Origin: a virus
Taxonomy: Duplodnaviria > Caudoviricetes
IMG/VR virus record: IMGVR_UViG_3300022562_000053
Coordinates: 1 to 37,560 of that record
Direction: 5' to 3' (one strand)
Length of the DNA stretch: 37,560 bases
The position numbers were made by a program, and so were the translations under genes. Every line of letters starts with the position of its first letter. The stretch's first letter is position 1. A model generated the notes under the pieces. The model was not told the origin of the DNA. It did not search any database and was given only the letters and a program-made list of their open reading frames with translations. This document shows, one piece after another, positions 1-37,560 of the stretch.

Positions 1-819
1 AACTACGACTACGACGACAGTTGTATCCACGGCAAACTCTCTACGGCTGACACCCTCCGCTGTACGCATCAGGTCTCTGACACAGTCGATATCCCTGCCG
101 TAAGGATGCTTAAGGATGGGACCGTCCTTCGTGGTATCGACGGCTGGTATACATATGAAGCCCGAGACTTGTGGATGGCAAGACCCGGCAGAGTCCTTGT
201 CGGAACTGACGCCTCCGGCCTTGAACTCAGGATGCTGGCCCACTACTTGAATCGACCTGACTTTACCGACCAAGTCGTCAACGGCGATCCCCATCAGTAT
301 AACGCCGACGTCGTAGGCATAACCCGTCCTCAGGCCAAGACTTTGATTTATGCCATCATGTATGGGGCAGCCGCACCAAAGATTGCAGCCACCCTAAAGG
401 TATCAGTCAAGGAAGGTGCCTACGTCAGGACTATGTTCCTAGAAAAGCTAGGGCTTAAGGATTTGATTGATGAATGCCAAAGAGAACAAAAAATGGGGAG
501 GATCGAACTGGTCGATGGATCGCAAGTCATCTGTCCATCACCTCACGCAGCTCTCAACTATAAACTACAAGGTGGTGGTGCCCGCGTCATGGCCTACAGT
601 TCTATCTTAGCAGATATACAAGTAAGAAAGAAAGGATGGGACGTCTTAAAAGTAGGTGACATCCATGACGAAGACCAGACAGATAGTGCCATCGATTGTG
701 CCGATTCTTTTGGTAAGATGAGAGTATGGTCGATTCAAGAAGCAGGGAGGAGACTTGAACTTAATGTCCCGCTCGATGCCGAATATAAAATTGGGAACAC
801 ATGGGCCGAAACCCATTGA
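1..819 (+). CDS. polA: Family A DNA polymerase, C-terminal part (5' truncated by window edge)
   Basis: Frame 1 is open from base 1. Motif A DASGLELRMLAHY, motif B RPQAKTLIYAIMYG, motif C DIHDE, and T7-like C-terminus GNTWAETH. Confidence 0.95.
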   Translation, partial: NYDYDDSCIHGKLSTADTLRCTHQVSDTVDIPAVRMLKDGTVLRGIDGWYTYEARDLWMARPGRVLVGTDASGLELRMLAHYLNRPDFTDQVVNGDPHQYNADVVGITRPQAKTLIYAIMYGAAAPKIAATLKVSVKEGAYVRTMFLEKLGLKDLIDECQREQKMGRIELVDGSQVICPSPHAALNYKLQGGGARVMAYSSILADIQVRKKGWDVLKVGDIHDEDQTDSAIDCADSFGKMRVWSIQEAGRRLELNVPLDAEYKIGNTWAETH

Positions 820-893
820 TTATTACATCAGAATGAGAGATGTAACCAAGATAAATCTTGAGTTTTATAATAATAAGATAAAGGAACTCAGAC

Positions 894-1271
894 ATGCCGA
901 GAGTCTTCAGAGAAGACAGAGACAAAAGGAATAAAAGAACTAGGGATTGGCATAGAGACAATCCACAAAGAAGCTATCTCTTGGCTGCAAAGAAAAGAGC
1001 TAAAGAGGTTGGAGTTCCTTTTAATTTAGATGAAACTGATATTATTTTTCCTAAAAAATGTCCAGCCCTAGGCATAGATATATCATTAGTAAAGACTGAT
1101 AGACCTAGAAAAAGGACAGACAACACTCCTTCTTTAGATAGGATTGTACCTTAGCTAGGCTATGTAAAAGGAAACGTCAGAATTATTTCATGGAGGGCTA
1201 ATAGACTCAAGAGTAATGCCACTATTGAGGAACTAAAAAATATTGTAAAATATCTTGAAAATAGTTCTTGA
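894..1271 (+). pseudogene. HNH-type endonuclease interrupted by an in-frame TAG (1152-1154)
   Basis: CPALG...PSLDRIVP*LGYVKGNVRIISWRANRLKSNAT continues in frame to TGA at 1269-1271, matching the SLDRI..xGY.xGNV..IS..AN..K HNH pattern. AT-rich relative to flanks. Confidence 0.85.
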
Positions 1272-1295
1272 CTTTTTCTGAAAATATGGTATAAT
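1268..1295 (+). promoter_or_regulatory. Sigma70-type promoter upstream of SSB
   Basis: TTGACT-16 nt-TATAAT with extended -10 TG. Confidence 0.8.
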
Positions 1296-1358
1296 ATAGG
1301 TATAGGGTAAAAGGAATTACCTTATCAAAGAAAAACTAAAAGAAAGGACCATAAATAT

Positions 1359-1907
1359 ATGGCAGATTTTACTACGGTGTTCGTTTCCGGTAAGGTTTAC
1401 TGGGCGAAGGTATTTGTACCAGTGATGAACTACGAGGGTACTGGCAAGGAATGGACGATGGATTTCGTCCCCGACGACGTATCCTTCCTTAAGGAGCATA
1501 AGCTTCTTGATCGTCTGAAGGAAAACGATAGCATCCCCGGAGATTTCATCAAGCTTCGTAAGCCGACTGAGACGAAGGATGGTGAGAAGAACGACCCCAT
1601 CCGTGTCTATAACGAGGACAACGAACCTTGGCCTGAGAACACCCTCATCGGTAACGGCTCTGACGTAGACGTCAAGCTAACAGTCGCCGACTGGGGTAAG
1701 GGCAAGAAGAAGAGTATCTGGATCAAGTCGATGCGTGTCACCGATCTGGTTCCTTATGTCTCTAACGAGTTTTCCGCTATGGACAAGGCCAAGAAGGCTG
1801 ATACCGCTGGTGAGGAATTCGTCTCTGAGGAGTCTCCGCTGACTCCTAAGAAGAAGACTACAAAGAAGTCTATTCCTGACGATCTCGACGACGACTTGCC
1901 GTTCTGA
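1359..1907 (+). CDS. ssb: Single-stranded DNA-binding protein (T7 gp2.5-like)
   Basis: IGNGSDVDV motif, acidic tail ending DDLDDDLPF, position after the DNA polymerase. Confidence 0.85.
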   Translation: MADFTTVFVSGKVYWAKVFVPVMNYEGTGKEWTMDFVPDDVSFLKEHKLLDRLKENDSIPGDFIKLRKPTETKDGEKNDPIRVYNEDNEPWPENTLIGNGSDVDVKLTVADWGKGKKKSIWIKSMRVTDLVPYVSNEFSAMDKAKKADTAGEEFVSEESPLTPKKKTTKKSIPDDLDDDLPF

Positions 1908-2020
1908 TACCAACCCCTGCCCTATGTACCACAATCCGGTGACGGGGAATGAGAGGATAAACGTAATAGTCAGGGCCTCTCCTTTTAAAGCTCGCAGACT
2001 CGCTTGTGAGAAGGAATGTA

Positions 2021-2866
2021 ATGAAAAAGCTTGATACACTGATAGAAGACATCTACGACTTGTTCGACCCAACGAAAGAGCATGTCGTATCAGAGGATAA
2101 CCTCGACGTCTTCGCAGACAACCTGAAAGAGCTTATCAGAGAAAGATTCAAGGAGAGGGTAGAACCTGAGTCACCTCTTCGTTTCTCTTCCTTGGGTAAG
2201 CCCAACCGTCAGATGTGGTTTGAAGCCCATCCAGACGGAACCAAGGAAGGTATGGATGCAAAGACATATCTTAAATTCATGTACGGAGACGTCATAGAAC
2301 AACTCCTGCTATTGCTTGCAAAGGAGGCTGGTCATTCAGTCGAACAAGAACAAGGCGAGGTTGAAGTCCTCGGTGTCAAGGGCCACATTGACGCAGTCAT
2401 TGATGGTGTCGTTGTGGATGTCAAGTCGGCATCTCCTTACGGATATAAAAAGTTCGAACAGCAGAGGGTAACAGAAGATGACCCATTCGGGTATGTCGCC
2501 CAGCTCTCTGGATACTCCAACGTACTCACTCCGGGAGAGGATGCGGCTTGGCTGGCACAGGAAAAGGTGTCAGGCGATCTTTGCGTTAGCCCTCTTCCTT
2601 ATATGGTTATCAAACACCACGATCCTCAGGAGCGTATCAAAGAACTCAAGGAGGTGATGGCCCTTGAAGAGCCGCCTGAGTTGTGTCAAGAGCCTATCCC
2701 AGACGGAAAGAGCGGTAACATGAAGTTGCCTACGCTGTGTTCTTACTGTCCTCATAAGTGGCGCTGTCATCCCTCTCTGAGGGGTTTCGCCTACAGCAGT
2801 GGACCACGATATCTAACAACCGTCGTGAAGACGCCAGACGTGCCGGAGTTTACTAATGAAGGTTGA
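2021..2866 (+). CDS. PD-(D/E)XK exonuclease (Cas4/RecB-like)
   Basis: GHIDAVIDGVVVDVKS, QLSGY and C-terminal CSYCPHKWRC. ATG at 2021 follows an AAGGA SD. Confidence 0.85.
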   Translation: MKKLDTLIEDIYDLFDPTKEHVVSEDNLDVFADNLKELIRERFKERVEPESPLRFSSLGKPNRQMWFEAHPDGTKEGMDAKTYLKFMYGDVIEQLLLLLAKEAGHSVEQEQGEVEVLGVKGHIDAVIDGVVVDVKSASPYGYKKFEQQRVTEDDPFGYVAQLSGYSNVLTPGEDAAWLAQEKVSGDLCVSPLPYMVIKHHDPQERIKELKEVMALEEPPELCQEPIPDGKSGNMKLPTLCSYCPHKWRCHPSLRGFAYSSGPRYLTTVVKTPDVPEFTNEG

Positions 2867-3479
2867 TTACATCTCTCATATGGGTGACGACCTGATGGTT
2901 GTCAACGCCGCCCGTGTCTCGTTTAATAAAAACAAGAAAGAGTTTGAGGAGGCAGACTCCAAGCTTCTTAAGTACCTTGCAAAGAACGGGCACTGGACAC
3001 CTTTCAGCCATCCCCAGATCACTCTCCGTATCAAAGCTCCTATCTTCGTAGCCCGACAACTATTCAAACATAAAGTGGGTATGACGGAAAACGAAGTCTC
3101 TCGTCGATACGTCGATGACGAACCCGAGTTCTTTGTGCCCAAGGTATGGCGAGGCCGTCCAACTGATGGAGTCAAACAAGGATCGTCAGATGTTGTAATC
3201 TCAGATAAGATGAGAGGTTACGAAGTATTCCTTGAATATGCACTACATCATTACACCACTCTTATCAGAGAGGGTGTTGCACCTGAACAGGCTAGGATGG
3301 TATTGCCTCAGAGCATGTACACGGAATGGTACTGGACGGGATCGCTGGCGTCTTATGCCCGTATCTGTCTCCTTCGACTAGACAGCCATGCCCAGAGTGA
3401 GACCCGAGATGTAGCCACGATGATTGACGACATCATCAAACCCCTTTTTCCTGTATCGTGGGAGGCGCTGCTTGAGTGA
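2856..3479 (+). CDS. thyX: FAD-dependent thymidylate synthase
   Basis: VVNAARVSF, HWTPF, ARQLFKHKVG..NEVSRRY, EQARMVLP, LRLDSHAQSE. Confidence 0.95.
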   Translation: MKVDYISHMGDDLMVVNAARVSFNKNKKEFEEADSKLLKYLAKNGHWTPFSHPQITLRIKAPIFVARQLFKHKVGMTENEVSRRYVDDEPEFFVPKVWRGRPTDGVKQGSSDVVISDKMRGYEVFLEYALHHYTTLIREGVAPEQARMVLPQSMYTEWYWTGSLASYARICLLRLDSHAQSETRDVATMIDDIIKPLFPVSWEALLE

Positions 3480-4233
3480 TAAAATTTTTAAGACTTGTAG
3501 CAAATGCGGGGAAGAAAGAGATAGAAACCTTTTTCCTAATGAAACAAAAAGGAAAGATGGTAAATATCCTTGGTGCAAAGAATGTTTGTCAGAACATCGT
3601 AAATCTAGGTACAAACGAGTACCAAGAAAAGTCTGGCTAGAGCAGAAAGTATGCTCAAAATGTAAAGAATGGAAACCTAGAGAAGAGTTTAGAAAGTACT
3701 CTAATAATAATCTACACTATAAGTGTATAGACTGTGAAGATTTAGAGAAACAACATGAGGACAACGGTGTATGCGAATGTTCTAGTTGTCACAAAGTCAA
3801 ACCAATTAGTGAGTTTTACAAATCACGAGTAAAGAAAACTTCTAAACAATGTATAGAATGTCATAAACTCTATCATAAGAGAGATGATATTAGAGAACGA
3901 CGACGAGACTCTTCTTTACAGAAGTATTTTGGCATTTCCTTAAAAGACTACAAGGACTTATTGAAAAAACAAAACCATAAATGTCCAATATGCCTTGTAG
4001 CTTTTGAGGAAAACAATTACTCATACCCTGTAGATCATGCCCATTCAGGTCCTAATGAAGGTGTTATTAGAGCCATTCTTCATGATAGATGCAATAGGTT
4101 TGTTATGTGGAAACATACTGATCCTGAGCAACTTAGAAGGGCAGCTGACTTAATCGAAAACCCACTTACATCTTTATATGTACCAGAAGAATTTATTAAA
4201 GGACGTAAGAAGCCTAGAAAGAAGAAAAAATGA
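3472..4233 (+). CDS. Endonuclease VII-family nuclease with three N-terminal zinc-binding repeats
   Basis: C-terminal QNHKCPIC...VDHAH...IRAILHDRCN, three CxxC...CxxC units. TTG start at 3472 lies 6 nt after GGAGG. AT-rich. Confidence 0.8.
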   Translation: MSDKIFKTCSKCGEERDRNLFPNETKRKDGKYPWCKECLSEHRKSRYKRVPRKVWLEQKVCSKCKEWKPREEFRKYSNNNLHYKCIDCEDLEKQHEDNGVCECSSCHKVKPISEFYKSRVKKTSKQCIECHKLYHKRDDIRERRRDSSLQKYFGISLKDYKDLLKKQNHKCPICLVAFEENNYSYPVDHAHSGPNEGVIRAILHDRCNRFVMWKHTDPEQLRRAADLIENPLTSLYVPEEFIKGRKKPRKKKK

Positions 4234-4940
4234 ACAAACCGAAGATACTCTTTTTTGATATTGAGTGGCGTCCTGCCCAAGCCTACGTCTGGAGGATGTA
4301 TGACGAGAATGTAGGACCAGACCAGCTAATAGATGCCGGAGGACTCCTTTGTTTCTCCGCCCTCTGGGAAGGCAACACCAAGCCTATCTTCTACGCCGAC
4401 TGGACTGTCGGTCATTCCGAAATGGTTCGTCAGTTGCATTCTCTATTCGAAGAGGCTGATGTCTTGGTGACATATAACGGAGATAAGTACGACATCCCTA
4501 AAGCTATGGGCGAATTCGTCCTAGAGGGTTTGTCTCCTCCGCCTCCTCCGACGAGTATCGACCTACTCAAGACTGTAAAGAAGTTCGGCTTCGTAATGAA
4601 TAGGTTGGCATTTATCGGACCCTTCATGAAGATTGGTAAGAAGATCAAGAACGAAGGCTTCCCCCTATGGAAAGCAGTCATCGACGGAGAAGAGAAGGCA
4701 CAGAAGAGGATGGAACGATACTGCATCCAAGACTCTAAGCTTCTTGTAACTCTCTACCATAAGATCAAGCCCTATATCAAAAACCATCCCTACCTAGGTG
4801 ATCGTGGTGCTTGTGGTGCCTGTGATGGTCGTGTACTCCACTCTAGGGGTTATCGCCGGACTAAGAACTTCCGTATCCAGCGTTTGCAGTGTCAGACCTG
4901 TGGGTCATGGCAGGACGGTAAACGGGAGAAGATGACGTGA
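4230..4940 (+). CDS. DnaQ/RNase H-like 3'-5' exonuclease with C-terminal zinc ribbon
   Basis: FFDIE, YNGDKYDIP, YCIQD (DEDDy pattern), CGAC...CQTCG. Confidence 0.85.
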   Translation: MNKPKILFFDIEWRPAQAYVWRMYDENVGPDQLIDAGGLLCFSALWEGNTKPIFYADWTVGHSEMVRQLHSLFEEADVLVTYNGDKYDIPKAMGEFVLEGLSPPPPPTSIDLLKTVKKFGFVMNRLAFIGPFMKIGKKIKNEGFPLWKAVIDGEEKAQKRMERYCIQDSKLLVTLYHKIKPYIKNHPYLGDRGACGACDGRVLHSRGYRRTKNFRIQRLQCQTCGSWQDGKREKMT

Positions 4941-5104
4941 CAGATAAGGATGTATATGTCATCCGTCAATCTGAGAGTGGGGATTATTACATAGTCCCCC
5001 TCGATAAGGCCGACCAGTTCTGGGAAGACGAACTAGAAGGAGATGCCGACTACGCCCAGTACATCGATCTCAACGAACTACAAATTTACGACTACGAGGT
5101 ATAA
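4937..5104 (+). CDS. Small acidic hypothetical protein (55 aa, not in ORF track)
   Basis: GTG overlaps the upstream TGA, and TAA abuts the next ATG: MTDKDVYVIRQSESGDYY...YDYEV. Confidence 0.65.
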   Translation: MTDKDVYVIRQSESGDYYIVPLDKADQFWEDELEGDADYAQYIDLNELQIYDYEV

Positions 5105-5461
5105 ATGACTACTAAGGAATTCACTAATGACTCGCAAGACAAAATCGCCAAGGGTGCAATCAAGTACGACGGCGGTAAGTCACCAGTATATCGCGGAGCA
5201 ATTTCTTACTTCCCTCGCGCAATTCGAGAGGTTGCTGCCATCTCAGGTTTTGGAGCATCTAAGTATGCTTGGAAAGGATGGGAGTCCGTCGATGACGGAA
5301 TTAACCGATACTCTGACGCAATGGTACGACACCTTATCGCTGAAGGATCAGGAGAAGATGTGGACCCTGATAGTGGACTTCTTCATGCTGCCCACGTCGC
5401 ATGGGGTGCCCTCGCGCGTCTCGAACTGATCCTCAGGGAGAGGAATGATGAAACAAACTAA
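5105..5461 (+). CDS. dATP/dGTP diphosphohydrolase-like protein (DUF5664 family)
   Basis: KYDGGK, FGASKY..GW, RYSDAMVRHL, DPDSGLLHAAHVAW. Confidence 0.85.
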   Translation: MTTKEFTNDSQDKIAKGAIKYDGGKSPVYRGAISYFPRAIREVAAISGFGASKYAWKGWESVDDGINRYSDAMVRHLIAEGSGEDVDPDSGLLHAAHVAWGALARLELILRERNDETN

Positions 5462-5996
5462 GACATGCATCTCTACCAAAGATGGAGAATTCTTTGACTT
5501 TTATAACCCCAAAGGGTATGACTTCCAGATTGAAACGATTGCTCATGCTCTGTCTAACATATGTCGCTATGGCGGCCATTCTGATTTCTTTTACTCGGTG
5601 GCCGAGCATAGTGTCTTGGTCAGTAAAATCGTTCCTGCTGATCTGGCTTTGTGCGGGCTTCTACATGACGCTTCGGAGGCCTTTGTCGGAGACATGCCCT
5701 CTCCTCTCAAGAAGCTATGCCCTGACTATCGAAAGATTGAAGAATCTGTTCAGGCTGAAGTAGCTCGTAAGTTTGGGTTGCCTTACCCATTCCCTGAGGA
5801 AATCCATAGGGCGGACAAAGAGGTATATCTTGCAGAACGTCTGAGGGTTACTCCGTCTGCTCCAAAGGACAAGCTATGGCATACACATCTCAAGCCTGCC
5901 TCGGTAGACATAAAGATGTACTGGCCGTGGGCAGCCAAGGCTAAGTTCCTAGAGAGATATTACGAACTAATTCAGGTAGACGAGATGGCGGCGTGA
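5445..5996 (+). CDS. HD-domain phosphohydrolase (YfbR/YfdR-like deoxynucleotidase)
   Basis: IAHALSNICRYGGH..YSVAEHS, LLHDASEAFVGDMPSPLK, AD. Confidence 0.85.
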   Translation: MMKQTKTCISTKDGEFFDFYNPKGYDFQIETIAHALSNICRYGGHSDFFYSVAEHSVLVSKIVPADLALCGLLHDASEAFVGDMPSPLKKLCPDYRKIEESVQAEVARKFGLPYPFPEEIHRADKEVYLAERLRVTPSAPKDKLWHTHLKPASVDIKMYWPWAAKAKFLERYYELIQVDEMAA

Positions 5997-6145
5997 TGGT
6001 CTCTATCCATCGACTAGACGACAAACAAAAGAGACGGGCCAGAAGGGAATACCATAAGGCCCGTGACTCCTATAATAAAAAGAATAACCGGAGGAATAAT
6101 GTCAAAGAAGAACGCAATCGACAAGAATATCGAGACATGGACTGA
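5996..6145 (+). CDS. Small basic hypothetical protein (49 aa, not in ORF track)
   Basis: TGATG coupling with the HD gene: MVSIHRLDDKQKRRARREYHK...RDMD. Confidence 0.45.
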   Translation: MVSIHRLDDKQKRRARREYHKARDSYNKKNNRRNNVKEERNRQEYRDMD

Positions 6146-6353
6146 CGAAGAAGTGCTTAATCAGATTCTGAAGTTCTCTCCTAGGGTGGTGTTTGATTCT
6201 GAGTTTGTTCAGGATCAGGAAACAGGTATGGTTACTCACCAGATTCTTATCATCCGTAGTGGTGAGAAGTTCGTGATGTCAGAGCCTCAGCAACTCGACT
6301 GGCCTCTACAGCCTATGCCCGTCCCAGAGGCATTCGAAGGGAAGTTGAATTGA
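6099..6353 (+). CDS. Hypothetical protein
   Basis: ATG at 6099 after GGAGGA, coupled to the next gene. Confidence 0.7.
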   Translation: MSKKNAIDKNIETWTDEEVLNQILKFSPRVVFDSEFVQDQETGMVTHQILIIRSGEKFVMSEPQQLDWPLQPMPVPEAFEGKLN

Positions 6354-6556
6354 ACGGAAATACAGTACAAATCTTTCTTGGTGAAGGAGAAGACCTAAGG
6401 CTTTATATCACGTATGGTCTTGACCGAGAGATGGATATGAAGCTAGACAAAGACGAAGCCGAAGTAGTTGACGCCCTTCTAGATGATCCTAATTTTTGGG
6501 TGATGTTCCTTGGTTCTATCAGCGCCGCCCTAGGAAGGGAGATGCCTCGTGAGTAA
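6350..6556 (+). CDS. Hypothetical protein
   Basis: TTGA overlap with the previous stop, overlaps the RNR start. Confidence 0.6.
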   Translation: MNGNTVQIFLGEGEDLRLYITYGLDREMDMKLDKDEAEVVDALLDDPNFWVMFLGSISAALGREMPRE

Positions 6557-8468
6557 TCCTTTTCCTTCAGTGTACGAGGAATTCATCTATAAGAGTAGGT
6601 ATGCCCGATGGCTTGAAGATAAGAATCGCCGAGAAGACTGGGACGAGACCGTTAAACGTCTGGTAGATTATTACGGCAAGCAGGTTGGTTGGGCAGGAAC
6701 TGTAGGTGACTGGGAAGATATCTACTCAGCCATCTATGGTTTGGAGGTTATGCCCTCGATGAGGGCGTTGATGACTGCCGGTCCTGCACTTGATAGATGT
6801 CATGTCCCTGCCTATAACTGTGCCTATCTTCCTGTAGATAGCCCCCGCTCATTCGATGAGGCGATGTACATCCTTATGTGTGGCACAGGAGTAGGCTACT
6901 CAGTAGAGAGTAAGTATGTCGATCAGCTACCACAGATTTCAGAAACTTTTGAAAAGACAGACACCACTATTTCAGTCGCTGATAGTAAAGAGGGCTGGGC
7001 CAAATCTTTCCGCGAGTTGGTCTCACTACTCATTGCTGGTCAAGTCCCAAAATGGGATATGTCAAAGGTACGACCTGCGGGAGCTAGACTCAAGACGTTT
7101 GGAGGACGAGCTTCGGGGCCAGAGCCACTTATCGATCTATTCGAATTTGCGGTCAGGGTTTTCACTGGAGCGGCTGGTCGTCGTCTGACTACTCTGGAGT
7201 GTCATGACCTGATGTGCAAGGTTGCTGACGTCGTAGTAGTAGGTGGGGTACGTCGTAGTGCTATGATCGCACTCTTCGACTGTCTGGACGAGAGGATGTC
7301 CAAGGCTAAGACAGGGGCGTGGTGGGAAGGGTACGGCCCTCGTCGTCTTGCCAACAACAGCGCAGTCTATGAACGACGTCGTCCTGACGCCGGTTTCTTT
7401 ATGAAGAAATGGAGAGAGTTGTATGACAGCAAGAGCGGAGAGCCGGGACTTTTCTCCCGCTATGCTTGCCAAGGCGTTGCAGCCCGAAGTGGACGCCGTG
7501 ACGGGACATTTGAATTCGGTACTAACCCTTGTTCAGAAATCATCCTACGACCCTTCCAGTTCTGTAACCTTACTGAAATCGTTGTCCGAGATACAGACGA
7601 CATTAAGACTCTTAAACGAAAGGCTAGGATTGCTGCAATTCTTGGTACTATCCAAAGCTCCTTAACAGACTTCAAGTACCTGAGAAAGAAATGGAAGGAT
7701 ACATGTGACGAAGAACGATTGTTGGGAGTATCTCTCACAGGGGTTTGTGATAACCTCGGAGTGTTGGGAAATGCTGACGTCCTTATTGAAGTACGGAACG
7801 AAGTCATTCGAGTCAACAACGAGTGGGCAAGTCTTCTTGGGATTAATCCTAGTACTGCCACAACTTGTGTCAAGCCTAGTGGCACTGTCTCTCAGTTGGT
7901 TAATAGTAGCAGTGGCCTCCATAGTCGTCATTCTCCTTTCTATCTACGAACTGTCAGGGCGGACAATAAAGACCCTCTCACAGTATTTCTCAAGGAAGAA
8001 GGAGCCTACTGGGAAGAAGACGCAATGGCTAGAGACAGTACGTCGATCTTTTACTTCCCTATCAAATCTCCTGAAGGGGCAGTAACTCGTGAAGACCAGA
8101 CTGCCCTTGAGGTTCTTGAGCTGTGGAAGCATCTTCAGGATAATTGGTGTGAGCATAAACCTTCGGCGACTATCAACGTCAAGGAAGGGGAATGGCTCGA
8201 TGTCGGGGCTTGGGTTTACAAGAATTTCGACACTCTATCTGGGGTGAGTTTCCTTCCTTATGATGGAGGCTCTTACAAGCAGGCACCCTATCAAGAACTG
8301 ACTGAAGAGGAATACAATGCGTGGATCGAAGACCACCCAATGCCTGAGATTGATTGGTCTCGGCTACAAGCTTACGAGACGGAAGACCATACGACTGGTT
8401 CGCAAGAGCTGGCTTGTACTGGTGGAGTTTGTGAAATCGTTAGTATAGGAGATGTCAAAGATGGATGA
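6549..8468 (+). CDS. nrdJ: Class II (adenosylcobalamin-dependent) ribonucleotide reductase
   Basis: AYNC, VVVGGVRRSA, GTNPCSEI, CNLTE, TCVKPSGT, C-terminal CTGGVCE. No beta subunit adjacent. Confidence 0.92.
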   Translation: MSNPFPSVYEEFIYKSRYARWLEDKNRREDWDETVKRLVDYYGKQVGWAGTVGDWEDIYSAIYGLEVMPSMRALMTAGPALDRCHVPAYNCAYLPVDSPRSFDEAMYILMCGTGVGYSVESKYVDQLPQISETFEKTDTTISVADSKEGWAKSFRELVSLLIAGQVPKWDMSKVRPAGARLKTFGGRASGPEPLIDLFEFAVRVFTGAAGRRLTTLECHDLMCKVADVVVVGGVRRSAMIALFDCLDERMSKAKTGAWWEGYGPRRLANNSAVYERRRPDAGFFMKKWRELYDSKSGEPGLFSRYACQGVAARSGRRDGTFEFGTNPCSEIILRPFQFCNLTEIVVRDTDDIKTLKRKARIAAILGTIQSSLTDFKYLRKKWKDTCDEERLLGVSLTGVCDNLGVLGNADVLIEVRNEVIRVNNEWASLLGINPSTATTCVKPSGTVSQLVNSSSGLHSRHSPFYLRTVRADNKDPLTVFLKEEGAYWEEDAMARDSTSIFYFPIKSPEGAVTREDQTALEVLELWKHLQDNWCEHKPSATINVKEGEWLDVGAWVYKNFDTLSGVSFLPYDGGSYKQAPYQELTEEEYNAWIEDHPMPEIDWSRLQAYETEDHTTGSQELACTGGVCEIVSIGDVKDG

Positions 8469-8697
8469 CCAATACGAATTCGATACCTATTATTATGGTC
8501 CAGACGTAGCCGAGAAGATCAGGCAACATAGGATGGGTGTTAGGTCTATGGTTGATACTGCAACTGTTAAATCGCCTGATACCAATCTTCGAGAACGTAT
8601 CGTATCAGAGCTAGTTCGTAATGTCTATGAACTCGACGATACCGAAGGCCTTCTAATGGCTGCACGTAAGATCGAAAATTACATCCTTCATGGATAA
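8452..8697 (+). CDS. Hypothetical protein
   Basis: ORF overlapping the RNR end and closing at the terminator (start may be 8461). Confidence 0.65.
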   Translation: MSKMDDQYEFDTYYYGPDVAEKIRQHRMGVRSMVDTATVKSPDTNLRERIVSELVRNVYELDDTEGLLMAARKIENYILHG

Positions 8698-8698
8698 C

Positions 8699-8735
8699 AA
8701 AAAAGGCCCAAGGGAGAAATCCCAAGGGCCTTTTT
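8699..8735. terminator. Bidirectional rho-independent terminator
   Basis: AAAAAAGGCCC-AA-GGGA-GAAA-TCCC-AA-GGGCCTTTTT between convergent operons. Confidence 0.9.
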
Positions 8736-8740
8736 CTTTG

Positions 8741-9259
8741 TCAAATTTTCTGCCAATTCTTAGGAGGTATATGTACATCCTGATTCTTTTGTTCTTGTTT
8801 TGGTTTGCTAGGAATAATTGACTTGACGGCTCCGCCGATGGCACCAGTGACTGTCTTAACCATCGGTTGTGAGATACCATCAGTGGCTACTCCTTGGACC
8901 TTCTCATAAGAACGCATAGCACCCAAGCCTAGCATACCCATCAATACAGTCTGGATAAAACCAGTCTCAGGCGGGACTAGGTGGAAGGCAGGTGCGATCA
9001 CCGAAGCGTAGAGGAAAGCACAACCACTGCCCCAGCCAATAAAAGGTCTCCACCCTGCAACAAAAACTGACGGATGGGCAGCTTCAACCTTATTGACATC
9101 GATCTGGCCCATAAGTTCGTCATGATATCGGGCATTGGCTTGATCCTCTAGTCGCTGTAGTTCGAGTTTGATTTCGTTCTTTTTGTCGGCATCAGGGATT
9201 GCCTTCTCGATAATACCTGTGACACCACTGATGATATCACCAATTATAGGAATACCCAT
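8741..9259 (-). CDS. Holin (3TM / GTA-type holin family)
   Basis: IPDADKK...FVAGWRPFIGW...GMLGLGAMRSYEK, adjacent to the endolysin. Confidence 0.8.
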   Translation of the reverse strand: MGIPIIGDIISGVTGIIEKAIPDADKKNEIKLELQRLEDQANARYHDELMGQIDVNKVEAAHPSVFVAGWRPFIGWGSGCAFLYASVIAPAFHLVPPETGFIQTVLMGMLGLGAMRSYEKVQGVATDGISQPMVKTVTGAIGGAVKSIIPSKPKQEQKNQDVHIPPKNWQKI

Positions 9260-9795
9260 TATGAAATCCTTTCAAGAAGGGCACGGGCAAGAACCCTCTG
9301 AGTCCGCCTCCACCAACCAAGAAGAAACACAGCCTGTGACGGTGATCTCTTTACAAGGTTTGACAGAAACTGAACTCGTGCATCTACTATTGCTAGGAGC
9401 TTTGGAGTATCACCGTCAGCGACAACGGCTTGGGCTACCGATAACGTATGGGGACCTACTTTACCGTCTGCTGAGACGCCAATTCCCTGCTGCATCCACC
9501 GGACTCCCCGACTGACACCGCTGTTGACGGCGGCATCAAAGACGAGATAAGAGATAGGCCATGGCAGCTTATCACAACCAGAGGCATTCCAATACTCTTC
9601 TTGATAGAGTTCGTAGGCTTCGTCCTTGGTGATGTTACCGACTGGTTGTCGAGGACGTCCCTTCTTGTTACGCCAGCCGTCATAAGTTGCTTGGGTGACA
9701 CCATACATCGTGGCACCTCCACGGTCAGAAGGATGGTTAGAGAAACCACCCTCCTCTTCTAAGAGCCAGTCAAGGCTTTGAGTTAGATAATCCAT
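9259..9795 (-). CDS. Endolysin, glycoside hydrolase family 108 with peptidoglycan-binding domain
   Basis: EGGFSNHPSDRGGATMYGVT, FDAAVNSG, ADGKVGPHT, GWWRR. TAATG coupling gives ATG at 9795. Confidence 0.92.
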   Translation of the reverse strand: MDYLTQSLDWLLEEEGGFSNHPSDRGGATMYGVTQATYDGWRNKKGRPRQPVGNITKDEAYELYQEEYWNASGCDKLPWPISYLVFDAAVNSGVSRGVRWMQQGIGVSADGKVGPHTLSVAQAVVADGDTPKLLAIVDARVQFLSNLVKRSPSQAVFLLGWWRRTQRVLARALLERIS

Positions 9796-10055
9796 TACGT
9801 TTTCACCCATTGTACGACGGCGACAATCATGCCGATGATACCAGAACCCATAAGGGCGGAGGCGAGCCAGAACGCCCCCACACCCTTGTTCTTGATTTCA
9901 AGCAATGAGTCTAGCTTGACACCGAGACTCTGATTCTCCGAGCGTGTCTGATCGATATGCTCTTTAGTCATAGACTTCAAGGCTGACACCTCTACCTCTA
10001 AGACCGTGAGTCGTTGTCTCATATCATCCATTTCATTCACTTGTATCTCCGTCAT
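9795..10055 (-). CDS. Small coiled-coil protein with C-terminal transmembrane helix (lysis-cassette associated)
   Basis: N-terminal heptads, hydrophobic GVGAFWLASALMGSGIIGMIVAVVQW. Confidence 0.7.
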   Translation of the reverse strand: MTEIQVNEMDDMRQRLTVLEVEVSALKSMTKEHIDQTRSENQSLGVKLDSLLEIKNKGVGAFWLASALMGSGIIGMIVAVVQWVKT

Positions 10056-13000
10056 TTATTTAGTACGTTGTCTTCGAAGTACACCTTGGTATCTTTGTAG
10101 GCATCAGAATGAGACTTCTTCAGGATATCAATCTTTTCTTGATCTGTACCCATGACGTAGTCTTTGGTATTCATATCTTCAGTCATGTACTGATGCTGAT
10201 ACTCGCCCATAATCTTCTGCCACTCATCTACCTGCTCTGGCGTTAGGTGATATTTTACTCCATCAGAGGTTACAGTCTTAGGAGCTGGCGCTACACCTTC
10301 GAAGTTGTTAGGACCGTCGATAAGACGATTAACCTCGATGACGGTAGGATCAGTCTCTGGCCCGCCCTTCCTAAGAAGCTTTTGCATGTCACGACCGTAG
10401 GCGTCATATCCCATATCGATATGATAGGTCTGAAGACCAAAACCGAACAGGCCCCCACCAGCCATGAGAACGCTAGTTCCTGTAACTCCCTTGTCTTTGT
10501 ACAAGTCCCAAAAGTCTTGTCCTACCATTGGAGCAACCAACTCTGCAATCCTCTTAGGATCACGGATGTCATAAGGCTGACCGACAGGGTCTTTACCAAT
10601 CCTCTCGTTCAAGACAGCACCCGGAACAGGAGCCAGCTTGTTACGACTGAACTTGGCGATGACGTCTACTAGGTTGTCAGTGCCATAGCCTTTACCAAGT
10701 TCCTTGACAACACCTTTGGCATTCTTGGTACTGTTAGAAAGGATACGACTGTAGAGAGTAATGAACTGTCCGAAACCACCAAGGATATCCTCACGGGTAT
10801 CGCCGACCTTGATCTTACCGAAGTCGGAAGACCTAGGATCGGTTTCGACGTCTGCACCTGCCGTCTTAGCAAGATAGAGAGTACCAGCAGCCAGAGAAGC
10901 AGTCTTTACTAGGTTCTCTAGGGCATGTCTACGGACGACCTTATCCATCTTATAATACTCGTATGGATTAAGCATACGGACACGAGAGGCAATCAGCCGA
11001 GGCGACCACAACACTGTGGAAAGCCTAGGAGCAGCCTGAGTGAATGATCCGAGATCGCCCCTTCCGGTGGCGTTGTTGACGTACTTTGTGATGCCTTTCA
11101 TAAGGACAGGGTCTTTTCGAGGATCGATACCAGCCTTCTCGTACCTAGCAACCAAGTCGTTGAAGACATCAAAACGAAGCTTATTGAGAAAGCCGACATA
11201 AGCTTGTTCAGAACCTTTCACTACCTTCCCTATACCCGGCACCTTCTGAGGAAGGTTAGACAGGAACGCCTCCTCTCTGTTAGAGAGGTTGGAGTTGTCA
11301 CTCACATCCGTAATCTCAAGTCCGTACCTTTCGGCGTACTTGCAATCAGGATGATTCTCTATAGCCCTATAGGCGTTGTCATAATGCTCCTTAGAGAAGG
11401 CGAACTTAATCATAGGCCACAACGACTTATAGAAGTTCTTGTTGCCTGCAAAGAAGAGGCCTTGCCTGAACGGAGCCGACAAGTCGGTACTAGAGAGAAG
11501 AGTCCTAGGGATGTTGTAGATATTGACTAGGGCATCGATAGCCTTAGACGCCGCAGGCTGTCCTGCCTTACTCAGTCTTGTAGCCAAGTTATGAAGCTTG
11601 GTTGTGTCGTTGAGATCGGCGTCAGACAGATTCCTAATCATGTTGCGATAGGCTACTGGCAAAGCCTTGTCCGAACCTACCTCAATCTTGGAGGCATTCA
11701 TGATCCGGGCTGCGTTAGACTTTACCTCGTCTATCGAGTTCATGATATTACGAAGACGTCGGATTTCATTAGAGAGTACACCCTCTTCCTTAGGAGAAAG
11801 AGTCTGATCGACAGCCTTACGAGACAGGTCATGGATTAGGTTGGCCGAACGGACGGCATACTGTTGGGCGGCAATCAGCTCATGAGGCTCTGCCCCAGTT
11901 GCTAGATTTTGTGCCACCTTTCCGACGTTCTTGAGGGAACCGGCGTCATCAATCCATTGACTCCAAGACTGTCGAGTCTTCTCAGGAGTTACCTCATCCA
12001 TCACATCCTTGAGGTTGCGATCAGAGGTATAGTTGGCGATTACAGAACGAGGCGTATCCTTAGTCCTGTCGTCGGCATTGACATGTCCTTGACGAGTGCC
12101 TTCACCGTCACGAAGAGAGCGACGACGCATGTACTTATACTTACCCTCAGAAGTCAATGCAGACTTGATCTGGTTAGGACTGTCGAGTACAACCCAAGTA
12201 TCGTTGATGTCGTCGTGTTTGATACGGACTCCGTCATAACCCTGAGAACGCAACTCATCGAAGAGTTTACCCTCACCGACAGAATACCTCTCACCACCTC
12301 TCTTGTAAGTCTCCTGAGCCATCTCGGTACCAGTATAAACTTTCGGGTTCTTGATATCGAGGTAGACAGGAGCAACTCTAGAGGCAGTGTTAGTACGTTC
12401 TTGGTTCCAAGGATTTCCCGGAGTAGGGGCATTCCTGAAGCCTTGACTATCGTTCTGTTCGGCATACGACGAAGCCAGTCTAGGATCAGAAGTAAACCAA
12501 GACCCACGACGCTTGACATTGAACTTAGAAAAGCCTTTGTCTTTCGACGTACCGTGATAAAGAACACGAGGATTTCCCTCGTCGTCTACTACCTTGGTGT
12601 CAGGCATTTCCTTCTTGACTTCGACTGAACGACGCATATATCGAGAGCCACGAGAAGGATACTCAGGACCAAAGACGGGATCGATCACGAGTTTACCAGT
12701 CTTTAGGTCATGACGAGTAATTTCGACCTGACCCTTGAAGTCGGCCTCAGTCAACGCCTTCTCGATCCTATCCTTAGGCACACCCAGAAGCTCGGCAGTA
12801 GCCTGTACCGCCGGGTCCTCCTTCGTGTTTACCTCTCCAAGACTTTGAGAAATCGGATGATTCTGTTCTTGCCATGTATGATGGATATAAGAATCAGGAG
12901 GAGCCAGCTTGTCTTGAGACGAGTAAGGCCTTGTGTTAGACCTTTCAAGATCAGTCATGTTCTGGCGGGCTTGGACGTCTCGGGCTTCGACTTCTCCGAA

Positions 13001-15586
13001 GAGGCTGTCATATGCCTGACGATCCATATCTACACCCTGACGATGGCGTCGGATAGCCCTGATGTAGTCGTCACGACTGCCACCAAGATCGATAAGCTCC
13101 TTATCATTCTGGATATCCTTATAGGCCTGAACCAAAGCTTCCTCCTTGTTGGAGAGAACTCTTTCGATATCGGCATTTTCTATAAGATCAATCTGCAAGC
13201 CATAGTAGGCATTCTTTCTCTCGAAAGACATATCGGCAGGCTTCTCTTCCAGTCCGATTGCTTTACGCCAGTCGTCGAGACTCTTGTAATACCTATCTCT
13301 CAGGGCGTTATCTTTCGCCATGATATTCTTATAGATAGGGACATGGATAGGGTCTTGACCTTTGCTTTCTAGATCAGCACGAAGCTGACTACGAACCTTA
13401 CCACTAGCCCGAAGGTTTTGATACTCAGCCCTAGCCTTTTCGGCTTCAGGTAGATAGGCCGCTTCCTTGATGGCATCAAGCTCTTGGGCATGTTTCTCGA
13501 ACTGAGCTTTATCCCACTCATGGATATTATCTAGAGTAGACATAAGATGCTTCTCAGATGCAACCTTAAGAGCCATAGGACGACCTAGGTAATCGGTAGG
13601 AGAACCACCACGAGACCAATTCTCACGCTCTTGTATGGCGTGTTGGATTTCATGCAAAAGAGTGGAATGAGAAGTACGAGACATATACTTCGACCGAGGA
13701 CGAGTCAGAGTAATGATATCGTCTACAGGGTTATAACTTCCTCCCTGACTCCTGTTATCATCCATCTTGACAGGTACGTCTCTAAGACCCGGATAGGCAT
13801 CATACAGCTCTGGGTGGTCTAAGAGATCACCCAAAGGCACTGTCGGACTACCATGATTTGCGTAAGGGTCTTTCGGATCACTACTGGAGTGTAGTTTCTT
13901 ATAGACGTCACTATCTAGGGTACTATTCCTGTCGTTGATCTCAAACCTGTAGTTTCCGTCAGGACCTTGGAACCAGTTTTCTTCGGGCTGGTCATCGGCT
14001 GTCTTAGCTTTCCGACCTGCATACATATAACGAGGCAATCCCCGAAGCGAGAGCTTGGGGTTGCCGTCTGTGACGTAGTTATGAGTCTGAGACATGATAG
14101 ACTTCAACTCACCCGGAGAATATTCCAACTGAAGACCCATCTCACGTCCATACCCTTTGAAGAAGTCACGGACTTTGCTAAGGATAGGAGAAGGTATTTT
14201 ACCCTTCTCTGACATCTCGGCAAGGACTTCTTCGGCATGGGCTGCGATTTGGTTGGGTTCGTTGGCATACACGTCGGGAGCGGCCTTTATAGACCTGTCT
14301 ACTTCACGCTTCATCCACGGCGAATAGTCATACAATCCCTGCAAGAAGTCGTCTAGGCCTTTACCAAACCTCTCCGACAGGCCGTAGTGGCCAAGAGACT
14401 CATGGTAGGTTGCGGCAGTGACGACGTCATCGACGGAGACACCATCCTCGGCAGCCTTTTCGGCGGCAGCCTTCATGTTGATGTCTACGGTGTTGTCGGG
14501 TTGAGTGACTGCGACGGCGTCGGGATCGATTCCCGTCTTAGACAACTTTCCGAAGTCTTCATGGACACGAATGGTAGGAGGATTAGACCAATCCTTCGTG
14601 ACGGCATTGATACGGTCCACACCTTTTTGCACAACCTCAGGAGTCTTTCCTGATGCAGATGCAGGTTCGGCCTTCTGAAAGACATGGTCCGACATCTTAC
14701 CAAAATCAAGCGACTGCTGCTGAGGGGGAGTATCAAGAGGAAGTTCCCTCTGACGCATGTCAGGAATCTGAGGCTCCGGCTGAGACTGGAAGGCGTTGGC
14801 CTCCTTCATCAAGGCTTCGTCAGGAGTCGGCTGGTTTAGAGGAAGATTTTGCTGTTCCTCCAACGGCAATTCCTGTTGCTTGTATGTGATCTGGTCAGCG
14901 ATGGGAGCGCCAGCATCACGAGACTTTACGAAGTCTTCTACCTTCTTAGGATCAAGAGTAAAGCCGTTGTCATGGGCATACCTCATGATATCTTCGGCAG
15001 TTCCGTTATGGTAGACTTGGGTATAACCCGCCTCTGCCTCTGGGGACAGACGAGTCGGTTGTACCTCGGGATTACCTGCAAACCTCTTAGGACCTGTATA
15101 GACCATACCAGCCTCGGCCCCTCCGAGAGGGAATGCCAAGGCAGCCCCCTCTAAGGGGGTACCACGTATGGCTTCATTTTGAAGCCCAAGCAGCCGAGAA
15201 GCTGTGTTAAGACCAAGACGGACTTCAGAAGTCATAGGAACCCAGTCAGGGATGGCGTCAGGGGCTGTAGCAGCCTTCTTGACATTATCCCACCAAGAGG
15301 CGTCACGACCACTAAGAGGTTCACCCAAGTCTGTTCCTGCGGCTGAGTCAGAAATGGCAGTCTTAATAGGATGTGCGTTAGGATTCTTGGCATCAGGATT
15401 GATGAAGGCACCCGGATTAAGAGGGTCTTCATAGATTCGTGTATCTTCGTACTTTGCCTTCGGATCGAAGACAGGTACGTCTTTAGGCTTCTCAGACTGA
15501 GCCTGAGGCTGACTCATAGACGAGCCTTCGGACTTTGGGGTATAGTCCTCGAAAGGAGCATTAGGATTAAACGTCGGAGTAGCCAT
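10052..15586 (-). CDS. Large ejection / polyvalent virion protein (zincin-like HE motifs, LPD23-like region, ADP-ribosyltransferase-like domain)
   Basis: 1844 aa, last gene of the ejection block. HESLGH; RFEIND...LDHPELYDAYP...HEIQHAIQ..E...GGS; LYHGT...WFTSDP..ASSYA...VYLDIKNP...GYDGV...NQIKSA. Confidence 0.8.
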   Translation of the reverse strand: MATPTFNPNAPFEDYTPKSEGSSMSQPQAQSEKPKDVPVFDPKAKYEDTRIYEDPLNPGAFINPDAKNPNAHPIKTAISDSAAGTDLGEPLSGRDASWWDNVKKAATAPDAIPDWVPMTSEVRLGLNTASRLLGLQNEAIRGTPLEGAALAFPLGGAEAGMVYTGPKRFAGNPEVQPTRLSPEAEAGYTQVYHNGTAEDIMRYAHDNGFTLDPKKVEDFVKSRDAGAPIADQITYKQQELPLEEQQNLPLNQPTPDEALMKEANAFQSQPEPQIPDMRQRELPLDTPPQQQSLDFGKMSDHVFQKAEPASASGKTPEVVQKGVDRINAVTKDWSNPPTIRVHEDFGKLSKTGIDPDAVAVTQPDNTVDINMKAAAEKAAEDGVSVDDVVTAATYHESLGHYGLSERFGKGLDDFLQGLYDYSPWMKREVDRSIKAAPDVYANEPNQIAAHAEEVLAEMSEKGKIPSPILSKVRDFFKGYGREMGLQLEYSPGELKSIMSQTHNYVTDGNPKLSLRGLPRYMYAGRKAKTADDQPEENWFQGPDGNYRFEINDRNSTLDSDVYKKLHSSSDPKDPYANHGSPTVPLGDLLDHPELYDAYPGLRDVPVKMDDNRSQGGSYNPVDDIITLTRPRSKYMSRTSHSTLLHEIQHAIQERENWSRGGSPTDYLGRPMALKVASEKHLMSTLDNIHEWDKAQFEKHAQELDAIKEAAYLPEAEKARAEYQNLRASGKVRSQLRADLESKGQDPIHVPIYKNIMAKDNALRDRYYKSLDDWRKAIGLEEKPADMSFERKNAYYGLQIDLIENADIERVLSNKEEALVQAYKDIQNDKELIDLGGSRDDYIRAIRRHRQGVDMDRQAYDSLFGEVEARDVQARQNMTDLERSNTRPYSSQDKLAPPDSYIHHTWQEQNHPISQSLGEVNTKEDPAVQATAELLGVPKDRIEKALTEADFKGQVEITRHDLKTGKLVIDPVFGPEYPSRGSRYMRRSVEVKKEMPDTKVVDDEGNPRVLYHGTSKDKGFSKFNVKRRGSWFTSDPRLASSYAEQNDSQGFRNAPTPGNPWNQERTNTASRVAPVYLDIKNPKVYTGTEMAQETYKRGGERYSVGEGKLFDELRSQGYDGVRIKHDDINDTWVVLDSPNQIKSALTSEGKYKYMRRRSLRDGEGTRQGHVNADDRTKDTPRSVIANYTSDRNLKDVMDEVTPEKTRQSWSQWIDDAGSLKNVGKVAQNLATGAEPHELIAAQQYAVRSANLIHDLSRKAVDQTLSPKEEGVLSNEIRRLRNIMNSIDEVKSNAARIMNASKIEVGSDKALPVAYRNMIRNLSDADLNDTTKLHNLATRLSKAGQPAASKAIDALVNIYNIPRTLLSSTDLSAPFRQGLFFAGNKNFYKSLWPMIKFAFSKEHYDNAYRAIENHPDCKYAERYGLEITDVSDNSNLSNREEAFLSNLPQKVPGIGKVVKGSEQAYVGFLNKLRFDVFNDLVARYEKAGIDPRKDPVLMKGITKYVNNATGRGDLGSFTQAAPRLSTVLWSPRLIASRVRMLNPYEYYKMDKVVRRHALENLVKTASLAAGTLYLAKTAGADVETDPRSSDFGKIKVGDTREDILGGFGQFITLYSRILSNSTKNAKGVVKELGKGYGTDNLVDVIAKFSRNKLAPVPGAVLNERIGKDPVGQPYDIRDPKRIAELVAPMVGQDFWDLYKDKGVTGTSVLMAGGGLFGFGLQTYHIDMGYDAYGRDMQKLLRKGGPETDPTVIEVNRLIDGPNNFEGVAPAPKTVTSDGVKYHLTPEQVDEWQKIMGEYQHQYMTEDMNTKDYVMGTDQEKIDILKKSHSDAYKDTKVYFEDNVLNK

Positions 15587-15594
15587 TAGTTACC

Positions 15595-16530
15595 TCATTG
15601 TGCTGGGCCGATATACTCGTGAGTATTGGCGTCAAACAGGTTATTGCCTTGTCGTACAATCTTGCGCTGAGTCGACTGTGACAGGGGATTGCCACTAGGA
15701 ATACTAGCAGGCGGCCTGCCAGAACCTCTGGTACGACCAGTCGATGTAAATTTGTTATAGAATGCCCTCTGTCCCGGGGTTCTCTGACTGTCAGGAATCT
15801 TATCAATCTGCTGGAAATACTCCAGCTCAGTCTGAGAACGCTTCTGCGGCTGTGACCTAGGCCTAGTCGCATTGATGTGAGAGTTGGCATCAGACCGCTG
15901 GTAATGGTCTTTCAGGTCGGCATAGTGCTGACCAGATTGATCCAGCCTTCGACTGGAGTTGGCAATCATGGCGTTATGGTAGTCTACCATACTCTTGTCC
16001 TGCTCCTGCTGACGCTGCAACTGAGCCTGTCTAAGCTGCTGCTGCTGGATAGAGGCATAGAGCTGATTAGCCATCGCTGGGTTGGCCTGAGCAAGACGCT
16101 CGACTGCTGCCAGAGGATCGACTGTGAAGCCAGAGAGGGCGTCACCAGCCTTTTCTTGGGCACGGGCAGGTGCATACATCGGGTTGTGACCAGACTGTAT
16201 CAAGAAGGCATCACCGAGAGTACCAAGTATGTTGCGGAGAGTCCCTTTCGTATGAAACAAACCCTGATGCTGTGGGGCATTATTCCCGGCGTCGATGTTC
16301 TCTTGGATTTGATCTCTGTTGTTTACACCCCTCAAGATATCAGTCGGAGGGATATAACCATTTCCAGAGTTTGCCGTCTGTTGGTCAGGGACCTGATTCC
16401 TGGCATTGACTACGATGGTGTTAGGGTCTACGTTAGCACCTTGAGGAATAACCCCCTGAGCGCCTTCTGCCCCTGCCGAGGAACCAGCCTGAGAGCCGAT
16501 GCCTAGAAGGTGTAGTAGATTGAAAGCCAT
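15595..16530 (-). CDS. Probable DNA ejection (internal virion) protein
   Basis: Gln/Ala/Gly-rich and helical, lies between the small ejection protein and the large one. Confidence 0.65.
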   Translation of the reverse strand: MAFNLLHLLGIGSQAGSSAGAEGAQGVIPQGANVDPNTIVVNARNQVPDQQTANSGNGYIPPTDILRGVNNRDQIQENIDAGNNAPQHQGLFHTKGTLRNILGTLGDAFLIQSGHNPMYAPARAQEKAGDALSGFTVDPLAAVERLAQANPAMANQLYASIQQQQLRQAQLQRQQEQDKSMVDYHNAMIANSSRRLDQSGQHYADLKDHYQRSDANSHINATRPRSQPQKRSQTELEYFQQIDKIPDSQRTPGQRAFYNKFTSTGRTRGSGRPPASIPSGNPLSQSTQRKIVRQGNNLFDANTHEYIGPAQ

Positions 16531-16539
16531 GTCTCCTCC

Positions 16540-17016
16540 TTAACCTGCCGCAATACCGGATGCTACGCTACCGATAAGACCGCCAATACCGGGTTTTGAC
16601 TTAGACGAACCAGACGACTGGGCAGTCTGTCCTGCCGCTGTCAGGGAATTACCTGCCGTGAACCCTAGCTGAGCCTGCTGTAGCAGTTTATCCATATAGT
16701 TGTTATAGAACTGGTTATTTAGGTTAGCGCCATAATTAGCCAAAGCCTTACCAGTCGAACCAGACCTCAAAAGTCCGGCTGCTGCTGCATTGCCTGTGAT
16801 CCCTCTAGAGCCTTGATCGGCTTGGAAGTCATACCCGGCGTTTTGTTTATAGGTGTCAAAGCCAGAGGTATCACCATTCAATAGGGCGTTATAGGCGTTG
16901 ATACCAGTCGCAGCATTCTTAAGAAGAGGGCTGAACGACGAGTTGATTGCGTCATATGCCCTATTAGACGAGCTAGACTGCTGCTTTTGTTTCGAGCCTC
17001 CGAAGATGCTACTCAT
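16540..17016 (-). CDS. Probable small DNA ejection protein (P22 gp7-like position)
   Basis: Gly/Ser/Ala-rich, AGYDFQ..QG....NAAAAGLLRSGSTGKAL pattern. Confidence 0.7.
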   Translation of the reverse strand: MSSIFGGSKQKQQSSSSNRAYDAINSSFSPLLKNAATGINAYNALLNGDTSGFDTYKQNAGYDFQADQGSRGITGNAAAAGLLRSGSTGKALANYGANLNNQFYNNYMDKLLQQAQLGFTAGNSLTAAGQTAQSSGSSKSKPGIGGLIGSVASGIAAG

Positions 17017-17420
17017 TTGTTATTCTCCCATTCTTCTTTAGAGATTAGAAATAACTCACACGGTCCTACCTTGGTGTGGATAATACCCTGTGATTTACAC
17101 CCTATCTTCTTGGCAAGCCACCTAGCACCTAGATGAGTGATTGGTGTCAAGCCTTGGATTAGTTTGACGTCGTAGTTCTCAAACAATTCCTTTAGATGAC
17201 TAGTGGCTGTCTCGATTGCGGCCTTACCTCTGTTATGATAGAAGTAATGACCATATACGGCACCGGGGTAGAAATGCTCGAACATCGAGACGTCTCCGTC
17301 TTTGTTTGTCAAGGCAATGTTCTGGTCATCTTTAAGCCATTCCTCTACGTCAAGACCTACGATTTCGTCGGCATACAACGAGGTGGCTTTTGTGACTATG
17401 TCTTTATCGAAAGTCCTCAT
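17013..17420 (-). CDS. GNAT-like virion assembly protein (P22 gp14-like position)
   Basis: GHYFY..RGKAA...GLTP..HLGARWLAKKIG. ATGA overlap with the tail fibre stop. Confidence 0.65.
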   Translation of the reverse strand: MRTFDKDIVTKATSLYADEIVGLDVEEWLKDDQNIALTNKDGDVSMFEHFYPGAVYGHYFYHNRGKAAIETATSHLKELFENYDVKLIQGLTPITHLGARWLAKKIGCKSQGIIHTKVGPCELFLISKEEWENNK

Positions 17421-18760
17421 ACCAGCTCCAAGGCTGCACACCCAAGACGCATCGTGGCTGCGTTAGGACTTACAGAGATTCCATAACCTGCGATGGTGTT
17501 GGTGAGATAGGCGGTAGCACTCTCAGAGTACATCACGTCAAAGTTCTTACCATCCATCGCTATCTCGAAGTACATCGTCCCCGAAGACTTTCTCAGACGA
17601 TAAGCAATAGGCTTTAACATTATTTCGAGAGAGCCTGTGATGTTAGCGTTTGACCCGGTGTCGTTGACGGTAGAGAAATAGTTTCTCCACATCACGGTGT
17701 TACGGAAACCAAACTGTAGCCTCTTCCCGGCATCGTCTTTGAGATGGATACCCATCCCCCAGTTCCCGTTATTCGGGGAAGCCAGATAGATGATCCCAGT
17801 AAGGGTGACGTCAGCGGTTGTTCCAGTGACGGCGATGTCAGCAGCCATGTGACAATAAGAACTAGTAGTAGCTGTCAGAGATACCCCTGTGGCGGCGTCA
17901 TCGATGGAATAGGCGGAAACACCAGACGCTGCATCGGCAGTGAAGTCAGTCGAAGCCGGTACTGTCCAGTTACCGCCATTGAAGTAGTCGTTACCACTAC
18001 CTCCACCACCACCACTCAAAGGGATAATTGTAAGATCGACTGTGTCGGCATTCCAGTTAGAGCCATTGACCTTGGCGGCAACCGTGAAGGTGTTTGACCC
18101 GGCGGTTAGACCAGACAGCTTAAATGCTCTTGCACCGGTAATAGCAAAGTAGGTACCGGTCCCCGATCCTGTAAAGGAGTAGGTATCAGATGCAGCCAAA
18201 GTAGTGGCGCCACTGACTTCTACAGCCAACCAGAGGTTGTACCCCGATCCGTGGGTGTTAGTGAAGTTTCTACAACTTATAACGACTAGGACTTCTGTCC
18301 CCGTCGTGGCGGTCACAGTAGGAGTATTCGTGAGAGTGGCATAACTCGTAGAAGTAATACCAGTCTGTCCAGCCCCGGTATCGCTATAGTAGGCTACTCC
18401 TGAGCCTCCTCCTCCGCCAGTGATGGCGACGTCAGTGACGGCAGTGATATGTCCTTGGGCATCGACCGTGAGTTGTGGAACATTCGTGGCGTCACCGTAT
18501 GTACCCGGAGTGACTGTAGAGTCGTCATGGTTGATGGTGATATCGGTAGATAGGTTGCCACCACCACCAAGGGCCGTACCGGCTGTGACAGTCCTTGCCG
18601 CCGCCCATGTATCAATCAACGTCTGGGCTTCTGCGGCAGAGATACCGTCAGAGATATCAATCTGTCGTTCTTGTGCCCATCGAATGAAATAGTCGGTAGG
18701 GTTTCCGTTGTCGTCAACGATGGCAAATTGCTTAGCCAGAGGCTGTAGTGTTCCTACCAT
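17417..18760 (-). CDS. Tail fibre / receptor-binding protein
   Basis: IVDDNGNPT N-terminus, TVTAGTALGGGG and VTPGTYG...VDAQGHIT fibre motifs, two poly-Gly-linked beta-rich domains. Confidence 0.8.
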   Translation of the reverse strand: MVGTLQPLAKQFAIVDDNGNPTDYFIRWAQERQIDISDGISAAEAQTLIDTWAAARTVTAGTALGGGGNLSTDITINHDDSTVTPGTYGDATNVPQLTVDAQGHITAVTDVAITGGGGGSGVAYYSDTGAGQTGITSTSYATLTNTPTVTATTGTEVLVVISCRNFTNTHGSGYNLWLAVEVSGATTLAASDTYSFTGSGTGTYFAITGARAFKLSGLTAGSNTFTVAAKVNGSNWNADTVDLTIIPLSGGGGGSGNDYFNGGNWTVPASTDFTADAASGVSAYSIDDAATGVSLTATTSSYCHMAADIAVTGTTADVTLTGIIYLASPNNGNWGMGIHLKDDAGKRLQFGFRNTVMWRNYFSTVNDTGSNANITGSLEIMLKPIAYRLRKSSGTMYFEIAMDGKNFDVMYSESATAYLTNTIAGYGISVSPNAATMRLGCAALELV

Positions 18761-18763
18761 TGT

Positions 18764-19603
18764 TTACTCCAAGTTTACATCAAGAGAGTCGATACGTGCG
18801 ACTGCTCCGTCATCAGTCAGCCGGAATAGACGTCCCGGGTACTTAATCAAACCAAGAGAATACCAAGTAATGTCTTGGTTATAGTCTCCGGTGATGGCGG
18901 TCTTGACGTCGTCTGCTACGACATAGCTGTTCCCGTTGTCATCAGAATAACTTAGGGATATAGTCATATCAGACTGGGCCGGACTGCCAGTGGAGGCAGT
19001 GAGATCGACAGAATAGACTGGTGAATGTTGACGACCTCTCTGTACCATCTGCCCTGTGGCGATTCTCTCGAAAGTGCCTGCGGGTTGGTCATCTTCTAGG
19101 TTGTCGTCAAGTCCGTATGTTGGGTCTAGCACCCAGAGGATTCCGGTGCTGTCATCTCCTACGACGACGTTAGAGCCATAGACACCACCGATAGAGCCAG
19201 ATGAACGCCAGTTCATCCCGATGGAGGCCCTCCAAGCACTCTGTCCAGCCGTATTAAAATAAGACCATTTACCAGTCTCTAGGTCGTAGACCAATGTTTT
19301 AAACTTAGTCCCAAGTTTCAGGACATAGAAGTCATGACCGTCTAGGGTATAATACCACGACCGGAGGGCTGGATTAGAGATTGTACCACGAACAACTGCA
19401 AGGGTATAGCTCTGAGTTGTCTGGATTTCTTGGGCAGTCCAACGATAGACGACATCGATAGAGGCAGCAGTAGACCTGATGTAGGGGGTCGGGATGTTAT
19501 AGACAGCCTGAACACCCCCACCAGATGCTTCAATAGTGCTGGCACTCTGCTGTACTGCTAGGGTATCACCCTGAGGTGCATTGATAGAAGCGGCAGCAAC
19601 CAT
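18764..19603 (-). CDS. P22 gp10-like tail hub protein, C-terminal half
   Basis: YTLDGHDFYVL...TLVYD...W...WRA...VGD..G.LW.LD...LSYSDDNG...WYSLG...RLFRLTD. Confidence 0.75.
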   Translation of the reverse strand: MVAAASINAPQGDTLAVQQSASTIEASGGGVQAVYNIPTPYIRSTAASIDVVYRWTAQEIQTTQSYTLAVVRGTISNPALRSWYYTLDGHDFYVLKLGTKFKTLVYDLETGKWSYFNTAGQSAWRASIGMNWRSSGSIGGVYGSNVVVGDDSTGILWVLDPTYGLDDNLEDDQPAGTFERIATGQMVQRGRQHSPVYSVDLTASTGSPAQSDMTISLSYSDDNGNSYVVADDVKTAITGDYNQDITWYSLGLIKYPGRLFRLTDDGAVARIDSLDVNLE

Positions 19604-19612
19604 TGTTTATCC

Positions 19613-20692
19613 TTACGTAGTTCTATTGATTTTGATGTCGGCGTCGTTGGCAGCCGAAGGTAGCCAATACGTACTAGTCTTTGGATCGGCCTCGAAGACG
19701 TCTTTCCAGTAGGATTGAGACGTAGTGATAGGCCTGTCTGCTCCGTCTACTGTAGCAGGAGTTCCGCTAGGATCAGACACAAGAGATACCTGAAGAGAGC
19801 CGTCACCGCCGTCGCTCTTACCTGCTCTGACATAGGTTAGCAAGGCCTTGACAGATGTGACCGTACTAGGCAGATTAGACAGGCTTCCCTGATAGGCTGC
19901 TGGAATAGGAGAGTCTGCCGCCGAGATATACTGAGAATCGACGGGAGGGATATTATCAAGAATCTGATAACCGGTAGTACCTGTCGAGGGAGTCCAGTTC
20001 AGGGAGGTATCACCAGTTGGTGACAGCGTAGTAACAAAGACAGAGCCTAGGAAGTCAGTATTCAAAGTACCAGATGTATCCCAGACTACGAAGTCTTTCC
20101 AGTAGCATTCCATAACCACGGACGAGCCATAGTCTTTTGCTCCGACTGATACCTGAGCTATCGGGGAAGTTCCGGTGTTAAGACTGGTTTCAGAGATGAC
20201 GGTATCTCCCTCTACCCTTACTTCTACCGTACCAACAGTGGCACTGATCGAGACTTTCGCCTCGACATGATACCAAGACCCTGCCGCAACGACAGGACCG
20301 GTGGTTCCACCCAAGAGGGTACCGTTAGCGAGCTTGACTTGGATAGCACCAGTAGTTGTGACATACAAGTACATGATTACGTTATTGAGGGCGTCTCGGA
20401 AGGCATAACCCGGTCCGTATCCGCCTAAGACGAAACCATCTACAAAAGGTAGAGCAGGCATATACAGACGACCTGCCAATCCAAGAGTAGTCACAGACGA
20501 TGGAAGGGCTAGGCGGGCACCGAAAGAACCGCCTTTGGTATGAAGGGTATAACCAGACGACACCCCGTCTGGATCGGGAGAAAGGAACACCGTAGTTCCA
20601 TCCAGTCCGCTGATTTCGGAGTAGACACCATCAGTCATAAAGGAGGTGTCAGTCCCATAGATTGAGAAATTATCTGCATGTAGGATTGCCAT
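19613..20692 (-). CDS. Beta-sandwich (concanavalin A-like) tail-associated protein
   Basis: WYHVEAKV...GTVEVRVEG and Thr/Ser/Gly-rich composition, inside the tail module. Confidence 0.6.
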   Translation of the reverse strand: MAILHADNFSIYGTDTSFMTDGVYSEISGLDGTTVFLSPDPDGVSSGYTLHTKGGSFGARLALPSSVTTLGLAGRLYMPALPFVDGFVLGGYGPGYAFRDALNNVIMYLYVTTTGAIQVKLANGTLLGGTTGPVVAAGSWYHVEAKVSISATVGTVEVRVEGDTVISETSLNTGTSPIAQVSVGAKDYGSSVVMECYWKDFVVWDTSGTLNTDFLGSVFVTTLSPTGDTSLNWTPSTGTTGYQILDNIPPVDSQYISAADSPIPAAYQGSLSNLPSTVTSVKALLTYVRAGKSDGGDGSLQVSLVSDPSGTPATVDGADRPITTSQSYWKDVFEADPKTSTYWLPSAANDADIKINRTT

Positions 20693-20702
20693 ATCTGACT
20701 CC

Positions 20703-21965
20703 TTAGATATTCTGTGTAGCGATGGCTACTCTGATTTGTTCTTCTATGCCGGGGTTAGAGATACGTTGGGGGGTGCCACCTCTGACAAGAAAGACTCCGC
20801 CGTCTCCGTCTACTACCACCATACTCTCATGGATGGCGAGGCCGGTGCTTTTCCAAGACCCACGATCAAGGACTATACCCTGAAGCCTACGCATAGGGGC
20901 TGTGAGATCGCCGGTGACATACCATACCTCGGTAGTGCTTTCACCCGGAAGCCAGAACTGGTCGCCAAATACTTGTACGCCATAGATGGCATCAGGAGAG
21001 CGTTCGGCAGTGGCATAGTTGAGGGGATCAACCGACGTCTCTCCCGGATCAATCCAATAGAAACGTCCTTGGTATCCGTTGTCTTGTACTGGGACTACGA
21101 TGACATAGGAGTTGATGACTGCTACGTCGATAACACCCTGATCGTCAGGCATATAGACTTGACTGATAGTGGGTGATCCACCACCAGTAAGGGTTCCTCC
21201 GTTCGACCAAGCCAAGGAAGCCCCTGTCTCGGTAGTGACGATTCCATTGCCGGGAGCGCCAGCAGTCCTAGCCCTTACGGCAGACAGCGTAGAGGTATAT
21301 CCGGTCGCCAACACCAAGGGATGAGCCGTCAGGGATGTCGAATAGTCTGTTCCGGGAGTACCCGAGGCATTGACTGCATAGTAGAGACTTGCAAAAGCCT
21401 CTGTAGTGGTAGTACCTAGATTGATAAGCCAAGGATTACTTGATGTCCCGTCTGGAGTACCTGAATCGACAGAGCCAGAGGTATATTCGTAATAGACGTC
21501 ACCGATGCGTACCTGATCGGTATCGGCAGGAGTTCCGGTGAGAGAGTTAAGGGCGTAGCCATTCCCGACATAGACTAGAAGGGTTGCGCCGTCTGTGATG
21601 AAACAATACTCAGGTGTATTTCCGATGACTGCCGTGATAGCCATGTTGACAAAACCCTTATCCGGGTTAGTCAGGGCGTTATACACCAACGTAGAGTTGA
21701 GTAGGTTATCCATCCTATACAATTCAGCGCCAGAGGCAACGAAGAGATCGCCTGAGAAGGAGCCAGCCTCCGAGGCTAGTCCACGGATAGGACCACTACC
21801 TACAGAGGTGAGTTTCTTCATTCCGGGTCGAGCCAGAAGGGCTGATCCGTCATCACTTAGGGAAGGGTTCTGCTCGAAGTACCTATTCTTTAGGAGTAGA
21901 TCGGCTTCGTCAGCAACCTGTCGGCGGTAGTCGTCTGTATTGAAATTTACTCTTACCATGGCCAT
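20703..21965 (-). CDS. P22 gp10-like tail hub protein, N-terminal half with inserted domain
   Basis: RPG..KL....GPIRG...LFVASG; ATAERSPD...FWLPG..TTEVW...G; PQRISNPGIEEQI. Confidence 0.78.
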   Translation of the reverse strand: MAMVRVNFNTDDYRRQVADEADLLLKNRYFEQNPSLSDDGSALLARPGMKKLTSVGSGPIRGLASEAGSFSGDLFVASGAELYRMDNLLNSTLVYNALTNPDKGFVNMAITAVIGNTPEYCFITDGATLLVYVGNGYALNSLTGTPADTDQVRIGDVYYEYTSGSVDSGTPDGTSSNPWLINLGTTTTEAFASLYYAVNASGTPGTDYSTSLTAHPLVLATGYTSTLSAVRARTAGAPGNGIVTTETGASLAWSNGGTLTGGGSPTISQVYMPDDQGVIDVAVINSYVIVVPVQDNGYQGRFYWIDPGETSVDPLNYATAERSPDAIYGVQVFGDQFWLPGESTTEVWYVTGDLTAPMRRLQGIVLDRGSWKSTGLAIHESMVVVDGDGGVFLVRGGTPQRISNPGIEEQIRVAIATQNI

Positions 21966-22732
21966 CCCTTGTCAAACATAGAAGTCGGGTTATATAGCCA
22001 GTCGCTATTACCCCAAAGATATCGATCACTCGATACGATAGGAGAACGAATAAGCGCCAACTCAGAACGCTGTGGCACATTCTGTTTATAACGGGCACGG
22101 AGTTGGTTACGGCTACGGCTAAAACTAGCCTGAGCCTGTTCATCTACGGTTTGACCATACGACGGATTAAGCTCCATCGCCAATCCGATGATGAAGAAGT
22201 TATCAAATTCCTCTGGAAAGGGGAAGGTGTCAGATGTAGCCAGAGGGGCATACTTCTGCCAGTTTCCTAGATCGGCTCGATAGAACCATTCTGCGTCATA
22301 TCCAGCAGTGTTGATCCCCAAGGTTGTGGCACCTTCAAACAGTCTGCCATTTCCATAGATCGTGACTGGATAGGTATCGAGATTGTTTGATGCATCTATC
22401 AGGGCAAACCTCGTGCCATCGTCAGGGTCTGGATGTAGGTATAGGTTGATACTAGACGTAAGGTTTAGGATAGTCCTTATATTCTTAGGTACGAACCAAT
22501 CATTAGAGGGTTCATTGCCCCACCAAGGATATCCACCCGGACGTGAGATGTTGTTGGAACCTAGAGGAAAGGCAGTCAACTGGTTACCAGCCTCGTTACC
22601 AAACACCGACTTAACCAGACGGTTTAGATACCTCAAGGCTTCAGTCTGCTGAGCCGTGGTAGGATCAGTACCTATAGAGACGAGATTACTCTTACGGTAT
22701 GCATCAGTGATGATTTGAGAGACTGTAGTCAT
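21953..22732 (-). CDS. Head-tail adaptor (P22 gp4-like)
   Basis: TVSQIITDAYR...ALRYLN..., FPFPEEF...LAMELNPSYG. Confidence 0.75.
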   Translation of the reverse strand: MTTVSQIITDAYRKSNLVSIGTDPTTAQQTEALRYLNRLVKSVFGNEAGNQLTAFPLGSNNISRPGGYPWWGNEPSNDWFVPKNIRTILNLTSSINLYLHPDPDDGTRFALIDASNNLDTYPVTIYGNGRLFEGATTLGINTAGYDAEWFYRADLGNWQKYAPLATSDTFPFPEEFDNFFIIGLAMELNPSYGQTVDEQAQASFSRSRNQLRARYKQNVPQRSELALIRSPIVSSDRYLWGNSDWLYNPTSMFDKGWPW

Positions 22733-22734
22733 TA

Positions 22735-23277
22735 TTACCTCGCTTGATGAGTCCTAGTAAGGACATATCGGATGTCGTAGATATCACAGGTTCCGTCAGC
22801 TCTGACTTTTACGACACCTCCGTTACTTTGCCAAGTATCAAGGGTGTAACCATCTACTGTGAAATTAACAGGGCGTTCTACGCCATTACCCTTTGGGAAG
22901 GTGATGATACGACGATAGAGTTCGCCTACAGAGCCACCGATGTCGATCCAACATTCTAGATAGGTAGTAGACCCACTAGAAGGTTTTGCCTTGAAGTCGA
23001 TAGTGATAGACAGGCCGTCTCCGTTACGACCAGTGATATAAGTTCCGTCATAGAAGGTAGTAACATCTTGTGGTTTCTGAGTCTCGATGACAGTCGTTTT
23101 ATCATTCGGTAGGTTTGTATCTGTGTTGGCAGCCAGAGCAAAAGGAGATGCCGAGGTATAAGTACCGTCGGTGTAATTACCCCAACCTGTTCCGTTTGCA
23201 CGACCTACCAAAGAGTTGATAAGAGAGCGTACCAGACTAAAGGCTGATCCGTCTGCGAATGTACTAAGAAAAGCCAT
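22735..23277 (-). CDS. Hypothetical virion protein
   Basis: In-operon ORF, beta-rich. Confidence 0.7.
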   Translation of the reverse strand: MAFLSTFADGSAFSLVRSLINSLVGRANGTGWGNYTDGTYTSASPFALAANTDTNLPNDKTTVIETQKPQDVTTFYDGTYITGRNGDGLSITIDFKAKPSSGSTTYLECWIDIGGSVGELYRRIITFPKGNGVERPVNFTVDGYTLDTWQSNGGVVKVRADGTCDIYDIRYVLTRTHQAR

Positions 23278-23384
23278 TAGATATCACTCCACGTATTTAA
23301 ATCGTTCCATAAAGTTGCATCTACCCAGATATTCTCTAGAAGAGAACGTAAAGCGGAAAATACGTTACTCCATGTACAAATCAC
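23277..23384 (-). CDS. 35-aa Trp-rich microprotein (not in ORF track)
   Basis: GTGA overlap upstream and TAATG overlap downstream: MICTWSNVFSALRSLLENIWVDATLWNDLNTWSDI. Confidence 0.65.
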   Translation of the reverse strand: MICTWSNVFSALRSLLENIWVDATLWNDLNTWSDI

Positions 23385-23653
23385 GTCACACCGAGTACGC
23401 CAGCACCGCTAGAGGCGGTAGTGACAGTCCCTCCATTTTTGGATAGGTAGAAAGGCATAGGATAGTAGACACCCGCCGTTACGGCTAGTGCATTGATTAC
23501 GGTATAGGCGTCTTTGCCGTCACCGGCGTTGGCAGTGACAGTGACAGTACCAGACGCGGTACAAAGGAAGCCGCCGATGGCATTCCCATTAATTACTTCA
23601 GTGCTATCAGCCGCAACAACGAGCGGATTATAGCGTTCTGTGATGATCGACAT
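23381..23653 (-). CDS. Small virion protein (possible head decoration)
   Basis: Directly follows the coat gene, AAGGAGG SD, small beta-rich protein. Confidence 0.7.
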   Translation of the reverse strand: MSIITERYNPLVVAADSTEVINGNAIGGFLCTASGTVTVTANAGDGKDAYTVINALAVTAGVYYPMPFYLSKNGGTVTTASSGAGVLGVT

Positions 23654-23667
23654 ATTGCCTCCTTAAG

Positions 23668-23704
23668 AAAAAAGCCGAGGGTTTGTATCAGTGACCCCCG
23701 GCTT
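23668..23704 (-). terminator. Rho-independent terminator after major capsid gene
   Basis: Minus strand AAGCCGGGGGT...ACCCTCGGCTTTTTT. Confidence 0.75.
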
Positions 23705-23711
23705 AGGTAGA

Positions 23712-24992
23712 TTAGCCGTTGATACGGACGATCTTGGGACGACCGTTGGCGGCAATGTTGGCTTCGAGTGCGACGTCGAAACGGATGTCGTGCTGACCCG
23801 TCGCAAAGTCCGAGTTCTGCCACATACGGACAGAGACAGGAACCTTAGTAAGCGACTTCCGCATCGCCTTACCAGTGGCAGGCATGATGAGGTCGGCAGT
23901 GCTTACGAGGACGGCACCCTTGTTCGCAATGAAGCGAGGCTGGAGGGTAGCACCAGCCGCACCCTTATGGGTAACGGCAAGACCGTCAAGCGATCCGGTG
24001 TAGTCCACCGTCTTGTACGGACCCGAGGCGATGATAGCCGGGAAGATGCGGACGTTAGAGAACGCACCAGCCGTGGCGGTGTAATCACCGATGACACGGA
24101 ATTCCTGGAGGTGGTCCAGACGCTTCTTGGCACGATTGTCATAGGCGTACACACCCGCGATAGTGAACTGTTCACCATCAACGAGGGTGACGGAACCAGT
24201 CTGGCCATCGATATTAATCGTCTGCGTCTTGAACTGACCGGGAGCGCCCGAGATGGCAACACTTTCGTAAGTGACAGCCGACGGAGCATTCGTGACCGAG
24301 GTGGCTGTGGCGACACGGGTACCAACGGTAAGAGCCGGAAGCTGCTGGGTAAACAGAGTGTTCACACCCGCGACTTCACCCGACCAACCGCTACGGTACA
24401 CGCCTGCACCGACATCAGTCAGCGAGGCATTGTTCGAGACAACAGCCGAACCAAGAGCCTGCTTGTCACCATAGGTGAGAACAGCCCGGAGGTCCATGTC
24501 TTCTACACCCTCTTCCTTCAGACGGGTATAACCGGAGGCGACGTCATCCCAACTGGCGACGGCGGAGGTGCCATCACCAAGCCAGTTGTTACCAGCCTTG
24601 GCGGCATAACCGAGGATATAGGCGTCGATGTCGGTAGCCAGACGGAGGGCGGCAGCCTTGAGGGCTTCCGACTCACGGGCGGCACCGATGTCACGGATTT
24701 TGACGAAATCGCCCCAACCCATGCTCGAACCAATAACCTGCTTGAGCTGGTACTGTTCCGAACCGAACGTGGTATCCTGAGTACCGCCAGAGAGGTCGTT
24801 GACCGCACTCGTGGTAAAGGTCGTGGTGTAATCCGGCACAACCTGTTCAACAACAGTAAGGCCGTTACGGTCATTCATCTCGCCGTCAAACTTACGCCAA
24901 GTGACGAGGTCTGCGGAGACAAGGTTATTCTGGAAGATCGCAGCAAACGCGTTAAGCACCAGTCGCTGTTGATCTACAGTAATAGTAGTCAT
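23712..24992 (-). CDS. Major capsid protein (P22 coat protein family)
   Basis: 426 aa after the scaffold gene, GQTGSVTL.DGEQFTIAGV insertion domain, C-terminal IRFDV. Confidence 0.88.
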   Translation of the reverse strand: MTTITVDQQRLVLNAFAAIFQNNLVSADLVTWRKFDGEMNDRNGLTVVEQVVPDYTTTFTTSAVNDLSGGTQDTTFGSEQYQLKQVIGSSMGWGDFVKIRDIGAARESEALKAAALRLATDIDAYILGYAAKAGNNWLGDGTSAVASWDDVASGYTRLKEEGVEDMDLRAVLTYGDKQALGSAVVSNNASLTDVGAGVYRSGWSGEVAGVNTLFTQQLPALTVGTRVATATSVTNAPSAVTYESVAISGAPGQFKTQTINIDGQTGSVTLVDGEQFTIAGVYAYDNRAKKRLDHLQEFRVIGDYTATAGAFSNVRIFPAIIASGPYKTVDYTGSLDGLAVTHKGAAGATLQPRFIANKGAVLVSTADLIMPATGKAMRKSLTKVPVSVRMWQNSDFATGQHDIRFDVALEANIAANGRPKIVRING

Positions 24993-25029
24993 ACTAGACT
25001 ATCCTTTCATATGAGTATGAGGACAGCCT

Positions 25030-26052
25030 TTACTTTTTAAAGAACTTCTTTGCAAAGGCGTCCAAATCATCTGTCGAGTCTGGAGTCTCCGCTACTGCCG
25101 CTGCCGATCCCTTGTTACGGGGAGGAGGCGGAGGAGCCTTACTAGATTTGACAGACTTAGTGGGTTTGACCTCGTCAAAGAACTTAGACTCAATCCTTCC
25201 GAGTGCGATAGTTGCCTTCTGTGGGCCACTGTCTACAATCTTCTGGGCTTCGTCTGGGTTATTTGCGAGGTAATACAGGACGTCAGTGCCGTGGTCCATA
25301 CTCATCAACGTAGTAGCCAAGTACTCTCCGTAAGAGGCGTCGATATTTTCAAAAGTACCGAGCAGTTGCTCGCCTTTCTCATGAAAATCTGGATATCGCT
25401 CCAGAGCGGGTTCGAGCTTCTCATTCCAATTATTCTGCAACTCATTACGTACCTGATCGTATTGTTCCTTTTCCCTCGCCTGTTCGGCTTGGGTCTGGGC
25501 CTCTTCTTTGTCCTTAGCAAGATAGTACTTGGTAAGGTCTTTGAAGTAGTTGGGATCGAATTCACCCAACGGGTACTTGTCGTTGCCGTCTTCGTCTAGG
25601 TCAGACGGAGTTGGTTCGGAGGTGTTGGTACCAGCCTCAGGAGTAGGTTTAGGCTTGGTATCCTGCTTGAGATTTTGCAATTCGGCTAGGGCGGCATCAA
25701 GCCGTTCCTGTATAGAGGTTAGTTCGCGTTCTGCGACCCTCTGCTTACCTACTGCTTTATCGATACGTTCTTGGAATCGGTTCTTTTTCTTAGGCTTGAC
25801 GTCTTCGTCAGGCTCGTCGTCCTCATCCTCTGCGAGGGTATCATCCTCGTCCTCGTCGTCCTCATCAGGAGTCTCTTCGGAGGTGTCATGAGCATTATCG
25901 GGCGTATCTTCTTCGGCTTCGTCTACGTCTTCTTCCGAATTAGCCGGTTCGGGCGTAAGGTCTTCTGGGCTAAAGAAGCTCTTACTGAAGTCGTCGAGGT
26001 TGCTGTCGTCGATTACGGAATCGTCCTGCTGGACATTTGGGTCTTCACTCAT
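25030..26052 (-). CDS. Scaffolding protein
   Basis: Acidic N-terminus, RFQERID coiled coil, YYLANNPDEA..I, SKAPPPP; lies between portal and coat. Confidence 0.85.
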   Translation of the reverse strand: MSEDPNVQQDDSVIDDSNLDDFSKSFFSPEDLTPEPANSEEDVDEAEEDTPDNAHDTSEETPDEDDEDEDDTLAEDEDDEPDEDVKPKKKNRFQERIDKAVGKQRVAERELTSIQERLDAALAELQNLKQDTKPKPTPEAGTNTSEPTPSDLDEDGNDKYPLGEFDPNYFKDLTKYYLAKDKEEAQTQAEQAREKEQYDQVRNELQNNWNEKLEPALERYPDFHEKGEQLLGTFENIDASYGEYLATTLMSMDHGTDVLYYLANNPDEAQKIVDSGPQKATIALGRIESKFFDEVKPTKSVKSSKAPPPPPRNKGSAAAVAETPDSTDDLDAFAKKFFKK

Positions 26053-26070
26053 ATCAAGGTTTGCGGTCCT

Positions 26071-28260
26071 TTAACCGTTTGCGCTTCTCTGTTGCGACGG
26101 AGTTCCCGAGCCGGAAGTGCGTGTAGCTGCGGGGGTCGAGGGTTGAGTGGCCTTTTTCATGGCCACGTCATGATTGTTTTGAGCTGTTTTTATAGCCAAT
26201 TCGTGAGTACGGTCGGAATCGACACGAGAGGCGGAATGTTCTGCCTCTCCTTTTTCTCGTTCCATGTCATGCTCATCGAGCTTGGCTGAATTATCAAGAA
26301 TCGTCTTGATGGCGTCAAGTTCGAGCTGATTTCCATCGACTTCGTTATCCGAGAGGGCGCGAATACGCTGAGTCTCGGCGTTATAGATATCGACTTCGTG
26401 CTTGTCTTCCTTGGCTGCATCCTTAGCCTTGAGGAGGAAATTCTCCTGCTGTAGCTTCTGTAGCTGCTCCTGCATCTTCTGCATCTGTTGGGGATCGACC
26501 TGACTCGACTGCATACTCTGGGCAAGCCTTTCGGCAATCTTGTCGGCACCGGGCCAATCCTGAGCCTTGGCAACGAGGTCGCCTGCTACAGTCATAAGCT
26601 GAGGCCAGACTTGGATTGCATCCATCATGGCCTGACCGGCTTCAACACGACGAGTCGTATAGGAAGTACCAGTAGAGAGTGCTACATCAAACATACCAAC
26701 CGACATATCAATCGAGGAGGGATCGTAGGGATCGTTAAGTTTGACGAACTTAATCGTCTCGTCTTCTCCGATGATTCGAGTGATACGTGTTCCGTCATAA
26801 ATCTGAGGAAACAACTGGTTGATGACGTCACCGCCTTCAAGTACTGCGGCGTTGCCGTTGTCATAGAAAGTCAGTGAGGCGACATCACCCTCTCGCTGTC
26901 GGGCCTGAATAGCCCTTCCAGAAGTTTCGTTTGAACGAATACCTAGGGAGGCGTCGTGGATGCCGGTGACATCCTTCATGTCTTGGGCGTTGATCTGAGA
27001 CTCGTTGAGGAGAGCTTCCTGAGGAGCCGGAGGATCAAGACGCTGGAGATTCTGTCCGATTATGGCCTCGTCGTTGACGACGATAAGGGGATCACGCGAG
27101 AGGTGGGCCTTACGGAGAGATTCCTCATAGCCTTCTACGGCAGACTCGGTGGCAATCCACTGAGCTTTCGGGGCATATCCGAGCTGTTCGGCATTTACTG
27201 AGCGCCAGAAATTGCGGAGACGGACGGCATCCTTCATAAACCGGACTAGGCCGTGTCGGACTCGACGACCACCGATGTTGATGATACGTCCAGTCATACG
27301 AATGATAGGAAGACGATTTAGTTGGTACTCGTAAGGACCTGAGAGAATGGCAAAGCCAGTGCAGAGATGCATCTGGGCGTATGTACACCACGTCTCCCTA
27401 GTCTTGGTAGGCATACCATTCTTGGCTACGACTTCTTCGAGGTTGTTTTCATCGACTTCGAAGATTTTTCCGTTGCTGAAAAGACACATCACGCGCTTGC
27501 GCTCTACCATACGCCAGTATTCAGTCACCTGATAGGACTGGTCGTCAATCCATCCAGTCATGCTATCGGACTGGAAATCGATGTCATCCTTGAGTTCGTC
27601 GGGCTTGATGTTTTTGTACTTGCGTTTGAATTCTTTCTTGTCGATTCTGTCGTTGACGAAGACACGACGGGCGTCACGTCCTGTGGGATCGACAGAGTAC
27701 CTGTCCCAGACTACGGCGTGACAGTCCTCGATTGGCCTAAGAAAGATATCCTGATCGAATACGTTGTTACGGGCGTATTCGACAGAGACACGAAAGGCTC
27801 CGTCACCACACTGGACTACGCTCTCGAAGGCGCTGTCATAGACTCGATCTGCCCTCGATTGCATCTCGATGGATCGGATGAGATCGCCACGGACGGAGGC
27901 GACGTCTACGTCCTCGTCATTTGAGGGGACTACCTTGATGGCTTTACGAGACTCTCGCCAGTCTCCTACGAGCTGGGCAGTAAACTGAGGAATGGAGTTG
28001 ATTACTAGGCAGGGAAGGCCTTTACGTTGTTCGAGTACGATAGGGTCCCACTGCTCACCTGCCGCAAACTTCTTGTCGTCTAGGGCGGCGTCACGGTTGA
28101 ATCTGTCATAATCGAGATCGGCTCGGTATTCCTTCCTCATATCCTCTAGGAAGTCCTCGACGGAGTCGAAACCTTCGGGGACGTACTTGGTGTCGGCATT
28201 TCCCTCGATGTCGAGGGTGTCGAGGATGGTGCCGTCCTTCTTGTTTTGGTTAGGTTTCAC
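26071..28260 (-). CDS. Portal protein (P22 gp1-like)
   Basis: F.AGEQWD, PCLVIN.IP, SNETSGRAIQARQ, TTRR.EA, DWPGADKIAERL. Confidence 0.92.
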   Translation of the reverse strand: MKPNQNKKDGTILDTLDIEGNADTKYVPEGFDSVEDFLEDMRKEYRADLDYDRFNRDAALDDKKFAAGEQWDPIVLEQRKGLPCLVINSIPQFTAQLVGDWRESRKAIKVVPSNDEDVDVASVRGDLIRSIEMQSRADRVYDSAFESVVQCGDGAFRVSVEYARNNVFDQDIFLRPIEDCHAVVWDRYSVDPTGRDARRVFVNDRIDKKEFKRKYKNIKPDELKDDIDFQSDSMTGWIDDQSYQVTEYWRMVERKRVMCLFSNGKIFEVDENNLEEVVAKNGMPTKTRETWCTYAQMHLCTGFAILSGPYEYQLNRLPIIRMTGRIINIGGRRVRHGLVRFMKDAVRLRNFWRSVNAEQLGYAPKAQWIATESAVEGYEESLRKAHLSRDPLIVVNDEAIIGQNLQRLDPPAPQEALLNESQINAQDMKDVTGIHDASLGIRSNETSGRAIQARQREGDVASLTFYDNGNAAVLEGGDVINQLFPQIYDGTRITRIIGEDETIKFVKLNDPYDPSSIDMSVGMFDVALSTGTSYTTRRVEAGQAMMDAIQVWPQLMTVAGDLVAKAQDWPGADKIAERLAQSMQSSQVDPQQMQKMQEQLQKLQQENFLLKAKDAAKEDKHEVDIYNAETQRIRALSDNEVDGNQLELDAIKTILDNSAKLDEHDMEREKGEAEHSASRVDSDRTHELAIKTAQNNHDVAMKKATQPSTPAATRTSGSGTPSQQRSANG

Positions 28261-28275
28261 GTTATCTCCTAGGTG

Positions 28276-29676
28276 TTAACTTGCCATCCAACCCTGAGGG
28301 TTATATGAGGATTGTGTATCCCACTTGGTTTGTACTGTAGTGAGGGTAGGGCCTGTCTTGGTAAGACGACGACGGCCCGTTATCTTGTCGAAAATCTCTG
28401 TAAGACCCCAGACGAGGGCGTCTACCCTGTCGGGTGAGCCGTGGTCTCCTCCACGGATATTGTCGATGGAGAACTCACACATCTGGTCTTCTAGAAGGTC
28501 GTGTCGTCCGACGTGATGGACTCGTCCTTGTTCGTAGAGGGCAGAGATAGGTTCAGCCCTGATGACTTTACCTCGTGAGGCATGGACGAGTTTGACAGGG
28601 ACTGTCCTGTCTTGGGCCTTGATGACGGCTTCTACCATTAGGCCTCCCTGATTCTTTTCGGCGACGATTTTGTCGGCCTCCCATTTCCTATAGAGAGATA
28701 CCGCCTTCTTCGCCCATTCTTCGGGAGTTCCACGGAGGGAGGCGTCTTCTAGGACATAACCTCTGGCATAGCCGTCTTTGTCACGACTTAGGCCGACTAC
28801 TACGATGCCGTTCTCGTCAGATTTCTCTTCGGCTGAGGCTGCGGGATCGACTGATACCACGACACGTAGTAGGTCTTCTGGAGCTTCTGTGACTCTGTTG
28901 TTGTCTATGTCTTCTCTAGACCAGAGTGCGCCGGGGATGTCCCCAAGGATTTCTCCTTCAAGTTCCTGCCTACCGAACCGGGTTCCTCCGTATCTTTCGT
29001 ACAGGGCTTTGACGGTTGATTTGGCGAGGTTGGCCTTGTTGTCTAGGGTTGCACCCCTTGTGACGACGGTGTCGGGATCGACGACTAGTTTCTTAATCAA
29101 ATCTTTCGGCTGAGGCGTCGTAGTCACGAGCGATCTCGGGTGTTCACCGAGACGAAGGCCGAACTGGAGCTGGTCCCAGACTTCTTGGATTTTACGGAAT
29201 TTGGCAAGCTCGTCTACCCATGCGAAGTGATGCTGAGGACCACGAAGCTGATCCGGCTCGGTGGCGTTATACGCCCAAGCCTTAGAGCCATTAGGCCAAG
29301 TAATGCATCGGTTGGTAGGAGACCAACTCTCTTGATCGAGAGTGGGGTCACAACTGATGATTCCTGAATCGCCTAGGATCATGACGTCACGGGCGTCTGC
29401 CGCAGTCTCTGCCACCAAGGCGATTCTACAGCCGGGATTGTCTCTGGCAATCATCCTGATCCACTCAGAGCCAGCCCGGGTCTTACCAAAGCCTCGACCG
29501 GCGAGGATGAGCCAAGTATTCCATAGACCTTCAGGGGGTAGTTGGTTAGGTCGTGCCCAGAAATGCCAGTCGTGGTTAAGACTCGCTATTTCCTTGTCGG
29601 TTAGGGAACTCAACAACTTCTCCCTTTCCTGCGGAGGCAGCAAGGCGAGCGATTCTGCTAGTGAAGTCTGCGACAT
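28276..29676 (-). CDS. terL: Terminase large subunit
   Basis: LAGRGFGKTR Walker A, WVDE Walker B, VDPA nuclease motif, SPDRVDALVW. Probable start MSQTS at 29676. Confidence 0.95.
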   Translation of the reverse strand: MSQTSLAESLALLPPQEREKLLSSLTDKEIASLNHDWHFWARPNQLPPEGLWNTWLILAGRGFGKTRAGSEWIRMIARDNPGCRIALVAETAADARDVMILGDSGIISCDPTLDQESWSPTNRCITWPNGSKAWAYNATEPDQLRGPQHHFAWVDELAKFRKIQEVWDQLQFGLRLGEHPRSLVTTTPQPKDLIKKLVVDPDTVVTRGATLDNKANLAKSTVKALYERYGGTRFGRQELEGEILGDIPGALWSREDIDNNRVTEAPEDLLRVVVSVDPAASAEEKSDENGIVVVGLSRDKDGYARGYVLEDASLRGTPEEWAKKAVSLYRKWEADKIVAEKNQGGLMVEAVIKAQDRTVPVKLVHASRGKVIRAEPISALYEQGRVHHVGRHDLLEDQMCEFSIDNIRGGDHGSPDRVDALVWGLTEIFDKITGRRRLTKTGPTLTTVQTKWDTQSSYNPQGWMAS

Positions 29677-30094
29677 TTTCCTTGACTTTCTGCTCTGTCT
29701 TGATGGCCTCTCCGTCAGGGCCAGAGATTTCTTGACGTTCACGCCAGAGGGCGATGGACTTGCCTGCCAACTCGATGGCACGGAGGACGTCAGAGTCTTT
29801 GGTAGAGTCTTTCTCGATCATGTCCAGTAGCTTCTGGATGAGATACTCGGCTTTTAGCTCCGACTTCTTCTGACGTTCTGCCATCCTCTTCTCAATCTCT
29901 ACGGAGACGAGTGGGTGGAGTAGAAGCTCAGACGAGAGTTTGTTGGGATTGGTTGACTTATAGCCTGCCCTGAGGACGGCTTCGGAGGCGTTTAGGTCTA
30001 CGAAGTATTCGTCGACGAATCGTTGCATCTTGGAGGAGAGTTTGGCTCCCTTGCCTTTGGTGGGAGGACTATCTCCAGGTTTTAGGTAAGGCAT
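29576..30094 (-). CDS. terS: Terminase small subunit
   Basis: QRFVDEYFVDLNASEAVLRAGY, RAIELAGK, EISGPDG. Confidence 0.9.
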   Translation of the reverse strand: MPYLKPGDSPPTKGKGAKLSSKMQRFVDEYFVDLNASEAVLRAGYKSTNPNKLSSELLLHPLVSVEIEKRMAERQKKSELKAEYLIQKLLDMIEKDSTKDSDVLRAIELAGKSIALWRERQEISGPDGEAIKTEQKVKENVADFTSRIARLAASAGKGEVVEFPNRQGNSES

Positions 30095-30141
30095 ACTACT
30101 CCTTCTATTATTAAAAACAATTCTTTCTACCTTATACCCAT

Positions 30142-30170
30142 ATTATACCATACTTTGTGGTGTTTGTCAA
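30142..30170 (-). promoter_or_regulatory. Sigma70-type promoter for the virion operon
   Basis: Minus strand TTGACA-17 nt-TATAAT with extended TG. Confidence 0.85.
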
Positions 30171-30228
30171 GAAAAATCGTACATAAGATAGAAAAATAAT
30201 TTATTTTTATAAAAAATGAAAAAAGTTC

Positions 30229-30257
30229 TTGACAAATCGGTTGAGATTTGGTATAAT
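30229..30257 (+). promoter_or_regulatory. Sigma70-type promoter, divergent from the virion operon promoter
   Basis: TTGACA-17 nt-TATAAT with extended TG. Confidence 0.85.
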
Positions 30258-30501
30258 ATAGGTGAAGGGTTGGGATTGTTACACACCATCAACTAAAAGC
30301 TCACAAGTTCACTTGTGGAGGGATGGGTCAGTAATCTCAAGATTAATAGATGAAGGAAACTACCTAACTCTTCAAATGATTTTTTTCTTTCTTTAACCGG
30401 CTAGACCGGGGTTTCTTTCTTTTGTTTGAAGGATGAGGAAGGCCCTTAAGTTATTACTAAGGGGAGGGCTAGGGGGAGTGAGGGGTATATAAGGAGTAGT
30501 C

Positions 30502-30951
30502 ATGATTAGTAAAGAAGATCTAGATAGGTTGTATCTTGTAGTAGATGAGGGCTTTATCTCTCGTCGTACAGGTAGGATGGTTGGTAGTAAGAACGAGAAA
30601 GGATATCTAAGGGTTACTATCAGGGGTAAGAAATACCGTATCCATAGGTTGATGTACTTTTATCATAAAGGTCGTTGGCCTGATCTGGTAGATCATATCG
30701 ATCAAGACAAAACCAATAACAGGATAGAAAACCTAAGGGAGGTGTCTCCTAGTCTCAATAAAGCCAATAGTGATAAGTGTTATAACCAGAATGGATATAG
30801 GGGAGTTTTTGCCGATAGTTGTGGCAAGTTTCGGAGTGAGGTTTGTAGGAATGGCCTAAGAATGAAATCTAAGAGATTTGACACGGCAGAGGAGGCTCAT
30901 GAGGAATATCTTAAGATGAGGGCTAAGGTCTATCCTGAGTTGTTTACTTAA
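30502..30951 (+). CDS. HNH homing endonuclease with AP2-like C-terminal domain
   Basis: YRIHRL, VDHIDQDKTNNRIENLREV, GYRGV, FDTAEEAHEEY. Confidence 0.9.
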   Translation: MISKEDLDRLYLVVDEGFISRRTGRMVGSKNEKGYLRVTIRGKKYRIHRLMYFYHKGRWPDLVDHIDQDKTNNRIENLREVSPSLNKANSDKCYNQNGYRGVFADSCGKFRSEVCRNGLRMKSKRFDTAEEAHEEYLKMRAKVYPELFT

Positions 30952-31018
30952 GACATTCGTGGGGTGGGCGACCGGAGGGAGCCCTATTCTCGTAGTTATA
31001 GTCTATTTTCGATTCTAA

Positions 31019-31069
31019 GCCCCTCTGAGGGCGTATAAGAGGTTCTCTGGTATCAGGGGGCCTTTTTTT
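31019..31069 (+). terminator. Possible terminator after the HNH gene
   Basis: GCCCCTCTGA...TCAGGGGGC followed by a T7 run, with a large loop. Confidence 0.45.
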
Positions 31070-31114
31070 ATTATCTGTCCTGTACGGGCTTCTGAGAGGA
31101 TTTTAGGATATTCC

Positions 31115-31178
31115 GAATTTTTTCTCTAGGATTTCCTAAATTTTTTCTCTAGGATTTCCTAAATTTTTTCTCTAGGAT
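31115..31178. repeat. 23-bp tandem repeat, about 2.8 copies
   Basis: AAATTTTTTCTCTAGGATTTCCT at 31115 (1 mismatch), 31138 and 31161 (partial). Confidence 0.95.
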
Positions 31179-31239
31179 ATGACCGGGTCTGTCTCACGCA
31201 TGACACGCGCAGGGTTCCACTCCCCCCCCTCCCCGGATG

Positions 31240-31438
31240 GAACAAAAGGAGAACTCCCGCTGGCCAGCCCCGGATGGAACAAAAGGGGAACATACAAAGA
31301 ACATACCATGAACATACTCAACTCGTCGCATCCAGAGAACGTCCTGTCTCAACATGCCAACCTAGGTTAGTAATAAAAGGAAAGACTAGGCGGCCCTTGA
31401 CGCAAGAATGTTTCAACAATGGAGAACAAAGGGGGAAC
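31240..31438 (+). promoter_or_regulatory. Array of GAAC-N7-GAAC sites (alphaproteobacterial LexA box consensus)
   Basis: GAAC at 31240/31251, 31277/31288/31299/31310 and 31424/31435, all at an exact 11-bp period. Confidence 0.75.
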
Positions 31439-31470
31439 AACCCTTGCTAACCCATTGAAAACTAAGGGGT

Positions 31471-31498
31471 TTGACTTCCACGGGGATTAGTCTAGGGT
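31471..31498 (+). promoter_or_regulatory. Possible early promoter
   Basis: TTGACT-16 nt-TAGGGT just before the structured segment; weak -10. Confidence 0.4.
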
Positions 31499-31499
31499 G

Positions 31500-31941
31500 A
31501 GGTCATCGGATCGGAGCCGGGCAGGATTGCCTAGGTCAACCATCCGGTGTCATATCTCACGGCAATTCGTGGGGCTTGAGAATGTCTTACCACGTCTCGG
31601 GGATGTCTCCGTAACGTCTGCGGTAATTCGGATGACCTAGCGTAGCGTCTAGGGTCCAAGCCCTTGCCGAGGGAAAGCAACGGCGACTAGGTGGATAGTC
31701 AAGGCACTGTTGGAGCGTATCCTTAGTGCGGCGGTATCGCTTAAAAGAGACACGAGTGAACGGGTTAATAGCCCTACTAGCTTGCTGCCTAGTCGGCTAA
31801 TGCAGGGTTCATGGCTTAGCACGCCTTCCCTGTCTTGGCAGCCGGTCTTACATTGACGGGGCGGCCCGCTGGAATAAGGCGGACGGTGATATTCGCCCTT
31901 GGTCAATACATGAGGCAGGGGTTTGATGGCTCTCTGCCTCA
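31500..31941 (+). ncRNA. Putative large structured RNA or leader
   Basis: No credible ORF. Back-to-back hairpins, e.g. AGGTCATC/GATGACCT, GCACTG/TAGTGC, ATTGAC/GTCAAT, TGAGGCAG/CTGCCTCA. Confidence 0.5.
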
Positions 31942-31942
31942 C

Positions 31943-32198
31943 CTAGCAGGGACAGTCTTTCAGGCATCAAGCCTAGGCTAGGGAGATTACACATGTCCGA
32001 CTATCTCAAAGAAGAACAACGCCTTTATGAAGCATCAAGGGCGGCAAGACAAAGGTATATCGACGCCGTCCGGTATCGTGATGAAGACTTGATGCGTTCG
32101 GCACATCTCGACGCCATGGCCGCAAGCGCGGCGTTTCAGAAGCATTAACCTAGGGCTGGTGGAGCCAATCCACCTGCCTGAAAGACTGTCCCCGCTAG
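31943..32198. repeat. 24-bp inverted repeat (31943-31966 / 32175-32198) enclosing one small gene
   Basis: CTAGCAGGGACAGTCTTTCAGGCA vs TGCCTGAAAGACTGTCCCCGCTAG, 1 mismatch. Confidence 0.95.
31993..32148 (+). CDS. Small early hypothetical protein (51 aa, not in ORF track)
   Basis: GGGGAG SD; MSDYLKEEQRLYEASRAARQRYIDAVRYRDEDLMRSAHLDAMAASAAFQKH. Confidence 0.75.
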   Translation: MSDYLKEEQRLYEASRAARQRYIDAVRYRDEDLMRSAHLDAMAASAAFQKH

Positions 32199-32504
32199 AG
32201 ACAAGCCTAGGACAATCCCCTAATAGGAGAACGTCATGGCTACAATCTCAACCACAAGGGCGAGTTACAACCGCCCCAAGCCAACGCTAAACAACGGCAA
32301 CAGGCCAGTCCATGCCACCCAGCGCCAGCTTGACGCCATCAAGGCGTTGAAACAGGCTCTTTCCAATCTCGAAACCGCCACCACTGAGGCGGCATTCACT
32401 CTCCGTTTGCGGCAAGTCCGCGACGCCTATAGCGACCTGAAATCAACCATCTAGTTAACCCTATGGGTTACTCTTAATCCCACATCCTAGGCTTGTCCCT
32501 AGCG
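32193..32504. repeat. 20-bp inverted repeat (32193-32212 / 32485-32504) enclosing one small gene
   Basis: CGCTAGAGACAAGCCTAGGA vs TCCTAGGCTTGTCCCTAGCG, 1 mismatch. Confidence 0.95.
32236..32454 (+). CDS. Small early hypothetical protein
   Basis: AGGAG SD, 72 aa, helical C-terminal half. Confidence 0.75.
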   Translation: MATISTTRASYNRPKPTLNNGNRPVHATQRQLDAIKALKQALSNLETATTEAAFTLRLRQVRDAYSDLKSTI

Positions 32505-32555
32505 TCACCCGTAATAGGTGTGTGCTAGGGTTACATCCTAACAGTGGAGATTAAA

Positions 32556-33191
32556 ATGGCTAAGACTGCAACTGAAATCAAGGCGATGATCGGTCTTTTC
32601 ACGACCAACCGCGACGCCCTGAAGACTCTCGGGCATGACACCCTTATGGAGATTTTCCTTCATGCCGCGCCCAAGACTGTCAGCGAGGATTGCGGCGGCA
32701 GTGCGAACTCGACACTCGCCTATACGATGATTCAGGCGATGCCTACGTCTTGGGCTGAACAGGCCTTGGCGTGGTTCGGTGAGTTCACTCCGATCCGTAT
32801 CCGTGGCACCAACCACGGCCTCGATCCGCGTTACAAGGCTCTGTCCGATCCGAAGTCTGACAAGTATGTAAAGGACAAGGACGAACGTCAGGCCGCGCGT
32901 GACGCATGGTGGAAGCTCTCTGAGGCGACCGAAAACCCCTTCTACGACTTCGCCAAGGAGCGTGAAATCCAGCTCATCGGTGCCGACAAGGTCATCGGAT
33001 GGAACGTCGCCCAAGCCAAGGCGTGGCAGAAGAAGATCGACGACAACAAGGTGAAACCCGACGCAATCCCGGCGGTGAAGAATCTTATCGCGGCCCTCAA
33101 TGCGATGAAAATCAGCCTTGCCGCTGCCGTCCCCAACGACAACCAGACCCAGACCGATAAGGAACAGACGGCCAAGGTTGACGCCGCCTGA
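32556..33191 (+). CDS. Early hypothetical protein
   Basis: GGAG SD before ATG at 32556; resembles a helical early protein seen in lytic podoviruses (recognition only). Confidence 0.75.
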   Translation: MAKTATEIKAMIGLFTTNRDALKTLGHDTLMEIFLHAAPKTVSEDCGGSANSTLAYTMIQAMPTSWAEQALAWFGEFTPIRIRGTNHGLDPRYKALSDPKSDKYVKDKDERQAARDAWWKLSEATENPFYDFAKEREIQLIGADKVIGWNVAQAKAWQKKIDDNKVKPDAIPAVKNLIAALNAMKISLAAAVPNDNQTQTDKEQTAKVDAA

Positions 33192-33210
33192 TCTGATCTG
33201 ATCTGACTCC

Positions 33211-33238
33211 CGTCCTAGGCATGACGCAAAACTGCCTA
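33211..33238 (+). other. H-type RNA pseudoknot
   Basis: S1 CGTC(33211-14)/GACG(33223-26); S2 TAGGCA(33216-21)/TGCCTA(33233-38); A-rich loop CAAAAC. Confidence 0.65.
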
Positions 33239-33285
33239 TCTTTGAAAAAGACCCACGACAACTCGTGGTGTGCCGTGAGGACGAC

Positions 33286-33356
33286 GCCTAAGGTAAGTCT
33301 TTGATTTTAAAAGAATAACCTCTTCGAGGTTAAGAAGTCGAAGACTTATCCTAGGC
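33286..33356 (+). other. Long intergenic RNA hairpin (RNase III-site-like)
   Basis: 23-bp stem 33286-33308/33334-33356 with four G-U pairs and one A-C mismatch, plus inner hairpin TAACCTC/GAGGTTA. Confidence 0.7.
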
Positions 33357-33379
33357 ATCCCGCCTAGAGGAGAAGAACT

Positions 33380-33571
33380 ATGAGTGTTGCCCGTACTGCC
33401 CGCCGTAGGCGGAAGCAGGCTGCGATGGGCCAGAAGGGATTGGAGCAGGTGTTTGGCAAGCGTCATGCCCCTCGCTATCCCGGCAAGGTCGATGCCATCA
33501 CCTCGGCACGTCGTGAAATCGCGTTCCGTGAACGTCTCAAGAAGCTGGCCGACCGCAAGCGGAAGAAGTGA
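33380..33571 (+). CDS. Small Arg/Lys-rich hypothetical protein
   Basis: GAGGAG SD, 63 aa. Confidence 0.7.
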   Translation: MSVARTARRRRKQAAMGQKGLEQVFGKRHAPRYPGKVDAITSARREIAFRERLKKLADRKRKK

Positions 33572-33578
33572 GGTATCC

Positions 33579-33740
33579 ATGAACATCGTCACCGGACGCG
33601 GCAATCGCAGGAAGTCTTTCGTCTTCCCCGACGCCTCAATCGTCAACCGCTCGCCTGAGAAGGAACAGAAGGAGGCTCTTACCCTTCTCTGCAATATCCT
33701 TGGCGTCGATCCCTCCAATACACAGAAGGAGGCCCAGTGA
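33579..33740 (+). CDS. Small hypothetical protein (53 aa)
   Basis: GAGGT SD before ATG at 33579; stop overlaps the next start. Confidence 0.65.
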   Translation: MNIVTGRGNRRKSFVFPDASIVNRSPEKEQKEALTLLCNILGVDPSNTQKEAQ

Positions 33741-33973
33741 TGGCTCTCAATCCCCAACTCATCGCCCGTCAGGCCCTCAAGGCTCGCGGTGTCTCCAACA
33801 TCCAGATCGTCAACATGACGGCCAAGACTCGTCTCGACCTCGGACTGATCGACAACAAGACGTACAACCGTCTCACTCAGGACATGACGAGTGGGTCGAT
33901 CCACTTCCGTCGTGCCAAGACACGGTCCGAAGCCATCCGTCGTCGTGTACCGTTCGGAGGGTTTTCGTCGTGA
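33737..33973 (+). CDS. Small basic hypothetical protein
   Basis: AAGGAGG SD, coupled stop/start. Confidence 0.7.
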   Translation: MMALNPQLIARQALKARGVSNIQIVNMTAKTRLDLGLIDNKTYNRLTQDMTSGSIHFRRAKTRSEAIRRRVPFGGFSS

Positions 33974-34089
33974 TCCTCGACCTAGTATTCTACTTCTTGG
34001 TGGCCGTCGTCTCCGTCTTGGGGGCGTACCTTGCCATCCTCGTCATCCTCGCAAGCCTCTATCTTGTTGTCGTCATCGGGAGAAAATGA
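33970..34089 (+). CDS. 39-aa hydrophobic membrane peptide
   Basis: GTGA and ATGA overlaps at both ends: MILDLVFYFLVAVVSVLGAYLAILVILASLYLVVVIGRK. Confidence 0.65.
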   Translation: MILDLVFYFLVAVVSVLGAYLAILVILASLYLVVVIGRK

Positions 34090-34319
34090 TGCCTAAGCCC
34101 TACTTTTTGCTCTCGAAGGAAGAGCAAGACGAACTTCAGCCGAAGGTCGATTACAGCCACGACTATTTCAAGATCGGTCGTTTCGACGGCTATCGTCGTG
34201 ACGGCTCCATCGGCCAAGACTTGATGCGTCTGATCCACACCAAGAAGGTAGGTTTCGACGCCAAGCCTAACGTCTTGGAAAAGGTAGAGGGACGTTGGGT
34301 TTTCCCTCTTTTGGTGTAA
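34086..34319 (+). CDS. Hypothetical protein
   Basis: ATG at 34086 (or 34089) after GGGAG; MMPKPYFLL... Confidence 0.7.
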   Translation: MMPKPYFLLSKEEQDELQPKVDYSHDYFKIGRFDGYRRDGSIGQDLMRLIHTKKVGFDAKPNVLEKVEGRWVFPLLV

Positions 34320-34325
34320 CCAAAT

Positions 34326-34419
34326 ACTCCCGTAGCTTAATGGTAGAGCACCCGGCTTATACCCGGCATTGGCGACAGATTATCGCAAGATGAGGGTTCG
34401 ACTCCCTCCGGGAGTACCA
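34326..34419 (+). tRNA. tRNA with UAU anticodon (Ile, AUA) and long variable arm
   Basis: Acceptor ACTCCCG/CGGGAGT + A-CCA; D arm GCTT/GAGC; anticodon loop CT-TAT-AC; 24-nt variable arm; T arm GAGGG-TTCGACT-CCCTC. Confidence 0.9.
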
Positions 34420-34438
34420 ATTCCATAAGGAGAATGAC

Positions 34439-34978
34439 ATGGAGGTAACTCTAAAAAAGGCTGCCACCCTAGCCTTGGCCCTGAATTCGATCAAGACGGT
34501 GATTCCTCACTCGTTTACGGTCGATATCTACGGACCACCGCTGACGACAGAAATCGCCGACGACTGTCATCTCAGGTTCTTGGACGGCCTCGATTCCGCC
34601 GTCGAGAAGATTACGGCTGTAAGCCAGATCAGGGATTTGATCGGCGTCGCCAACGAAGGCGAAATCAACCGACTGATTGCCAAGAAGGCAGGGATCGAGA
34701 AGCTCCTTGCCGTCTTCGGAGAAATCCCTGAGCGGAAGCTGAAACCGGATATAGCCACCATCAATACCAAAGCGGCAGGGTACAAGGAGGCGAAGGGTTA
34801 CTCAACCCCTATCCTGTCTCTTGAAGTCGAGACATTCTCTGCCTGCAACCACTCCGTTAAGGCGCTTCGTAAGGAGCGCATCAAGGTGGACGACAGGCTC
34901 GCCTACCTCAACTTTACCACCAAAATCGAGATTCCTGAAGACGTGGTTTCAGTACTCCAGAAGTACGACCTAGTCTGA
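34439..34978 (+). CDS. Helical hypothetical protein (possibly DIP1984-like)
   Basis: AGGAG SD; helical, with C-terminal LRKERIKVDDRLAYLNFTTKIEI. Confidence 0.8.
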   Translation: MEVTLKKAATLALALNSIKTVIPHSFTVDIYGPPLTTEIADDCHLRFLDGLDSAVEKITAVSQIRDLIGVANEGEINRLIAKKAGIEKLLAVFGEIPERKLKPDIATINTKAAGYKEAKGYSTPILSLEVETFSACNHSVKALRKERIKVDDRLAYLNFTTKIEIPEDVVSVLQKYDLV

Positions 34979-34983
34979 AGGAC

Positions 34984-35160
34984 GACGAGAGAAGTCAACC
35001 CTCCTCGGGAAGAGGACCTGGGTCTCGACCCTATTGGCAAGCCCTTCGGGGCAACAGCTTTGTTTGCACGACACCAAGACTGCTGATTGGTCGTTTATGG
35101 CTGATATGTTGCTTGTCTTTTGTGGTGTGTTAGTTGCCTTTTGTTGTGACTTCTCTCGTC
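34984..35160 (+). ncRNA. Putative structured RNA with heptamer repeats
   Basis: Perfect 14-bp closing stem GACGAGAGAAGTCA/TGACTTCTCTCGTC, internal hairpins including GCCC-TTCG-GGGC, six consecutive 7-mers ending in TG. Confidence 0.65.
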
Positions 35161-35183
35161 ACTTAATTTCAAAGGAGAATGAC

Positions 35184-35519
35184 ATGACTGCTGACGTAAT
35201 CACTCTGGCACCTGCCAAGACTCCGAAGACAAAGATCGACAACACCCTTCTCGTCAAGGCTTTCCACGACGAAGGAGGACGAATCTTCCATATCCGTCCC
35301 CACGACGGATACACCCAACCCGATAGGGGCATGACGGTGGCCTACAAGAAGAAGTCGGGACGCATCGAGATGGCTACCTCGGTGACTCACCGTAACGACA
35401 CCTTCGAGAAGAAGATCGGTACGAAGACGGCTATCGAGCACTTCCGGGCCGGTCAGACCGTCAATCTTCCCGTCACCGACGTCGAGTCTCTGATTCGTAT
35501 GCTCTCGGTAATCTGCTGA
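35184..35519 (+). CDS. Hypothetical protein
   Basis: AAGGAG SD before ATG at 35184; contains DTFEKKIG. Confidence 0.75.
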   Translation: MTADVITLAPAKTPKTKIDNTLLVKAFHDEGGRIFHIRPHDGYTQPDRGMTVAYKKKSGRIEMATSVTHRNDTFEKKIGTKTAIEHFRAGQTVNLPVTDVESLIRMLSVIC

Positions 35520-35540
35520 TGACGAACTATCAGAAGGAGT

Positions 35541-35768
35541 ATGACGACTACCGTCATTATCAACGGCAGAAAGAGGAAGAAGACGATGACAACGACCGAC
35601 GTCGTCCTTCCTGAGGTAGCGTCCTGTCCTCAAACCCTCGTCATCACATTCAAGGATGGGACAGTAGTGAAGATGCCGTACTTCGACAAAGAGTCCTCGG
35701 CTTCTTTCATCGACAACATCGAAGACTTGATACGAGACTATTCCGTCCACCCCTATACAGGAGAATAA
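35541..35768 (+). CDS. Hypothetical protein
   Basis: In-operon ORF; start uncertain. Confidence 0.6.
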   Translation: MTTTVIINGRKRKKTMTTTDVVLPEVASCPQTLVITFKDGTVVKMPYFDKESSASFIDNIEDLIRDYSVHPYTGE

Positions 35769-35772
35769 GACG

Positions 35773-36132
35773 ATGGCCAATCACAAGATTTACGTCTATG
35801 GGACGCTTCGGCCCGACAAGGCCGAGGCAGATCAGCTCGAAAAGGTGACAGGCACGATGTACGACCTCGGTGCCTTCCCCGGCTTAGTCATCGAGGGACA
35901 GTCCGTCCAAAGGGTTGTCTCCTGTGAGGTGATCGAAGCCGACGACGACGAGTTGGCGGGACTGGACAGGTACGAGGGGTATAACCCCGACGATCCCGAG
36001 GGTTCCCTCTACCTCCGTAAGGCCTTTCGTGATGGTTGGATTTACGTCTACAACCAACCCTACGAGGGACGTCCCGTCGTCGAATGCGGTGACTGGGTTC
36101 TCTACAAGGAGCTGAAACCTCAGCTTGCCTGA
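35773..36132 (+). CDS. Gamma-glutamylcyclotransferase (AIG2-like) family protein
   Basis: YVYGTLR, MYDLGAFPGL, LDRYEGY, LYLRK, WIYVYN. Confidence 0.9.
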   Translation: MANHKIYVYGTLRPDKAEADQLEKVTGTMYDLGAFPGLVIEGQSVQRVVSCEVIEADDDELAGLDRYEGYNPDDPEGSLYLRKAFRDGWIYVYNQPYEGRPVVECGDWVLYKELKPQLA

Positions 36133-36172
36133 AAGATATTATCCTTAGATTTCAGTCAGTTGTCGATTTTAC

Positions 36173-36200
36173 TTGACAAATCTGAAAAATATGGTATAAT
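36173..36200 (+). promoter_or_regulatory. Sigma70-type promoter
   Basis: TTGACA-16 nt-TATAAT with extended TG. Confidence 0.8.
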
Positions 36201-36241
36201 ATTCTTGTAGCCCCAAAGGTAAACCAACTAAGGAGTGATTC

Positions 36242-36364
36242 ATGGACCCTAGGATCAATAGATGGACAGGCAAGCCTCATGAACATCGTCGTGAAGTGAG
36301 TCGTCGTCTTCGTCAACAACAGAGGAAAGAGGAAAAAGATGTCAAGTCTGACAAGAACGATTGA
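36242..36364 (+). CDS. Small basic protein (40 aa, not in ORF track)
   Basis: AAGGAG SD; MDPRINRWTGKPHEHRREVSRRLRQQ... Confidence 0.65.
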   Translation: MDPRINRWTGKPHEHRREVSRRLRQQQRKEEKDVKSDKND

Positions 36365-36503
36365 GAAGCGAGTTCTTCGTTCTCTCGGTCTTCGTAGGTC
36401 GGTGGCAGGAGTCGTTCTCGATCTGGATGATAACGTAGTAGGTCGTCGCTGGCCTCGACTGTGCCGTTCCGATGACGGCGTCTATTCATGGAGGAAGTTG
36501 TGA
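36339..36503 (+). CDS. Small hypothetical protein (54 aa, not in ORF track)
   Basis: GAGGA SD; MSSLTRTIEKRVLRSLG...WRKL. Confidence 0.55.
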   Translation: MSSLTRTIEKRVLRSLGLRRSVAGVVLDLDDNVVGRRWPRLCRSDDGVYSWRKL

Positions 36504-36573
36504 TCTATACACCCCTCATACTAGTGGTTTTGCTGCTAGTTTATATCTATCTTTTCGTTGCAGGGAGGCTGTA

Positions 36574-36984
36574 ATGCCACAACGGATAAATCTCCATGGT
36601 GGTGGATGTTGCGGGATCAAGACTCTGTCGGGTTTTCCCGCTTTTCCTAACTCCAAGCTACTGAGAAAAGCCCAAAACAGATTACCCCCTAATGACAGGT
36701 ATGGGACTGTATACGGTTCTCGGTCGAACATGTACTGGGAGAACCGACCGGCTGAAACATCCGAAGACCGTCTGAGGGAGTATCTAACCTTCCTCAAAAA
36801 CAGACGACCAATGGGTCTAGTCGAGGTAGTCCTTACCTCCACAAGAGTACATTACTGGGAAGCCACACTCTTAAAGTACGGATTCAAGAGGAGGGAGGTA
36901 TTCTACAACTCCAACACGAATAACAAGCTGGTCCGTTTCTCTCTCGTGATGGACGGGAATTACAAACTACCGATTGAAAAGTAA
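36574..36984 (+). CDS. Hypothetical protein with GCC motif
   Basis: GGGAGG SD before ATG at 36574; GGGCCG...VVLT...W...GF...NS. Confidence 0.75.
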   Translation: MPQRINLHGGGCCGIKTLSGFPAFPNSKLLRKAQNRLPPNDRYGTVYGSRSNMYWENRPAETSEDRLREYLTFLKNRRPMGLVEVVLTSTRVHYWEATLLKYGFKRREVFYNSNTNNKLVRFSLVMDGNYKLPIEK

Positions 36985-36994
36985 GGAGACTTTT

Positions 36995-37560
36995 ATGGAA
37001 TTTCTACGTTTTGGTTCCTCCATCCCCGGTGGATACTGGGGTTGTTGTGCGATGGATATCATCCAGTGTTTCAAGCAAGACCCTGACGCCAAGGCTTGCA
37101 TCTCTCTCGTCGATGGCGACGGCGGACAGCCTCTTATCGGTAAGGACGGAGTCTTGTTCTTAGGTAAGACTTGGCATGAGATTTTTCTCAGCCGTCTCCG
37201 CATCAATACCTTCAATTCAGGTGACAAGCCCAACCACGGCTTCCTCCTAGTCCTTACAGACTGGCAGCTTACTTCCTCGACAGGCAAGAAGTGGTTGAAG
37301 ATCATCAAGGACGAAGGCTTCGAGTTCATCCGAACAGTCGATAACTCCGTCTATTCAGGCCCCAACACCATCTCAGAGGCTGGTAAGGGTGATTGTTCCT
37401 CCCACAAGAACTATCTCTTCGGTATGTTCCGAAACATCGGTACAGGTTGTGTCGGCAACCCCTATGCTCCCCCGAAGGAATGGACTGACCTTGGCTGTGT
37501 CGTCGATGAGCCTTGGCAGCATATGACGGAAGAACAACAGCTTTCTGCGAACAAGGCTAA
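36995..37560 (+). CDS. Hypothetical protein with GCC motif (3' truncated by window edge)
   Basis: AAGGAG SD; MEFLRFGSSIPGGYWGCCAMD..., open to the window end. Confidence 0.8.
   Translation, partial: MEFLRFGSSIPGGYWGCCAMDIIQCFKQDPDAKACISLVDGDGGQPLIGKDGVLFLGKTWHEIFLSRLRINTFNSGDKPNHGFLLVLTDWQLTSSTGKKWLKIIKDEGFEFIRTVDNSVYSGPNTISEAGKGDCSSHKNYLFGMFRNIGTGCVGNPYAPPKEWTDLGCVVDEPWQHMTEEQQLSANKA

What the first reader, a model, noticed from the sequence alone, without database searches (positions are those of the whole stretch)
34439..35160. Helical protein gene paired with a closed structured RNA carrying 7-nt periodic G/U-rich repeats
Seen: five nt after the stop of a 179-aa helical ORF, a 177-nt segment is closed by a perfect 14-bp stem (34984-34997/35147-35160). 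Its 5' half has small hairpins (CCTC/GAGG, GGGTC/GACCC, a UUCG-capped GCCC/GGGC). Its 3' half is a strict 7-nt register TGATATG-TTGCTTG-TCTTTTG-TGGTGTG-TTAGTTG-CCTTTTG (35102-35143), with looser units upstream. A period of 7 cannot come from codon structure. Inference: a protein-RNA module in which an oligomeric protein binds one repeat per subunit, analogous to TRAP or to repeat-based type III antitoxin RNAs, acting as an autoregulatory switch, RNP or anti-defence decoy. The protein's C-terminus recalls the uncharacterised DIP1984 family, which I could not verify.
Basis: partly seen in the sequence, partly recalled or inferred. Interest (0 to 1): 0.8.

Follow-up and report, generated by a model that had tools for sequence, protein, structure and literature searches.

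The report
Eight-repeat phage RNA with partner protein
A small phage gene of unknown function sits beside a stem-closed non-coding element with eight evenly spaced three-letter repeats, an arrangement kept across very distant phages, so the protein likely assembles on the repeats of this RNA to form an undescribed RNA-protein particle.

Summary
The 179-aa ORF belongs to an unnamed viral family (107 hits) with a fold loosely like DIP1984/DUF6847. In 40 homologous loci under 70% identity, a (T)TG-N4 array lies beside the gene. The best period is 7 in 38 and 8 in 2. The array is downstream of the gene in about half of the loci and upstream in the rest. It sits inside a 180-250-nt element with a closing stem and an inner stem that covary (28 of 35 pairs change on both sides). 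The usual layout is 2+6 units, and the window has these eight. No Rfam family matches, and seven paper searches list nothing on it. The protein is predicted to form a homodimer whose conserved basic ends lie mostly outside the interface. Best reading: four dimers likely bind the eight units and stabilise a scaffold RNA, possibly a decoy in tRNA-centred phage-host conflict. Binding, expression of the RNA and function are untested.

The parts
34326..34419 (+). tRNA-Ile(UAU) gene with an unusually long variable arm, directly upstream and likely co-transcribed
   Evidence: ARAGORN; Rfam tRNA 60.6 bits
34427..34441 (+). ribosome-binding site and start codon; the same 15 nt recur at 35172-35186 before the next gene
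   Evidence: repeat family D8
34439..34978 (+). 179-aa helical protein of an unnamed viral family, DIP1984-like fold, predicted homodimer; conserved K6, K7, R65, N72, R144, K145, R147, N158
34984..35160 (+). 177-nt non-coding element (predicted RNA), member of an uncatalogued family
34984..34997 (+). closing stem P1, 5' arm
   Evidence: I3; equivalent helix covaries in homologues
34998..35051 (+). variable 5' domain of three small hairpins, the last UUCG-capped; many homologues have a UUGAAA-type loop in this domain
   Evidence: poorly aligned, 57% paired
35055..35103 (+). inner stem by homology: 35055-35059 with 35099-35103 and 35069-35072 with 35090-35093, enclosing units 1-2
   Evidence: alignment with 4 close relatives, coordinates; equivalent helices 85-87% paired; not the minimum-energy fold of the naked window RNA
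35080..35093 (+). repeat units 1-2 (TG at 35081, 35088)
35106..35147 (+). repeat units 3-8 (TG at 35107, 35114, 35121, 35128, 35135, 35142)
35147..35160 (+). closing stem P1, 3' arm; overlaps a weak terminator-like hairpin at 35146-35162
35184..35519 (+). next ORF (111 aa, no Pfam or PHROG match); a similar gene follows the RNA in close relatives L004 and L005 but not in distant ones, so probably not part of the module
   Evidence: likeness seen by eye, not scored

Best explanation
This is a conserved gene-plus-non-coding-element module of phages, in which the small helical protein, predicted to be a homodimer, likely binds one (U)UG repeat per subunit so that four dimers would cover the eight repeats of a stem-closed scaffold RNA, which likely serves as a protected decoy or adaptor against host RNA-targeting enzymes. 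Shown: the linkage of gene and element, the fixed spacing with free spacer letters, the covarying closing and inner stems, the usual count of eight units, and a spacing of 7 in most lineages and 8 in two. Predicted: the antiparallel dimer (interface within residues 22-139), which leaves the conserved basic residues 6-7 and 144-147 outside the interface. Inferred: transcription with the upstream tRNA and trimming to the closing stem; binding by the basic ends; spacer length set by the geometry of the protein assembly. My odds: about 0.75 that protein and RNA form a particle on the repeats, and about 0.3 that its job is a decoy in tRNA-centred conflict.
For: Linkage: of 40 loci under 70% protein identity, 19 have a period-7 TG chain within 350 nt downstream (shuffle p <= 0.015), 20 have it within 350 nt upstream (scores 5-12, not shuffle-tested; the empty side scores 2-4), and 1 has it about 600 nt downstream. 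Period: 7 in 38 of 40, 8 in 2. TTG-to-TTG distance 7 occurs 135 times beside the genes and 0 times inside them. Three more phages related to L107 also have period 8. Letters: only TG and the base before it are kept (T in 85 of 107 inner units); the spacers vary freely, as expected for a protein footprint. Structure: 87.3% of cells paired against 67.1% shuffled and 34-47% slid; 28 of 35 pairs change on both sides in 23 sequences; one G-U pair is kept in 22 of 23. Optional hairpins are inserted between units without breaking the 2+6 count. Held-out profiles find the window element: E = 1.6e-6 from 4 close relatives and E = 0.0014 from 33 elements. Protein: self-association score 0.60 against a best control of 0.00, runs agreeing in at least 86% of contacts, pLDDT at least 84; the mark was reached by 20 of 30 solved homodimers and 1 of 23 single chains, and the calibration used two copies, not four. 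Conserved basic positions. A tRNA lies within 500 nt in 22 of 42 loci (no background measured). One homologue is annotated as detected by mass spectrometry, so the family is expressed.
Against: No binding, RNA expression or phenotype data. The naked window RNA prefers a fold (-67.5 kcal/mol) that pairs part of the array over the homology-based fold (-58.4). A profile from the 23 distant elements alone did not find the window element, so its tie to that clade rests on the protein, the architecture and close relatives. The automatic unit count gave exactly 8 in only 16 of 34 elements (range 5-14; it also counts chance TG chains). The predicted confident interface covers one dimer; no octamer was modelled. 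I drew the structure from rows of the alignment, and the shuffle control ignores relatedness. Vibrio phage PG07 shows only a weak array. 20 of 42 loci have no tRNA within 500 nt (some flanks are short), and the window element has no tRNA-like arm.
Confidence: 0.6

Rival explanations
1. Cis-acting autoregulatory switch, TRAP-like: the protein binds the repeats in its own transcript and so controls termination, stability or translation of its own or the next gene.
For: In upstream-type loci the element mostly ends 26-60 nt before the start codon. In the window, a weak terminator-like hairpin (35146-35162) competes with the closing stem and the next ribosome-binding site lies 12 nt beyond it. The naked RNA has a competing fold.
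Against: The element is downstream in 22 and upstream in 20 of 42 loci, once 448 nt away. Downstream neighbours differ (a tRNA in some, unrelated ORFs in others). The long closing stem covaries. A regulator with no evident other function would have little to regulate.
Confidence: 0.17
2. RNA-antitoxin pair: the helical protein is toxic or forms filaments when free, and the repeat RNA holds it inactive until the RNA decays.
For: Very tight gene-RNA linkage in either order; spacing and letters change with the protein lineage.
Against: No nuclease or toxin family match in Pfam, PHROGs or NCBIfam, and no toxin among the top full-length fold matches. The units are 7 nt, not the roughly 36-nt pseudoknot repeats of type III antitoxins (recalled).
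Confidence: 0.13
3. The RNA is an RNA-only structure, or a DNA-level site, in which the UUG units make tertiary or intermolecular contacts, and the protein is only a neighbour.
For: GOLLD RNA, an RNA of phage tRNA clusters, lies in one of the loci. Binding is untested.
Against: The array stays beside the gene in 40 of 40 loci although the order flips. The period shifts to 8 with divergent protein lineages. Conserved G-U pairs favour RNA over DNA.
Confidence: 0.08
4. Chance periodicity in a U/G-rich intergenic stretch.
For: The region was chosen after the fact and is low in complexity.
Confidence: 0.02

Closest known systems
DIP1984 / DUF6847 proteins (Pfam PF20935, PDB 3KDQ)
   Same: 3KDQ is the top Foldseek match in the PDB (E 0.12, probability 0.90, TM 0.39-0.47) and the only near full-length match at the top of the wide search (Z 8.7, rmsd 7.5, 138 aligned). 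Atlas models match at TM 0.57-0.63. One canonical DUF6847 gene (L118) also has a stem-closed downstream element with a period-7 array.
   Different: No sequence match above cut-off. About 30 residues longer. The repeat letters are TTG here and CAC at L118, whose element also has a tRNA-like arm (seen by eye). No RNA partner is described in the three papers listed for these names (listing only).
TRAP and the trp leader (recalled)
   Same: An oligomer reads short triplets at fixed spacing with free spacer letters, one per subunit.
   Different: TRAP is a beta-rich 11-mer ring on (G/U)AG repeats of period 5 and a cis attenuator (recalled). Here the protein is helical, the period is 7 or 8, there are about eight units in two blocks inside a closed RNA, and the element lies on either side of the gene.
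Ro60 (Rsr) with Y RNAs of bacteria and phages (recalled)
   Same: A protein gene with an adjacent non-coding RNA closed by a terminal stem, often near tRNA genes.
   Different: No TROVE/vWA domain (179-aa helical protein), no Rfam Y RNA match, and a periodic array that Y RNAs lack.
Type III toxin-antitoxin systems ToxIN, CptIN, TenpIN (recalled)
   Same: A protein gene linked to a repeat-bearing RNA.
   Different: The repeats are 7-8 nt, not pseudoknotted units of about 36 nt; no ribonuclease toxin match.

Membership tests
DUF6847 / DIP1984 | score above the PF20935 cut-off (27 bits) or a match to the NCBIfam DIP1984 model | tested here: not met
   No match for the window protein; 2 of 99 family members match weakly, best E 0.0024
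DUF6847 / DIP1984 | profile-level homology to a canonical member | tested here: not met
   hhalign of A1 against the single L118 protein: probability 2.7%; only one sequence on the other side
DUF6847 / DIP1984 | same fold as 3KDQ | tested here: inconclusive
   Top match in two searches, but Z 8.7 is tied with unrelated helical hairpins and is under the level that the tool trusts for helical proteins; Atlas TM 0.57-0.63
DUF6847 / DIP1984 | adjacent period-7 repeat element (proposed by earlier scan notes, not a published feature) | tested here: inconclusive
   Seen at L118 (the 1 match in 301 genomes) and at the weak match in phage ME3; chain score 4 at period 7 against 2-3 at other periods, no shuffle
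TRAP attenuator | TrpBP/TRAP domain | tested here: not met
   No Pfam match; the model is mostly helical
TRAP attenuator | (G/U)AG repeats of period 5 in a leader before the regulated genes (recalled) | tested here: not met
   Units are (T)TG at period 7 or 8; the position flips
Type III toxin-antitoxin | ToxN/CptN/TenpN ribonuclease | tested here: not met
   No match in Pfam or NCBIfam; PADLOC not searched
Type III toxin-antitoxin | toxicity of the protein neutralised by the RNA | not testable with these tools
   needs expression
Ro60-Y RNA | TROVE protein and a Y RNA family match | tested here: not met
Any Rfam 15 family | match over the element | tested here: not met
   None in the window at E <= 5; none over the repeat arrays or closing stems in 12 loci at gathering score, apart from a tRNA match just before the array of ME3

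The most novel reading that the evidence does not exclude
A widespread, undescribed class of RNA-templated protein assembly: the RNA sets the subunit number (eight) through a ruler of triplets whose spacing (7 or 8 nt) and letters co-evolve with the DIP1984-like protein, while a free 5' domain displays interchangeable hairpins or tRNA-like decoys. It would run from small tailed phages to jumbo phages and bacteria, perhaps to giant viruses, and be a modular counter-defence particle.
Probability: 0.35. Interest if true: 0.9.

Novelty: categorically new. Interest (0 to 1): 0.8.

Why it matters
If the protein binds as inferred, this gives a function to an unnamed viral protein family and possibly to the DIP1984/DUF6847 fold, solved in 2009 without a function. 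It would add a new phage non-coding RNA class and a new way to read RNA: a helical dimer recognising triplets at a spacing of 7 or 8. The natural 7-nt and 8-nt versions give a direct swap test. Cultured carriers exist (Caulobacter phages CcrColossus and CcrPW, Brevundimonas phages, Rak2-like jumbo phages), so function can be tested at once. A modular RNA scaffold with a defined protein count could also be useful as a tool.

Tried and rejected
Word-based protein search found only the protein itself. tblastn of the window protein in phage records and a pattern scan of viral contigs found nothing. blastn of the element gave only short chance matches. Pentatricopeptide hits in the PDB sequence search and 4 such or other long multi-stretch hits (P0058, P0086, P0098, P0102) are repeat-score artefacts: the profile search lost them. 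They and 4 partial or extended hits (P0070, P0072, P0087, P0093) were left out of alignment A1. The single-sequence fold was poor (pLDDT 46) and served only as a lead to CcrColossus. One member (P0056) had no relative in the genome collection. A profile from 23 distant elements missed the window element. No RNA holder was listed for the stretch. A virion location was considered: the mass-spectrometry sample of fENko-Kae01 was washed, concentrated lysate with 220 proteins identified (PMC11218385, passages; the one held supplement did not contain the gene name), and the CBB homologue's tag does not occur in the main text of PMC5259590 (passages), so it is not shown. The closing-helix search always returns a best helix and has no null; 8 of its 42 picks were dropped before alignment A6 (L011, L015, L034, L045, L047, L068 for doubtful ends; L107, L108 for period 8). 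In the tree L050 was grouped as upstream by mistake; well-supported branches force only 1-2 order changes, so repeated switching is not shown. The two period-8 lineages sit on long branches and their relation is unresolved. No covariance model was built, PADLOC was not searched, and the giant-virus loci were not examined.

Full report
Setting. The window is a 37,560-base virus record, about 78% complete, with a P22-like portal, a family A DNA polymerase and a class II ribonucleotide reductase. The finding lies among small unassigned genes on the + strand, between two consensus sigma-70 promoters at 30229 and 36173. The order is tRNA-Ile(UAU) 34326-34419, the 179-aa ORF 34439-34978, the element 34984-35160, and a 111-aa ORF from 35184.

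Observation. All described features are present. The element folds better than 200 of 200 shuffles (z -3.41), and the array is the strongest period-7 signal in the window. Neither part has a library match: Rfam, Pfam, PHROGs and NCBIfam.

Protein family. An exhaustive search gave 107 hits, most of them full length at 24-43% identity; 98 were aligned with the query (A1). The model from A1 has pLDDT 96. Structural matches among viral proteins include Caulobacter phage CcrColossus (TM 0.83), Erwinia phage pEa_SNUABM_47, Vibrio phage Vp_R1 and, more weakly, Yasminevirus and Catovirus proteins. In the PDB the best match is 3KDQ (DIP1984), at a level that suggests distant kinship but does not prove it; sequence tests fail. 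Conserved basic positions are 6, 7, 65, 144, 145 and 147; R65 and N158 are invariant. A four-copy prediction supports self-binding (0.60 against 0.00 for the best of 3 controls; 20 of 30 solved homodimers and 1 of 23 single chains reach this mark; contacts agree at 86% or more; pLDDT 84 or more; calibrated on two copies). The confident interface is a symmetric dimer within residues 22-139, which includes R65 and excludes the two basic ends. A likeness to the solved 3KDQ assembly could have helped the score.

Linked RNA. Loci came from viral contigs (with the best 80 of 169 kept, 85, 86), metagenomes and named phages. Among 40 loci under 70% protein identity, the period-7 TG chain lay downstream in 19 (p <= 0.015 by dinucleotide shuffle), upstream in 20 (not shuffle-tested; 5-12 against 2-4 on the empty side) and about 600 nt downstream in 1. 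An unbiased test of periods 5-11 on a slightly different set of 40 (both flanks required) gave 7 in 38 and 8 in 2; TTG pairs 7 apart numbered 135 beside the genes and 0 inside them. Period 8 recurs in three phages related to L107 and is weak in PG07. The sample leans towards one large IMG/VR clade.

Architecture. Alignments of 34 and 23 elements show a closing stem, a variable 5' domain often with a UUGAAA-type loop, and an inner stem whose loop ends in two units. Six more units follow, either in a row or split 4+2 or 3+3 by an inserted hairpin. Seven TG pairs of columns are invariant in the 23. The structure I drew is 87.3% paired (67.1% shuffled, 34-47% slid), with changes on both sides in 28 of 35 pairs; the closing helices are 93-96% paired, the inner helices 85-87% and the small 5' hairpin only 57%. 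The window element is a compact member with the 2+6 layout. Profiles built without it find it when close relatives are included (E 1.6e-6 and 0.0014), but not from the distant 23 alone. Its naked minimum-energy fold pairs part of the array and is 9 kcal/mol below the homology-based fold; protein binding would have to pay for that, or the window copy is a switch.

Wider picture. A canonical bacterial DUF6847 gene (L118; 1 match in 301 genomes) is followed by a stem-closed element with period-7 CAC units and a tRNA-like arm, and a weak DUF6847 match in Acinetobacter phage ME3 is followed by a tRNA-like sequence and period-7 GTT units. These two are single cases without a shuffle test. They agree with two earlier notes of this scan on other DNA (e1-10221415, e1-8725921), which are unchecked and are not counted as support. 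A tRNA lies within 500 nt in 22 of 42 loci.

Mechanism. Invariant short letters at fixed spacing, free spacers, tolerance of inserted hairpins and a spacing that shifts with the protein lineage are what a repeating protein footprint would leave. Eight units and a predicted dimer suggest four dimers. An element that stays beside the gene but on either side behaves more like a second gene than like a leader. I therefore favour a free RNA-protein particle (about 0.75). Its purpose is the weak step. The tRNA neighbourhood, the T-loop-like hairpins and the tRNA-like arms of sister classes suggest a decoy or adaptor in tRNA-centred conflict (about 0.3); I took this wording from note e1-10221415. A cis switch and an RNA antitoxin remain open.

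Literature. Seven full-text searches listed no paper on this RNA or on an RNA partner for DIP1984/DUF6847; I saw listings and abstract starts only, plus passages of PMC11218385 and PMC5259590. The library lacks most subscription journals. Large computational surveys of phage structured RNAs may hold this motif in supplements that I did not see. TRAP, Ro60-Y RNA and type III antitoxin features are recalled.

Verdict. A real, conserved and uncatalogued gene-RNA module; categorically new as far as these searches reach, noted before by this scan in sister forms; binding and function untested. Interest 0.8.

Noticed in passing
window 34326-34419: tRNA-Ile with a genomic UAU anticodon and a 20-nt insertion in the variable arm; a look-alike by eye lies upstream of the gene in L062. 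It could read AUA without the host's lysidine pathway or escape an anticodon nuclease (inference).
   Followed up: partly
L107, L108, L110-L112 (Erwinia, Vibrio, Pectobacterium, Klebsiella phages): The same kind of element has an 8-nt period; the L107 group has a 4-5 residue insertion after the conserved AN motif, which L108 lacks.
   Followed up: partly
L015, L020, L034, L050, first 250 nt after the gene: A second conserved, apparently structured non-coding stretch is shared by these loci, before tRNA genes; no Rfam match at gathering score in L020.
   Followed up: partly
L079:3652-4120: GOLLD RNA and several tRNAs within 1.5 kb of the module.
   Followed up: no
many loci, for example L008, L067, L079, L101, L107: A separate hairpin precedes the closing stem, and a promoter-like sequence lies just before or after the element in several loci (seen by eye).
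   Followed up: no
fold matches: Yasminevirus and Catovirus (giant viruses) encode structural matches at E about 1e-4; their flanks were not examined.
   Followed up: no
window 31101-31184: A/T-rich direct repeat of about 25-nt units, possibly an origin or terminal-repeat region.
   Followed up: no
window 35773-36132: Gamma-glutamyl cyclotransferase-like gene in the same gene run.
   Followed up: no
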